64,000 bases of DNA, taken from assembly GCA_965215005.1 (NCBI GenBank), contig CBDCCZ010000060.1:96001-160000 (forward strand). The letters are read 5' to 3'. The position numbers and the translations under genes are program-made. Under the pieces are notes generated by a model, which saw nothing but the letters and a program-made list of their open reading frames with translations, had not been told where the DNA came from and did not search any database. Of this stretch, positions 1 through 64,000 are shown one piece after another. The stretch is from Kofleriaceae bacterium (GTDB lineage Bacteria; Myxococcota_A; Polyangia; Haliangiales; Haliangiaceae). Positions within the stretch are counted from its first letter, which is position 1; every line of letters begins with the position of its first letter.

Positions 1-81
1 CGTGCGGAGTTCGACGCTCGCTTCACGGCGGTGCACGATGCGTTTCACGATCTTACCGAAGCTCTCGGCGAGGCGCACTGA
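1..81 (+). CDS. 3' end of an unidentified CDS (partial)
   Basis: Frame 1 reads RAEFDARFTAVHDAFHDLTEALGEAH then TGA at 79-81; high-GC codon usage; followed by a repeat element. Confidence 0.5.
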   Translation, partial: RAEFDARFTAVHDAFHDLTEALGEAH

Positions 82-90
82 GCGGCTCGT

Positions 91-237
91 GGTTCACGGC
101 AGAAGTGGTGAACCGCTAGAAAGCAGCGATCGATGAGGGAGACGCCGAAAGCGGGGCATGAGCAGCATCTCTCGCCCGCCCTCGCCGCCGAAGGGGCGGG
201 CGACAAACGCGTCACGACTCTTGCGGCGGCGTGCTAA
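91..237. repeat. Structured intergenic repeat, copy A (diverged)
   Basis: GGTTCACGGCAGAAGTGGTGAACCGCTAGAAAGCAGCGATCG..GGGAGACGCCGAAAG..GCGGCGGCGTGCTAA aligns by eye with 19270-19418 and with the reverse complement of 12868-13022. Confidence 0.8.
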
Positions 238-266
238 GTCGCGCAGCGTACGCGGCAAAGGCTTGC

Positions 267-893
267 ATGGACCATCTGCGCGAAGAGTATCGCGGCACAC
301 CGCTCGTCGAAGACGGCGTTGCCGCTGATCCCATTGAGCAGTTCCGTCGTTGGTTTGGCGACGCTGCATCGTCGGTCCGGCTGGCCAACGCGATGACTCT
401 CGCCACGGTCGATGCCGACGGGCGTGTATCGGCCAGAGTCGTGCTGCTCAAGAGCTACGATGAGCGCGGCTTCGTTTTCTACACCAACTACGACAGCCGC
501 AAGGGGCGGGCGATCGCGCATCATCCGGCGGTCGCGCTGTGCTTCTTTTGGCCCGAGCTCGACCGCCAGATACGTATCGAGGGAGACGCCGAGCGCGTCG
601 CGACTGCCGAGTCCGACCAATATTTCGGCAGCCGACCCGTAACCAGCAACGTCAGCGCGATCGCTTCGCAGCAGAGCCGCGTGGTGGCCAGCCGCAACGA
701 GCTCGAAGAACGGGTGGCGGCTCTTACCCGCGAGCTTGGCGATGCGGAGCCGCAGCGGCCGGAGCACTGGGGCGGCTATCGCGTCGTGCCGGTCTCCATT
801 GAGCTGTGGCAGGGGCGACAGGATCGGCTGCATGACCGGCTGCGCTACCTTCGCGTTAGCGACGGCTGGCGCATCGAGCGATTGGCTCCCTGA
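267..893 (+). CDS. pdxH: Pyridoxine/pyridoxamine 5'-phosphate oxidase
   Basis: LREEY N-terminus, AMTLAT, ARVVLLK, FYTNYDSRKG, WGGYR, ELWQGR..RLHDR, ERLAP C-terminus. Confidence 0.96.
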   Translation: MDHLREEYRGTPLVEDGVAADPIEQFRRWFGDAASSVRLANAMTLATVDADGRVSARVVLLKSYDERGFVFYTNYDSRKGRAIAHHPAVALCFFWPELDRQIRIEGDAERVATAESDQYFGSRPVTSNVSAIASQQSRVVASRNELEERVAALTRELGDAEPQRPEHWGGYRVVPVSIELWQGRQDRLHDRLRYLRVSDGWRIERLAP

Positions 894-907
894 AGAAACT
901 GCGGTTG

Positions 908-1054
908 TTAATTTAGAGTGGGGAGGCGTCGCTGCCGGCGCTTTTCGTCGGCTCGCCGCTCGAGTGGCTGCAGCACGCCCACCTGAAACAGCACGATCAT
1001 CGTCCCGACGGTGTATTCCGCAATCGTACTGGGAACTTTCCAAAGCTTCGTCAT
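908..1054 (-). CDS. Small 48-aa hypothetical protein
   Basis: GGAGAG Shine-Dalgarno 6 nt before ATG; MTKLWKVPSTIAEYTVGTMIVLFQVGVLQPLERRADEKRRQRRLPTLN; fills the gap between pdxH and the phosphoesterase. Confidence 0.5.
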   Translation of the reverse strand: MTKLWKVPSTIAEYTVGTMIVLFQVGVLQPLERRADEKRRQRRLPTLN

Positions 1055-1259
1055 TGTGTTCTCTCCGCCAAAAAACCAACCCGCCCGATGACGCGATTCT
1101 GCCCCTACCTGCTGGCATTCTGCACAGTCGTGGGGGAGGCGCAAATCGAATTCGTCTGTGGTTTGGTGGCGTGTGAGACTAACTACGCGTCTGTGACGCG
1201 ATAGCAGAGCTCCCGACGCATTGCGTTGTGGAAAGCTGCACTAGCGATAGCAAACGTCG

Positions 1260-2768
1260 TTACGAGACCAGCGTATCCACGCGCCGCGCGCCGTCCCGTT
1301 CTTCCTCTTCCAGCAGCACCACTGGAACCGCTTCTTCCCGTCCGGGACTCCAGTGGAGCAGCTCTCCGGTAGTGCCGCGAATGTGCAGAAACGTGTACTG
1401 GACGCGTTCGCGTGGCAGGAGCTCGTCGTGAGTGAACACGGCGATCCAGGTGCCGGTATTGAAGTACCAGCCCGCTGCGCGCTCGGGTCCCCGCAACCGG
1501 CAGATGAGCTCGTCGTGGCTGTGACCGAAGGTGACGATGGGCACGGCAAGAAGCTCAGCGATACGCTGCGCAGCGCGTCGAGGCGGCTTGGATGCGGGCG
1601 CGGGAGGCGGCCGCAGCAGTGCCCAGCCGGCACCCGCGAACGCCGTAAGCAGCAGCAGGAAGTTGAGCATCAAAAACAGCAGCGCCTTGAGCGTGAAGCC
1701 GCTATCGAGCGTGTTGATGGCGTAGAAGCCGGTGAACCAGAGAGTCGCTGCGAGCACGGCGACGAGCAAACCGAAGCCGACGACTTTACCGATTTGCAAC
1801 ATGACGCCACGCGTTACGATGGCGGCATTGCCGCGCACGTGCTTGAGCTCATCGATCTGCCACAGCGCTTCGTCGAGCTCATTCGCGGCCGCTAGCTCGG
1901 CCATATTGGTCCGATGCGCCTGCGCCAGTACCTCGGTGTTGCTGGTGGACTTCGCAAGCCGGCGGAGAACTTGGAAGAAGAACGGCAGCTGTCCCGTGGC
2001 CACGCGTGCAAGCAGGCGCGGCTTGTTCAATAGGAGCCAGCGGAAGTAGCGCAGGTTGGAGCGCGAGCTGGGCACGATGAACGTGATGTTGCCGAAGTCG
2101 TTGTAGAGGTAGCGCTGAAAGAACGTTCCCATCGGCAGATCCCGTTCGAGCTGATCGCTACATCCGGGATGGTCGACGATGCGGCCGCGAAGATAGTACT
2201 GAAACGAGTTCTCGACGTCGTATTGACAGCCGTGCTCGATCCACACTCGCCCGGGCTCGTAGTGAAACCAGTCCTCGAAGATCATTCGGTCGAGGACGCT
2301 CTGCGCTGCTGGCGCGAGCTGGCGAGCTTTCTCGGCAATCGCGCCGGCGATAACCTCCCGCACTGGTTGCCACTGTACTTCCTGGTCGTGGTTGCCAGGA
2401 GTCATCACGACTGTATGGCCCGCCACAAGCAGTCTCGCGAGTCCCCGTACGAACCGTGGATGGCCAGCCAGAATTTCAGCCACTAGGTGAGCGGCATGCG
2501 GTGGGTCGAGCAGCGGACCATAGCGGCGATCGCGCGCCGAGGCACCAGGATCCGGTGGGTCGGGCTCGATGCGAAGCAGGTCGAAGGTGTCCCCGTTGAG
2601 GACGAGCTTTACAGTGACGCCCTGGCGCTCGGCTTCGGTGCAGAGCCAGCGGCAGAAGTGTTCGAAGTCCTCGTCATAGAAGAACGCCTCGAGCCGCGCA
2701 TACCGGCCCGTTGCCGGGTTCTTACCGCGGCCGAGATGAAGGTCGCTTACAACGACGATGTCGTGCAC
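1260..2768 (-). CDS. Calcineurin-like metallophosphoesterase with two internal transmembrane helices
   Basis: Motifs SDLH, NGDTFD, PGNHD, EHG, FGHSH, YFNTGTW; hydrophobic hairpin before the last motif. Confidence 0.85.
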   Translation of the reverse strand: MHDIVVVSDLHLGRGKNPATGRYARLEAFFYDEDFEHFCRWLCTEAERQGVTVKLVLNGDTFDLLRIEPDPPDPGASARDRRYGPLLDPPHAAHLVAEILAGHPRFVRGLARLLVAGHTVVMTPGNHDQEVQWQPVREVIAGAIAEKARQLAPAAQSVLDRMIFEDWFHYEPGRVWIEHGCQYDVENSFQYYLRGRIVDHPGCSDQLERDLPMGTFFQRYLYNDFGNITFIVPSSRSNLRYFRWLLLNKPRLLARVATGQLPFFFQVLRRLAKSTSNTEVLAQAHRTNMAELAAANELDEALWQIDELKHVRGNAAIVTRGVMLQIGKVVGFGLLVAVLAATLWFTGFYAINTLDSGFTLKALLFLMLNFLLLLTAFAGAGWALLRPPPAPASKPPRRAAQRIAELLAVPIVTFGHSHDELICRLRGPERAAGWYFNTGTWIAVFTHDELLPRERVQYTFLHIRGTTGELLHWSPGREEAVPVVLLEEEERDGARRVDTLVS

Positions 2769-2855
2769 GTAGAAAGGAGAATGGTACCAGGCGATGAGTG
2801 AAAAGTTGCAAGCAGACGCAGCACTGCGCGACTTCTGCGATGGTACCCTCAGCGA

Positions 2856-3593
2856 GTGACTGCCGACGAGCTACGGGAAGCGCTTCTCGAGGTGATGGAA
2901 GGCAAGGATCACTGGGCGTGGCCGCTGTTCACCGCTGGAAACGTAGCGGCCGATCGCTTGCACATACATTTCGAGCAAGAGTACGAGACGTACGTGCGCG
3001 ACTTCCCGGTTTTCTTGGGCTGGGCGTATGTGCAATGTCCCGTGCCGGAGGTGCGTCGCGAGCTAGCTGAGAATCTCTACGAAGAAGAGACCGGCGGATT
3101 GGTGGCTGGACGGCCGCACCCCGAGCTGTTTCTAGAGTATCCGCGGGGGCTCGGGATGGACCTGGCCCGCTTCAAGCAAGTGGTGCTGTTGCCGGCGGCT
3201 CGCGACTACCGCGCGGTGTTAGACGACTGCGTGCAAAATCGCGGCTGGGAAGTGGCGGCAGCGGTCGCAACGCTCTTCATCGAAGGCACCAAGTTCGAGC
3301 GTGGAGAGATTGACCCGGCCGCGAGTAAGCGACCAACTCCGCCGCTGGAAGAGCATCCGTTGGTGCGCCACTACGGCTTGCCGCTCGGGCATCTGGCGCT
3401 CACGAAGGCGCATCGTCAGGTCGAAGGGGACCATCGCGCGGCGGCGTGGCGAATCCTTCTCGATCACGTGAGCGAGCCGGCGCGACCGCAGGTGGTTTCC
3501 GCAATGCGAGAAGCGCGCGAGGCGTGGAAGCGCTATCGCGACGACGTGGCCGCGGCCTGCGCGCTGACGCGGGCACAGGTTGCGCATCGCTGA
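2856..3593 (+). CDS. Heme-oxygenase-like diiron (PqqC/TenA/CADD-like) redox protein
   Basis: ENLYEEETG..HPELF and AHRQVEGDH metal-ligand pattern; all-helical, 245 aa. Confidence 0.8.
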   Translation: MTADELREALLEVMEGKDHWAWPLFTAGNVAADRLHIHFEQEYETYVRDFPVFLGWAYVQCPVPEVRRELAENLYEEETGGLVAGRPHPELFLEYPRGLGMDLARFKQVVLLPAARDYRAVLDDCVQNRGWEVAAAVATLFIEGTKFERGEIDPAASKRPTPPLEEHPLVRHYGLPLGHLALTKAHRQVEGDHRAAAWRILLDHVSEPARPQVVSAMREAREAWKRYRDDVAAACALTRAQVAHR

Positions 3594-3626
3594 TAGCGAG
3601 GCGTCGTCGACCGTCAGGAGCTGGCA

Positions 3627-4340
3627 GTGAGCCCTGCCCGCCATCGCGGGCGTCACCCCGGCGATGAGGTGCTTTTCAGTCCCGCGCGCGTCGATGACTT
3701 GCGCGCAGCGACGAGCGATCTGTCTTGGCTCCTGGAGCGCAAGTACTCGCCGGTCGCCGCGCTGAAGCTGGTAGGAGATCGGTTGACGCTTCGCGAGCGC
3801 CAGCGCAAGGCCGTGCTGCGCGCCGCCTGCGCCGCGACCGCTGAGCGCGACCGTCGCGAGCGGCGTGTCGGCTTTGCCGAGCTGAGCGGATGCGAGCTGG
3901 CGATTGATGGTTTCAACGTGATCGTCGCGGTCGAAGCCGCGCTTTGCGGTGGGGTCGTCGTGATCGGCCGTGATGGCGTGTGTCGCGATATGTCTAGCGT
4001 GCACGGTAGCTATCGCCGAATCGAAGAGACTGAACGTGCGGCGGAGCTCGTGGGAGAGGCGTTGGCCGCCGCGGGGCCGACCGCGGTGCGGTGGTATCTC
4101 GACCAGCCCGTCTCCAACAGCGGCCGCCTCAAGGCGCTGCTCGCTAGCGTCGCCAACGCGCGCGGATGGCATTGGGACGTGCGAGTGGTCGCGAGCCCGG
4201 ATCGAGCTCTCGTGGAAGAGGCGCGCGCGGTGGTGGCCACCGGGGACGCATGGATTCTCGATCACTGCGCGCGCTGGATTGATCTGGCCGGGCAGGTGAT
4301 CGCAACGCTTCCCGCGGTTTGGCTCGTTGAGCTCAGGTAG
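3627..4340 (+). CDS. DUF434/DUF5616-type protein
   Basis: DLSWLLERKY..ALKLVGDR, IDGFNV..EAAL, DG..RD, YLDQPVSNSG, VATGD pattern typical of this family. Confidence 0.8.
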   Translation: MSPARHRGRHPGDEVLFSPARVDDLRAATSDLSWLLERKYSPVAALKLVGDRLTLRERQRKAVLRAACAATAERDRRERRVGFAELSGCELAIDGFNVIVAVEAALCGGVVVIGRDGVCRDMSSVHGSYRRIEETERAAELVGEALAAAGPTAVRWYLDQPVSNSGRLKALLASVANARGWHWDVRVVASPDRALVEEARAVVATGDAWILDHCARWIDLAGQVIATLPAVWLVELR

Positions 4341-4539
4341 CTTCTTTTCGTGCTGATGGCTCGGCTATTGCTCGTGTTGCGCAGTGCAGCAACCGTGTTG
4401 CCGCCTGCATGAGTAACGGACTATTGGCCCCGCTTGCGCACGACTGGTTGCACAGACTCCGTCACGGGCGACGCTGTAGGTTTCGCGTCACCTTCGTGCG
4501 TTATTCAACACTTAAAGGGACGGCGCACAGGCTCGGCGT

Positions 4540-4555
4540 TGGACGTCTGCTTGCA
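4540..4555 (+). promoter_or_regulatory. Putative sigma-54 (-24/-12) promoter of the GH25 gene
   Basis: TGGACG-TCTGC-TTGCA, GG-N10-GC spacing, about 40 nt upstream of the start. Confidence 0.55.
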
Positions 4556-4593
4556 CAGGGGGAGCGCGAACTCGAACCAAGCGAGGAACCCTA

Positions 4594-5868
4594 GTGAGCA
4601 CTGCGATTCGTATTGCCTTTGTTGCCAGCTTCGCCGCTCTTGCGAGCGGCTGCGTCATGGAAGAAGAGCCACAGCCCGACGATGCCGAGCTCGGGGAGAG
4701 CTACGCGCAGGGGCGGGTCTGCGGCCGCGGCCCCACGGTTCAAGGCGTGGATGTGTCGTATTACCAAGGGCGGGTGGATTGGGATCGCGTGGCAGGCGCG
4801 GGCATCGGTTTTGGATTTGCGCGGGTAAGCGACGGCACCAGGTTCATCGACCCTCGGTTTGGCGAGAACTGGCGCGGGATGAGGCGCGTTGGGATCCTGC
4901 GCGGGGCGTATCAGTTCTTCCGCCCGGGACAAGACGCGCGAGCTCAAGCGCGCATCATGACCGACGTGCTCGGCAAGTTGCGCGCTGGCGACTTGCCTGC
5001 GGTTCTAGACATCGAAACCGCAGATGGATACTCCAGCGCGAGCATTCGCGCGGGGATGCGGATTTGGCTGCGCGAGGTAGAAGCCGCGACCGGCAAGAAG
5101 CCCATCATCTATACCTCGTGGGGCTTTTGGAACAGCCTGTCGGGCATGTCTGAGTTTGGCGACTACCCGCTTTGGGTCGCTAACTACACCTCGCTCTGTC
5201 CGCTGGTGCCAACCCAAACCTGGAGCGGGTGGGATATGTGGCAGTACACGGACACTGGCCGGGTTCCTGGAGTTACTGGCAACACGGACCGCAACGTCTG
5301 GAACGGCACGCTCGATGAGCTAAAAGCGTTTGCCAACGCGCGCGATTTGGAGCCCATCGAGGTCTATTGGTCGCGGCAGGCAGATGGCAGCTATCATCTG
5401 CGTGCGTTGACGCCGCTGGGCGTGGCCCGGGTCGAATATTACGTGGATGGTTACCTCATCGGGCAAGCGAGTCGTGAGCAGGGTGAGAATTATCCCGCGG
5501 ACTACCGTTTCAACTCGAATGGCCTAGGCCGCTTCTTCGAAGTCGTCGGCTACGATGCGTCGAACGTGGTGGTCGCCCGTGGCATTGGCCAAATCGACGT
5601 TACGGCTGACACCGGCGTGTACATCAAGCAGATGGGGCGCGGCCTCTATGAGATTGGGCTCGAACGCGCACCGGATGCCGTGGGCGCCATCGAGGTCGCG
5701 GCCGACGGGATCGTTCTGACCGACGGCGTGAGCGGCAAGCGGCGCTCCACCCGTAAGGCAGTTCGCACCCGGTTCAACAGCCTGGGCGAGCGTGACTTCG
5801 CGATCTCCACCTACAACGCCGACGGCTCGCTGCGGGGCACGCTGCATCGCAGTTTTACTTTAGAGTAA
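4594..5868 (+). CDS. GH25 lysozyme (muramidase) lipoprotein with duplicated C-terminal beta domains
   Basis: Lipobox LASGC; GVDVSYYQG, GAYQFFRP, LDIE (DxE), LWVANY, WQYT; GAGGA SD before GTG. Confidence 0.9.
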   Translation: MSTAIRIAFVASFAALASGCVMEEEPQPDDAELGESYAQGRVCGRGPTVQGVDVSYYQGRVDWDRVAGAGIGFGFARVSDGTRFIDPRFGENWRGMRRVGILRGAYQFFRPGQDARAQARIMTDVLGKLRAGDLPAVLDIETADGYSSASIRAGMRIWLREVEAATGKKPIIYTSWGFWNSLSGMSEFGDYPLWVANYTSLCPLVPTQTWSGWDMWQYTDTGRVPGVTGNTDRNVWNGTLDELKAFANARDLEPIEVYWSRQADGSYHLRALTPLGVARVEYYVDGYLIGQASREQGENYPADYRFNSNGLGRFFEVVGYDASNVVVARGIGQIDVTADTGVYIKQMGRGLYEIGLERAPDAVGAIEVAADGIVLTDGVSGKRRSTRKAVRTRFNSLGERDFAISTYNADGSLRGTLHRSFTLE

Positions 5869-5887
5869 ATCGCGCTGCACCCTCTAA

Positions 5888-5963
5888 AGTGACCGCACTG
5901 TGCCCTTCGCGAGTCTCCGATTTGCGAAGGGCCTCGGCGCTTCCAATCTCAGTGGCGGTCACT
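5888..5963. repeat. Nested inverted repeat between convergent genes (palindromic element or bidirectional terminator)
   Basis: Outer arms AGTGACCGC-ACTG / CAGT-G-GCGGTCACT; inner arms GCCCTTCGCGA / TTGCGAAGGGC. Confidence 0.65.
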
Positions 5964-6936
5964 ACAGCGCGCCGCTGGTGATGCGGCGCAGCGTGTCTTC
6001 GTCGATGTTGCTGCCGGATAGGATCACGCCGACTCGCTTACCGGCCAGGCGATCGGCGAGCTTGCACAGCCCCGCGAGTCCTGCGGCGCCAGCGCCCTCC
6101 GCGAGGTTATGAGTGGTGCGCAAATACAGCCGTACGGCATCCGCGAGCTCGGCTTCGGTCACGGTGACGAAGTCGGTGAGGCCGATGCGCAACGCCTCGA
6201 ACGTCATGTCATAACTGCGACGCGTCGCGAGGCCGTCGGCGAAGGTGTCGGCATGGTCGTGGACGATGGCGCTGCCCGCGTGCCAGCTATCGTGAATCGC
6301 GGCGGCGCCGGCTGCCTGCACGCCATACACTGGCAGCTCGGGACAGCACTCGCGGACCACGGTGAGGGCCCCAACCGCCTGCGAACCACCGCCCACGGCG
6401 ACGACCATTGCCTCCATGCTCGGTTCTTGCTCGAGCATTTCGAGGGTGATGGTGGCCGCGCCGGCGATGATGCGCGCATCGTTGGTGGAGTGCACCATCG
6501 TGAGGCCGCGCTCAGCGACCAACTTCGCGGCAACGGCCAGCGATTCATCGTAATCGCGGCCAGCCTCGATCACCTCGGCGCCATAGCCGCGCATGGCCTC
6601 ATTCTTCTCGGGATTGTTTCCGTGGGGAACGCAGATCGTGACGTCGATGCCAAGTAGCTCGCCCGCCCACGCCAGCCCTAGGCCGTGATTGCCGCGGGTG
6701 GCGCCAATGATTCCCCGTGACTGCTCGTCATCGTCGAGCATGGTCATCGCCGCAAGCGCGTTGCGGACCTTGAAGGCATTGGTCGGCTGATGGTTCTCGT
6801 GCTTGACCAACACCGAGATGTCGTGGCCAACGGCGTCATCGAGCGGCGCATAGCGACGAAGCGGCGTTGGCGGTAGCTGCGGCTTGATGCGCTCGTGCGC
6901 GGCCAAGACGTCGGCGAAGGCAAGTGGCCAGTTCAT
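5962..6936 (-). CDS. PLP-dependent threonine/serine dehydratase family protein
   Basis: [16 protein letters not shown] (PLP Lys), [34 protein letters not shown]. Confidence 0.92.
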
Positions 6937-7085
6937 CGCGAAACAGTACTCGATGGCGGTTTTGAGGGGGCGCGGGAAAAACCGCCTGCACCTCTTCAGG
7001 CCCGGCCGCAACAGCCGTTCTGCTGGTCATGGAGCAGGGGATGTGGGGATGCGGATCAGACCCGCTTGCTACTCATGGACGGACG

Positions 7086-8336
7086 ATGCGGCTCTTGCAC
7101 ACGTCTGACTGGCACCTGGGGCACACGCTTCACGATTTGCCGCGCGAGCTCGAGCACGCGCGGTTTCTCGCTTGGCTGCTCGATACGCTCGAGACCGAAG
7201 CGATCGATGCGCTGGTGGTCACCGGCGATATCTTCGACACCGCCAATCCGCCGGCGGCCGCGCAGCGAGCCTATTACGAGTTCCTTGCGGCGCTGCGCGC
7301 GCGCATGCCGGCGCTCGAGGTCGTCATCATCGGTGGCAACCATGACTCGGCGGCGCGGCTGGATGCGCCGCGGCCACTGCTAGCGGCGCAGCGTATTCAC
7401 GTGGTGGGTGGACTACCGCGTCTCGCTGGTGGCGCGCTCGATCTCGAGCGCATGATCGTGCCGCTGCGCGATGCCGCGGGTGAGGTGGCAGCGGTGGTGG
7501 CGGCGGTGCCGTTCTTGCGACCGGCAGACCTGCCGCGGGTGGGCGATGGTCCGACGGGCGACCCGCTGATCGAAGGAGTTCGCGCGGTGTATGCGGAGGT
7601 GATGGCGGCTGCCCGAGCCCGTGCGCCGCAGGTGCCACTCATCGTGACTGGCCACTGTTACATGGTGGGCACCGCGCTCTCGCAGCTGAGCGAGCGACGC
7701 ATTCTCGGCGGTCACCAGCACGCGTTGCCTGCCGATATCTTCGCAGATGACGTCAGCTACGCCGCGTTGGGTCATTTGCACAAGGCGCAGCGGGTAGGCC
7801 GTGAGCACGTGCGCTATGCTGGCTCGCCGATTCCGTTGGCCACCAGTGAGGCGCGCTATCGCCACCAGGTGCTCGTCGTCGAGCTGGCGGGCACAGGCCC
7901 GGCCGAAATTCGTTCCATCGAAGTGCCCCGCGCGATCGATATCGTACGCGTGCCTGCAAGCGGGGCAGCATCATTGCCCGAGGTGCGTGCGGCGCTCGCC
8001 GAGCTGCCGCGCGGCAACGGCCGCGATCCGTTGCTGCGGCCGTATCTCGAGGTCGAGGTGCGCCTCGAGCGACCTGAGCCGCGGTTGCGACAGCTGATCG
8101 AAGAGGCTCTGGAGGGTGCGTGGCCGCGGCTGGTCAAGCTCGCTGTTTGCTACACCGGCGATGGCCAAGGGCTGGGTGAGCGCTTCGTCGGTCGCGAGCT
8201 CAAAGAGCTCGATCCGGTGGAGGTGTTCGAGCGCCGTTATCGGCGCAGTCACCAAGGTGAGCCGCCGCCCCGGCTCCTCGAGGCGTTCTACGAGATGTTG
8301 GTGGTTGCTCAGGATGAGGAGCAGGTATGCGGTTAG
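7086..8336 (+). CDS. sbcD: Exonuclease SbcCD, nuclease subunit
   Basis: LHTSDWHLG, TGDIFD, GNHDS, TGH, LGHLH, YAGSP; overlaps the sbcC start. Confidence 0.95.
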   Translation: MRLLHTSDWHLGHTLHDLPRELEHARFLAWLLDTLETEAIDALVVTGDIFDTANPPAAAQRAYYEFLAALRARMPALEVVIIGGNHDSAARLDAPRPLLAAQRIHVVGGLPRLAGGALDLERMIVPLRDAAGEVAAVVAAVPFLRPADLPRVGDGPTGDPLIEGVRAVYAEVMAAARARAPQVPLIVTGHCYMVGTALSQLSERRILGGHQHALPADIFADDVSYAALGHLHKAQRVGREHVRYAGSPIPLATSEARYRHQVLVVELAGTGPAEIRSIEVPRAIDIVRVPASGAASLPEVRAALAELPRGNGRDPLLRPYLEVEVRLERPEPRLRQLIEEALEGAWPRLVKLAVCYTGDGQGLGERFVGRELKELDPVEVFERRYRRSHQGEPPPRLLEAFYEMLVVAQDEEQVCG

Positions 8337-11300
8337 TGGCAATTCGCGGGCAGAATTTGGCCAGTCTCGGTGGCGAGTTCGCGCTCGAGCTCGATCAGGA
8401 TCCGCTCGCTTCCGCAGGCCTCTTTGCCATCACCGGGCCGACCGGCGCTGGTAAGTCAACACTCCTCGATGCGCTGTGCGTGGCGCTGTTTGACGCCACG
8501 CCTCGTCACGCGGATGGCAATCGAGTTCTGTTCGGGCGAGCCGAAGAACAGGAGCAATGGATTGCTGCGACGGATGTGCGGTCGCTGCTTCGTCGCGGCA
8601 CCGGCGTTGGCTACGCGGAAGTGGACTTTACCGGACGCGATGGGCGCCTCTACCGCGCGCGCTGGTCGGTGCGGCGCGCGCGCCAACGGCCCGAGGGCCG
8701 CCTTCAGGCGCAGTCGCTCGAGCTTCGCGACCTAGCGTCTGACCAGCTCATTGGCGGCGGCACCAAGAGCGAAACCCTGCTCGCGATCGAGGGCAAGCTC
8801 GGGCTCTCATTCGAGCAGTTTCGCCGCTCGGCCCTGCTCGCCCAGGGAGACTTCGCGAGGTTCTTGCGCGCCAACGAACGCGAGCGCTCTGAGCTTCTCG
8901 AGCGGATGACCGGCACCGAGATCTATGGACGGATCTCGGCCGCCGCGTTTCGCCGGGCGGCGGATGAGAAGGCCGAGCTCGAGGCGCTGCGCGCCGCCGT
9001 GAGCCAATTTGCGATTCTCTCCGATGACGAGCGCGAGGCACTCGAGGTGAGCGCGGGGCAGCTCATCGCGGTGCTCGAGACGTCGCGCGCGGAGCTCGAG
9101 CGCGCAAAGGCGGCGGTTGCGTGGCACGCCCGCGGCGCCGAGCTGGCGGTTGCCGAGGAGGCCGCGGCGGCTGACTGTGAAGATGCCAATCGCGACTGGA
9201 CGGAGCTCGAGGAGGTGCGACGGCTGCTGGTCGAGGTCGAGCGGGCGCGCGAGCTGCGTGCGCCCATGGAGCGAGTCGCTCACGCACGGGCCGCCTGCGG
9301 TCGTCACCGGGAGCAACGCGAGCGGCTCGACGTGCAGCTTGGTGACATGCGCGGTCGTGCCACCGAGATTGGGGCGCGGGCGGCGGCGGCCAGCGCCGTC
9401 CGCGAGCAGGCGCAGCGACACCGGGGGCAAGCCGCAGGCGAGCTCGATCGCGCCGCCGAGCTCGATCGAGCGTTGGCCGCCGCGGCGCGCGAGCATGAGG
9501 AGGCGCAGGCGGCGGCTGCGGAGGCGCAAGCGCGGCTTGCGCTGGTTCAATCCGCGGAGCAACGCGCGGCGGTCCGGTTGGCTGATTATGAATGCGGTGG
9601 CGTGGGCGCGCTGCGCGACCTCGATGAGGAGCCAGTCCTGGTCGAGCTTCGCGCGCGATATCGAAACCATCGGCAACAGCACGATGAGCTCGAGCAGGGA
9701 CGCAAAGCGCTGGTCGACGCCGAAGACGAGGCGCGCGATCGGCTGAAACTCTGCACAGAGTCGCTCAATCGCGCAGCTCACGAGCATCAGCTGGCCAAAG
9801 TGGTCATGGCGCGCGCTGAAGACGAGAGTCGCACGCAATCGATCGATGTTGCGGCTGCGGCGCAGGCCGCGGCGCAAGAGCAGCGCGAGGTCCTGCGCGA
9901 GCTGGCAGGCACCGCCGAACGGGCGCGCAACGCCGCGCAGGGAGCGCAGCAGGCGCAGGATAAAGCGCTGGCCGCGCGTGAGCGTGGGCGTGCTGCTAGC
10001 TCAGAGGCTGAAAAGCTGGCCACTTACTCCGTTGGCGCGCGCGCTCGCGCGCAAGAGGCGGAGCAAGCGCTCGAGCGGCTCACGCTGAGTCTCGAGCTAG
10101 CCCACCATCGCGCCCAGCTTCGAGCTGGACACGAGTGTCCGCTGTGTGGCGGGCTCGAGCATCCGTGGGCTGAGGATGCGCCCGAGGTGAGCGCGTTGGT
10201 CGCCGAGCAGCGCAGCGCGGTGGAATCGGCGCGCGAGGCGCTCACGGTGCTCGAGCGCGAACGCGCGGGGTCACTGGCTCACGCCAGTGCCAGCGAGGCC
10301 GAGGCGCAAGCGCATGAAGTAGATGCGCGCGCGGCGGCAGCGCAGCTCGAGGAGGGGCGCCGCGATTGGCGCACTCGACTGCGCGAGCTCGGCGAGCTGC
10401 CATTGCTCGAGGACCCGGTGGCCCAGGAGAGCGCGGAGTGGCTTGCCCGTCGCCGCGCCGCGGTGGAGCGTAGGCTGGGCGAGGCCAATGACGCCTTCGC
10501 GGTTGCCAAGCGACTTCATACCGCGCTAACCGAGGCCAGCGGGCGGGCCTCGGCGAAGGCGGCGGACCTCGAGCAGGCGCGTGATGCGCTGCGCGCGGCG
10601 GAGCGCGCCGCCGAAGACGCGGCAGCGCAGCTCATCGCCGCGGATCAACGGCGCGAGCGGCTTCGCGATGAGCTCGCGAGCTTGAGCGAGCGTGTTCGTG
10701 AAACTCTGAGCAGTCAGCTCGCAATGGCGCGCGAGCGGTTGCTCGAGCGCGTTGCGGAGCGCGATGGCCGGCAAGCGGTGTGCGCACAACGGGCGCGACA
10801 GGCAGAGGAGCTGCGGGATGCGCGCAGCCAGATGTTTGGCGGTCGCAGCACCGCGGACGTGCGGCGCGAGCTCGACGATGCCGTTGCCAATGCCGAGCAG
10901 GCGGAGCGCGAGGCGGCCACGCAGCGCGAGCAAATCGCCCAGGAGGTGACGCGACTCGAGGCCCAGCTCCAAGCTTGCGAAGCGGAGCTCGAGCTGGCCT
11001 CGCAGGAGAAGGCAGCGGCGGACCAGCTGGCAAGCGAGACGCTAATGCGGCTCGCGCTCAATGAAGCAGCGGCTGTAGAGCTGCTGGCGTATTCACCGCA
11101 ATGGGTGGCTGAGCGGCAGCGCGCGGTCGATGCCGCCAAAGAACGTCGCGCCCACGCCGCATCCATTCGCGAAGAGCGTGCCGCGCAGCGACGCATGCAC
11201 CTGCAGGATGCGCCCCCGGTGCTCGATGCGGCAGCCGCAGGGGAAGCGGCTCGGGTTTCAGGTGCTGCCGCCGATGCGGCGCAGCGGCAAGTCACCGAGC

Positions 11301-11890
11301 TCGAGCTGCGGCGCCGCTCCGATGATGACTCGCGCGCCAAGCGCGCCGATATGACGGCGCGCATCGCCGACCGGCAGCGACGAGCCGAGGCCTATCAATC
11401 ACTTTCCGAGCTCATCGGCTCTGCGGACGGCAAAAAGTTCCGCACCTTTGCCCAGAGCCTCACTCTCGATGCGCTGCTCGGCTACGCCAACGAGCATCTC
11501 GCCGAGCTCGTCGGGCGCTACCGGCTGGTGCGGGTGCCAGGCTCGGATCTCGAGCTGCAGGTGGTCGACCGCGCGATGGGCGATGAGGTTCGGGCTGTCA
11601 CCAGCCTGTCTGGGGGCGAGAGCTTCTTGGTGTCGCTGGCGCTGGCGCTGGCGCTGTCGTCGCTGGCGGCGCGGGACACGCGGGTCGAGTCGCTACTCAT
11701 CGATGAAGGGTTTGGCACCCTCGATCCCGCCACGCTCGAGGTCGCGCTGTCGGTGCTGGATTCTCTGCAGGCCTCGGGACGCAAAGTTGGGCTCATCTCT
11801 CACGTGCCCGGCCTCGCCGAACGCGTTGGGGTGCGCGTGGTGGTCGCCCCGCAGGGCGCGGGACGAAGCGTGGTGCAGGTGGATGCATGA
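8327..11890 (+). CDS. sbcC: Exonuclease SbcCD, SMC-like ATPase subunit
   Basis: Walker A GPTGAGKS, Q-loop LAQGDF, zinc hook CPLCG, signature LSGGE, Walker B LLIDEGFG, long coiled coil. Confidence 0.95.
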   Translation: MRLVAIRGQNLASLGGEFALELDQDPLASAGLFAITGPTGAGKSTLLDALCVALFDATPRHADGNRVLFGRAEEQEQWIAATDVRSLLRRGTGVGYAEVDFTGRDGRLYRARWSVRRARQRPEGRLQAQSLELRDLASDQLIGGGTKSETLLAIEGKLGLSFEQFRRSALLAQGDFARFLRANERERSELLERMTGTEIYGRISAAAFRRAADEKAELEALRAAVSQFAILSDDEREALEVSAGQLIAVLETSRAELERAKAAVAWHARGAELAVAEEAAAADCEDANRDWTELEEVRRLLVEVERARELRAPMERVAHARAACGRHREQRERLDVQLGDMRGRATEIGARAAAASAVREQAQRHRGQAAGELDRAAELDRALAAAAREHEEAQAAAAEAQARLALVQSAEQRAAVRLADYECGGVGALRDLDEEPVLVELRARYRNHRQQHDELEQGRKALVDAEDEARDRLKLCTESLNRAAHEHQLAKVVMARAEDESRTQSIDVAAAAQAAAQEQREVLRELAGTAERARNAAQGAQQAQDKALAARERGRAASSEAEKLATYSVGARARAQEAEQALERLTLSLELAHHRAQLRAGHECPLCGGLEHPWAEDAPEVSALVAEQRSAVESAREALTVLERERAGSLAHASASEAEAQAHEVDARAAAAQLEEGRRDWRTRLRELGELPLLEDPVAQESAEWLARRRAAVERRLGEANDAFAVAKRLHTALTEASGRASAKAADLEQARDALRAAERAAEDAAAQLIAADQRRERLRDELASLSERVRETLSSQLAMARERLLERVAERDGRQAVCAQRARQAEELRDARSQMFGGRSTADVRRELDDAVANAEQAEREAATQREQIAQEVTRLEAQLQACEAELELASQEKAAADQLASETLMRLALNEAAAVELLAYSPQWVAERQRAVDAAKERRAHAASIREERAAQRRMHLQDAPPVLDAAAAGEAARVSGAAADAAQRQVTELELRRRSDDDSRAKRADMTARIADRQRRAEAYQSLSELIGSADGKKFRTFAQSLTLDALLGYANEHLAELVGRYRLVRVPGSDLELQVVDRAMGDEVRAVTSLSGGESFLVSLALALALSSLAARDTRVESLLIDEGFGTLDPATLEVALSVLDSLQASGRKVGLISHVPGLAERVGVRVVVAPQGAGRSVVQVDA

Positions 11891-11921
11891 GCACGAGCGC
11901 GAGCTGCTATCGTGGGAGGCA

Positions 11922-12341
11922 ATGCTGCGCATGGATGCAGACGCTCTCCGGCAGTTTGCCGCGGAGCACTTCCCTCAGATCACTGGCGATTGGTGGAGTC
12001 TTGAGCTCGTGGAGGAGAGTGGCGTGACGCTGCGCCAACACGTAAATGAGAGGTCGCTTCGGCCCGGTGGAACGGTCTCTGGACCGACCTTGATGGCACT
12101 CGCCGACCTGGCGATGTACTTTTTGGTGCTGTCGCGAATCGGGCCCGTGCCGCTGGCGGTGACGACCAACCTCAACATCAACTTCTTGCGGCGTCCGGCC
12201 CTCGCCGACGTCCGCGCTCGTGCCGAGATGCTCAAGCTGGGCCGCCGGCTCGCGGTTGGCCAGATCACGATGTGCTCGATAGGGGACGCGGCGCCGATTG
12301 CGCATGCGACATCGACGTACTCGATTCCGCCGCTCCCGTAG
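11922..12341 (+). CDS. PaaI-family hotdog-fold thioesterase
   Basis: LRPGGTVSGPTLMALAD, AVTTNLNINFLR; GGGAGG SD before ATG 11922. Confidence 0.9.
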   Translation: MLRMDADALRQFAAEHFPQITGDWWSLELVEESGVTLRQHVNERSLRPGGTVSGPTLMALADLAMYFLVLSRIGPVPLAVTTNLNINFLRRPALADVRARAEMLKLGRRLAVGQITMCSIGDAAPIAHATSTYSIPPLP

Positions 12342-12406
12342 GATGGTCTGCGAACATCGGCTGACAGCTTCGCAGCCACCGATGGTGCGTGCTAGCGTTG
12401 CTCGCG

Positions 12407-12865
12407 ATGAAGGCCGTTTGCCGCGCCCGGCTCTTGCTGCTCGTGTTGGTAGCATCATGCGGAGGCAGCGAAGCGGCGCCGGTGTCGTCGCCATCGAGGT
12501 CGCCGGCGACCCCATCGGCTGCCGTCGTGCGGCCGATCGAGCTCGAGGTTCAGGGGACGCGCGTCGGCCAGTCGGTTCGCCTCGATGTCACCGGTATCGG
12601 TCGCGGCCACCTGGAAGGGGGAATCTTCGAGGATCCCTCGACCTGGAGCGTGCGTGCTTTCGCCGATGGTCATCCGCTGCAGCATCTGGTGAACGGTCCG
12701 GTGCAGGTGGCAAGGGATCCCGCGGGACGAGCCGACGGCGACCAATGGGACATCACGGTGCGATTCTCCATGGTGTTCGCAATGCCCGAGCAGTCTCGCG
12801 AGGTGGAAGTGCAGATCGCGGCGCCAAACGCGGCTCCGTATCAAACGACGCTCACGGGCCTGTAG
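12407..12865 (+). CDS. Hypothetical lipoprotein
   Basis: Signal peptide ending LVASC, Pro/Ser linker, beta-rich domain. Confidence 0.7.
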   Translation: MKAVCRARLLLLVLVASCGGSEAAPVSSPSRSPATPSAAVVRPIELEVQGTRVGQSVRLDVTGIGRGHLEGGIFEDPSTWSVRAFADGHPLQHLVNGPVQVARDPAGRADGDQWDITVRFSMVFAMPEQSREVEVQIAAPNAAPYQTTLTGL

Positions 12866-12867
12866 AG

Positions 12868-13022
12868 CTAGAGTACGCCGCCGCGGGTTTCATGACGCAG
12901 AAATCCGCCGCCCCGATGCGGGGCAAGGGCGACAGATTTCTGCTACTCAAGCGCCCCCTTCGGCGTCTCCCCAGGCGATCGTTGCTTTTCCTAGCGGTTC
13001 ACGACTTCGCCGTGACCGCTAG
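12868..13022. repeat. Structured intergenic repeat, copy B (opposite orientation to A, C and D)
   Basis: 12872-12989 matches the reverse complement of copy C with 7 substitutions in 118 nt by manual alignment. Confidence 0.92.
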
Positions 13023-13025
13023 AGG

Positions 13026-13183
13026 TACGCCGCCGGTCAAGATTGTCCGCTGAGCTACGATTGGCGCGGGTGGAAAAGCGTTCTCTGGCTCGCTAGCGGG
13101 CGTGGTGCAGCGGCTGGACAGGTGCCAGGCCCCCGACCATTGCTCGGAAGCCTGGAGGTAACTCGCTGAATAATCGGGCCCGG
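13026..13183. repeat. Possible second, degenerate palindromic element abutting copy B
   Basis: Starts with the same GTACGCCGCC terminus; imperfect arms CCGGTCAAGATTGTCCGCTGAGCTAC / GTAACTCGCTGAATAATCGGGCCCGG. Confidence 0.35.
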
Positions 13184-13279
13184 CCAAATCAACAGTGGTA
13201 TGAAGTGCGCTGGAACGCCGCAGTTCGGCGGCGAGCGAGACGAGCGCTCATTTAGCGTTCACGCAGAAAGAGAAGCGAC

Positions 13280-13597
13280 ATGTCGAAGAAACTGTTTGTT
13301 GGCGGCCTCAGCTGGGACACCACGGATCTGTCATTGCGCGAGGCGTTTGAGCGCTTCGGTGGCGTATCGGAAGCCAAAGTCATTACCGATCGCGACACCG
13401 GCCGGTCGCGCGGGTTTGGCTTCGTCACCTTTGATGACGACGGCGACGCCGAATCTGCCATCGGTGAAATGGATGGTCAAAGCCTCGATGGGCGTTCCAT
13501 CCGTGTCAACGAGGCGAACGACCGCGGTCCTGGCGGCGGCGGCGGTGGCGGTGGCGGTGGCGGTGGTCGGGGGCCGCGTCGCGATAATCGCCGCTAG
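13280..13597 (+). CDS. RRM (RNP-1) RNA-binding protein with Gly-rich tail
   Basis: RNP2 LFVGGL, RNP1 RGFGFVTF, poly-Gly C-terminus. Confidence 0.96.
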   Translation: MSKKLFVGGLSWDTTDLSLREAFERFGGVSEAKVITDRDTGRSRGFGFVTFDDDGDAESAIGEMDGQSLDGRSIRVNEANDRGPGGGGGGGGGGGGRGPRRDNRR

Positions 13598-13621
13598 AGC
13601 AACTCTTCAGTAATCCTCTTC

Positions 13622-13653
13622 GAGGGCGCGCCAGCCGGCGCGCCCTTTTTTTT
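13622..13653 (+). terminator. Rho-independent terminator
   Basis: GAGGGCGCGCC-AGCC-GGCGCGCCC followed by T8. Confidence 0.9.
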
Positions 13654-13706
13654 ATCTACAGCTAAGCGAAGGCCGCGCCGCCGCAGCTGCGCGCTACCAT
13701 GGCGGC

Positions 13707-14906
13707 ATGCAACTCGAGCTTTCCGATCGCGCCCGTTCGCTCGCGGAACGCGTGGCGGCGTTCATGGCCGAGCACGTCTATCCCAGCGAAGCGAGCTTCT
13801 TGGCGCAGGTCGCGGAAGGCGATCGGTGGCAGCCAGTTCCCATCATGGAGGAACTGAAAGCCAAAGCTCGTGCGCAGGGCCTCTGGAATCTCTTTCTACC
13901 GGATAGCGAGCGCGGCGCAGGCCTGAGCAACTATGAGTACGCGCCGCTGTGCGAGCTGATGGGGCGCAGCATGCTCGCGCCGGAGGTGTTCAACTGCAAC
14001 GCCCCCGATACCGGCAATATGGAGGTGCTCGAACGCTACGGCACCTCAGCGCACAAGGAGCAGTGGCTCGCCCCGCTGCTCGCTGGAGAAATTCGCTCGT
14101 GCTTCGCGATGACCGAGCCGGAGGTTGCGTCTTCAGATGCGACCAACATTCGCGCCAGCATCGTTGCCGACGGCAACTCCTACGTCATCAACGGTCACAA
14201 GTGGTGGACCTCAGGAGCGGGCGATCCGCGTTGCAAGGTGTGCATCTTCATGGGCAAGACCGATCCACAGGCGCCCCGGCATCTGCAGCAGTCGATGATC
14301 TTGGTGCCGATGAATACTCCAGGCATCGAGATCATCAGGATGCTGCCGGTGTTTGGCTACGACGACGCGCCGCATGGCCATGCGGAGATGAAATTTCACG
14401 ATGTGCGCGTGCCTGCTAGCAATCTGCTTCTCGGTGAGGGCCGAGGATTCGAAATCGCGCAAGGGCGGCTCGGGCCGGGGCGCATCCATCACTGCATGCG
14501 GCTGATCGGCGCCGCCGAGCGGGCGCTCGAAGCAATGGTCTCGCGGGTCAAGCAGCGCGTCGCGTTCGGCCGGCCGCTCGCCGACCAAGGCACGATCCGT
14601 CATGATATCGCCGAGAGCCGTATCGAGATCGATCAGGCGCGTCTGCTCACGATGCACGCTGCGCATCGCATGGATACGGTGGGCAATAAGGGCGCGCGCA
14701 AAGAGATCGCGATGATCAAAGTCGTGGCGCCCAACGTCGCGCTGCGGGTCATCGACCGCGCCATCCAAGCCCACGGAGGCGCCGGCGTCTCCAATGATCA
14801 TGGGCTGGCGTATGCGTGGGTCGCGGCGCGCACGCTTCGGCTCGCCGATGGACCCGACGAGGTGCATCGCGTCGCTATCGCCAAGCTCGAGCTGGCCGGC
14901 GGTTAG
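13707..14906 (+). CDS. Acyl-CoA dehydrogenase (ACAD10/11-like group)
   Basis: [51 protein letters not shown]. Confidence 0.95.
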
Positions 14907-14975
14907 CGCAAGGTGGATTGCTGCGGTGACCCACGATCGCCCGTGATTTTCGACGAATCCGCATGCAACGAGCGA

Positions 14976-15965
14976 TCACCGCGGCAGCGGCATCGAGATG
15001 ACCACGGGTAGATGATCGCTTACCGCGTATTCGTAGCCGCGAAAGCTCGCGTCGAGGTGCACGATCCGGGCGGTCTCGGCGCCGAGCTCGGGCGCCAGTC
15101 CAATGCCCGTGACGATGTGATCGAGAACCACGCCGCTGGGTAGAAAGGAAGCTTCGCCACGCTCGGCGAGCGGTCGCGTTTCGATATCGTAGCGGGTGCG
15201 CGCGTCGGCGATGGGCGCTAGAGCGCGCAGGCCCTCACCGGTGGTAACCACCTCGTTGAAGTCGCCGAGCAAGACGACATCTTCATCGACCTGGGCGACC
15301 AAACGCTGCAGATAGCCATCCAGTGCCATGACCGCAGCGGCGCGGCGCTCGCGATCCTCATTTCCACGGCCGGCTTTGAGGTGGATGACGATCGCGACGA
15401 AATCGAAGTTGCCGACGCGTGCGCGTAGCTCCAGCGGTGGACGCGGTAGCTCGTAGCTGCGATCGGTGAACAGCAGCTGCTGCCCAGTTACGGTAATGAG
15501 GTCTCGGCGGTAGAGGAAGCCAAGTTTTTGATAGCTGCCGTCGCCGTAGGCGTGCGTGGAGAGGATGCCTTCGTGGTCGGGGAGGCGTTCGACCAGCTCA
15601 TCAAACGCCGCTTCGTCTTGGATCTCCTGTAGGGCGACTAAATCGAGCTGAAGGGATGCAATGAGATCCGCCACTAGGCTCGCGGTGGTGTCGGCCTTGG
15701 GAAAGTTCTCGATGTTCCACGTCGCGATATCGAGTGTCTCGGGGCGACCGACCGCGGGCACCAAGTCGGTGCGCGGCGGCGGATAACGGCCCGGCGAAGA
15801 AGGCCCGGCATCGCTGGCAGGATTGCCCGCGGCTGCCGCATCAATCTGCCCGGCATCGCGACCACCGGCGGCCTCGCCACGATCGAGATCGCGGCAGCCG
15901 GTGACAGTGCCGAGCAGCGCGACCGTGCAGGCGAGGTAGGAGGTCCAGCGGGTAACAGCGTACAT
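14976..15965 (-). CDS. Endonuclease/exonuclease/phosphatase (DNase I-like) lipoprotein
   Basis: Lipobox VTGC; TWNIENF, LQEI, IHLKA, LGDFN, LDHI, SDHLPV. Confidence 0.9.
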   Translation of the reverse strand: MYAVTRWTSYLACTVALLGTVTGCRDLDRGEAAGGRDAGQIDAAAAGNPASDAGPSSPGRYPPPRTDLVPAVGRPETLDIATWNIENFPKADTTASLVADLIASLQLDLVALQEIQDEAAFDELVERLPDHEGILSTHAYGDGSYQKLGFLYRRDLITVTGQQLLFTDRSYELPRPPLELRARVGNFDFVAIVIHLKAGRGNEDRERRAAAVMALDGYLQRLVAQVDEDVVLLGDFNEVVTTGEGLRALAPIADARTRYDIETRPLAERGEASFLPSGVVLDHIVTGIGLAPELGAETARIVHLDASFRGYEYAVSDHLPVVISMPLPR

Positions 15966-15986
15966 CGAGTGCTATATTGCCAGGTA

Positions 15987-17234
<1,248 letters not shown>

Positions 17235-17351
17235 GTGCCGCCGCGGCGCGACTTTTTACAACGTTGTATTCGCTGCCCGTGAGCATGCTCATCATCGCGG
17301 GACCACGCGCGGTGCGCTACGATGGGCTTCTATCAGCAGGTGGAGGCCATC

Positions 17352-18497
17352 GTGGAGCGCACGCTGTTTTCTGAGGAGCACGAGCTCTTTCGTCAGTCGT
17401 TTCGTCAGTTCGTCGAGCGCGAGGTCGTGCCGGCGCAGGAGCGTTGGAACTCGCAGGGCATGGTCGACCGGCAAACCTGGCGCACCGCCGGCGCGGCGGG
17501 CTTCTTATGCCCCTGGCTCGGAGAAGACTACGGCGGGCCAGGCGGCGATTTCCTTCATTCGGTGGTGGTGATGGAGGAGCTGGCGCGCGCTTACGAGAGC
17601 GGCTTTGCGATGTCGCTGCACTCGGACGTGGTGGTGCCGTACATCGAAGCGTTTGGCAGCGAGGCGCAAAAGCGGGCGTGGCTACCCGGCTGTGCCTCGG
17701 GCGAGCTGGTGACGGCGATTGCCATGACCGAGCCGGGCACGGGCTCAGACCTGGCGCGCATTAGCACGACCGCGGTGCGCGATGGCGATCATTACGTCGT
17801 CAACGGCGCCAAGACGTTCATCTCCAACGGTATCTTGTGTGACTTGTGCGTGGTCGCGGTCAAGACCGACCCCAACCCCGACAATGCTCATCGCGGCATC
17901 TCGCTAGTGGTGATAGAGGCCGGCCGCGAGGGCTTCATCAAAGGCAAGAAGCTCGCAAAGATGGGAATGGCTTCCCAGGACACCTCGGAGCTGTTTTTTG
18001 AGGACTGCCGGGTGCCGGTGGCCAATCGGCTGGGGGAGGAAGGCGCGGGGTTCCTCATGTTGATGCAGAAGCTCCAGCAGGAGCGGTTGTGTGTTGCCAT
18101 TGGCTCGCAGGCCAGTGCCGAAAAGGTTCTGGCCGACACCATCGCGTACACCAAGGAACGCAGCGCGTTTGGCCGTCCCATCGGCAAGTTTCAAAACACC
18201 CAGTTCAAGCTCGTGGAGTGCGCCACGCAGGTGGAGGTCGGGCGGGTGTTTTTAGATGCGGTGCTCGCAGGCCACGTCGCAGGCAAGTCCCTGGTCAAGG
18301 AGTGCTCGATGGCCAAGCTTTGGCACAGCGAAATGGCCGGCGAGGTGATCGATACCTGTCTGCAGTTCTTTGGCGGCTACGGCTACATGCTCGAGTATCC
18401 AATTGCTCGCGCCTACATGGACGCGCGGGTGCAGAGGATCTTCGCCGGCACCAACGAGATCATGAAGGTCATCATCGCCAAGCAGATGGGGCTCTGA
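17352..18497 (+). CDS. Acyl-CoA dehydrogenase (long-chain type)
   Basis: AIAMTEPGTGSDL, KTFISNG, LQQERL, FGGYGYMLEYPIAR, IFAGTNEIMK; GGAGG SD before GTG 17352 (alternative ATG at 17322). Confidence 0.95.
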   Translation: MERTLFSEEHELFRQSFRQFVEREVVPAQERWNSQGMVDRQTWRTAGAAGFLCPWLGEDYGGPGGDFLHSVVVMEELARAYESGFAMSLHSDVVVPYIEAFGSEAQKRAWLPGCASGELVTAIAMTEPGTGSDLARISTTAVRDGDHYVVNGAKTFISNGILCDLCVVAVKTDPNPDNAHRGISLVVIEAGREGFIKGKKLAKMGMASQDTSELFFEDCRVPVANRLGEEGAGFLMLMQKLQQERLCVAIGSQASAEKVLADTIAYTKERSAFGRPIGKFQNTQFKLVECATQVEVGRVFLDAVLAGHVAGKSLVKECSMAKLWHSEMAGEVIDTCLQFFGGYGYMLEYPIARAYMDARVQRIFAGTNEIMKVIIAKQMGL

Positions 18498-18516
18498 ATC
18501 CCGCGGCGTTGTACTG
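18495..18516. repeat. Short fragment resembling the end of the structured repeat
   Basis: TGAATCCCGCGGCGTTGTACT versus copy C TGAATCCCGCGGCGGCGTACT; lies between convergent stop codons. Confidence 0.45.
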
Positions 18517-18519
18517 ATG

Positions 18520-19110
18520 CTAGTGAACGCCGCGGCTCGCGACGATGGTCTCGGGATCGATGCCGAGACTCTTCAATGCGGCGCTCCACATCTTGTCGGG
18601 CGGGGTATCGAACAAAATTGCAGCGTCGGCATCGGCGTGTAGCCAGGAGCCGCTCGCCATCTCGGCGGCGAGCTGCCCCGGTCCCCATCCCGCGTATCCA
18701 AGCAGAATGCGGACGCGTTCGGGCGGCGTCTCGGCAATGAGGCGCAGCTTATCGGGCGAGGTCGAAAGCCAAAGGTCCTCACTGAGAACCACCGTGGTGC
18801 CGCCTGCAAGCTCGGAAGAGGTGTCTTCGATAGAAGTTATGGGCGAGTGCAGCACCCAACCGCTGGTCGGCATCACGGGACCACCCGCCCAAATGGTGGC
18901 ATTTGCGGGGCCATTCCACGGCAGGTCGAGGCTCGCGAGCAGCTCCCCCGCGCTCAGCTCACTCGGCTGATTCACCACCAGCCCAAACGAGCCTTCGTCT
19001 CCGTGCTCGATCATGAGCACCACCGCGCGCGAGAAGTTGAGGTCGTCGAGCTGCGGCATCGCTAGGAGCAGCCCCGGAGCGAGCCGCGTCTCGGACAAAG
19101 ACGTCGCCAT
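18520..19110 (-). CDS. yqgE: YqgE/AlgH (UPF0301) family protein
   Basis: LLLAMPQL.D.NFSRAVV, GLVVN, GGPV, LGYAGWGPGQL..E...GSW. Confidence 0.93.
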   Translation of the reverse strand: MATSLSETRLAPGLLLAMPQLDDLNFSRAVVLMIEHGDEGSFGLVVNQPSELSAGELLASLDLPWNGPANATIWAGGPVMPTSGWVLHSPITSIEDTSSELAGGTTVVLSEDLWLSTSPDKLRLIAETPPERVRILLGYAGWGPGQLAAEMASGSWLHADADAAILFDTPPDKMWSAALKSLGIDPETIVASRGVH

Positions 19111-19269
19111 AGCGGCGAGACTATACCCTAGCGATCGCGGCTACGGGTGCAGCCGCGCCCAGTGGTGGAGCGAGCACGGCTGGTCGTGAGGCCGCGGCCG
19201 AAGCAACCCTGGCCGCGCGCAAAAGATTGCAACAACCGCGTCACGACTGGTGCGGCTGCGGGCGCTACT

Positions 19270-19418
19270 GGTTTACGACGTGAGTCGTAAACCGCAAAAA
19301 AAGCAACAATCGCTTGGGGAGACGCCGAAGGGGGCACGTGAGTAGCAGTAATCTGCCGCCCTTGCCCCGCATCGGGGCGGCGGATTTCTGCGTCATGAAT
19401 CCCGCGGCGGCGTACTAG
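19270..19418. repeat. Structured intergenic repeat, copy C
   Basis: Perfect hairpin GGTTTACGAC-GTGA-GTCGTAAACC, then AAAGCAACAATCGCTTGGGGAGACGCCGAAGG..., ending GCGGCGGCGTACTAG over the YceI stop codon. Confidence 0.92.
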
Positions 19419-20083
19419 CTGGTGGGCTGAAGGCTGAGCTGAAGCTCGGCGATCATCTCGTCGGCGACGGGGTCGGGCTCGCCGGAGGCCCCGGCCGGTT
19501 TGCCGATGCCAAAGTCGCTGCGCTTGAACGTGTGCTGGGCCTTGATGCGCACGCTTTGGTCGGTGGTGTCGATGACCTCGAACTCCACCGGCCAGGTTTG
19601 CTTCTTGCCATGCACGTCGACCACAGCCTGCGCGCTATAGCGGTTGTCTCCGGTTTTCTTGACCTTGGAGATGGCGATATCGGCGGTGGCGAAGCTTGGA
19701 ACATCTAGATAGTCGGGCGACTGCAGATGCTTGTCGCGCTTCTCGCTGTCGGTCTTGAGCGAGGCGAGGTTGACGACGATGTTGGCGCTGCCACCTTCGA
19801 GGTTGGCCGGGTCGAACGCCGCGCTCTTGACGTCGACGTCCTGGAACACCACCACGACCGGGTCCGTGGGCTTGGGCTCGCTGTGCGTGGCCTTGATGCG
19901 GACGTAGTCGGCGTCTTCGTCCATCATTGGCTCGGGTTCGGGCTCGGGTGGGGCTTCGGCAACGGGCGCCTCGGCCTCGGGCATGACCTCTTCGACGGGA
20001 GGCTCAGCAGGCGCCTCTTCCTTCTTGCAGCCGGCAGCGGCGACCAGGAGAGCGATAGTGAAGAGGATCGGATTTGCTTTCAT
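19415..20083 (-). CDS. YceI-like lipid/polyisoprenoid-binding lipoprotein
   Basis: Lipobox AAGC, Pro/Glu linker, SLKTDSEKRDKHLQSPDYLD, RSDFGIG. Confidence 0.88.
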   Translation of the reverse strand: MKANPILFTIALLVAAAGCKKEEAPAEPPVEEVMPEAEAPVAEAPPEPEPEPMMDEDADYVRIKATHSEPKPTDPVVVVFQDVDVKSAAFDPANLEGGSANIVVNLASLKTDSEKRDKHLQSPDYLDVPSFATADIAISKVKKTGDNRYSAQAVVDVHGKKQTWPVEFEVIDTTDQSVRIKAQHTFKRSDFGIGKPAGASGEPDPVADEMIAELQLSLQPTS

Positions 20084-20328
20084 CGAGATTTTCTCCAACG
20101 AGAGGGCCATGAAATGCGGCAGCAAGCTGCCAAGGCACTGACGGCGTGCGGGCGAGTGCCACGAAATGAGCTCCGTCTCCCGGCACCGTACACTGGCATC
20201 GGTGCTGGGAGCGACGGCTGAGCAAATTGGTTACGGAGGAACGCGCGTCATCGGACCAGGACGACTCGACGAGTGGTGCGCTTGGCGATGGGCACTGCTG
20301 CCAGTTTCGTATCGCCAGAGGATGGCGG

Positions 20329-20520
20329 TTACGAGTGGCTCGGCAGCAGCTCCGCGTCTTCGGTGTCGTCATCGACGCTAACCTCGCCGTCGTCATCCAC
20401 CGGCTTATCGACTTTGGGAGTGTCTTCGTCGAGCCCGAGACGTTTGCTCACGCGCTTGAAGAGCGTGGCTCCCAAGCTGTACCCAAAGCCAGTTACGACG
20501 GCGCGCAAGAAGACTTTCAT
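20329..20520 (-). CDS. Small hypothetical protein (63 aa, acidic tail)
   Basis: MKVFLRAVVTGFGYSLGATLFKRVSKRLGL...; follows the enoyl-CoA hydratase on the same strand. Confidence 0.6.
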   Translation of the reverse strand: MKVFLRAVVTGFGYSLGATLFKRVSKRLGLDEDTPKVDKPVDDDGEVSVDDDTEDAELLPSHS

Positions 20521-20562
20521 GGCGCCATTGTAGCGGCTTTGGTGTGCAGCGGCCACCGGCGG

Positions 20563-21348
20563 TCAGCGCCCCGTGAATGCCGGGTCGCGCTTGTCGACGA
20601 AGGCGCGAATGCCTTCACGGGCGTCGCTCGAGGTGAAGAGTCCCTGCTGCAGCTCGCGCTCCAGGGCGAGCCCGGCGGCCATCGGTAGCTCACCGCCCGT
20701 CTGCACGGCGCGCTTGATGCCGCCAACTGCTTTGGCAGCTTTGTTAGGAGGACAGAAGCTGCGGGCGAGCTCGAGCACCTGCGACTCGAAGTCGCCGTCG
20801 GCGAAAATCTGGCTGAGGAGCCCCAGCGCGAGAGCCTGCTGGACGTCCAGGCGCTCGCCGCGAATCATGAGCTCCATCGCCTTGGCCTTGCCGAGCAAGC
20901 GAGTGAGGCGTTGGGTGCCGCCGGTCCCGGGAAGCACTCCAAGAGCGACCTCCGGCAAGCCGAGCTTGGCGCTACCGGCTTTGGCGACGCGCAGATCAGC
21001 GGCCATGGCGACTTCTAGGCCGCCGCCGACGCAGTGACCATTGATCGCCGCGATGACCAGCTTGGGAGTGTTTTCGAGGCGCAGAAGCGTCTCGTTGGCG
21101 TGAAGACAGAAGTAATACTTGAACTCGGGAGTTGCCGAATCGAGCATCGCGATGTCGGCGCCGGCGCAGAAGAACTTCTCGCCTGCACCGGTTAGCACCA
21201 ACACGTGCACGTCCGCATCCATGCGCGCGGCCAGGATTGCCTCGTCGAGCTCGCGGAACATCTCGTACGAGTAGGCGTTGGCGGGCGGGTTTGTAAGCTG
21301 CAAGACGGCGACGCCGCCCTCCACTCGATATTCAACTAGCTTTGCCAT
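20563..21348 (-). CDS. Enoyl-CoA hydratase/isomerase (crotonase) family protein
   Basis: [35 protein letters not shown]. Confidence 0.95.
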
Positions 21349-21391
21349 GCGGCGTTCTACCGCATTTGACGGCGCTAGCGGCAGCTGCGAG

Positions 21392-22243
21392 TCAATCCAT
21401 GAGATCGCCGTAGAGCTCGGGTCGGCGGTCGCGAAAAAAGCCGAAGCTGGCCCGCTCGCGGGCGATTTGCGCCAGGTCGAGCGTGGCTACGCACACGCCG
21501 TCGCTCTCGCGCTCGAGCTCGCAGAGCTTATCGCCGCGATTGTTGGCGACGAACGAGCAGCCATAGAACGTGGTGCCGTTCTCGACACCGGTTCGGTTGG
21601 CGGCGATGACTCCCACCATGTTGGCAACGGCGTGTCCAACCATCACTCGCTGCCACATGTCTTTGGTGTCGAGGTCTGGGGCGTGCGGCTCCGAACCGAT
21701 GGCGGTTGGATAGAGAAGTACATCGGCGCCGGCCAACGTCATGGCTCGCGCCGCTTCAGGAAACCATTGATCCCAGCAGATACCGACCCCAATGGTGCCA
21801 AAGCGCGTCTTCCACGCCTTGAAGCCGGTGTTGCCGGGGCGAAAGTAAAACTTCTCTTGATAGCCGGGGCCGTCGGGAATGTGCGCCTTGCGATACACGC
21901 CGAGAAGCGCGCCGCCGGCATCGACGATGGCGATGCTGTTGTAGTAGCTCGGCCCGGAACGCTCGAAGAACGACACCGGCAGGACCACATCGAGCTCTTC
22001 CGCCAATGCTCGAAAGTGCTCGATCGTGGGATGACCCGCGCAGGGATGAGCACGGTCGAAGTTGTGCTCTTCTTGCTGATGAGGAAAGTAGTGCCCTTCG
22101 AACAGCTCGGGCATGAGAATGAGCTTTGCACCGCGGCTGGCAGCCTGGCGCACGAGCTCCGTCATACGGGCGACGTTCTCGGCAACCGAGTCAGACAACG
22201 CCGCTTGTACGGCGGCGACAGTGAGAGAAGAGGGTGCGCTCAC
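21392..22243 (-). CDS. aguB: N-carbamoylputrescine amidase (nitrilase fold)
   Basis: PELF, YRKAHIPDGPGYQEKFYF, GICWDQWFPE, YPTAIGSEP; overlaps the aguA stop. Confidence 0.95.
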   Translation of the reverse strand: MSAPSSLTVAAVQAALSDSVAENVARMTELVRQAASRGAKLILMPELFEGHYFPHQQEEHNFDRAHPCAGHPTIEHFRALAEELDVVLPVSFFERSGPSYYNSIAIVDAGGALLGVYRKAHIPDGPGYQEKFYFRPGNTGFKAWKTRFGTIGVGICWDQWFPEAARAMTLAGADVLLYPTAIGSEPHAPDLDTKDMWQRVMVGHAVANMVGVIAANRTGVENGTTFYGCSFVANNRGDKLCELERESDGVCVATLDLAQIARERASFGFFRDRRPELYGDLMD

Positions 22244-23256
22244 GGCTGCTCCTGAGTGATGCAGTGAAAGGCTCCGCCACCAACGAGCACCGCCCGCGCG
22301 TCGAGCCCAACGGTGACCCGCGATGGAAAACAGGCGGCAATGCCCGCAACGGCCTCGTCGTCATAGCGCGAGCCATAGGTTGGCACCACCACCGCCGCAT
22401 TGCCGATATAAAAGTTGGCGTAGCTGGCGGGCATGACGCTGCCATCGCGGTCGAGTATGGGCCCCGGCGACGGTATGGTCACGATCTCGAAATGCGGCTC
22501 TAGAGCGGCGATAATGGCCCGCAGCGCGTGGGCATTGGGATCATCACCTTGCCGTGGCTCCATCGCCACGACTTGCCCCGGACCTACGAAACGTACCAGC
22601 GTGTCGATGTGGCCGTCGGTGTGATCGTTTTGAAGTCCTTCATCGACCCAAATGACCCGCTCCACTCCTAGCGCACTGCGAAGAATCGTCTCGATTTCTG
22701 GCTCCGTGAGGCCGGGATTGCGGTTGTCGTTGAGCAGACATTGGCGGGTGGTGAGACAGGCTCCAGCCCCATCGACCTCGAGCCCTCCACCTTCTGCGAT
22801 GAGCGCCGGGCGCTCGAGTAACGGCGTCGCAGTGGCGGCAGCGATGCGGCCCGCAACCTCCGCATCGTGCTCAAAGAGATATTTTCCGCCCCATCCATTG
22901 AACCCAAACGCCAACGCGGCGCGCTCGGCGCCCTGGGCGAGAAACAGCGGCCCGGTATCGCGCAGCCAAATGTCGCCGTACGGAATGCGATGAAAGCGCA
23001 CCGGAATCTCCAGCCGTTGTCGCGCGTCAGCCTCGCATGCGTCATCGAGCACCAGCACCTCGATGCTCTCACCTCGGACCACGCCAGTGAGCGGATCGGG
23101 GGCGGCGATGGCCCTACACAGCTCGGCGACATTGGCACGCACGGCATCGAGCTCGCCGCGCCACTCATCGGCGTGGGCCGGCCAGGCGAGCCAAACAGCG
23201 CGGTGGATATGCCATTCGGGCAAGCGGGCGAAGCCGCGCGGTCGAGGACTGGTCAC
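22240..23256 (-). CDS. aguA: Agmatine deiminase
   Basis: PEW, DIWLRDTGP, FNGWGGKY, EGG, DHTDGHID, GGAFHCITQEQP. Confidence 0.95.
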   Translation of the reverse strand: MTSPRPRGFARLPEWHIHRAVWLAWPAHADEWRGELDAVRANVAELCRAIAAPDPLTGVVRGESIEVLVLDDACEADARQRLEIPVRFHRIPYGDIWLRDTGPLFLAQGAERAALAFGFNGWGGKYLFEHDAEVAGRIAAATATPLLERPALIAEGGGLEVDGAGACLTTRQCLLNDNRNPGLTEPEIETILRSALGVERVIWVDEGLQNDHTDGHIDTLVRFVGPGQVVAMEPRQGDDPNAHALRAIIAALEPHFEIVTIPSPGPILDRDGSVMPASYANFYIGNAAVVVPTYGSRYDDEAVAGIAACFPSRVTVGLDARAVLVGGGAFHCITQEQP

Positions 23257-23375
23257 CGCCGGCTTCTACCAGAGCAAAGGCGCTGGCGGAAGCAGAGGTG
23301 AGTCGCTCGGCGACTTTTTTGCCCCCGAGAATTCCCCTCGCGAGCTGGCGGGGGCTACGTTGATGAGGCTGCGCC

Positions 23376-24815
23376 ATGTGGGAGTCCCTCATCGCCATCA
23401 TCATCGGCAGCTTCGGCATCGGCTCGGCACTGCACGCGCTGCTGCACAAGCGCGACCCGCGCTCGACGCTGGGGTGGACGGTGGTCTGCGTCATGCTGCC
23501 GTTCGTGGGGGCGGCCGCGTACTGGGTGCTAGGCGTCAATCGCATCAAGACCCGTGCACGAGCCTGGCAGGAGGGCGGGCGCTTTAAGCCGGGCACCGAG
23601 CGGACCTACGCGCCAGTGGAGACCAATCTGGCGGCCGAGCACCCGCAGATGGCGCGCACCATGAGCTCGCTGGTGCTGATTTCGGAGCGCGTGACCAAGA
23701 AGCCGCTGATCGGCGGCAATCACGTCGAGCCGCTGTTCAACGGAGAAATCGCCTATCCAAAGATGCTCGAAGCGATCGAGCAAGCCCAGCGATCGGTGTA
23801 TCTCTGCACCTACCTCTTCGACACCGACGAAGCCGGGCGGCGGTTCATCGATAAGCTCGCGACCGCGGCGTCGCGTGGGGTCGATGTGCGGGTGCTCGTC
23901 GATGCGATCGGCGAGCGCTACTCACGGCCGCGGGCGTCCAAATTGCTGCGCAAGCGCAGCGGTGTGAAGGTTGCGACGTTCTTGCCGATCACGCCGACAC
24001 TGAAGGGGTTGCGCATCAACCTGCGCAACCACCGCAAGCTGCTCATCACCGATGGTCATGTCGGCTTTACCGGCGGCATGAACATCGGCCAGCGGCACAT
24101 GGTCGAGGACGCTAACAACCGGCACAAAACCCAGGACGTGCATTTCCGCGTCACCGGCCCGGCAGTCTACGCGCTCGAGGACATGTTTTTTGAGGACTGG
24201 TACTTCACCACGGGGCAGCATCCTCCGAGCTCGCGCCAGGAGGTGCCCGAGGTGGAGCCAACCGGAACGGCGCTGTGCCGCCCGATTCCCGATGGTCCTA
24301 ATGAAGACTTCGAGGCGCTACAATGGATTCTCGTTGGGGCGTTGAGCTGCGCGCAGAAGCGCGTGCAGATCATGACGCCATACTTCATCCCCAGCCGTGA
24401 GTTACTTGCAGCTCTCAACGCGGCGTCGCTGCGCGGCGTGCGGGTCGATGTCATCCTCCCGCGCGACAACAACCTGCCGTTCGTGGCTTGGGCAGCACAG
24501 GCCATGCTCGCCGAGGTGCTGCAGTACGGTACCCGCGTTTATTATCAGCCGCCGCCGTTCAACCACTCCAAGCTGCTCATCGTCGATGAGTTTTACGTCG
24601 TGCTCGGCTCCGCCAACCTCGACCCGCGTAGCTTGCGGCTCAACTTCGAGTTCAATCTCGAGGTCTATGATCCTGCGCTAGCCGCTGAGCTCTCGGCGCA
24701 CTTCGAGCGCGTGCGCCGGCATTCCCAGCCCATCACCATGGAAGAGCTCGAGGCGCGGTCGCTGCTGATCAAGTTTCGCGACGCGGTGACGAAGCTGGCG
24801 GCGCCGTATCTGTAG
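23376..24815 (+). CDS. cls: Cardiolipin synthase
   Basis: Two N-terminal TM helices; two HKD motifs (RNHRKLLITD, NHSKLLIVD); GSANLDPRSLRLNFE. Confidence 0.95.
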   Translation: MWESLIAIIIGSFGIGSALHALLHKRDPRSTLGWTVVCVMLPFVGAAAYWVLGVNRIKTRARAWQEGGRFKPGTERTYAPVETNLAAEHPQMARTMSSLVLISERVTKKPLIGGNHVEPLFNGEIAYPKMLEAIEQAQRSVYLCTYLFDTDEAGRRFIDKLATAASRGVDVRVLVDAIGERYSRPRASKLLRKRSGVKVATFLPITPTLKGLRINLRNHRKLLITDGHVGFTGGMNIGQRHMVEDANNRHKTQDVHFRVTGPAVYALEDMFFEDWYFTTGQHPPSSRQEVPEVEPTGTALCRPIPDGPNEDFEALQWILVGALSCAQKRVQIMTPYFIPSRELLAALNAASLRGVRVDVILPRDNNLPFVAWAAQAMLAEVLQYGTRVYYQPPPFNHSKLLIVDEFYVVLGSANLDPRSLRLNFEFNLEVYDPALAAELSAHFERVRRHSQPITMEELEARSLLIKFRDAVTKLAAPYL

Positions 24816-25998
24816 CGCTGGTAACCGCTTCCGCGGCCGGCGCGAACGCGGGATCTGCGATACGTGCTCGCTCCGCAGCCACTTGTGCGATGCGTGCGAT
24901 GGCGCCGTGCCAGCCGCGCTCGGTTGCTGCGGCGGCGATGGCGAACGGGCTGCCAATCCCGAGCTCGAGCTGCGGGCGTACGTCGATGACCCAAACGCCG
25001 CCGGCGGAATCGAGGTGAAGATCGACTTGCGCGACATCGCGGCACCCCATCGCCCGGAACGCGCGCTGCGCGAGCTGCCGGAGACGTCCGGCCATGCCGG
25101 GCTCGAGCTGCGCCAGCGCCAGGCCTTCTGGCCGCGGCTCGGCCGTGGCGTAGGCGTCTTCTTCGTCGAGATAATCGCCGATCGCCTCATAAGATGCGTC
25201 GGCTTCGGACGGCTGCGCATCGAAGGCCTCTTCGGCGGCCGCCGCGGGCTCTAATTCGGTCACCGACTCGTCATTGTCATCGTTATGGCCGGCATCGTCC
25301 TCGTCGCTGCCGGCGTGCTCTTCATCGCCATAATGCAGCTCGACCAGCGGTAGAACCTCGAGCATGCGGTTGCCCATCACGATGGCATGCACCCGTCGTT
25401 CGCCGAGATACTCCTCGACGAGGTAGGGCATCTCGTATTCTTTCGCGAGCTCGGCGACCCGGTCTTCGAGATCGATGCGGCTGTAGATGGGGCGCTCGAT
25501 TCCTTCATCTTCGTAGATATCATCGAGTGCCTGCGTGACGATGAGCGGGTAGCACAGCTCAGACGTGTCGGGGATGGCGTTGACGTCGCGTATCACGGCG
25601 AACCCGGGCACGGGGACGCTTGCGTCGCGCAGCATCAGGTGGACACGCGAGCGGTCCTGCGCGGTAAAGAGGCACAGCGGATCGCCGCCTGCGTAGGGCA
25701 CTCCCAGCAGCCACAGGTAGCTGAGCACGTGGGGATGAGCGATGTCGTCGCCATAGAACTGATCGATGAGGTGAAAGACCAGATCGGGTTGCTCGACGAC
25801 GACGGCATCGGTGATGCGATCGACGTCGTCCTCGAGATTATGGAGAGCGACGCGATAATCAGCCAAGCGCAGTGCCGCGGTGACCTGTTGCGCGAGCGCC
25901 TGGCGCGGGGACGGCGTGATGGCGCCGGCCTCTTCGCCGCGATTCCAGAGCACGAGAATCTTCGGACGCGGCTTCTTGATGTGCGTGGCTGTAGTCAT
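24769..25998 (-). CDS. D-Ala-D-Ala ligase-like ATP-grasp protein, probably catalytically degenerate, with acidic insertion
   Basis: PDLVF, LLGVPYAG, VPVPGF, YPLIV, LVEEYL, A.RAFRAMGCRD.A.VD layout; key Lys/Arg/Glu/Asn residues replaced. Confidence 0.75.
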   Translation of the reverse strand: MTTATHIKKPRPKILVLWNRGEEAGAITPSPRQALAQQVTAALRLADYRVALHNLEDDVDRITDAVVVEQPDLVFHLIDQFYGDDIAHPHVLSYLWLLGVPYAGGDPLCLFTAQDRSRVHLMLRDASVPVPGFAVIRDVNAIPDTSELCYPLIVTQALDDIYEDEGIERPIYSRIDLEDRVAELAKEYEMPYLVEEYLGERRVHAIVMGNRMLEVLPLVELHYGDEEHAGSDEDDAGHNDDNDESVTELEPAAAAEEAFDAQPSEADASYEAIGDYLDEEDAYATAEPRPEGLALAQLEPGMAGRLRQLAQRAFRAMGCRDVAQVDLHLDSAGGVWVIDVRPQLELGIGSPFAIAAAATERGWHGAIARIAQVAAERARIADPAFAPAAEAVTSATDTAPPASSPRRET

Positions 25999-26288
25999 CG
26001 CGTTGGACGCGTCGTTGGCTGATAGTGGTTCTATCTCGCTGGCGCTCGAAGCGCAAACCGGCGGCACTGCTGGCAATTACGAGCTCGGCGTGACGGCGCG
26101 GGAATCTTCCCGTGGGGCACGCCGAGTCTACCGTCACGGCTGCTGCGGCGCGGGTTTCGAGAGTCGCCGTAGCCGAACTTCTCGGTGACGGCTCTTGTAA
26201 CGACGACAAGATGGTCGACGTAGTGCTCGAAGTTCGATGCAGCAGCGCTTCTAGCGTTGACTGCTATGCTCTTGGCTGCGGAGGTACC

Positions 26289-27008
26289 TTGAAAGCAATC
26301 GATGAAGATGTCGTCCTTCGCCCGCGCATGGCGCGGCGCGATTTTCTTCGCAACGCGGCTGCCGGCACGTTGGTGGTCGCGCTCGGCGGTGGCCTGTATC
26401 GCCTTGCTGTCGATGATCTGACGCGGTCGGCGCGCGCCGAGACGCGCCCCGATGGTCGACCCCGGTTGCCTCCCGGCCAGCGCGTGTTGGAAAAGCTCAA
26501 ACCGATGGGGGGCCGGCCCGGCAACCCCCGAGCGGCGGAATTCAGCCTCAAGGTGCATGGTGAGGTCGAGGCGCCGTTTTCGCTCGACTACGCCGCCTTA
26601 TTGGGCACGCCGGCGGTCGAGCGTATCGCCGATGTACATTGCGTGACCGGTTGGTCGGTGCTCGGTGCCCGTTTCAAGGGCGTCACGGTGGCTGCGCTTG
26701 CCGCGCGAGCCAAGCCTAAGAAGAGCGCGCGCTTCGTGATCTTCGAAGCAGCACACGGCTACACCGCCAATGTTCCTCTCGCCGAGGCGCTGCAGCCAAA
26801 CGTGCTGGTGTCGTATCGGATCGATGGCAGGCCGTACGCGCTTCCTCACGGTGCACCGGTGCGCGCGATCGTGCCGGATCTCTACTTCTGGAAGAGCGCC
26901 AAGTGGCTCACGGGGATTCGCTTCGTGAGTCGCGACGATCCTGGGTATTGGGAAGTTCGCGGCTATCACAACCACGGCAATCCCTGGCGCGAAGAGCGCT
27001 ACTCCTAG
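26289..27008 (+). CDS. Tat-exported sulfite-oxidase-family molybdopterin oxidoreductase (MsrP/YuiH-like)
   Basis: RRDFL twin-arginine motif, RLPPGQ, DVHCVTGWS (Mo-binding Cys), HGAPVR, KSAKW, GYWE.RGYH; GGAGG SD before TTG. Confidence 0.9.
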   Translation: MKAIDEDVVLRPRMARRDFLRNAAAGTLVVALGGGLYRLAVDDLTRSARAETRPDGRPRLPPGQRVLEKLKPMGGRPGNPRAAEFSLKVHGEVEAPFSLDYAALLGTPAVERIADVHCVTGWSVLGARFKGVTVAALAARAKPKKSARFVIFEAAHGYTANVPLAEALQPNVLVSYRIDGRPYALPHGAPVRAIVPDLYFWKSAKWLTGIRFVSRDDPGYWEVRGYHNHGNPWREERYS

Positions 27009-27046
27009 CCGTGGTGAAAACCAGTGAATCACCGCGTCGCGGTGTC

Positions 27047-27676
27047 ATGCGCGTGGTGCAAAAGCGCTGGCGAGCGTGGCTTCGCGCTGTGCACCGCGAC
27101 TTTGGCTACTTGGCGATCGGCCTCACGCTGATCTACGCCATCTCAGGATTGGCGCTCAATCATATTGGCCAGTGGGATCCCAACTTTCAGTCGGGACAAG
27201 CAACGCATCAGCTCGAGCCGCTCCCCGCAAGCGAAGCCGAGGCCACCAAACGGGTGCTCGAGGCCCTAGACATCGACGAAACGCCGCGCCGAGTCGACAT
27301 GATTGCGGGCGTCGAGATGCAAATCTTCTTCGAGCACCGGACGCTGAACGTCGATTTGGCTTCTGGAACGGTTTATGACGAGTGGAGCGAGCCGCGATTC
27401 TTTTTGCGAGTTGCCAACTGGCTGCACGCGAATCGCGGCAAGGCTGCCTGGACCTACGTGGCCGATGCCTACGCCGTGCTCCTGCTCTATCTGGCGATCT
27501 CGGGAATGTTCATGCTCAAAGGACGGCTGGGATTGCGCGGGCGCGGCGGCGTGTTGATAGCGGCGGGAATCTTGGTTCCTATCGTTTATCTGCAGCTCGC
27601 CGGCGGTCCTTCGGATGGCGAGGTTACCGCCGAAGCACCGGCCGCGGCCGCCCCGGCGACGGGGGCGGCCGACTAA
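27047..27676 (+). CDS. PepSY-associated TM helix membrane protein
   Basis: WLRAVHRDFGY, YAISGLALNH, NWLH, three TM helices. Confidence 0.85.
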   Translation: MRVVQKRWRAWLRAVHRDFGYLAIGLTLIYAISGLALNHIGQWDPNFQSGQATHQLEPLPASEAEATKRVLEALDIDETPRRVDMIAGVEMQIFFEHRTLNVDLASGTVYDEWSEPRFFLRVANWLHANRGKAAWTYVADAYAVLLLYLAISGMFMLKGRLGLRGRGGVLIAAGILVPIVYLQLAGGPSDGEVTAEAPAAAAPATGAAD

Positions 27677-27724
27677 CGCCGGAGAACGAGCTTGCCTCGT
27701 GCGTTGCTGCACGCAGGGCACAGG

Positions 27725-28198
27725 CTACTTCTTGAGAGAGATCTTCTTGGGCTTGCTCTCGGCCTTCTTGCCGATGCTCACGTTCAGTACGCCGTCTTTG
27801 AGGTTGGCTTCGATCCGTTCGCCATCGGCGGCTTCTGGAAGCGAGAACGAGCGCGTGAAGTTACCGTAGCTGCGCTCGTAGAGATAATAGGTTTCACCCT
27901 CTTTGCGTTCTTCCGACTGCCGCATGCCACTGATCGTGAGGACGTTCTTGTGTAGCGAGACGTCGAGGTCTTCTTCTTTGACCCCCGGTAGATCCGCGCG
28001 CAGTAGGTAGGAATCGTCGCGTTCGAGGACCTCGAAAGAAGGCGTGAACGCGCTGGCGTTGCGGCCGCCGCGATGATCGCTAAAGGGATCGAAGCCGAAG
28101 AACTCGCGAGCGAATGAAGTGAGCGGGTCCCGGTAGCGAACCGTCTCGTTGCCGTTGCCGTTGCCGTTGCCGTTACGTTTCTGCATTGCCTGGTTCAT
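27725..28198 (-). CDS. Hsp20/alpha-crystallin small heat shock protein
   Basis: [37 protein letters not shown]-terminal (NG)n from a TTGCCG repeat. Confidence 0.96.
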
Positions 28199-28317
28199 GG
28201 CTGACTCCTCAGGGTTATTGCTCGTGATTTCCTTTGTTTTCGCGCCATGCCGGCGCTCGGATATCGGTAAGCATCACCGCGTGGGACGCCAAGGTCTTGA
28301 CTGCAAAAATTGTCTGG

Positions 28318-31300
28318 TTAAGGGCCCGTTCCCCAACCACCACCGCCGGGCGTCTCGAGGCGCACGCGGTCACCGGCGACGCCCTCCAGCGTCACCTTGC
28401 CCGCAAGCTCCTGACCATTGCGGAGGTTCCTGCCAACTGCGCCGGGGCCACCCCCGGCGAGCCCAAACGGCGCGCGACTGCGCCGCTCGCTGAGAATGGA
28501 GATGCGCATCGGCTCGAGGAGCTCAAGCTCGCGGACCACGCCGTCGCCACCCTTGTGCGCGCCAGCGCCGCCCGAGCCGGGGCGCAGCGAAAACTCGAGC
28601 AGCCGTACCGGAAATCGCGCTTCGAGAACCTCGGGGTCGGTGATGCGCGTGTTGGTCATGTGCGTGTGCACCGCCGAGGCGCCCGGCGCATTCGCCGTGG
28701 CGCCCGCGCCGCCGGCAATGGTTTCGTAATAGCCAAACTTCTCAGTTCCAAAGGTGAGATTGTTCATCGTGCCTTGGCTGGCGGCCGCTTTGCCGAGGGC
28801 GCCGAGCAGAACATCGACCACGCGCTGCGAAGTTTCGACGTTGCCGCCGACGACGGCGCTGCCAGCTGGTGGCGAGAGAATGGTGTTGTCTGGAATGTAG
28901 ATGTCGACTGGCTGCAGGCAACCACTGTTGAGTGGAATCGGCGCACCGACTAGCGTGCGCAGCACGTAGATGACTGCGGCGATGGTCACCGCCCGCGGCG
29001 CATTGAGATTGCCGCTCGAGGCGCCGCCGGTACCGGTGAAGTCAAAGCTCATGCGCTCGCCTCGCACGATGATGGTCACCGCGATGACGGTGCCGTCGTC
29101 CAGGGCATCGGTGAAGCGATAGCGGCCATCTCTCACGGCGGCTATTTCCGCCGCAACCTGCGCCGCTGCGTTGGCTCGGACGTGGCCCATGTACGCAGCG
29201 ACGGTGGCGCGCCCGTAGCGCTCGACCAGTCGTTTCAAGAGTCGCGCACCGGTGGTGCAGGCGGCGACTTGGGCCTGCAGATCGAGGATATTGCTGCGCG
29301 GGTCCCGCGCCGGATGCACGGCGCCGGAGAGCGCCGCCATCACCGCGCTCTCATCGAAGCGATGATCACAAACGATCGGCAAGCCGCGAAAGACGACGCC
29401 TTCATCGGCGAGGCATCGCGAGAACGGCGGCATCGATCCCGGCGTGATGCCGCCAATGTCGGCGTGATGGCCGCGGCTGGCGGTGAAGAACGCCAGCGTC
29501 CCATCGTCTTGATGAACCGGTGCGATGACGGTGACGTCGGGCAGATGCGAGCCGCCCATCGCGGGGTCGTTCACTGCGTACACAGCGCCGCGCTCGGGCT
29601 CGGGATAACGCGCGAGGACCCCTTTGATCGATTCGCCCATTGCGCCCAAATGCACCGGAATGTGGGGGGCGTTGGCGACGAGGTTGCCCTTGGCGTCGAA
29701 GAGCGCACACGAGAAATCGAGGCGCTCGCGGATGTTGGTCGACACGGCAGTACGCTGCAGTGCATTGCCCATCTGCGCAGCGATGGACATGAACACGTTG
29801 TTGAAGATCTCGAGACGAACCGGGTCGACGATGGTTTCGTCATTTGGAGGATCGGCGACGCTCGGCTGCGTATCGCGCATGATCAGCCGGCCGGCATCAT
29901 CGACCTGCAGCTGCCAGCCCTGATCGATCGCGATCGTGCCTGTGTCATCGAGAATCAACGCCGGACCTTCTAGCGTTGCGTGGGCGGGCAGCACCTCGCG
30001 CGGATACACCGCCACGTCGCGAAAGCCGCCGTCGGTCCACATCCGCGCGGTGCGGCTCGGCTGCGCATCGTCACCGCTTGGCCACGGCGAGCTCGGCGGC
30101 GTCTGCAGGTGAGCCCGGGCTTCGATTCGAAGTGTAGTGACCTCGACGAGCTCTTGACGACGCACGTACCCGTAGAGCGTGCGGTGCTCGGCTTCGAACG
30201 CCTCTCGTAGCCCCGCCGCCCCCGTCTCCGGCAGCTCGATGGCGAGCGGCGTATCGGTACCTCGGTAGCGCACGTCGGCGCGGCGTATCAGGCGCGTTGA
30301 ACCTGGGTCGAAGCCTTCGTCGGCCATTGCCCGCGTAGCGCGCGCTTCGAGCGCAGAGAAATCCAGCTCGAGCCCCGCCTCGAGCGGCGCCTGCCCAGCA
30401 TCCGCCTCACCGTCCCAGCTCACATCGGCAAGCCCCATCCCATAGGCCGACAACACACCGGCGAAGCGGTCTACGATCAGAGTGCGGATGCCCAGTTGAC
30501 GCGCGATGGGACAAGCGTGCTGGCCACCGGCGCCGCCAAACACTACCAGCGCGTATTCGCGGACGTCACGACCACGCGCGATCGACACTTGTCGAATGGC
30601 CTCCGCCATGTTCGCGTTCGCAACTTCGAAGAAGCCGGCAGCGACGCGAAACCGATCATCGTAGTGACCATGCGATGAATCTGCTCCAATCCGCGCTGTA
30701 ATCGCTTCGAGCGCACGCTCGGCAGCAGTGGCATCGAGAGGCAGCGGAAAGCGGTCGCCGACGAGCCGGCCAAGGATCAGGTTCACGTCGGTGATGGTGA
30801 GCTCGTGAGCATCTTCGCGACCGTAGCAAAGCGGCCCTGGAACGGCGCCGGCGCTGTCGGGGCCGACGATGAACCGACCGCCGTGGTAGCGACAGATCGA
30901 GCCGCCGCCGGCAGCCACGGTGTGGATCGCCATCATCGGCGCTCGCAGGCGCACCCCCGCGATCTCGGTCTCGTACTCGCGCTCGAACTCACCGTCGAAG
31001 GCGGAGACGTCGGTGGAGGTGCCGCCCATATCGAAGCCGATGGCGCGCGCATGGCCGGCTGCACGCGCGACATGGGCGAACGCGACCACGCCACCGGCCG
31101 GGCCCGAAAGCACCGCGTTCTTGCCGCGAAATCGGCTGGCATCGGTGAGCCCCCCAGAGGACTGCATGATGCGCAGGCTCGAGCCCGGAAGCTCGGCGAG
31201 CAGCGCGGCAACGTAGTCGCGAATCAGCGGCGTGAGATACGCATCCACCACAGTGGTGTCGCCGCGACCCACCATACCCATCTCTGCGGTGACTTGGTGA

Positions 31301-31870
31301 GAGAGCGCGAGCTGCGAGAAGCCAACCTCGGCTGCGAGCGCGCCAATTTCGCGCTCGAGCTCGCCGTTGGCGTACGCGTGCAGAACGACGACGGCGAGGC
31401 TGCGAATGCCGCTGCGGTGCGCGTCCTCTAACGACTGGCGCAGGCGCTCACGATCGAGGCTCGTGCGGCAGGTTCCGTTGGCATCGCCCCGCGCCTCGGT
31501 CTCGATGACACGTTCATACAGGTGCTCGGGGCGCTTGATATCGAGCGCGAAGATGTCGGGTCGCGTTTGATTGCCGATGGCGAGCAAATCGCGGAAGCCG
31601 CGGGTGATTACCAGTGCGGTGCGCGCGCCGCGGCGTTCGAGGAGCGCGTTGGTGGCGATGGTCGTGCCCATGCGAACGTCGCACGGCGGAATGGGCTCGT
31701 CGCGCTCGAGGCCAAGAAGCTGACGCATGCCAAGGATCGGTGCGCGGTCACTGCTGAGAACTTTCGCGGTGCGAATCAGCCGCTCTTCGGGTCGCAACGA
31801 GAGATCGACCCCGAGACAGTCGGTGAAGGTGCCCTCCGCGATCGATCCAGAACTGCCAGCGCGCTTGCAT
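28318..31870 (-). CDS. ATP-dependent 5-oxoprolinase (fused hydantoinase A+B); one apparent +1 frameshift near 31832
   Basis: N-terminus [13 protein letters not shown] in one frame continues as TFTD in another; [45 protein letters not shown]. Confidence 0.92.
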
Positions 31871-31945
31871 GGCGCGACTGTACCTTGGCGCGTTGACGCG
31901 ATGGCATCCTGGCCAAGGAGCGTCCTCCACCTATACTCGCCCGCG

Positions 31946-34474
31946 GTGTCACGAGTCGCTCTTCCCATCGACCCGCTTTTAGAAGAAATCGTCGCGAGCT
32001 GTCGCGGCGACAATCTGGTGCTCATCGCGCCGCCGGGCGCGGGCAAGACCACCCGGGTGCTGAGCGCTCTCCTCGATGCAGGCGTTGGCGGCGACATCGT
32101 CGTGCTGCAGCCGCGGCGATTGGCGGCGCGCATGGCAAGCCGCGAGAGTGGCCAGTGAGCGCGGCGAGGCGGTAGGCGAGACGGTGGGCTATGAGGTGCG
32201 CTTCGATCGCAAGCTCGGCCGAAACACCCGCATCCGGTCCGTGACTGAAGGAATCTTGAATCGGCAGATAGTGTCCGATCCGCAGTTGTCCAAGGTCGCC
32301 GTGGTGATCATCGATGAGCTGCACGAGCGTCATCTCAGCGGCGATCTGGCGCTGGCTTTAGTGCGCCGGTTGCAGCTACACGCGCGCCCCGAGCTGCGAC
32401 ATCCTCGCCATGTCGGCAACCCTGCACGCCGCGCCGGTGCAGGCATTTCTCGGCGACTGCCCGGTGTTGACCTCCGAAGGTCGGAGCGCATCCAGTGACC
32501 ATCGAGCATCTCGAGCAGCCGCTGCAGAGACCGCTCGAGGCCGAGGTCGCTGCGGCGGTGAGACGACTCCTCCAAGATGGGCTCGATGGTCACGTGCTGG
32601 TGTTTTCTTGCCCGGCGCCGCGGAGATTCGCCGCGCCGCCCGCCGCGTGCGCGGAGCTGGCCGCGCGCGCCGAGCTCGATGTCGTTGCGCTGCACGGCGA
32701 CTTGCCGGCCGCGCAGCAAGATCGCGCGGGTGGCGCCGAGCGCGCGTCGCAAGCTCGTGCTCAGCCACCAACGTCGCCGAGACCTCGCTCACCATCGATG
32801 GAGTGGTGGCGGTGATCGACTCGGGGCTGGCGCGGATCGCTTCGCATTCACCGTGGAGCGGCGTGCGCTCACATCCCTGGTGAGCTCAGTGAGCCAAGCC
32901 AGCTGCGTGCAACGCGCCGGTCGCGCCGGCCGCACCCGCGCCGGGCGTTGCGTGCGGCTATTCACCCGCCACGACTTCGACACCCGTCGGCCGTTCGAGA
33001 CCGCCGGAAATCGCTCGCGCCGATCTCGCAGAGGTCGCGCTTTCTCTCTCACGCCATGAAGGTTCGGCTCGCCGACTTTTGCATGGCTCGAGCCGCCGCC
33101 TGCAGCGTCGGTCGCTGCCGCCGAGGAGCTACTGATGCGGCTCGGCGCGATCGACGCAGCAGGCGTGATCACTGCCACGGGACGCCTCATGCAGCGGTTT
33201 CCGGTTCATCCGCGGCAAGCGCGAATGCTCGTAGAGGCCGAGTCGCGCGGCGTTGGCAAAGACGCGTGCGTGCTCGCAGCGCTGGTCGGGCAGCGGCCGT
33301 TGCGTCTCGAGCGCCGCGGCGGCGAGCGCGCGCACCTCAGCGGGCCGTCGGACCTGCTCGCCGACCTCGAGTGCGCTGGCGCCGCTGCGCGAGCGCGGTC
33401 TTCGCGCCGCTTCGGTGCGCGCCGGCAGGGCTCGACGTGACCACGGCGTTTGCAGTCGATCGCGCCGCGCGGCAGCTCGAGCGGCTCGTCGACACCACGC
33501 ATCGCGCGCCGCCTACGGAGCGGGAGGTCGATCGGGCACTGCTGATCGCCACGCTGGCCGCTCATCCAGATCGCGTTGCCAGGCGTCGGCGTCCTCACTC
33601 CGAGGAGCTGGTGTTCGTCGGGTGGCGGCGGTGGCAAGCTCGCGGGGCGACAGCGTGGTCATCGAGCCCCTGTTCATGGTCGCCGTCGATGCCGAGGGCG
33701 CGCGGCGCTGGTGGCAAGCGCGTGGTGCAGGTGCGCAGCGCCAGCGCGATTGAGTCCGACTGGCTGCTAGAGCTCTTCATCGACGCCATCGACGAGCGTG
33801 ACGAGCTCGAGTGGAACCCCAGCGCCGCGCGGGTGGAGCGCGTGCGCCGGCTCCTCTATCGCGATCTCATCGTCGATGAGCAGCGCGATCCGGCGAGCGC
33901 CTCCGAGCGATTAGAGGAGGCCGCCGCGGTGCTTGCTGCGCAGGCGGTCGCGACCGGCATCGAGCGCTTCGTCGCCCTCGATGCTCTTGAAACCTTGCGC
34001 GCGCGCATGGCCTTCGTAGCCGCGTGCCGCCCCGACGTCGGCATCGAGCCGCCCACCGACGAGGCGCTCGCCACGCTGCTAGCCAACGCGTGCCTTGGCC
34101 TCACGAGCTTTGCCGAGCTCGCGAACACCTCGCTCCTGGACGCGATCGCCAGTGGTCTCGGCAGTCGCGCGCGGCAGCTCGACGAGCTCGCTCCGACTCA
34201 CGTCTCGCTTCCGGGCCGGCGGCGCGTGCCGGTTCACTATCATTCTGATCGGCCGCCGTGGATCGAATCGCGCTTGCAGGACTTCTTCGGGCTCGAGCGC
34301 GGGCCCACCATAGCCGGCGGCCGCACTCCGCTGGTCCTGCACCTCCTGGCGCCCAACCGGCGAGCGCTGCAAGTGACGCAAGATTTGAGCGGATTTTGGC
34401 AGCGGCACTACCCTGAGCTGCGCAAGCAGCTGATGCGTCGCTATCCCAAGCACGCTTGGCCGGAGCGGCCGTGA
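31946..34474 (+). pseudogene. hrpB: ATP-dependent helicase HrpB broken by more than 10 frameshifts (32135-33710); probably sequencing error
   Basis: Motifs spread over frames: [56 protein letters not shown]; intact C-terminus LLAPNRR..QVTQDL..FW..Y..RYPKHAWP. Confidence 0.9.
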
Positions 34475-34713
34475 TGAATCGCCGCCGGGCCGCGCCCGTC
34501 GACTCTGGCGGCAAATTGTCGCAGCGCTGCGGTTGCTTCCAACCCGGCGCCGCGACTGTGGTAATCGCTCTGTCGTCGGTAGCCGGACGCCGGTGAGCCC
34601 ATGGAAGTCAGCTGCGAGCACGCATACGCACGCCGAACCGCTTGCCCCATTGCGGGCATCGCATGCGTTATGGACGTGGTGGTGCATTGGCCAAGGGCGC
34701 TGCGGAGGCCTGC

Positions 34714-35592
34714 TTGAGCTTCGCGCGCGCCCTCTCGCCGACGCCGTCGCTCGCCGATGTCGTCTCGTTGGCCAAGCCGCGCATCATGATGATGGCGCTG
34801 TTGACGGCGGCCGGCGGGCTCAGCTTGGCGCCGGGCTCTGCGCCGGTGTCGCTGTGGATCGCGCTCATGGCCGGCACGGGCCTGATCGTGGGCGCCGCCA
34901 ACACCCTCAACATGTATCTCGAGCGCGACATCGACTGCCTGATGTCGCGCACCAAGGGTCGGCCGCTTCCGGGCGGACGCATGGAACCCAGCTTCGCGCT
35001 CGTCTTTGGGGTGGCGCAGGCGGTGGTGTCGGTGCCGCTGCTCACGTTTGCGGTGAATCCGCTCACGGGCCTGCTCGGGGTGATCGCGCTCCTCAGCTAC
35101 GTCAACCTCTACACGCCGCTGAAGCAACAGACCACGGTCGCCACCTGGATCGGCGCCGTTCCGGGCGCCATGCCCGCGCTGATGGGATTTACCGCCGCCA
35201 GTGGGCGCATCGACGTTGCTGGTGTGGCGGTCTTTGCGGTGCTGTTTCTGTGGCAGATTCCGCATTTCCACGCGATCGCGATGTTTCGCTGCAAGGAGTA
35301 CGACCGCGCCGGGCTCAAGACCTTGCCGGGCACTCGCGGAATGCGCGTGGCGCGGCTCTCGATCGTGTTCTACCTGCTGCTGCAGGTGGCGGTGAGCATC
35401 GCGCTGTACCCGCTCGGCGTCGCTGGGTTGCCGTACTTGATCGTGGCGGTCGTGGCAGGGGCCGGCTACGTGGCGGTGGCGCTGCCTGGGCTGTCGGCGA
35501 GTGCCGGACCGCGCTGGGCCAAGCGACTATTCTTGGCGTCGATCGTGTATTTGCCGGTGGTGTTTCTCGCGTTGGTCGCGAGCGGCGGCTAG
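34714..35592 (+). CDS. cyoE: Protoheme IX farnesyltransferase (heme O synthase)
   Basis: [42 protein letters not shown] before TTG 34714. Confidence 0.95.
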
Positions 35593-35595
35593 CGC

Positions 35596-36159
35596 GTGCG
35601 CCCGCCGTCCACGGTGACCTCATCAGCGCAGCGGCGCTTCTACGGGCGGCCGCTGGCGTGGCTGCTATTTGCGCTCGCGCTGATGGCGGTGCCGCTGCTG
35701 GGTTACATGCTGCAGGCTGGGATGCGTTGGGACGAGATGCATCCGGCGATCAATGCCATGCTCAATGGCTCAAGCGCCGTGTTCCTCATCGCAGGCTTCA
35801 TCGCCATTCGCCGGCGCGACGTGAGCCTGCACAAGCGCTGCATGGTAGCGGCGTTTCTCGCTTCGAGCGTGTTTCTCGCCTCTTACCTGGCGCGCTTCTA
35901 TCTCTCCGGCACCCATCGTTATCCGGGTGTGGGTTGGGACAAGAGCCTCTACCTCGTGATCTTGTTTTCCCACATGGTGCTCGCCGCCTTGGTGGTGCCC
36001 ATGGTCCTGCGGGCGCTGTATCTCGCACTGCGCGGCCGCTTCGAGTCCCATCGGCGGCTCGCGCGCTGGACGTGGCCGGTCTGGATCTATGTCTCGGTGA
36101 CCGGCGTCATCGTCTACGCCATGCTGTACCCGATAGCTGGCGCCGTTTACGGTCACTGA
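35596..36159 (+). CDS. DUF420 (CtaM-like) membrane protein
   Basis: [41 protein letters not shown]. Confidence 0.9.
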
Positions 36160-36199
36160 GCCCGCGACGAGCGCTGTGCTATAGAACCAGCACACCGCC

Positions 36200-36868
36200 A
36201 TGCCCGATGTTCGTGCCGAATCACACGACGTAGCCGCACCGCGCTCACGCCTCCTTCGGGACCTCGCCACGGTGCCAAACATCATTTCGATGTCGCGCAT
36301 CGTGCTCATCTGCGCGGCCGTGTTGCTGTTCATTTACGGCTTGCCGCTGGTCGGGCTGATCGTTGGCACCATCTGCGGCCTGTCCGACTACTTCGATGGA
36401 TGGTTGGCGCGCCGTTCGGGCACCGTAACCGAGATTGGCGCCATTCTCGATCGGCTCGGCGATCTGGTCTTCGAGATGGTGGCGATGGTCTTCGCGGTCT
36501 ACTCGCAGCTGTTGCCGCCGCTGCTGTTCATTCTGTATCTGCTCCGGGAGGTGCTGGTCATGTCGGCGCGCCAATACGTGGCCGAGCATCGCGAGCGCGG
36601 CGTCGTCATCGCCACCTCGTTTTACGGCAAGCTCAAGACGAATTTCCTCGGCTATAGCTTCTTTGGGATCTTCTTGGCCGCCGCTGGAGTGTTGCCTGCG
36701 CACCTAGCCGAAGTACTGCAGCTCATGGCGATCATCACCATCGCCATCGGAGTCGTGTTCTCATACATCTCTGGCTATCAGTACCTCGCTGGTTTCGCGC
36801 GCGCCTACGATCTTGGTGCCGACGGCGCGGCTACCACAGCGCCGCGGTCCTCAAAACTTGGCGAGTAG
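36200..36868 (+). CDS. CDP-alcohol phosphatidyltransferase (PgsA-like)
   Basis: [20 protein letters not shown]...[10 protein letters not shown] signature, GKLKT. Confidence 0.92.
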
Positions 36869-38293
36869 GCGGGCGATGAAGCGATTGTTGTCGAGCTTGT
36901 CTTGGCCCTTTAGCTCGTCTTGAATGTGATACTCGAGCGATAGGACGGCGCCGACGGTACCGGCAGACTTGATGTCGATGCCCGCGGAATAGACGGCGGT
37001 TTGGAAGTTGTTCGTGTCGAGACCATCGGTGGCGAGAGCGTCAACGGAGATGAAGTCGACGCGGGCTTTGGGCGCGATAGAGCGAATCTTGCCAATGGGG
37101 ATGTACGTCCAGAAGTCATAGGTCATCTCGGCCATGAAGCCCTGTCTGTTGATGTCTTCGGGGGTAGCCTCTGCAGGATCGGCCTGGTCGAGATTCTCCA
37201 AGGACCAGATGTAGTAGCTGCGCAGCTTCAGGTCGGCGAGTTTCCAGGTGAGGTCGGCACCGTGGGCGACGAAGTCGCCGGGGTAACGGCGCACGTCCGA
37301 TGGGTCCATGATCATCGGAGAGGGTTTGTCGCGAAGGACACCGGCGGCAAAGGAGTAACCAAGCTCGAGGTCGGCGCCGAGGCCAGGAAACAGGCCAAGG
37401 CGACCAATGAAGGTTTTGTCGCCATCCCGATCGTAGGAGCGTTGGCCGCTGATGTCGAACGTATGCACGCCGTTGCCCAGCGAGACGACGTAGTTCATAC
37501 CAAAGCCCTCGCTGAAGGCTTTGGAGCCGTTGAGGCGCACGCCGCGCTCGTTGAAGTGGGTTGGAAAGGCGGCGGAGGCGCGCGGCACCAGCTGGAATAG
37601 GGCTTGACCACCAAGCCAGTCGATATTGACGATGCCGAAGGGCGCCCAATAGAGGCCGCCGCCGAGCGTTAGATAGGTCTTATAGAGATCCCACGACACC
37701 GACGCCTCGGTAATCGCAACGGTGAGGCCGCCGGGGCCGGCGGTGCCTTCGCCGCTGGGATTGGAGACGAAGTGCAGCTCGAGGAGCGAGCGCGTGTGCG
37801 CCGAGGTATCCGTCGAGATGAAAATCGCGGCGTCGTACTGAAAGGAGTTGTCGGACGTGTTGGGTACCAGCAGCTGTCCGGGCATCGGCAGCTGCGTGGG
37901 ATCTGGTGCGGTCCAATCGGGGCTCTTGGAGGCCCAAACGCCTTCGAGATAGCCGTGGATGGAGAAGAACGCCAGCGGCACGACATAGTGGCGACCGGCG
38001 GTTTCCCATGCGAACTTCTGATCGTCGGCGTCGCCTTCGCGGCTCTCACCATACGAGCCTTCATCGCTCGCAGGCACTACCGACGTTGCGGGCACTGCAG
38101 GCGTCGCGGACGGTACCGGCGTTGGTGGGGCCACGGGCGCCGGGACTGGCTCGGGCATCGGCGCAGGCGGTGGTGGCTCGATTTCTTCGAGCTCAGTTTC
38201 CTCTTGCGCGTGCGCGGTTACGGGCGCTGCCAAGAGCGCTAGCATCCCGAGCGCAAAGGGAGCCGCGTGCAGAAGGTTGCGTCTGCAGTTCAT
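36851..38293 (-). CDS. Putative outer-membrane beta-barrel (porin-like) protein
   Basis: Signal peptide (AHA|Q), Pro-rich linker, amphipathic beta strands, C-terminal Phe. Confidence 0.7.
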
Positions 38294-38319
38294 CGCTTCG
38301 ATCCTCTCCTCGGGGCTTG

Positions 38320-39285
38320 CTAAAGGGCCTCGCCCACGTCGATGTCAAGAACGTACGGGAAGGCCTGCGGATGGCCATCGGAGCTAATGGTTACGTAGTA
38401 GTCGCCGGGGGCGAGCCCGCGCGCAAAGGTGTCGCTGCTGGTGATGGTGGGGCATTGATTTGCCGCTCGTCCTGTGCGTCCTTCGCCAAGAGGCATACCG
38501 TCGGCATCGAGAAGCTTCATTCGAATGTCGAGCTGCGAGTTGCGGCAAGGTTGTCCATTGGCGCCTAGCATCGCGACTTCTAGGTTTGCCTGTTGCTCGA
38601 CTCGCACTAGATAGAAATCGCTGTCGCAAGTGCCGCCGAGCACCGCGCGCAGGCGTTGCGCCGTAGCGGAAGCCACCGGAAGCAGCACGTTCGCTTGATC
38701 CATGCCGTCATTGGGCTCGAGCTCTAGCTCATCGAGGCCGCGCAAGATCATCCGGCATTCGTCGCAGTCGATGCCGCCGTCGCAGCATTCTCCGGGCTGC
38801 ACCATGCCGTCGCCGCACACTTGTCGGCTTGCTACGACGTCCACCGAGCCGCCGCCCGCGGCGCTATCGACAGCGACCAAGTAACGTCCCGGCGTCGGAG
38901 CCACGAGCAGCCGCTCGTAGGATCCTGCGCCGCAGGCGTTACTGGCGCCAAGGCAGGTGTCGCGGCCGCAACTCTCGTCGAGAACGTAGAGCACCACGTC
39001 GCTATCGAGCTCTTGTGGATGGGCCTCGATGTACCACCGCTCGCCCTCGCGCACGTCGATGGCAAAGAACCCATCGGAGCCGCGGATGTCGGTGAGCCCG
39101 CAGGCATTGTTCACGGCATCGTCGAGATCTTGCGTCTGGACCTCGAACGGCTCTTCCGAGGAAAGATGGGGCAGCGCGGGCGGCTCGCAGCGATTGCTCA
39201 CGTCGGTGGGCGGCGCGTCGAAGACGTTGCACGCGGATAGCAGTAGTGCGCCGGTGGTGACGAGCGCCCAGACCCTATTGGACAT
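38320..39285 (-). CDS. Cys-rich lipoprotein with PPC-like (pre-peptidase C-terminal) domains
   Basis: Lipobox LSAC; myxobacterial CGDG.....E.CD repeat, [17 protein letters not shown]. Confidence 0.75.
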
Positions 39286-40924
39286 ACGGATTTTCCTCGA
39301 TGGGAAAGAGCACGGGCTTCTTCTTCTCGTTGTGAGCCGGACGATTTTGCTCCTCGGCTGGTTCGCTGCTCTTGTTGGGGAGCCGTTCCCGCGCTGGTTT
39401 GGGCGGTGGGCGTCGCGGTCGCGACACGGTTCGACGCTGTGACTCGCGTTTGGTAGCGCTGGAATCGCCGCTTTCGCCGGTTTGTTCCTCGCGGTCGGCT
39501 CGTGCTGCTGTTGCGGCCTCGTCATCGGCGGTTGGCGCGCGCTCTTCTCGTTTCGTGAGCGCGGCTTCGTCCTCCGATGTGGGATCAGGTTTGATATCGA
39601 GGTGCTCGGGAGCTTGGCTCGGCAGCACCACGGCAGGTGCGCGGGGCTCAGTGAGCTTGGCTGCCGGCACTGCAATCGCATCGGACACGGTCGTGCTCGC
39701 GCCGCCGCCAAGCAGCGCTGCCACCGCGACGCCCAGCGCTCCGGCGGCAGCAACCAGTGCGGCAGCCAGCCATCGGCGAGGCTCGCGCACGTCGACCTGG
39801 GCGGCCTGAGCTTGCTCGGCGACGACCGCCGGAGCACTATCTCCATTCATCGATGACGCGCTCGGCTCGTCGCTCGACAGCTCGATCGACGGCGGGTTGC
39901 GACGCGCTGGACCGGTGGCTTCTGGCGCCGCCTTCATCGCGCGGCTGATGGCCTCTCGGCGATGCGCGAGCCGCTCGGCAAATACCTCTTGAACCCAGCG
40001 CGAGATCCGCGTCACCGGCGCGCACAGGTTGCCCGCTAACGCCGCTTCGCGCAGCGCTTCGGCCATTTCCGCCGCGGACTGAAAGCGCTTATCGGGATCC
40101 TTTTCGAGCGCACGCAGGCAAACTTCGTCGAGGCAGGCCGGCGGTGCAAGTCCCACGGTGCTGGGTGGTGGCGCCGCCATCTCCAACACGTTCTTCATGG
40201 TCGCCGCGTCGTGCTCACCGCGAAAGAGCGGTCGCCCGGTGAGCGCGCTCCACAACACGACGCCCATGGAAAAGACATCGGCGCGCGCATCCACCGCGCC
40301 CCCGGTGGCCTGCTCAGGAGCCATGTACGAGAGCTTGCCCTTGAGGATTCCGGGGGCGGTTTGGGTGATGCGAGCCGCCGCCTTGGCGATCCCGAAATCG
40401 GTCACGCGGCCGATGCCGTCGACGCCCACGAGAATGTTCGCGGGACAGATGTCGCGATGAACCAAGGCGAGCGGCTCTCCGAGGTCATCGGTGAGCGTGT
40501 GCGCGGCATCGAGTCCATTGAGTGCATCGATGACCAGCGGGACGATGAAGGCGGGGTCGCGATCGGCGCGCGAGCGGCGTAGCAGCTCTGAAAGAGTGCC
40601 GCCTTCGATGTAGGGCATGACGATGTAGTAGCGACCGTCGGTTTTGCCAACATCGAGGATGCCGACCACGCAAGGGTGCGATAGGCGGCCAGCGAGTCGG
40701 GCTTCGTCGAGGAACATGTCGACGAACTTGCGGTCTTCGGCGAGATGCTCGTGGATCAGCTTGACTGCAATCAATCGCGAGAACCCAGCGTCGGCGCGAT
40801 GGGTACCGAGGTACACGACACCCATCCCGCCCGAGGCGATCTTTCCCAGCAGCTTGTATCGACGCGATGGCGACTCGCTCGAGTGCATCGACGGTTCGCT
40901 ACCTTCGGAGAGGGCTCGCATCAT
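39275..40924 (-). CDS. Membrane-anchored Hanks-type Ser/Thr protein kinase
   Basis: IASGGMGVVY, AVK, FLDEARL, HRDICPANIL, DFGIAK, YMAPE; TM helix; low-complexity tail. Confidence 0.95.
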   Translation of the reverse strand: MMRALSEGSEPSMHSSESPSRRYKLLGKIASGGMGVVYLGTHRADAGFSRLIAVKLIHEHLAEDRKFVDMFLDEARLAGRLSHPCVVGILDVGKTDGRYYIVMPYIEGGTLSELLRRSRADRDPAFIVPLVIDALNGLDAAHTLTDDLGEPLALVHRDICPANILVGVDGIGRVTDFGIAKAAARITQTAPGILKGKLSYMAPEQATGGAVDARADVFSMGVVLWSALTGRPLFRGEHDAATMKNVLEMAAPPPSTVGLAPPACLDEVCLRALEKDPDKRFQSAAEMAEALREAALAGNLCAPVTRISRWVQEVFAERLAHRREAISRAMKAAPEATGPARRNPPSIELSSDEPSASSMNGDSAPAVVAEQAQAAQVDVREPRRWLAAALVAAAGALGVAVAALLGGGASTTVSDAIAVPAAKLTEPRAPAVVLPSQAPEHLDIKPDPTSEDEAALTKREERAPTADDEAATAARADREEQTGESGDSSATKRESQRRTVSRPRRPPPKPARERLPNKSSEPAEEQNRPAHNEKKKPVLFPIEENPYVQ

Positions 40925-41955
40925 CAGAAGTCTCCTCGCAGCCCGACGGTGTAGTTGCCCGCCTCCACACCCACCGCAATGTCGCCTCGCGTTTCCTTGG
41001 CGCGCACGCGCGCACCGAGCACGGCGATGCCCACAGTGATCGCGGCGCTCACGGCGGTGGCCCCCAGCAGCACGTTCGTCCGCCGCTCACGCCGCTCACC
41101 ATCTTCGAATCCCGACAGGCTCGGAGAGAGTTGATACTCGTCGTAGGCGCTCATGGTGTCGCGACCGCTCCATAGCGCCGCGGCGCCAAGGGCGGCGGTG
41201 GTGATGCCGCCAATCACCAAGTACGGCGTTGGCAGCTCGAGCTCGGTGGCGCTATTGGCACGAGCGACGCCATCGACTTCGAGAGCCATCCCACGGGCGA
41301 CGAGCTGCCGCTGCGCCGGGGCCGCCGCAGTCGCCGAGGCGTTGCCGTCGGCTTCTTGCGCTTGCGTCGCTGTTTCCGCGGCAGCCACTGGCAGTGCCGC
41401 AGCCGTCGGGTTCACCAATCGCAGCGCGACGGCGTCGCCCGCGCCGCCACGAGCGACGTCTCCCGCCATGGTTCCATCGCCAAAGTGGGCGGAGACCATG
41501 TGCTCTCCCGGGAAAACGTAGAGCGCGTGATTGGTTTTCGATTTCGCCGACGCGACGAGCCCATCGACGCGCAGCGTGCAGGTTTCTCCGCACTCGACGT
41601 CCACCCGCACGTAACGGGGCGCGAGCAAGTCGTGAAGCTCATCGGCCAGAGCTCGCGAGCGCGCATCGTCGGGGTAGCGCGCGAGCAGCTCTTCTGCGAG
41701 CGATAGGGCCACGACATTGTGACCAGCTGCAATTCGTGAGCGGGCCGCACTGCGCAGAGCCTGGGGCGTGGGGGCCAGGCTGTCCGCAAGCTCGAAGAGC
41801 TGCGCAGCACGGGCGAAGTCACCTTGCAAAGCGGCTTGCTCGGCATCGGCGTACGCATCTGCCGCCCGCGTCCGAGGGTCATCCTCGGCGCAAACTGTTC
41901 CCACACCTATCACTAGAGTGACTCCCACCACTAGGAGCCACGAGCGAAGCTGCAT
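40924..41955 (-). CDS. Secreted TPR + PEGA-like protein with C-terminal membrane segments
   Basis: Signal peptide, TPR-like helices (A..LFE.AD...P), beta domain, two hydrophobic C-terminal segments; TGA overlaps the kinase ATG. Confidence 0.75.
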   Translation of the reverse strand: MQLRSWLLVVGVTLVIGVGTVCAEDDPRTRAADAYADAEQAALQGDFARAAQLFELADSLAPTPQALRSAARSRIAAGHNVVALSLAEELLARYPDDARSRALADELHDLLAPRYVRVDVECGETCTLRVDGLVASAKSKTNHALYVFPGEHMVSAHFGDGTMAGDVARGGAGDAVALRLVNPTAAALPVAAAETATQAQEADGNASATAAAPAQRQLVARGMALEVDGVARANSATELELPTPYLVIGGITTAALGAAALWSGRDTMSAYDEYQLSPSLSGFEDGERRERRTNVLLGATAVSAAITVGIAVLGARVRAKETRGDIAVGVEAGNYTVGLRGDF

Positions 41956-42448
41956 AGTCCCTCCTGGAGCGGCATCGAGCGTCGTGAATCGACACTCGAC
42001 ATCGCTCAGCACGCCCTCCCTTTTTGGAGTAAATGGCGCCGACTATCAACAGCGATAACGGGTCGTAATTAGCTTAACGATTGGTTTTCAAAGGAGTCAG
42101 TGTCGGTATGGGAAGTGCCGAGTGATCCACTGCAATGCATGCGCGAATACCCACCTCACCACGAGGAGGTGAGGTTGATGAGCAAGCTCATCGTCTTGCT
42201 GGTTCAGTAATGACTTTCGCGACCTGACGGAGACCTCAGCCACGCACACGTAGGATGAAACGCCCTTCGATTTGGATCGCGCGCTAGCTCACCAACATCG
42301 CTTCTCTTGCGCCAAAAAAGCCATGCGAGCCGCTTTACGCGAAACTATGTACTTGATTGACACGCTGTCTTCCGGCTAGGTGAGCACACGGGTCGACGCG
42401 TGCTGGGCTTTGCGAGCGCGACCCTTGACGCATCACAAAGGGAGGACC

Positions 42449-43858
42449 ATGCGCAACAGGTTGGTATCGGTGTGCTCGTTGCTAGGATTCGTGCCTATCA
42501 TCGCTCTCGGGGGATGTCTCGCCGAGGATGCTAGCGGCTCCGAGGAAGATGTCGGTTCCACTGCATTGGCAGCCAAGTCGCCGCCGGGCTTGGCGAAGAA
42601 GGTCCGAGATTTGGCAGCTGAACACGGCGTTGGACCCGTGGCAGCGGCGCCGACCATTCGACCGGCGTTGGTCGAGCTCGGACAAGCGCTGGCGTTCGAC
42701 AAGATCTTGAGTGGCAACCAAAACATCTCTTGTATGACCTGCCACCACCCCGACCTCGGTCTAGGGGACCAGCGTTCTCTGTCAGTTGGAGAAGGAGGCG
42801 CGGGTCTGGGACTGTTGCGCCTTCATCCCGACGGAACCTTCATCCCGCGCAACGCGCCATCGCTGTTCAACCTGCATCTACTAGGCACGATGTTCTGGGA
42901 CGGCCGTGTAAAGCAGACCGCCTCAGGCGAGCTCATCACCCCAGCGGGCGCGCAACTCACCCCCGCCATGAAGGCGGTGTTCGAGTTCGGCGCGGTCTCG
43001 GCGCAGGCGATGTTTCCGGTCACCTCGATGGAAGAGATGCGTGGTCATGCGGGGCAGAACCCGATCGCCAATATCCCTGCCAGCGACTTCACCGCTATCT
43101 GGAATGCCTACATGAGCCGACTGCAGGCAATTCCGCGCTACGAAGTACTATTCGAAGCTGCCTATCCGGGTACCGACTTCAGCGACATGACCTTTGCTCA
43201 CGCGGCCAATGCCATCGCTGGATTCGAGATAGCGGCCTACTCAGCGACGAACACCGACTGGGATCGCTTCTTGGCTGGCAACAACGATGCGTTGACGCAA
43301 GACGAGCTAAAGGGGGCGGAGGCGTTCTTCACCAAGGGCGCCTGTGCGGGTTGCCACTCTGGACCGGCGTTCACCAACCTCGATCACCACAATACCGGAT
43401 TAGCTCAGCTCGGTCCGGGCAAAGGGGATGGCGCCGACGGCCGTGATGACTTTGGCCGACAACGGGTATCGGGAGCCGTCGCGGACCGCTACAAGTTCCG
43501 CACGCCGCCACTGCGCAACGTCGCCATCACCGGCCCGTGGGGACACGACGGCCAGTTCACCGACTTGACCAACTTCGTGCGTCACTACAACGATCCGCAC
43601 GCGCAGCTGCTGGCTTACGACCCGACCGAGGTCGAAGAAGCGCTGCGTCCGACGATTCTCGATACCTTCGCGCAGATCAGCGCGACGATCGATCCGCTCA
43701 TGAACGACGCCAATCTCAACGAGGTCGAGATCGGCCGTATCGTCCTGTTCCTCGATACGCTAACCGACCCAGCCTCGCTCGACCTCATCCACACCGTGCC
43801 CGAGAGCGTGCCGAGCGGCATTCCTCTGGGCGACGACCTGGGCTCGCTCGTGCCGTAG
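42449..43858 (+). CDS. Di-heme cytochrome c peroxidase/MauG superfamily lipoprotein
   Basis: CMTCH and CAGCH heme motifs, RNAPSL, FWDGR, FRTPPLRNV; GGGAGG SD; lipobox LGGC. Confidence 0.93.
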   Translation: MRNRLVSVCSLLGFVPIIALGGCLAEDASGSEEDVGSTALAAKSPPGLAKKVRDLAAEHGVGPVAAAPTIRPALVELGQALAFDKILSGNQNISCMTCHHPDLGLGDQRSLSVGEGGAGLGLLRLHPDGTFIPRNAPSLFNLHLLGTMFWDGRVKQTASGELITPAGAQLTPAMKAVFEFGAVSAQAMFPVTSMEEMRGHAGQNPIANIPASDFTAIWNAYMSRLQAIPRYEVLFEAAYPGTDFSDMTFAHAANAIAGFEIAAYSATNTDWDRFLAGNNDALTQDELKGAEAFFTKGACAGCHSGPAFTNLDHHNTGLAQLGPGKGDGADGRDDFGRQRVSGAVADRYKFRTPPLRNVAITGPWGHDGQFTDLTNFVRHYNDPHAQLLAYDPTEVEEALRPTILDTFAQISATIDPLMNDANLNEVEIGRIVLFLDTLTDPASLDLIHTVPESVPSGIPLGDDLGSLVP

Positions 43859-43887
43859 CACGCGGGAAGGTCGCCGGATAATCAACG

Positions 43888-43925
43888 AGCGTCGCGCTGC
43901 TGCTTAGCGAGAGCAGCGCGACGCT
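43888..43925. terminator. 14-bp perfect hairpin between convergent genes
   Basis: AGCGTCGCGCTGCT / AGCAGCGCGACGCT; no U-tract on either strand. Confidence 0.6.
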
Positions 43926-43935
43926 GGTGAGCTCA

Positions 43936-45255
43936 TCAATCGTAGTATTCAGCGCCCAAGTGGGTGATGAGCTCATCGCCCTTGGTGTAGCGCAGCGTGT
44001 TCTTCAGCTTCATGAGCTGAATGAACAGGTCATGCTCGGGATACAGCCCCGGCGGGGTCATGGGGCTCTTGAAGTAGAACGAGAGCCACTCTTGAATTCC
44101 CTGCATTCCGGCGCGCTTGGCAAAGTCCATGAACAACGCCAAGTCGAGCACGATCGGAGCGGCGAGGATGGAGTCGCGGCACAAAAAGTCGACTTTGATC
44201 TGCATCGGGTAGTTCAGCCACCCGAAGATGTCGATGTTGTCCCAGCCCTCTTTGTTGTCGCCACGCGGCGGATAATAGTTGATGCGAACCTTGTGATAGA
44301 GGTCCTTGTAGAGATCTGGGTAGGTCTCGGGCTGCAAGATATAGTCGAGCACGCCGAGCTTGGAGATCTCTTTGGTCTTGAACGAGTCGGGGTCGTCGAG
44401 GACCTCGCCGTCGCGGTTGCCCAAGATGTTGGTCGAGAACCAGCCCTGAATGCCCAAGAGGCGCGCTTTGAAGCCAGGCGCCAAAATGGTCTTCATCAGC
44501 GTCTGGCCGGTCTTGAAGTCCTTGCCACAGATCGGCGTCTGCGTCTGCTTGCACAGCTCTTGAATCGCTGGAATGTCGACGCTGAGGTTAGGAGCGCCGT
44601 TGGCGTATGGAACGCCGAGCTTGGCGCACGCGTAGGCGTAGATCTGCGATGGGGCGATGGCGTCGCTGCTTTGCCGCAAGCCTTGCTCGAACTTCTCGAG
44701 CGACGAGTGGACCTCGCCGGGTTGACGATAGACTTCCGTGGAGCCGCACCAAACGGCAACCAGCCGCTCGCAGCCGTTGTCGGCCTTGAAGCGGCGGATG
44801 TCTTCCATGAGCTGCTCAGCGAGATCCATCTTGGAGCCGCCCTGCTTCACGTGGTCACCGTGCAGCTTCTTGACGTAGGCTTGCTCGAAGACTGCCTTCA
44901 TTGGCTTGACGCTGCTGAGCTCGTCTTTGATCGCCGCCAGCAGCTCTTTTTCGAGCACTCCGGCTTTGGATGCCGCCTCGAACGCGTCTTCGGCAAAGAC
45001 ATCCCAGCCGCCAAATACCAAGTCATCGAGCGTGGCGAGCGAGACGTAGTCGCGAATGGTGGGCACGCGGCCCTCGGTGCGTTTCCCGAGCCGTATGGTG
45101 CCCATTTCCGTGAGCGAGCCAATCGGCTTGGCGAGGCCACGGCGAATGGCTTGAACACCAGCGATGAACGTTGTTGCGACCGCGCCCATGCCCGGCAGCA
45201 GCACCCCGAGCTTGCCGGATGCAGGGGTGACTTCGACGCCTTTTTTGAGAGCCAT
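43936..45255 (-). CDS. ino1: myo-Inositol-1(3)-phosphate synthase
   Basis: PGMGAVATT, FGGWD, STE, GKDFKTGQT, NILGNRDG, DNKEGWD, CRDSILAAPIVLDL, YFKSP. Confidence 0.96.
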   Translation of the reverse strand: MALKKGVEVTPASGKLGVLLPGMGAVATTFIAGVQAIRRGLAKPIGSLTEMGTIRLGKRTEGRVPTIRDYVSLATLDDLVFGGWDVFAEDAFEAASKAGVLEKELLAAIKDELSSVKPMKAVFEQAYVKKLHGDHVKQGGSKMDLAEQLMEDIRRFKADNGCERLVAVWCGSTEVYRQPGEVHSSLEKFEQGLRQSSDAIAPSQIYAYACAKLGVPYANGAPNLSVDIPAIQELCKQTQTPICGKDFKTGQTLMKTILAPGFKARLLGIQGWFSTNILGNRDGEVLDDPDSFKTKEISKLGVLDYILQPETYPDLYKDLYHKVRINYYPPRGDNKEGWDNIDIFGWLNYPMQIKVDFLCRDSILAAPIVLDLALFMDFAKRAGMQGIQEWLSFYFKSPMTPPGLYPEHDLFIQLMKLKNTLRYTKGDELITHLGAEYYD

Positions 45256-45537
45256 GAGATGTCTCCTGAGCAGAGCGCGAGCAGGCAGTGAAAATGCGGC
45301 GTATGCGCGGCATCGAGCCTAGCGCTCCTCGCTGAATCAATCGCGGGACGTTGCCTCAGTTGCCCGAGCCGCGCAAGCCCCGTAGCTCGGTTTGCTCCGC
45401 GGAGCGACTCCCACAGCTTTCGGAAACTCGTCATGAGCAAATCATGGGTGGCGCGTTCGCGGCTGGGGCCGGTGGCCTTCCCCTTGCACTGCGGGCGGAG
45501 ACAGTGCTCGCTCGCGCGCGAGCCAGAAGGAATCACG

Positions 45538-46299
45538 ATGGCCACCACCGCAGTCATTCTCGCCGCTGGCCGCGGCAGCCGCCTCGATCCCGGCGGTAAC
45601 ACGCTCGAGTTCTCAAAGCCCCTCATGAAGGTCGGCGGCCAGACCTTGCTCGAGCGCACGGTGAGCTGTTGCCGAGCTGGCGGCGCCCGGCGCATCGTGA
45701 TCGTGAGCGGCTTTCGCGCCGAGCTCGTCGCCGCCGAAGCACATAGAATCGATCGCGGGGACCTCACCGTTGTCTTCAATGAAGACTGGCAGAAGTCCAA
45801 TGGGCTGTCGCTCTACTCGTGCCGTCACGAGGTGGAGGACGACTTTGCTCTAATGATGAGCGACCATATCTTCGACCCCTCGATTCTCGCGGATCTGATG
45901 GCGTTGGCGGTGCCGCCGGCCTCGGTGACCCTGGCGGTCGACCGCAAGGTCGAACAAGTTTTCGATCTCGATGACGCTACCAAAGTGCGCATCGACGAAG
46001 CGGGTCGCATCGCCGCCATTTCGAAGCAGCTCGAGCACTACAACGCCATCGATTGCGGGCTGTTTTTGTGCACGCAACGCATCTTTGCGGCGCTGGCCGA
46101 GGCGATGGCCGGGCGTGGCGACTGTAGCTTGTCGGAAGGCATGGCTTTGATTGGCCGGCAGGGCAAGTTTCTGCCGTTCGACATTGGCGGGCGCTGGTGG
46201 CAAGACGTCGACACCCCGGAAATGTTGGCCAACGCGCAGAGCCTGCTGCACGGCGAGCGCATTCCGGCACCAGAGCAGCCGGCACGGGCGGCCTCGTGA
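45538..46299 (+). CDS. Nucleotidyltransferase resembling CTP:inositol-1-phosphate cytidylyltransferase (IPCT/LicC-like)
   Basis: ILAAGRGSRL, KPL, SNGLSL, MMSDH, DDATKV, IDCGLF, WQDVDT; divergent from ino1. Confidence 0.85.
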   Translation: MATTAVILAAGRGSRLDPGGNTLEFSKPLMKVGGQTLLERTVSCCRAGGARRIVIVSGFRAELVAAEAHRIDRGDLTVVFNEDWQKSNGLSLYSCRHEVEDDFALMMSDHIFDPSILADLMALAVPPASVTLAVDRKVEQVFDLDDATKVRIDEAGRIAAISKQLEHYNAIDCGLFLCTQRIFAALAEAMAGRGDCSLSEGMALIGRQGKFLPFDIGGRWWQDVDTPEMLANAQSLLHGERIPAPEQPARAAS

Positions 46300-46442
46300 C
46301 AGTGACTCGCCGGCATCGGAAAGGTCGCTACCTGGTGTCGAAACGGTGACGATTCCCCACCTCGAGTGGTAGCAATTCAACACTTCGGTGTCGTCGGGCG
46401 CGGGAAGTGACTGAGGGGTGACGCGGCGGTCTCGTAGCGTCG

Positions 46443-46458
46443 TGGCACGTGCCTTGCT
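46443..46458 (+). promoter_or_regulatory. Sigma-54 promoter
   Basis: TGGCAC-GTGCC-TTGCT, an exact match to TGGCAC-N5-TTGCW, about 30 nt before ATG 46490. Confidence 0.8.
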
Positions 46459-46489
46459 GTTTCCGCTACTTCTGGACGCTGGAGCTCCC

Positions 46490-48322
46490 ATGATTCGTCG
46501 CGCCATTCTTCTTGCTCACCGCCTCGTGTTCGATGGCGGCAGTGAGCTTTCACCCTCTTCTGTCGCGTTGCTGCGGCGGTCGCTCGCGGTGATGGCCAAG
46601 GCCGGAATTCGCGAGGTCTGCGTCGTCGATGGCGAGCGCGCCGAGGAGTTGCGCGAGGCGCTCGTGCTCGCAGAGCTGCCGACGCTGCGAGTGCGGGTCC
46701 TTGCCAACCGATCGTGGAAGAAAGCGTCAGGATCGGCGCTGCTGGTGGCTCGTGATTTCTTGGCCATGGGCCCTTGCTTGGTGCTGCGCGGCGACCGGCC
46801 ACTCGAGGTCGACACGGTAATCGCCTTGGCTCAGGCCGAGCTCGAGGCTCACGAGGCAGCAATCGTGGTCGCCGATGCGCCGGACACCGACGTGAGCGAC
46901 GAAGTCAAAGTTCGGCTTTGTGGCGGCGACGTTCGCAGCATCGGCCTGGATCTGGTTCCGTTCGATGCGATCTTCACCGGGCACGCCTCAGTGACGCCGG
47001 CAATCATCGAGCTGCTCGCGAAGATTCCCAACCCTGAGCTCGAAGACACGCTGGTGGAGTTGGCTGTGAGCCGGCGAATTCGTGCACTTCCGGGGCGCCT
47101 GGCGTGGCCATGGGGGATTCGGCGTCCCACCGAGGTGCGCGAGAACGTCGCCGCGATCCTCGAAAGCAAGCATCATCCGCGGCACACGCTGCTAAATCCC
47201 GGTCCGGTGAACACCACCGCGGGCGTCAAAGCGGCACTCATTCACCATGATGTTTGTCACCGTGACTCGAGCTTCAGTGAGCTCATGGTCTCGCTCACAG
47301 GAAAGCTTCGGCGCATCTTTCGCGCCACTCCACATCACACCTGTGTGCTGGTGACCGGTAGCGGAACCGCAGCGATGGAAACTGCAGTGGCCTCTGCGGT
47401 GCCGCGCGGCGGCAAGATCTTAGTGATCGATAACGGCGCCTTCGGCGAGCGCCTGTACGAGGTCGCTCGGCTCCACGAGATGGATATCGTGCACCTTCGC
47501 TATGCGTGGGGCGACTTGGTCAAACCAGCCGACGTCGCGCGCGCCTTCGAAGAGCATCCCGATATCGCGGTGGTGGCAATGTGCCATCACGAGACCTCGG
47601 TGGGACTGCTCAATCCGGTGCGCGAGGTTGGCCAATTGTGTCGGCGGCACGACGCGCTACTCATCGTTGACGCGGTGTCATCGTTAGGCTCCGAAGATAT
47701 CGATGTGGTTCGTGACCACGTCGATATCTGCTATTCGAGCGCGAACAAGTGCCTACACGCCATCAGCGGCGTTGGTTTCTTGTGCGTTTCACCGCGGACT
47801 TGGCAAAAGATCGAGTCGATCAAGCCGCGGTCGTATTACCTCGACCTCAAGCGATATCGCCGGTCCATGGAAGAGCTGGCGCAAACGCCATTTACACCGG
47901 CGGTGTCTACTTATTTTGCGCTCGATGCGGCATGCGCGGAATTTCTAACTGACGGCCACGCAGCGCGCTGGTCGATGTACCGGCGGCGCAATCGACTGCT
48001 GCGCGATGGGCTAGCCGAGCTCGGTATGGTGCCATTTACTCGCACCGGCAAAGAGTCCCACTCGGTCGTCACGTGTGCGGTCCCCGAAGGCATTGCCTTC
48101 CATCAGCTCTACGATCGCCTCAAGGCACACGGCTACATCATTTATGGCTGCAAGGATGTCTTGGCCGAGCGGTTTCTCCAGGTCGCCAACATGGGCGACT
48201 TGGACGATGGGATGATCAGGCGGTTCCTCGAGACTGTAGCAGCGGTGCTCGAGGAGCTTCGCGTTGCCAATGGGTTGATTCCGGCACTGGCCTCGCCACG
48301 CTGGGCCCGCGCCACCGCGTAA
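46490..48322 (+). CDS. Fusion of a degenerate nucleotidyltransferase domain and a class-V PLP aminotransferase (PhnW/AEP-transaminase-like)
   Basis: C-domain LLNPGP, HRD, GSGTAAME, NGAFGER, HHETS.G.LNP, DAVSS, SSANKC, TPFTP; N-domain is colinear with the upstream IPCT but lacks AAGxGxR and DVD. Confidence 0.85.
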   Translation: MIRRAILLAHRLVFDGGSELSPSSVALLRRSLAVMAKAGIREVCVVDGERAEELREALVLAELPTLRVRVLANRSWKKASGSALLVARDFLAMGPCLVLRGDRPLEVDTVIALAQAELEAHEAAIVVADAPDTDVSDEVKVRLCGGDVRSIGLDLVPFDAIFTGHASVTPAIIELLAKIPNPELEDTLVELAVSRRIRALPGRLAWPWGIRRPTEVRENVAAILESKHHPRHTLLNPGPVNTTAGVKAALIHHDVCHRDSSFSELMVSLTGKLRRIFRATPHHTCVLVTGSGTAAMETAVASAVPRGGKILVIDNGAFGERLYEVARLHEMDIVHLRYAWGDLVKPADVARAFEEHPDIAVVAMCHHETSVGLLNPVREVGQLCRRHDALLIVDAVSSLGSEDIDVVRDHVDICYSSANKCLHAISGVGFLCVSPRTWQKIESIKPRSYYLDLKRYRRSMEELAQTPFTPAVSTYFALDAACAEFLTDGHAARWSMYRRRNRLLRDGLAELGMVPFTRTGKESHSVVTCAVPEGIAFHQLYDRLKAHGYIIYGCKDVLAERFLQVANMGDLDDGMIRRFLETVAAVLEELRVANGLIPALASPRWARATA

Positions 48323-48548
48323 GCGCGCGTTGTCGAAACCGCCGCCGGGCTCTCGTGCGCCGTGGGCTCGCCGGCGCAGCCTCGCTGGCGATTCGAGCCG
48401 CGGGCCGCGGTGGCGCCGCTCGTCGAGCTCGTCGTCAGCGCGCCAGCTGTGGCTGGTTGCCGCGCTGCGCCATCAGCGAAATGCGGCTCTGAAAAAAAGT
48501 TTCAACCGCGTGGTCGCCTCACGCCACAAAACGAACGAGGTAACCATC

Positions 48549-49157
48549 ATGACGAAAATTTACTCTGCTATTGCATTGTCGTCGCTCACCATCGGCTGCG
48601 TTGCTGGAAGTGGGCGTGTGGAAACGGGAACCCGAAGCGATGGCGTCGAGGTCGCGTGTGAAGCGCCGCCGGATGACGATGTGTGGGTGTGCAATCCCGA
48701 GCCGGGCCAGGACGATCCTTCGATGGACCCGCCTGCCGACGAAGGCGCTCCGCCCACCGACACGTGTGAAGGGCGCAGCGGCGCGTTGGTGTTGTGGCCA
48801 CCCAATCACAAGCTCCACACCATCGATGTGCTCGACTGCGCCGCGTTGACCTACTGCGATGACGACATGAGCTTTGATCCGTCTATCTGGCACATTGTCG
48901 CGGTCACCAGCGACGAGCCGGTGGACGTGGGCGGCGGCGGCGACGGTCACACTGATAAGTTTGATATGGCGATTGTTGATGCTCGCACCGTCGAGCTCAG
49001 GTCTGAGCGCCAAGGCAAGGGCGATGGACGCGTCTATCGCGCGCTTCTCGCCAGCGATGACGGCGACCTCGCGGCCTGCGAGGTTCACGTGCCGCACAAT
49101 CAAGGGCCGGTAGTCGGCGCCGTCGACAGCGGCGAAGCCGAGCGCATTGACGGTTGA
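48549..49157 (+). CDS. Hypothetical lipoprotein with LWPPNHK-type beta domain
   Basis: Lipobox TIGC, GAGG SD, LWPPNHK..., VTSDEP, LRSERQGKGDGRVY, VPH. Confidence 0.75.
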   Translation: MTKIYSAIALSSLTIGCVAGSGRVETGTRSDGVEVACEAPPDDDVWVCNPEPGQDDPSMDPPADEGAPPTDTCEGRSGALVLWPPNHKLHTIDVLDCAALTYCDDDMSFDPSIWHIVAVTSDEPVDVGGGGDGHTDKFDMAIVDARTVELRSERQGKGDGRVYRALLASDDGDLAACEVHVPHNQGPVVGAVDSGEAERIDG

Positions 49158-49170
49158 GGGCTGAAACTAG

Positions 49171-49198
49171 AAAGGGAGCCCGCGAAAGGGCTCCCTTT
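49171..49198. terminator. Bidirectional Rho-independent terminator
   Basis: AAAGGGAGCCC-GCGAAA-GGGCTCCCTTT between convergent genes. Confidence 0.85.
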
Positions 49199-49219
49199 AC
49201 CAACGCCGTCTGAGGTTAC

Positions 49220-50731
49220 TTACTTGCTGATGGCGATGTAGTTGGTGACGCCGCCGCGAGCGACTAGCAGTAGTACCGAGTCCTTGCGCTGCTTGCTGAG
49301 CTGCCAGAACTCTTTGGTCGACCCCACCGCTCGCCGATTGACCTCCAGGATGACATCACCCGGGCGCAAACCGGCGCGCGCTGCCTTGGAATTGCGCGCT
49401 ACTTTGGTGATCACCACGCCCTTCGTGATGCTGTCCGGTAGCTGGAGCTGGGCTCGTGCCTGCGGCGAAAGGTTGGTGGCGGTGACGCCGCTCAGAACGC
49501 CGGCGCCCTCCCGCGTCTGCGTCTCTTCGCGGGTTTCATCGGCAAGTGTACCGAGCTTGACCTTCACCTGCTGATTCTTGCCATTGCGAAGAATCGCGAG
49601 CGTCACGACCGAGTCGGGCGAGCGGGCCGCGATGATATTGCGCAGCGTGCCGCCCGAATCGGTTGCTTTGCCATCCACGGCGGTGATCACGTCGCCGCGC
49701 TGCAGGCCGGCCTTGGCCGCAGGACTGTTTGCCGAGACATCGGAGACCAAGACGCCGCTGGTGGCTGCGACGCCAAGTCCCTTCGCAAGCTCTCGATCCA
49801 TGTCTTGAATGGCAACTCCGAGCCAACCGCGGACGACACGGCCATCCTGCACCAAGCTCTTCATGATCGGCGCGATCATGTTCGAGGGAATCGCGAAGCC
49901 GATGCCGTGATTGCCACCGCTGCGGCTCAAGATCGCGGTGTTGATGCCGACCAGCTCGCCGTTGGTATTCACCAGCGCTCCGCCCGAGTTTCCGGGATTG
50001 ATTGCCGCATCGGTCTGGATGAAGTCTTCATAATCGACGATGCCCATATGCGACCGGCCCTTGGCCGACACGATTCCCATGGTAACCGTCTGGCCCACGC
50101 CAAAGGGATTGCCAATCGCGAGCACCACGTCACCGAGGCGCAGGTTGGTCGAGTCCCCGAACTTCGCGGGAACCAGCTTGGGCAGCTTGCCCTTTAGGCG
50201 CAGCACCGCGAGATCAGATTTGGGATCGCTGCCTACCACCTCGGCGTCGACTTCTTGGCCATCGTGTAGCGTAACCACGACGCCCTTGGCGTGCTCGACG
50301 ACGTGGTTGTTGGTCAGTACCAGTCCATCGGCGGCCACCACGACACCCGAGCCGAGGGCTTGCTGGGTGCGCTCACGGGGTTGCTCGGGCACTCCAAAGA
50401 ACTCGCGAAACATAGGGTCGTTGAGCATTGGCGACTGCGGGCCGCTCACGACATTTTCTGCAGCGATATTGACGACACTCGGCACTGCCATCTCAGCAAC
50501 GTCAGCCAAGGTCGTTGCGTCGCCTGCACTGGCGCTGCGCGCGAACGCTGGAGCTGGCGCAAAGACTTGCTTGAGTGAAGAGGCAATTGACTTGGTGGCA
50601 GTAGGATGACTCTCGGGGCCTGTGGCGCTAGCGGTGCTAGTCGAGCAGGCAGCGAGGTTGGCTGTTACGAGGAGGCTCATGCAGAGCACGAGCAGGCTCC
50701 TGAAGGGGCGCCCATAGGCGGCTTGGCGCAT
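49220..50731 (-). CDS. HtrA/DegP-DegQ (Do) serine endoprotease with two PDZ domains
   Basis: GSGV, TNNHVV, DLAV, IQTDAAINPGNSGG, RGWLGV, two PDZ domains; lipobox-like LAAC. Confidence 0.96.
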   Translation of the reverse strand: MRQAAYGRPFRSLLVLCMSLLVTANLAACSTSTASATGPESHPTATKSIASSLKQVFAPAPAFARSASAGDATTLADVAEMAVPSVVNIAAENVVSGPQSPMLNDPMFREFFGVPEQPRERTQQALGSGVVVAADGLVLTNNHVVEHAKGVVVTLHDGQEVDAEVVGSDPKSDLAVLRLKGKLPKLVPAKFGDSTNLRLGDVVLAIGNPFGVGQTVTMGIVSAKGRSHMGIVDYEDFIQTDAAINPGNSGGALVNTNGELVGINTAILSRSGGNHGIGFAIPSNMIAPIMKSLVQDGRVVRGWLGVAIQDMDRELAKGLGVAATSGVLVSDVSANSPAAKAGLQRGDVITAVDGKATDSGGTLRNIIAARSPDSVVTLAILRNGKNQQVKVKLGTLADETREETQTREGAGVLSGVTATNLSPQARAQLQLPDSITKGVVITKVARNSKAARAGLRPGDVILEVNRRAVGSTKEFWQLSKQRKDSVLLLVARGGVTNYIAISK

Positions 50732-50801
50732 GCGTGGCTCCTGTTGGTGTGAGGTTTCGGTCACGGCGTACTCGGTAATCACGACGTTCTCCTGATGCAA
50801 C

Positions 50802-50816
50802 GCAACGCGGGCACCA
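50802..50816 (-). promoter_or_regulatory. Possible sigma-54 promoter of the HtrA gene
   Basis: Minus strand TGGTGC-CCGCG-TTGC, GG-N10-GC spacing. Confidence 0.45.
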
Positions 50817-50895
50817 GGCTCGCGTGGTTTCAAAACCCTCAACCGCTGCACGGGGGGGCCTCTATTCCCGATTTCTCGGCGGAGCGTGTTTCCGT

Positions 50896-51017
50896 GGTTT
50901 ACGGCGTGAGTCGGGAACCGCAAGAAGAGCAAACGATCCTGGCGCGACGGGAAGAGCAGCGGGTGGTCGCGCTCGCCTTGCATCGGAGCGACCGACGCCT
51001 TAAGCGGCGTGGTGTAG
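50896..51017. repeat. Structured intergenic repeat, copy D (diverged)
   Basis: GGTTTACGGCGTGAGTCGGGAACCGCAAGAAGAGCAAACGATC matches the start of copy C; later GGTCGC..GCATCGG..GCGACC hairpin. Confidence 0.7.
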
Positions 51018-51030
51018 AGCACTCCCTGTA

Positions 51031-51810
51031 TCAGAATTGGCCGCGGAAGACCGGGGCAATCGCGGCGGGATCATCGGTCATAATGCCGTCGGCGCCGAGC
51101 GCCAAGAGGGCGCGCGCGTGCGCAGCATCATTGATGGTCCAAAAGTCGACCCGAACCCCGAGCTGGTGACACTTGTCGATGAACGTTTTCCGCGCGAGGG
51201 GAACGCCGGCCGCGGAAACCGGAACCTGCGCCGCGTTGCCAAAGCTCGGTATCCGGCGAATGACACTTCGCGGAGCAGATGCCAAAAGCGCCACTTCAGG
51301 GCGGGACAACGCCGTAGGGCCCTCGTACCCGTGCCGTCGCACCGCCACCAGCGTGCGCCAGTGAAAGCTCGCCAACGTCACCCTCTCGGTCGCGCGCAGC
51401 CGGCGCAGTAGCGAAACGGTCGCTTGCGTCATCGCGGGCCAGAGCTGCTTGAGATCGACGTTTAGCGGGGTCGGTGCCAGCTCGACGAGCACTTCTTCCA
51501 AGGTCGGCACGCCGATTCCCTTGCCCGCGAAGGTCCGAGCGCCGTCAGCGCTGCGAAATCCCCAGCCAACGTCCCACTGGCGAACTTCGGCGAGCGTGCA
51601 GTCGCGGATGCGAGCGTCAACGCCTGCCATGCGTTTGCCGCTCGCATCATGCGACAACACCACGTGACCATCGCGGGTGAGGTGGGCATCGGTCTCGATG
51701 GCGTCGGCGCCACATTCGAGCGCTCGGCGAAACGCGGCGAAGGTGTTCTCCGGCTGCTCGATGGCGGCGCCGCGATGGGCGTATAGCACCGGAGCGCGGC
51801 CGCGGTTCAC
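51031..51810 (-). CDS. Glycerophosphodiester phosphodiesterase
   Basis: AHRG, PENT..AF, ETD, HD, PTLEE, WTIND, GIMTD. Confidence 0.94.
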   Translation of the reverse strand: MNRGRAPVLYAHRGAAIEQPENTFAAFRRALECGADAIETDAHLTRDGHVVLSHDASGKRMAGVDARIRDCTLAEVRQWDVGWGFRSADGARTFAGKGIGVPTLEEVLVELAPTPLNVDLKQLWPAMTQATVSLLRRLRATERVTLASFHWRTLVAVRRHGYEGPTALSRPEVALLASAPRSVIRRIPSFGNAAQVPVSAAGVPLARKTFIDKCHQLGVRVDFWTINDAAHARALLALGADGIMTDDPAAIAPVFRGQF

Positions 51811-52277
51811 GCTTCGTCGAGCTCGAGCGCGTCGGGCGGCAGCGGCGGCGGGCTCGGGTCGGTGACGGAGAGAACCTCGGCATCGAAGTCGATGTCGTGC
51901 TCTGCGAGCGGATGCTGCAGCTGCACATCGATGGAGTCGCCGCGCACCTCGAGCACCTTAATCACCACATCTTGGCCGTTTCCTGCGCCCTTGGCGGTGA
52001 ACTGGGTGCCGGCGGAGAGGTCGGTGCCGGCGGGAAATTCGGCGCGCGACATAGTCTTCTTTGGGCGCAGCTGCGGGTTCCCGAACGCGTCGGCTGCGCC
52101 GATACGACCGGACTTCTTGGCTCCTGGCGCGAGTCCTTCGAGCTGGTTCTCGAGGCCGGGCAGCATGGTTCCCGCGCCTTGAAAATATTCCACGACGCTC
52201 TTTTCGATCACGTCGCCATCGGCAGCGTTGCGGAGCACGATCTTGACCCTGATGCGACGGCCTTTTTCTATATTCAC
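51807..52277 (-). CDS. FKBP-type peptidyl-prolyl isomerase, SlyD-like (no His-rich tail)
   Basis: G.G.MLPGLE..LEG, AFG, IF domain, HPLA...F..EV..V. Confidence 0.85.
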   Translation of the reverse strand: MNIEKGRRIRVKIVLRNAADGDVIEKSVVEYFQGAGTMLPGLENQLEGLAPGAKKSGRIGAADAFGNPQLRPKKTMSRAEFPAGTDLSAGTQFTAKGAGNGQDVVIKVLEVRGDSIDVQLQHPLAEHDIDFDAEVLSVTDPSPPPLPPDALELDEA

Positions 52278-52448
52278 CGGCGGTATCCCCTTGCGGCAGC
52301 GGCTTGAGGTGGAGCGCTACATTAGCAACCACCTCGTGAACGCGGGTTGACAGTGTGAGCGCTGGTTGACGGCCGGGGCAACTATGCGGCCTGAAATTCA
52401 GCCGCTTGCTATCAGGCACGCGGTTCGCTATAGCGACCCCGTACGTTC

Positions 52449-52922
52449 ATGCGCGTTCCTTCCGTCATTATGATCTGTCTCGCTGTTTTCGCTGCCGGCT
52501 GCGGGGCCGCAGGGCCGCGGGTGAGCGCTCTGGGGGTCTCTCAAGGCACTCACGGCGCTGCCGAAATCGAGCCGGGAACCCTGCTCGTGTTTCTCGAGGT
52601 GGTGAATCCTACCGAGCGGCCGCTCACCCTGTCGCGGCTCGAGTATCATTTCGACGCTGACGCATGGTTCGAGGCGCACGGGGAAGTGCGTCTGTCGCGC
52701 GCGGTCGACGCCGGAGACTCGGTGGTCATCGAGGTCCCGGTGCGCATTCGCGAGCCGGTGACCGCGCAGGCGGGTGCCTACGTGCTCGATGGACGGCTGT
52801 TTGGCACCGATGAGCGCGTCGAGAGGCAATGGAACGTGAGGGTTCGCGGTACGGTGGATCCGCCGACCTTGGCGCGCGTATCGACGGCGCGATTGCGCGT
52901 CGGCGCCCGCAACGATCGCTGA
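52449..52922 (+). CDS. Lipoprotein with LEA-2/WHy-like domain
   Basis: Lipobox AAGC; L.V.NP....L.L..L.Y pattern. Confidence 0.65.
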
Positions 52923-53008
52923 AGCCGCGATTGCGCCGCGAGCCGCAAGCGCGGCATTGCGAGGGGCGGCTTGCGCGGCGGCGGCGGCGGTTGCTACTGT
53001 CCGCCGCC

Positions 53009-54052
53009 ATGCAGCCCCCATGGCAGTCGTTCGCCGCGCGCTCTCTGGCGGGCGAGAGTCTCACTCGCGATGAGGCGCGCGCCGTTCTCCACGCGCCCGA
53101 AGAAGAGCTCTTGTCGCTGCTCGACGCCGCCTACTCCGTGCGCCGGCAGGCGTTCGGACGGCGCGTGCACATCCACGTGCTTGAGAACGCCAAGCTTGGC
53201 GCTTGTCCTGAGGATTGTGGATTCTGCTCGCAAAGCGCCAAGCACGGCAGCCCCGGAGGCGAGGCACCCATCGAAGACGTCGAGGCGTTGGTCGCGGGCG
53301 CACGTCGCGCCGCCGCGGCCAAAGCCAAGCGCTATTGCATGGTGACGGCGACTCGCGGACCGTCCACGCGAGATCTCGACGTTATCTGCGAGGCAGCGCG
53401 GCGCATCAAGAGCGAGCTCGACGTCGAGTTGTGCGCCTCTCTCGGCCTATTGAGCCGGGAGAAGGCCGCGCGGCTCGCTGCGGCCGGTATCGATCGCTTC
53501 AATCACAATCTCGAGACCTCCGAGCGTCACTTCGCCAAGGTCGTCTCCACACACACGTTCAGCGATCGGGTGCGCACCATCCAGTTTGCCAAAGAGGCGG
53601 GCATGACGACCTGCTGCGGCGGCATCGTCGGCCTTGGGGAGAGCGAAGACGACTTGCTCGATCTGGCGTTCACGCTGCGCGAGCTGGCGGTCGACTCGGT
53701 ACCGGTCAACTTCCTCGATCCGCGGCCGGGCACGCCGATGGCGGGCTATGGGCGCATCGAGCCGACGTACGCGCTGCGGGTTCTGTGCATGTTTCGATTT
53801 TTGCACCCGCGCGCCGACCTTCGGGTTGCCGGAGGCCGTGAGGTGACGCTGCGTTCACTGCAGGTGATGGCGCTGTATCCAGCGAACTCGATCTTCACCT
53901 CTGGATATCTCACCACCGCCGGCGCCGAGCCCACCGACGACCATCAAATGATTCGCGATGCCGGCTTCGAGCTCGAGTACAGCGGCTACGAGCAGCCGAC
54001 CGTCGCGGCAGACGCGCCGGTTTCCAACGTTTTTTTACCCGTGGCTAGGTGA
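53009..54052 (+). CDS. bioB: Biotin synthase (radical SAM)
   Basis: [49 protein letters not shown]. Confidence 0.96.
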
Positions 54053-54630
54053 GCGAGATGCGAATCGACAAAGTGTATACGAAGGGCGGCGATCGCGGTG
54101 AGACCTCGCTTATCGGCGGCGAGCGGGTCAAGAAGCATGCGCCGCGGATCGACTGCTATGGTACCGTCGATGAGCTCAACGCCACCATTGGGTTGGTGAG
54201 CGTGGCGCTTGCCGATTCGCCGGCTGGCGAGCATCTGCTGCCGATCTTGGCGCGGGTGCAGAACGAGCTTTTCAACCTCGGTGCCGAGCTGGCCACCCCA
54301 GATGCCGAGCGTCGCGCCAAGATGCCGCACATCGAAGAGCGCCATATCGAGGTTCTCGAGCGCGATATCGATGGCGTCAATGATGTGCTGCCGGCGCTCA
54401 AGAGCTTCGTTTTGCCGGGCGGCGGCGCTTCCTCTGCGCACTTTCACCTCGCTCGTACGGTGTGTCGGCGCGCCGAGCGGCGGGTGGTCGAAGTAGCCCA
54501 GACTGAAGACGTGAGCCCGCTGGCGACTCGCTATCTCAACCGCTTGTCGGACGCGCTGTTCGTCTTTGGTCGCTGGGCGGCGATGAAAGAGGGCAAAGAC
54601 GAGCCAATTTGGACGCCAGAGAGCACCTGA
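54049..54630 (+). CDS. ATP:cob(I)alamin adenosyltransferase, PduO type
   Basis: [47 protein letters not shown]. Confidence 0.95.
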
Positions 54631-54679
54631 GACGCGGTTCTCGTGCAGCGCCGCTCGCAGGACTCGAACGAGCTTAGGA

Positions 54680-54831
54680 GGCGCGCAGGAATAAATGGTC
54701 AGAAGATCGGCGTCTGTGCGCCGGGCTGGCAAGGCGCTCTGAGGGAGTTGGGTCATCCCCAACGACCGAAGAGCAACGCCGCCAGCACGGATGCACAGTC
54801 GCCTAGAACGGACCATTTATTTCGGAGCGCC
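54680..54831. repeat. About 150-bp extended imperfect palindrome (MITE/REP-like element or structured RNA)
   Basis: GAATAAATGGTC/GACCATTTATTT, GGCG.CTGTGC..GCTGGC/GCCAGC..GCACAG.CGCC, apical TTGGG/CCCAA. Confidence 0.75.
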
Positions 54832-54881
54832 GACTCAGCGGCGGCGTTGGTGCATGAGGACGCCTGCGGTATTCTCGCGCC

Positions 54882-56234
54882 GTGTCCGAGCAGGATCCAA
54901 AAAAGGCCGCAGCAGCGGCGCGGGAACGGTTCGAACGAGCGATGAACGAGCTGCGGGAGGGCAGCTATCGCTTCGCTTCGAAAGTACGCGGCCAAGCTCA
55001 GATCATCGTCGATGAGCTGATTGACCCCGAAGGCGACGCGGTGCGTGGGCTCGCCGATGCAGAAGGTGATCCCGGAGCGCTGGCACTGGCCGCGCCGCTC
55101 GATCTGATCACCTTCGAGACGTGGCTGTTTGGGCAGGTTGGCGATCAAGAGCAGCTCGATCTAGAGATCGATGCGCATTGGCAGACCTGGTTCAATCTTG
55201 GCGCCTGGATCGGGGAGACGCTGCGCCGCCGTCACGGCGGTCATTGGCTGGTGGTGCAGGATGATCCGCGCGGCTGGCGCCTCGGCTTCTCCAAGATTCT
55301 CCTGGAGATCGCGCCGTTCACGTTTGCCGAGCAGCTGCTGCGTATGGGCTCTGGAGCGGCTCATCGGCTCATTTCCGAGGTCGAGCGGTTGCGGGTCGCT
55401 CATCTCGAGCAGCAGGAGCGGGACGGCGGCGAGTCGCTCGATAGGTTCACGGCGCAGCATTACGTGCGGATGCACACGGTGCCGCTGGCGCAGTGGATGG
55501 TGATGGATTTTCGCGCGATGGCGCGGCTTTGGAATCAAGCGGCCACGCGCGACTTGATCAAAGAGATCAAGAAGAGTGGTAAGCGGCTCGGTCCAGCAAA
55601 CGAAGGCCTCATTGGGCGCCTTGTGGAGGCACTCGAGAAGGCGGATGAAAGCAAGCCGCTGGGCCAGCAGAGCGGAGATCGCGGGCTGTTCGAGGCGATC
55701 TGTCAGGTCGTGGTGATGCGCCGCGCTACCGCGCCTTTAGCGATCGATATCCTCGAGCGCTACGTGTTGCCAACCATTCATATCGGCATTCCCGCGGGAT
55801 TTCCGCCGCTCGATGAGGACGATGTCGCGGCGCTTCACAAAGGCGCTGAGCTCTTCGCCCTCTACGTGGATACGATTCCGCACAAGTACAAAGCCGATGA
55901 CGAGGGCTTCCTCCGCTCCATTCCGCACACGGATCTTTCCACACCGTACACCGACCGGAGCCGACTTGAAGTGGGCAAGGGCGATTGGGTGATCGTCAAC
56001 CCGCGCCATTTCAAAGATATGCTCCTCGAGGTGGACGGCCAGCGACTGCTCGATACCTACGACAAATGGGTGGACTACGTGGCGACGCAGCCCAACGCAC
56101 CGCGCCGCCGCGACGACGGTCGCGGCTTGGCGGAAACCGTGGCGCGGGCAATCGCCGATCTCAAGGCCTGTGTGGTCGCCGCAAGCAAGAACGACGAAGC
56201 GCTGATCTTTCGCATGCTGCCCCCGCCGGCCTGA
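54882..56234 (+). CDS. Hypothetical protein (contains a DUF3806-like LGAWIGE...GG.W motif)
   Basis: 450-aa ORF with typical codon bias; no other recognisable motif. Confidence 0.75.
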
Positions 56235-56292
56235 GCCTCGGCGAGTGCTAGTGGTGCAAGCCCTCGCGCTGACGCGCTGCGAGAGGTCTGGC

Positions 56293-56345
56293 CTAAGGGC
56301 CCACCGCGAAATGATAAGGCGATCTGGTTATTTCGCGGCGGGCCC

Positions 56346-56349
<4 letters not shown>
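56293..56349. repeat. 22-bp inverted repeat overlapping the kinase stop codon
   Basis: CTAAGGGCCCACCGCGAAATGA / TTATTTCGCGGCGGGCCCTTAG (20 of 22 complementary). Confidence 0.75.
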
Positions 56350-57617
<1,268 letters not shown>

Positions 57618-57625
57618 ACGTCGAC

Positions 57626-58636
<1,011 letters not shown>

Positions 58637-58788
58637 CGACACCTCCGAAGGCCAATGTAGCTCCCCGCGCGCAGCGCGTGCAAGACAACGGCCCGGGCAA
58701 GCACTGTCTCGACCATTGCAAAGCACGGCAGGCGCAGCATTGCCGTCGCGACACGGCATTGGCCGCAGCCAAGACTCATCGATGCGAC

Positions 58789-59625
58789 TCACCTTGCTGC
58801 TCGCGGCGATCGCCGCAGCCGGCACACCAACACTTGATTCTCGGCCGCCGCGCTCAGCGGCTCGTCCTCGAAGTCGCCGTATCGCTCCGTCACCTCGAAG
58901 CCAGCATGTTCGATCAACGCGACGAGCTCGGCGGGAAAGAACTTCCGCTGCGACAGCAGAATCGCGTGTTCTTCGCCGGTCTCCCTCTGATAGTAGATGC
59001 GTACCGCGCAGATCTGCGTGACCGGATCATAGACGTGATTGGTGGTGTACACGAGCCGCTCTCCTGTGACCGGATGGGTAAAGCGGGTGCGCGACCAGCG
59101 GCGTTCAGAATCTCGACACAGCCACTCGAGATCGGGTAGCTGAACGTCAAAGGCGAAGACCCCACGGGGCGTGAGATGAGCGGCGACGCGCTCGAGCGCC
59201 TCCGTGACCTCGGCGGCCGAGTAGAGGTGCTCGAAGGAGTTGAACGCGCTGATGACGAGGGGGAACCGTCGCTCGAGCGCGAAGTCGCGCATGTCGGCGC
59301 GCTGCAGCGCGATGCGAGCCCGGGCGCCGCGCGGCAGCTTAGCGATGCGTGCTTCGGCTCGCGTCAACATCGCTGGCGAGGTGTCGATTCCGACGACCTC
59401 GTGACCATCCCGGGCGAGCGCAGTCGCGACGCGGGCGGTACCCACGGCAAGCTCCAGAACCGAGCCACTGGCGCCGAGTCGACGACGGGCGAGTCGCCGG
59501 TAAAAGCGCACGTCGTCGCGACGTCGGCGATACTCATAGTCGTAGAGCACCGCGTCCTCATAATGTTCGCGAGCACCGAGCTCGACCTCGGCTGGTGAGC
59601 GGCGCCGCTGCGATGAGCGCGCCAT
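58789..59625 (-). CDS. Class I SAM-dependent methyltransferase
   Basis: VLELAVGTARV, GID.S..ML, ADMRDF, FNSF.HL, HL.P.G.F.FD. Confidence 0.9.
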   Translation of the reverse strand: MARSSQRRRSPAEVELGAREHYEDAVLYDYEYRRRRDDVRFYRRLARRRLGASGSVLELAVGTARVATALARDGHEVVGIDTSPAMLTRAEARIAKLPRGARARIALQRADMRDFALERRFPLVISAFNSFEHLYSAAEVTEALERVAAHLTPRGVFAFDVQLPDLEWLCRDSERRWSRTRFTHPVTGERLVYTTNHVYDPVTQICAVRIYYQRETGEEHAILLSQRKFFPAELVALIEHAGFEVTERYGDFEDEPLSAAAENQVLVCRLRRSPRAAR

Positions 59626-59726
59626 CAGCTAAACGACGCCAGCCGCAGAGCTCCGTCTGCGCGCGCAAGTGCCGATGACTCACGACCGCAACTCATCGCC
59701 GTGGCTGCGTAGGTGGTCCCAAGGGA

Positions 59727-61183
59727 CTAGGCCGTGACCGCAGGATGACGACTGTCGTCCTCTTCATCCTCATCCTCATCCTCATCGTCCTCATCCTCGT
59801 CGTCGCCGAACAGCTCACCGTCCTCGTCGCGCCGCCGTCGTCGACCACCGCGCCGTCGCCGCCGCTGTTTGCGAGACCGGCTGTCTTCGTCGGACTCCTC
59901 GCGATCGGCGAGCTTGCGCCAATACTCCACTTCGTCTGAATCGCGGTTGGACGCGCGTGCGGTGACCTCATAGACGCTGACTGCATCGGCGAAGAAGTCC
60001 CGCTTGACCATCGTCATGGGACGGCTGCGCCGCCGGCGTGACGGAGCCAGACGACGTTGCGCCATCAGGATTTGTCGGATGCGCTCGGTATCGCGGCGCG
60101 CCACTCGCAGCTCGTCGAAGAGCGGCTGTCCGAGCACCGCGATCATCTCATTGGCGTCGGCCGGTCGGGTGCTGGCGGCGGTGAGGCTATCGTAGAGAAA
60201 GGGATTGACGATCGCTGCGAGCAGCAGTGCGTTGGATAGCTCACGATGCGTTCGCTTGAGCTGATCGAGCTCGCGAAGCACGTTCCATGCGACGGCGCGG
60301 CGAGCCTCGAGCTCACCGCGGTCGAGAAAATCGAGCTCGAGGTGCGCCGCCGCGGGCATCCGTTCATCGTCCCAAGTGGCGGCCCATGCGACCTCGTCGG
60401 TGTCGAGACTGGTATCGAAGTCATCGTCGACGTCGTCATCGCCGGCGTCGCTAAACAGGGCGGCGAGCTGCGGCGAAAGCACCGCCGCTAGGCCGGTCTC
60501 GAGCAGTAGCTCCATCGAACGCGTGGCTGCGCCGCCGCGAAGCAGGCGATACACTTCTTCGATTACCCGAGGCGGGGCGCACTTGTTGATTTCGCCGCGG
60601 TGCTCGATGAGCGCCGCCAGAGTCGTCTCTTCGATATCAAAGCCCAGTCGGGCGGCAAACTTGATTGCCCGCAGCATGCGCACCGGGTCCTCTTGGAACC
60701 GGATGCCGGGCTCGCCGATCGTGCGAATCAGGCGGGCATCGAGATCGCGAAGCCCGCCCACGTGATCGATGACCTCTTCGGTCTCGACATTGTAGAAGAG
60801 CCCGTTGATGGTGAAGTCGCGGCGCCGCGCATCTTCGGTATCGCTGCCGAAGACGTTGTCGCGCCGGATGAGCAGCTCCGAGGCGTCGTCGACATCTTCG
60901 TCGCCCCGGGGATTGGCGCGGAACGTCGAGGTCTCGATGATTTTCGGGCCGAAGAAGATGTGTGCGAGCCGAAACCGGCGGCCGATGATCCGGCAGTTGC
61001 GAAAGAGCTGCTTGATCTCGTTGGGCGTCGCGCTCGTCGCCACGTCGAAGTCTTTGGGCGTACGGTCTAGAAGAAGATCTCGAACGCAGCCGCCGACCAA
61101 GTAGGCTTGTGGCCGCGCCGGGCGAGCCGGCGGACGACTTTATCGGCGTCCGCATCGATCGCACTCCGCGCGAGGGCTGGCAT
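59727..61183 (-). CDS. pcnB: Poly(A) polymerase I; apparent 1-nt deletion near 61106
   Basis: IDADADKVVRRL..GHK from ATG 61183 joins AYLVGGCVRDLLL in another frame; KDFDVAT, PAP signature IIGRRFRLAHI, RRDFTIN, EDPVRMLRA; Arg-rich then acidic tail. Confidence 0.93.
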
Positions 61184-61262
61184 CTCATCGAAACGATTAA
61201 CATAACGGCCGGATCACAGCAAGTTGCGGCACCGTCGGATCCTGCCAACGACGAGCGAGCCG

Positions 61263-61344
<82 letters not shown>

Positions 61345-61349
61345 TTCTC

Positions 61350-61377
61350 ATCTTACTTAGTGCCACCCACAGCGCAA
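61350..61377 (-). promoter_or_regulatory. Putative sigma-70 promoter for the candidate sRNA / pcnB leader
   Basis: TTGCGC-N16-TAAGAT with an AT-rich upstream tract. Confidence 0.5.
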
Positions 61378-61557
61378 GCACTTTTTCACGATGGTGGAAA
61401 AATTACATCTAAACACCGTAGGGGTGATTACCGGTTTCACAGCGCCTCCATCCAACCAGCTGAATTGATGGACGAAGAAGCACCAGAGTCGAACGCCGTT
61501 CCAAGACAAAAACTTTGAACCGAGCGAAATTCAGCTCGACCGTGCGGCTGCTCTTGG

Positions 61558-63519
61558 TCACTGCGAGTGGCGCTCGAGCGCAATGGTGCCCCAAGGATCC
61601 CAGCGGTGCGGGGTGTGTTCGGTGAGGATCAGAGCGTCTTCTTGCGCGAGCGTTGTGTAGCCCACGGCGAGCACGGCGACCGCGTAGCGCGAGCCGCGCG
61701 GCAGGGACGAGGGGAACGTGAAGCGGCCTTCTGCATCGGTTTGCGCCCAGGCAATCGCCTGCTTCTCGAGCTTCTCGAGCTCGAGGGTGCCGGCCGTGCG
61801 TCCCGCATCGAGCACCACGACCACCGCTCCGGCGATGGGACGACCGTTGGCGACGTCGACCACCCGGCTCGAGATCGAGACGCCTGACGCTGCGGCCTCG
61901 GTGGTTTGGGCGACCGGGCCCTGCGGGACGTCGGTCTTCCCTTCCATGGGAACCCAGTCCTCGTCTGCGATCGCGAGCAGTGCTCGGGCTGCGTCGGTGG
62001 GCCGCACGAGTCCGACCTGGCCGATGGGTTTGAGCTCGAACTTTGACGCCGCCGCACGAATGCGAAAGGCGGTGGGCACGCCGACGAAGCGGCCCTCTTC
62101 GTCGAGCGCCATGCCTCCAGAGTTGCCGTGGGTGATGGCGGCGTTGGTCTTGATGAAGGCATCGCCCGCGCCGCCGGTCTCGCCGGTGAGACCTTCGACC
62201 TCGCCGCTCGTTGCGCTGAGGTGACCGTAACCGACATCTGGATAGCCCACGACCCAGATACGTTCGCCAGGAACCACGGGCTCGACGCGATCGAGAGGAA
62301 CCGCAGGCCAGTTTTCTGGCCGCCAGGCGTAGCCGTTCATGTCGACGTCGCACTTGATGAGAGCGAGATCGAGCAGAGCCACGAGCTTGCTTCGCGCAGG
62401 ACGGCCGGCACACACATAGACCGGTTCGCGATCAGTGCCGCGGAACCGCGCGATGAGGAATAGGTCGTGGAGACGATCGCGGTCGCCGTCGTGGATGACG
62501 TGAAAGTTGGTCAACACCGATCCGTCTTCACCAACGATGGTGCCGGAGCCGCCGGAGATGGGGCGTAGGCGGTCGTTGACGAGATCGACGGCGACGACCA
62601 TGACGGCCGATGGCATTGCTCGCAAAATCGGCTCGGGGATGCTCAGTGGCGCACCTCTGCGTTTACCCACTGGCAACAGCGGGCTCGACGACGCCGCGCC
62701 TGGAAACACTGTATCTACGGCGAGATGGGGCTCGACCCGAGCTGCCAGCGCTTCGGCCTCGCTCGGGCGGCCGCCATGCGCAGTGACTGTATATAGATAG
62801 TGTCCGTTGACGGTGGCGTACTCGATGGCGCTGGCGAGTCGCGGCGTATCGTCTTTGCTCGGCTTATAGGCGTAGCGAAAGCGGGTTACGAGCCAGTCAT
62901 GGCCGGCAATGGAGACCTGATCGGACGCGGTGGCGCCGTAGAGCTCACCGTAGCGATATCGGCGCTCGAAGCTGAGCGCTCCGCGCAGATTGCCGAATGC
63001 TGGCCGCTCGGCGATGGCGGCTTCGAGTCGCAGCGAAGGGTTGCGCGGCCAGCTCCACATCAGCTGCTGTGGTAGCTCGACCGCATCGGGAATGGCCGCG
63101 TTGGGCGGCTCGTCGCGACCTATCAAGTCGCTGCCCAGTCGCAGCGGCGGTGGCGGCACGGCGTTCGGAGGCAACGCACCGGCCGGCCGCTCGAAGGCGA
63201 GCCCGTAGCGCTCGAAGGTGACACTGCCTGGGGTGACGAGGGTGCGATAGGCGAAGGCGCCGGCCGCCAGCAGCGCGAGCGCCCCGAGCACCACGAGCAG
63301 GTCGTGACGAAGCCACAGCGGCAGCTCAACAGGGCGTTCGCGGTCGGCTAGCGAATCGGAGCCGGCGCTGGTGTCGCGGTTGTTCTTGACGGCGCCACCA
63401 TGGCGAAGCTTCCAGCGCCGAGCGGTCTCGCTGGAGCTCAGCGTTGGCGGGGAGGAAGCGGCGCCACCGGCATCTGCGGCGTCTTGCACGCTTCGATCAT
63501 CATCGGCGCGGTACTTCAT
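61558..63519 (-). CDS. Membrane-anchored trypsin-like serine protease with C-terminal carboxypeptidase-regulatory-like domain
   Basis: TM helix, GSG, LTNFHV, DLAL, GYP, GNSGG; C-terminal V.D...G.PI.GA..TDAEGRF. Confidence 0.88.
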   Translation of the reverse strand: MKYRADDDRSVQDAADAGGAASSPPTLSSSETARRWKLRHGGAVKNNRDTSAGSDSLADRERPVELPLWLRHDLLVVLGALALLAAGAFAYRTLVTPGSVTFERYGLAFERPAGALPPNAVPPPPLRLGSDLIGRDEPPNAAIPDAVELPQQLMWSWPRNPSLRLEAAIAERPAFGNLRGALSFERRYRYGELYGATASDQVSIAGHDWLVTRFRYAYKPSKDDTPRLASAIEYATVNGHYLYTVTAHGGRPSEAEALAARVEPHLAVDTVFPGAASSSPLLPVGKRRGAPLSIPEPILRAMPSAVMVVAVDLVNDRLRPISGGSGTIVGEDGSVLTNFHVIHDGDRDRLHDLFLIARFRGTDREPVYVCAGRPARSKLVALLDLALIKCDVDMNGYAWRPENWPAVPLDRVEPVVPGERIWVVGYPDVGYGHLSATSGEVEGLTGETGGAGDAFIKTNAAITHGNSGGMALDEEGRFVGVPTAFRIRAAASKFELKPIGQVGLVRPTDAARALLAIADEDWVPMEGKTDVPQGPVAQTTEAAASGVSISSRVVDVANGRPIAGAVVVVLDAGRTAGTLELEKLEKQAIAWAQTDAEGRFTFPSSLPRGSRYAVAVLAVGYTTLAQEDALILTEHTPHRWDPWGTIALERHSQ

Positions 63520-64000
63520 GGCGCCTCGAGCTCAGGTCGGTGCGGCGATGCGCGGAGCAGACGCCGCATGAGCAGCGAGGTCACGAAGAACACCGCCACT
63601 GCAAATCCCGCCGCATAGGCCAGCCCGCGCCACGGTTGCACGTGGATGCCGCTTGTGGCGACCGCGCTTTGCACTAGGCGGAACTGCCCATTGAACAACG
63701 CCGCCGTGAAGAGGCCCGCGAACAGGATCAGCGAGCGCAACGTGGCGCTTACGGGAGAGAACTTCGCGCGTCCGAGCGCATAGCCCATGACTCCAGCAAA
63801 GCACGCATGAGCCAACGTCGTTACCACCGCGTGGGCGGCGCCGCTGGCCAAGAAGACACTGTGTTGCAGACCTTTGAAGTAGTGATAATTGACCCACGTC
63901 GCAAAGCCGATACCCGCGGCGCTCATATAAATGATGCCGTCGAGCGGCTCGTCGAGCTCGGGCGATAGATAGATCGTGTAGCGAACCACGAGATACTTCG
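63516..64000 (-). CDS. prsW: PrsW-family intramembrane metalloprotease (5' part outside the window)
   Basis: KY, ELDEPLDGIIY..AAGIGFAT..N, AHACF.G; stop overlaps the protease ATG. Confidence 0.85.
   Translation of the reverse strand, partial: KYLVVRYTIYLSPELDEPLDGIIYMSAAGIGFATWVNYHYFKGLQHSVFLASGAAHAVVTTLAHACFAGVMGYALGRAKFSPVSATLRSLILFAGLFTAALFNGQFRLVQSAVATSGIHVQPWRGLAYAAGFAVAVFFVTSLLMRRLLRASPHRPELEAP

Follow-up and report, generated by a model that had tools for sequence, protein, structure and literature searches.

CTP:inositol-1-phosphate cytidylyltransferase (IPCT), combined with DIPPS or BEPIS, provides a route through CDP-inositol to both di-myo-inositol phosphate and inositol ether lipids. 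A putative alternative inositol-lipid cluster, described from Bacteroidetes, comprises MIPS, an NTP transferase, a CDP-alcohol transferase and HAD (PMC9246714). In Campylobacter jejuni, Cj1437 is described to make serinol phosphate from dihydroxyacetone phosphate (DHAP) (PMC12409886) and Cj1436 to convert phosphoserine to ethanolamine phosphate (PMC12409886; PMC13276843), while the class-V PLP enzyme PSAT1 is described to transaminate DHAP slowly to serinol phosphate (PMC9283133). For PntC, the active residues given are Arg15, Lys25 and the amine-binding Glu104, and the same source supplies the nucleotidyltransferase consensus GxGxR...PK and the amine-contacting acidic residues of LicC and PntC (PMC6697681).

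The window analysed here is a stretch of 64,000 nucleotides from an uncultured Kofleriaceae myxobacterium (assembly completeness 92.8%). At 43936..48322 it carries ino1, a gene for an intact IPCT-type cytidylyltransferase and a gene fusing a degenerate transferase domain to a class-V PLP enzyme (46490..48322, + strand, 610 aa from the ATG). All three are real genes, as the original prediction from this DNA had proposed. They most likely supply two membrane head groups, an activated inositol and an amino-alcohol phosphate. The features are as follows:

36200..36868, + strand: PgsA-like CDP-alcohol phosphotransferase paralogue, probable member of the system (TIGR00560 88 bits, under the cut-off of 109)
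43936..45255, - strand: ino1, myo-inositol-1-phosphate synthase, 439 aa (PF07994 332 bits, PF01658 110 bits)
45473..45487, + strand: sigma-54-type -24/-12 motif of the IPCT gene (GG-N8-TTGC, 50 nt before the ATG at 45538)
45538..46299, + strand: intact IPCT-type cytidylyltransferase, 253 aa, predicted CTP:inositol-1-phosphate cytidylyltransferase (PDB 2xme, NF041135, motifs, ino1 linkage)
46443..46457, + strand: sigma-54 -24/-12 promoter motif of the fusion gene, TGGCACGTGCCTTGC (consensus match, conserved core)
46490..47134, + strand: fusion N-domain, degenerate IPCT-type nucleotidyltransferase, approximately residues 1-215, predicted inactive (motif loss)
47165..48322, + strand: fusion C-domain, class-V PLP enzyme (Lys420, Asp394, His257-Arg258, Tyr552, Lys555, Gln564)
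51031..51810, - strand: glycerophosphodiester phosphodiesterase, conserved neighbour (PF03009)

Relatives were surveyed in 50 carrier genomes (22 Haliangiales-type) and 80 related loci (42 Haliangiales-type and 38 others), while LicC-type, HisC-like and PgsA-paralogue genes were counted in a wider sample of 147 genomes.

Both Ino1 profiles score above cut-off across the length of the protein; ino1 is single copy in the host genome and present in 44 of the 50 carrier genomes. The best solved-structure matches of the adjacent transferase are IPCTs (2xme, E 5.6e-22, then 4mnd and 4jd0), with PntC (6pd1, E 4.7e-06) and LicC (1jyk, E 6.5e-05) far behind. NF041135 matches with 134.8 bits on its N-terminal half, only the transferase half being matched. 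The nucleotidyltransferase signature occurs as AAGRGSR...SKP, and the IPCT motifs originally read from the sequence (NGLSL, MSDH, DATKV, WQDVDT) are present and align with the IPCT of A. fulgidus. MSDH, DDATKV, SLSE and WQDVDT align with 2xme as IPCT-type substrate motifs; motif alignment found none of the LicC-type DGDV, EEMK, EYYE and EID. The two genes are divergent here, and IPCT orthologues adjoin ino1 in loci L216-L219, L226, L162 and L165. Ino1 and the IPCT-type enzyme travel with CDP-alcohol transferases, and the pair most likely supplies CDP-inositol. Of the Haliangiales-type loci, 28/42 have a CDP-alcohol transferase within 10 kb, in keeping with the link first suggested. As had been noted, the sole CDP-alcohol transferase among the scanned window proteins is the PgsA-like paralogue at 36200..36868, 7.07 kb away; the host genome encodes nine. 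For a di-myo-inositol phosphate pathway, no DIPPS is fused or adjacent to the IPCT gene, the nearest CDP-alcohol transferase being the PgsA-like one 7 kb off.

The three genes co-occur in relatives, as the original prediction had anticipated, and they are two separable modules, not one unit. The single linear three-gene pathway once envisaged does not hold: the closest IPCT orthologues have ino1 and a CDP-alcohol transferase as neighbours but no fusion gene, and the trio shares a locus in just 7/80 related loci. In such a pathway the PLP domain would convert an inosose, whether free, phosphorylated or linked to CDP, into an aminoinositol head group by amination, or make an acceptor of CDP-inositol for a soluble phosphodiester osmolyte. 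This is improbable. Although ino1 lies within 10 kb at 23/42 Haliangiales-type loci, it adjoins the fusion in 0/38 other loci. The IPCT-type origin of the fused N-domain, with WQD[VI]D retained at 29/38 of those other loci, and the gene set of genome G191 (96% complete), which like the host has ino1, IPCT and the Gln-type enzyme described below with no LicC-type gene, would favour an inositol substrate. Gln-type enzymes nevertheless occur in operons without ino1, and in Haliangiales no dehydrogenase recurs constantly nearby; both findings also speak against an aminoinositol head group, and the flippase, MMPL and glycosyltransferase genes close by indicate the envelope.

The fusion N-domain is only weakly IPCT-like (NF041135, E 9.4e-07). 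GxGxR-PK and WxDVD are absent from it and from every Haliangiales-type fusion, and motif alignment did not find the active-cytidylyltransferase signature of PntC-AEPT. By this motif loss the domain is predicted to be a dead IPCT-type relic, perhaps serving as a scaffold. The C-domain has a class-V fold (model pLDDT 94; TM 0.89-0.91 to 2dr1, 7e7g and 6pd1, with 0.89 to 7e7g) in which the PLP Lys420 and Asp394 are both invariant. It falls outside the class I/II family TIGR01140 (CobD, 6oux, Cj1436 decarboxylases), to which it has no match, and outside the HisC-like class I/II family.

Databases label this widespread class-V enzyme type as a phosphonate transaminase, many matches being named 2-aminoethylphosphonate-pyruvate transaminase. 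An ordinary AEP transaminase (PhnW/AepZ or PntC-AEPT type), serving phosphonate scavenging or synthesis, is suggested by the best family and structure matches of the C-domain and by a domain order like that of Treponema PntC-AEPT. It is very improbable here, where the fusion scores below all the cut-offs (TIGR03301 322 bits against 360.8; TIGR02326 235.5 against 400.8; NF010006 256 against 296) and its N-domain appears dead. Moreover, Gln564 (codon 48179-48181) replaces the carboxylate-binding Arg of class-V enzymes, a position we take to be that of human AGT Arg360 and, in AEP transaminases, of the substrate-binding Arg340 (Salmonella numbering). AGT Arg360 is described to bind the substrate carboxylate (PMC9340776). 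Gln stands here in 80/80 orthologues covering the column (82 aligned), whereas the AEP transaminases 1M32 and 6PD1 retain Arg, as do 27 of 28 other class-V matches of the phylum sample; the lone exception belongs to a cluster that also has a pair of CDP-alcohol transferases, ino1 and an IPCT. In the tree the Gln-type enzymes form three groups, so that the members from Sulfitobacter and Tumebacillus, at about 35% identity, do not demonstrably share their origin with the fusion. The Arg-to-Gln change was not part of the original prediction, nor was the LicC-type partner that adjoins the fusion in most relatives.

The absence of an ordinary phosphonate pathway, as first surmised, is borne out by genome search: within the 92.8% complete host assembly pepM gave 0 matches and ppd was not found, the three TPP-enzyme matches being weak, none above 34 bits where the cut-off is 312.5. 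PEP mutase exceeds its cut-off in 5/50 carrier genomes and 0/22 Haliangiales-type ones, whereas a pepM-like gene is found 2-5 kb away from three of the four closest Arg-type enzymes that were tested. On the Gln in all 80 orthologues and the missing pepM, an AEP transaminase identity was rejected, and AEP as the product with it.

The usual partner of the class-V gene is a LicC/PntC-type cytidylyltransferase, found within 10 kb in 40/56 genomes, which by alignment carries acidic residues at the amine-contacting positions of LicC and PntC. It is fused to the Gln-type domain in Tumebacillus and Fodinisporobacter, and in Sulfitobacter SK012 it forms a three-gene run with a Gln-type enzyme and a CDP-alcohol transferase, with no ino1; on a Bacillus thuringiensis plasmid a Gln-type fusion adjoins two NRPS genes, not lipid genes. 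Among 56 Haliangiales genomes with a strong LicC-type gene (an E-value cut fixed after seeing the data, in counts where kin are not independent), a class-V gene occurs in 46, a HisC-like gene in 10, both in one (at two separate loci) and neither in one; of 80 genomes with neither PLP gene, one has the transferase. G383 and G385 have their HisC-like and LicC-type genes in divergent orientation, the arrangement that the fusion shows in most Kofleriaceae. The HisC-like family, which includes Campylobacter members and is presumably that of Cj1437, resembles HisC transaminases (E 5e-63) far more than the decarboxylases 6oux (1e-33) and CobD (2e-32); the alternating genes need not have the same product.

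Because the Arg is lost, pepM is absent, and a LicC/PntC-type partner and HisC-like alternation are seen, the product of the class-V domain is most likely an amino-alcohol phosphate. Its supply, with CDP-inositol, for a membrane product is probable. Serinol phosphate (an isostere of glycerol-3-phosphate), made from DHAP, ranks first among the originally listed candidates and is tentatively preferred, at just under an even chance. The same architecture could instead hold an L-phosphoserine decarboxylase, yielding phosphoethanolamine, CDP-ethanolamine and finally Kennedy-type ceramide- or ether-phosphoethanolamine or an ethanolamine-phosphate decoration. Such an enzyme would need what is seen, the phosphate-site His-Arg kept and the carboxylate-binding Arg lost; the known substrates of LicC/PntC-type enzymes are described as two-carbon aminoalkyl phosph(on)ates (PMC6697681), and precedents are given by FrbH, a cytidylyltransferase::PLP decarboxylase fusion (PMC8007912), and Cj1436 (PMC12409886). 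We regard this as unlikely, since the alternating HisC-like gene resembles a transaminase, not the solved decarboxylases, the host already has two phosphatidylserine decarboxylases, and phosphoethanolamine would offer a PgsA-type enzyme no free hydroxyl in a host lacking a LicC-type activator. Loss of the Arg, fitting a decarboxylase too, leaves amino-donor binding unexplained, which counts against a DHAP transaminase.

No LicC-type gene was found in the host assembly by protein and six-frame profile searches, and no choline kinase scored above cut-off. Among the 147 genomes the host is one of ten with the class-V gene but without a strong LicC-type gene, of which the PgsA paralogue covers four. 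This paralogue occurs in 10/147 genomes, all with the class-V gene (six in one genus), and groups with transferases adjoining Gln-type enzymes elsewhere; it could instead be a phosphatidylinositol-phosphate synthase. Module 2 of the host might be a remnant whose LicC-type partner was lost, leaving CDP-inositol synthesis to work alone. Besides the negative searches, this would suit the CDP-alcohol transferase at C49:178144, which stands without a LicC-type gene where its homologues in G231 and G249 precede one; yet the class-V domain is intact on a short branch with its promoter motif kept, the assembly is incomplete and G191 has an identical gene set, making a remnant quite improbable. A glycerophosphodiester phosphodiesterase, possibly a turnover enzyme, follows the fusion in 11/81 loci and, judged by N-terminal sequence, adjoins ino1 in L166 and L167.

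The sigma-54 promoter predicted upstream of the fusion has its motif at 46443..46457, where GG-N10-GC spacing, a conserved position and the presence of rpoN in the host genome are consistent with a genuine promoter. The core GG-N8-TTGC, a pattern picked after inspecting the upstream sequences, lies within 70 nt upstream of 39/39 Haliangiales fusions (1.7% expected). The strict consensus precedes 1/41 Haliangiales-type fusions and occurs six times in the genome, by our estimate about what base composition predicts. The IPCT gene's own motif had not been noticed before.

The genes would thus encode the soluble first steps of two sigma-54-controlled head-group modules. In module 1, Ino1 would make inositol-1-phosphate and the IPCT-type enzyme CDP-inositol, activities suggested by sequence family. 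In module 2, the class-V domain would make an amino-alcohol phosphate without a C-P bond, most likely by transaminating DHAP to serinol phosphate. Its His257-Arg258 and Lys555 would bind the phosphate group, and Gln564 would face a CH2OH at the site used for a carboxylate by other class-V enzymes. A LicC/PntC-type enzyme would activate the product in most relatives, and membrane CDP-alcohol phosphotransferases would attach both head groups to a lipid alcohol. The weakest step concerns the host, where serinol phosphate may be joined directly to CDP-diacylglycerol by the PgsA paralogue at 36200. Judging from the neighbouring glycosyltransferases and Wzx flippase, some of the product may be a lipid-linked glycan. 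Two sigma-54-controlled modules with a serinol phosphate-forming class-V domain are the best explanation as a whole, at slightly less than even odds. A more far-reaching reading, possible but on balance doubtful, is that Haliangiales and other bacteria make undescribed phospho-serinol membrane lipids (an amino analogue of phosphatidylglycerol, or an ether or ceramide form) via CDP-serinol or the PgsA paralogue. Sigma-54 would then regulate these lipids jointly with the CDP-inositol lipids, they would be elaborated into a lipid-linked glycan that is flipped, and the class-V enzymes with Gln for Arg would be a new DHAP transaminase family. Of the original interpretation, the CDP-activated inositol and amino-alcohol head group find support, while the single linear pathway, AEP and aminoinositol do not.

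If correct, many proteins labelled 2-aminoethylphosphonate-pyruvate transaminase in several phyla would be reassigned to phosphonate-free amino-alcohol synthesis, with Arg or Gln as a one-residue sorting marker that affects metagenome estimates of phosphonate metabolism. The locus would also exemplify, in a myxobacterium, the CDP-inositol lipid route that is described as still putative in Bacteroidetes (PMC9246714), and offers two enzymes assayable within days. Our search, which lay outside subscription journals, found no report of phosphatidylserinol, CDP-serinol or glycerophosphoserinol for the predicted serinol-type head group.

Like IPCT/DIPPS/BEPIS and the Bacteroidetes cluster, the locus combines Ino1 with an IPCT-type enzyme, to which CDP-alcohol transferases and a HAD hydrolase are added in relatives; unlike those systems, it has no fused or adjacent transferase and is coupled to a PLP module, a Wzx flippase and glycosyltransferases. 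With Treponema denticola PntC-AEPT (6PD1; PMC6697681) the fusion shares a nucleotidyltransferase fold followed by a class-V PLP domain (TM 0.89), whereas its N-domain is IPCT-type and apparently dead, Gln stands at the Arg340 equivalent, and PEP mutase and phosphonopyruvate decarboxylase are missing. FrbH of FR-900098 biosynthesis, likened here by description, also joins a cytidylyltransferase to a PLP enzyme other than a plain transaminase; it is described as serving a phosphonate natural product and as having a transferase domain that is active (PMC8007912). The two proposed reactions recall Cj1437 and Cj1436, and in ten Haliangiales genomes a HisC-like gene takes the place of the class-V gene, but the PLP class differs, and the Campylobacter amine is described as joined to glucuronate through an amide bond by an ATP-dependent ligase, with neither CDP activation nor attachment to a lipid (PMC12409886; PMC13276843). 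The LicC/LicA choline and eukaryotic Kennedy pathways likewise run from an aminoalkyl phosphate through CDP-activation to a CDP-alcohol phosphotransferase; here, unlike there, the aminoalkyl phosphate would arise de novo from the PLP enzyme.

The three genes of the original prediction were confirmed, each at the position it had been assigned:

43936-45255, minus strand: ino1, which passed both Pfam models
45538-46299, plus strand: 253-aa transferase of the CTP:inositol-1-phosphate cytidylyltransferase type (IPCT), with solved IPCTs as best structure matches
46490-48322, plus strand: 610-aa fusion of an N-domain and a class-V PLP domain

Comparison of the 253-aa transferase with solved structures gave E values of 5.6e-22 (IPCT), 4.7e-06 (PntC) and 6.5e-05 (LicC), and the IPCT-like motifs ascribed to it were aligned with those of solved IPCTs. 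Both GxGxR-PK and WxDVD are missing from the N-domain of the fusion. Its class-V domain is predicted to adopt an ordinary class-V fold (pLDDT 94) and scores 322 bits with TIGR03301, below the cut-off of 360.8. The host genome (6.2 Mb, 65% GC, completeness 92.8%) encodes nine CDP-alcohol transferases. The nearest fusions are from Kofleriaceae, Haliangiales and Haliangium records, with same-family loci being Kofleriaceae in the tree. Elsewhere in the window, a di-haem cytochrome c peroxidase gene (MauG family; 42452-43858, plus strand) converges on ino1 and is not conserved as a neighbour across related loci. An ORF at 57626-58825 (minus strand) contains an uninterrupted acidic run of some 40 residues, almost exclusively Asp, at about 58400-58530 behind a predicted signal-like stretch.

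Nucleotidyltransferases near the fusions are of two kinds by sequence comparison (quick tree, seven rows excluded for want of the trimming motif). One is IPCT-type, comprising the gene at 45538-46299 and the fusion N-domains. The other is LicC/PntC-type, with LicC as best match and acidic residues at the amine-contacting positions of LicC and PntC (PMC6697681). These kinds mark two separable modules: Ino1 with IPCT (module 1), which would supply CDP-inositol, and the class-V domain with its usual LicC/PntC-type partner (module 2), which would supply an amino-alcohol phosphate. The closest IPCT orthologues (61-68% identity; genomes G369, G370 and G371) are accompanied by ino1 plus a CDP-alcohol transferase but by no fusion; ino1, IPCT and fusion stand together at 7 of 80 related loci. 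An aminoinositol or osmolyte as the class-V product is rated improbable. The steady partner of the fusion is the LicC-type gene, located within 10 kb of it in 40 of 56 genomes.

A full-length fusion orthologue was identified in one of 200 genomes of the phylum sample, and, within the order, the class-V domain in 58 of 147 genomes (every tally of 147 takes in two unpublished genomes; our own counts use the 145 published). A genome-collection search found 103 loci, of which 80 were kept: 42 Haliangiales-type, with a dead N-domain, and 38 others, of which 29 retain WQD[VI]D. The fetched flank, often on a short contig, contains ino1 at 23/42 Haliangiales-type loci versus 0/38 others. Neighbours among the 42 include CDP-alcohol transferases (28, often carrying a fused dead transferase domain), Wzx flippase (20), inositol monophosphatase (14), MMPL (8) and HAD hydrolase (7). 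In loci outside Haliangiales (L087-L122), the fusion stands alone ahead of a quinone-reductase-like gene, a MerR regulator and the isc operon, ino1 stands alone next to rpsB-tsf, and many N-domains have PN replacing the catalytic PK. A zinc-type dehydrogenase was rejected as an inositol oxidase: it adjoins 22 non-Haliangiales fusions but is present in only one Haliangiales-type locus, and it lies ahead of the isc operon. A metagenome scan gave 11 loci (eight inspected, two of them spurious), and an ESM Atlas lookup returned generic family names only.

Lys420, Asp394, His257-Arg258, Tyr552 and Lys555 are invariant in the fusion alignment. Position 564 is Gln in all 80 alignment rows that cover it, compared with Arg in the AEP transaminases 1M32 and 6PD1 and in 27 of 28 other class-V matches of the phylum sample. 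We take this position to be equivalent to that of the carboxylate-binding Arg of human AGT. The latter residue contacts the substrate carboxylate (PMC9340776). AEP itself is a most improbable product of the domain. Searches of the 92.8% complete host assembly gave neither a pepM (PEP mutase) match nor ppd (phosphonopyruvate decarboxylase). Of the 50 carrier genomes, 5 have a pepM score above the cut-off and a sixth reaches 270 bits; none of the 22 Haliangiales-type carriers exceeds 53 bits. Three of the four nearest Arg-type enzymes tested have a pepM-like gene (294-304 bits) at a distance of 2-5 kb, and the pepM of the fourth is on another contig.

Gln-type enzymes extend outside the phylum, and Gln is the rule among the best 120 homologues of the protein from genome G191 (119 have it, the remaining one being incomplete at that position). 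Tumebacillus and Fodinisporobacter encode LicC-type fusions to a Gln-type domain. A plasmid of Sulfitobacter sp. SK012 (NZ_CP025806.1, L180:10004-12819) carries a Gln-type enzyme, a CDP-alcohol transferase and a LicC-type gene in a run; this organism is cultured, and its minimal three-gene module is the simplest test case. On Bacillus thuringiensis plasmid pYGD36 (NZ_CP019232.1; L179:9765-21558, L181), a Gln-type transferase::class-V fusion lies in an NRPS cluster with a LicC-type transferase, two NRPS, MFS, 5'-nucleotidase, NUDIX and PPTase genes, and pepM is absent from the gene list; this is a candidate natural-product cluster using a CDP-amino-alcohol. A fast tree splits the Gln-type enzymes into three groups, so a single origin cannot be claimed for them. 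An additional, distant class-V paralogue is encoded in the larger Kofleriaceae clusters (L056:19205-20332, L063, L069, L086, L224), and all 5 sequences that cover the position have Gln there. It is accompanied by MMPL, a PssA-like CDP-alcohol transferase and an RpiB-like gene.

Some clusters share the LicC-type gene, the transferases and the flippase yet lack a class-V gene; these possess a HisC/CobD-like PLP gene. It was identified in ten genomes at 66-100% identity; two further genomes at 41% were excluded. With a cut chosen post hoc and related genomes that are not independent, a strong LicC-type gene is present in 56 of 145 published genomes, of which 46 carry the class-V gene, 10 the HisC-like gene, one both (at separate loci) and one neither; among the 80 genomes without either PLP gene, a LicC-type transferase occurs in one. 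G383 and G385 have their HisC-like gene in the slot that the fusion occupies in most Kofleriaceae, divergent from the LicC-type transferase. The replacing protein retains HisC motifs, and its profile matches HisC transaminases (E 5e-63) better than solved decarboxylases (1e-33, 2e-32). Its subfamily includes Campylobacter proteins, and an unnamed 367-aa member with 32% identity to the replacing protein may be Cj1437. The broad HisC/CobD-like family has known members that form amino-alcohol phosphates. Cj1437 converts DHAP to serinol phosphate and Cj1436 phosphoserine to ethanolamine phosphate (PMC12409886). When plasmids were searched with the HisC-like protein and with a Campylobacter member, ordinary hisC was the only result. 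Some HisC-like proteins are fusions of 680-720 aa (P0273, P0279, P0281, P0283-P0286) whose N-terminal part is unrelated, with PF18909 in some; one of these fusions is from a eukaryotic source. Other members are joined to HAD phosphatases or CoA-ligase-like domains.

DHAP has CH2OH where phosphohydroxypyruvate has its carboxylate, so the Arg-to-Gln change fits a switch to DHAP, and serinol phosphate is tentatively proposed as the class-V product. Human PSAT1, also of class V, forms serinol phosphate from DHAP slowly (PMC9283133). The same change is compatible with a decarboxylase making phosphoethanolamine, a product considered rather unlikely; FrbH offers a precedent for such a fusion (PMC8007912). 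The literature searched yielded nothing relevant on a class-V phosphoserine decarboxylase. Choline kinase was rejected as a source of the aminoalkyl phosphate (a single match in the genome, under the cut-off), as was an anti-correlation with phosphatidylserine decarboxylase, of which the host carries two copies. No paper on the gene cluster, CDP-serinol or phosphatidylserinol was found in the literature searched.

No LicC-type gene was found in the 92.8% complete host genome; it may sit in the missing 7%. Alternatively, a PgsA-like CDP-alcohol phosphotransferase paralogue (36200-36868, plus strand) could take its place, the free hydroxyl of serinol phosphate accepting a phosphatidyl group as that of glycerol-3-phosphate does. 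This paralogue clusters with transferases adjoining Gln-type enzymes in G191, three metagenome loci and L085 (support 93, with long-branch warnings; 14 rows excluded from the tree, among them the host C54 gene). It occurs in 10 of 147 genomes, each of which also has the class-V gene, at a distance of about 12 kb or less in four. However, six of the 10 carriers are one genus, the replacement accounts for four of ten genomes without a strong LicC-type gene, and inositol-1-phosphate is equally possible as acceptor. Two other regions of the host genome likely hold further parts of the system:

C54:296055-301475: CDP-alcohol transferase, GT4, asparagine-synthase-like amidotransferase, Wzx flippase
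C33:28374-32166 (L184): metallophosphoesterase, class-III aminotransferase and two CDP-alcohol transferases, consecutively

The wider C54 locus (294857-301475, L183) also includes a cardiolipin-synthase-like PLD, and its CDP-alcohol transferase has a shortened dead N-domain; similar GT4 genes adjoin ino1 or IPCT in G201, G262 and G354. In G390 (L253), a 56% homologue of the C33 aminotransferase immediately adjoins the Gln-type class-V gene and a flippase, so the system may include a second PLP step.

The fusion is preceded by a sigma-54 motif, TGGCACGTGCCTTGC, at 46443-46457, and rpoN is present in the host genome. A strict pattern gave apparent non-conservation (1/41) and, being too narrow, was replaced by the core GG-N8-TTGC, picked post hoc from viewed upstream sequences though fixed in spacing and position. 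All 39 of 39 Haliangiales-type fusions have this core no more than 70 nt from the start (1.7% expected); among the others, 12/30 have it within 120 nt (3% expected). A second motif of this type precedes the IPCT gene, and a search on the side of ino1 gave none. The L056-L082 fusions have another conserved element (CTGACG, about 12-15 nt, CAAGT) 40-75 nt before the start and upstream of the sigma-54 motif, possibly an activator site or the promoter of the divergent gene.

The gene identities, the lost motifs, the Gln, the promoter motif and the counts of co-occurrence are direct observations, whereas all reactions and the lipid product are inferred. Compared with known systems, the fusion shares the layout of PntC-AEPT but differs from it in three tested features. 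The DIP pathway requires an adjacent DIPPS, which module 1 lacks. Module 1 would instead work like the known IPCT, to which it belongs by sequence, and it is similar to the alternative inositol-lipid cluster proposed for Bacteroidetes (PMC9246714).
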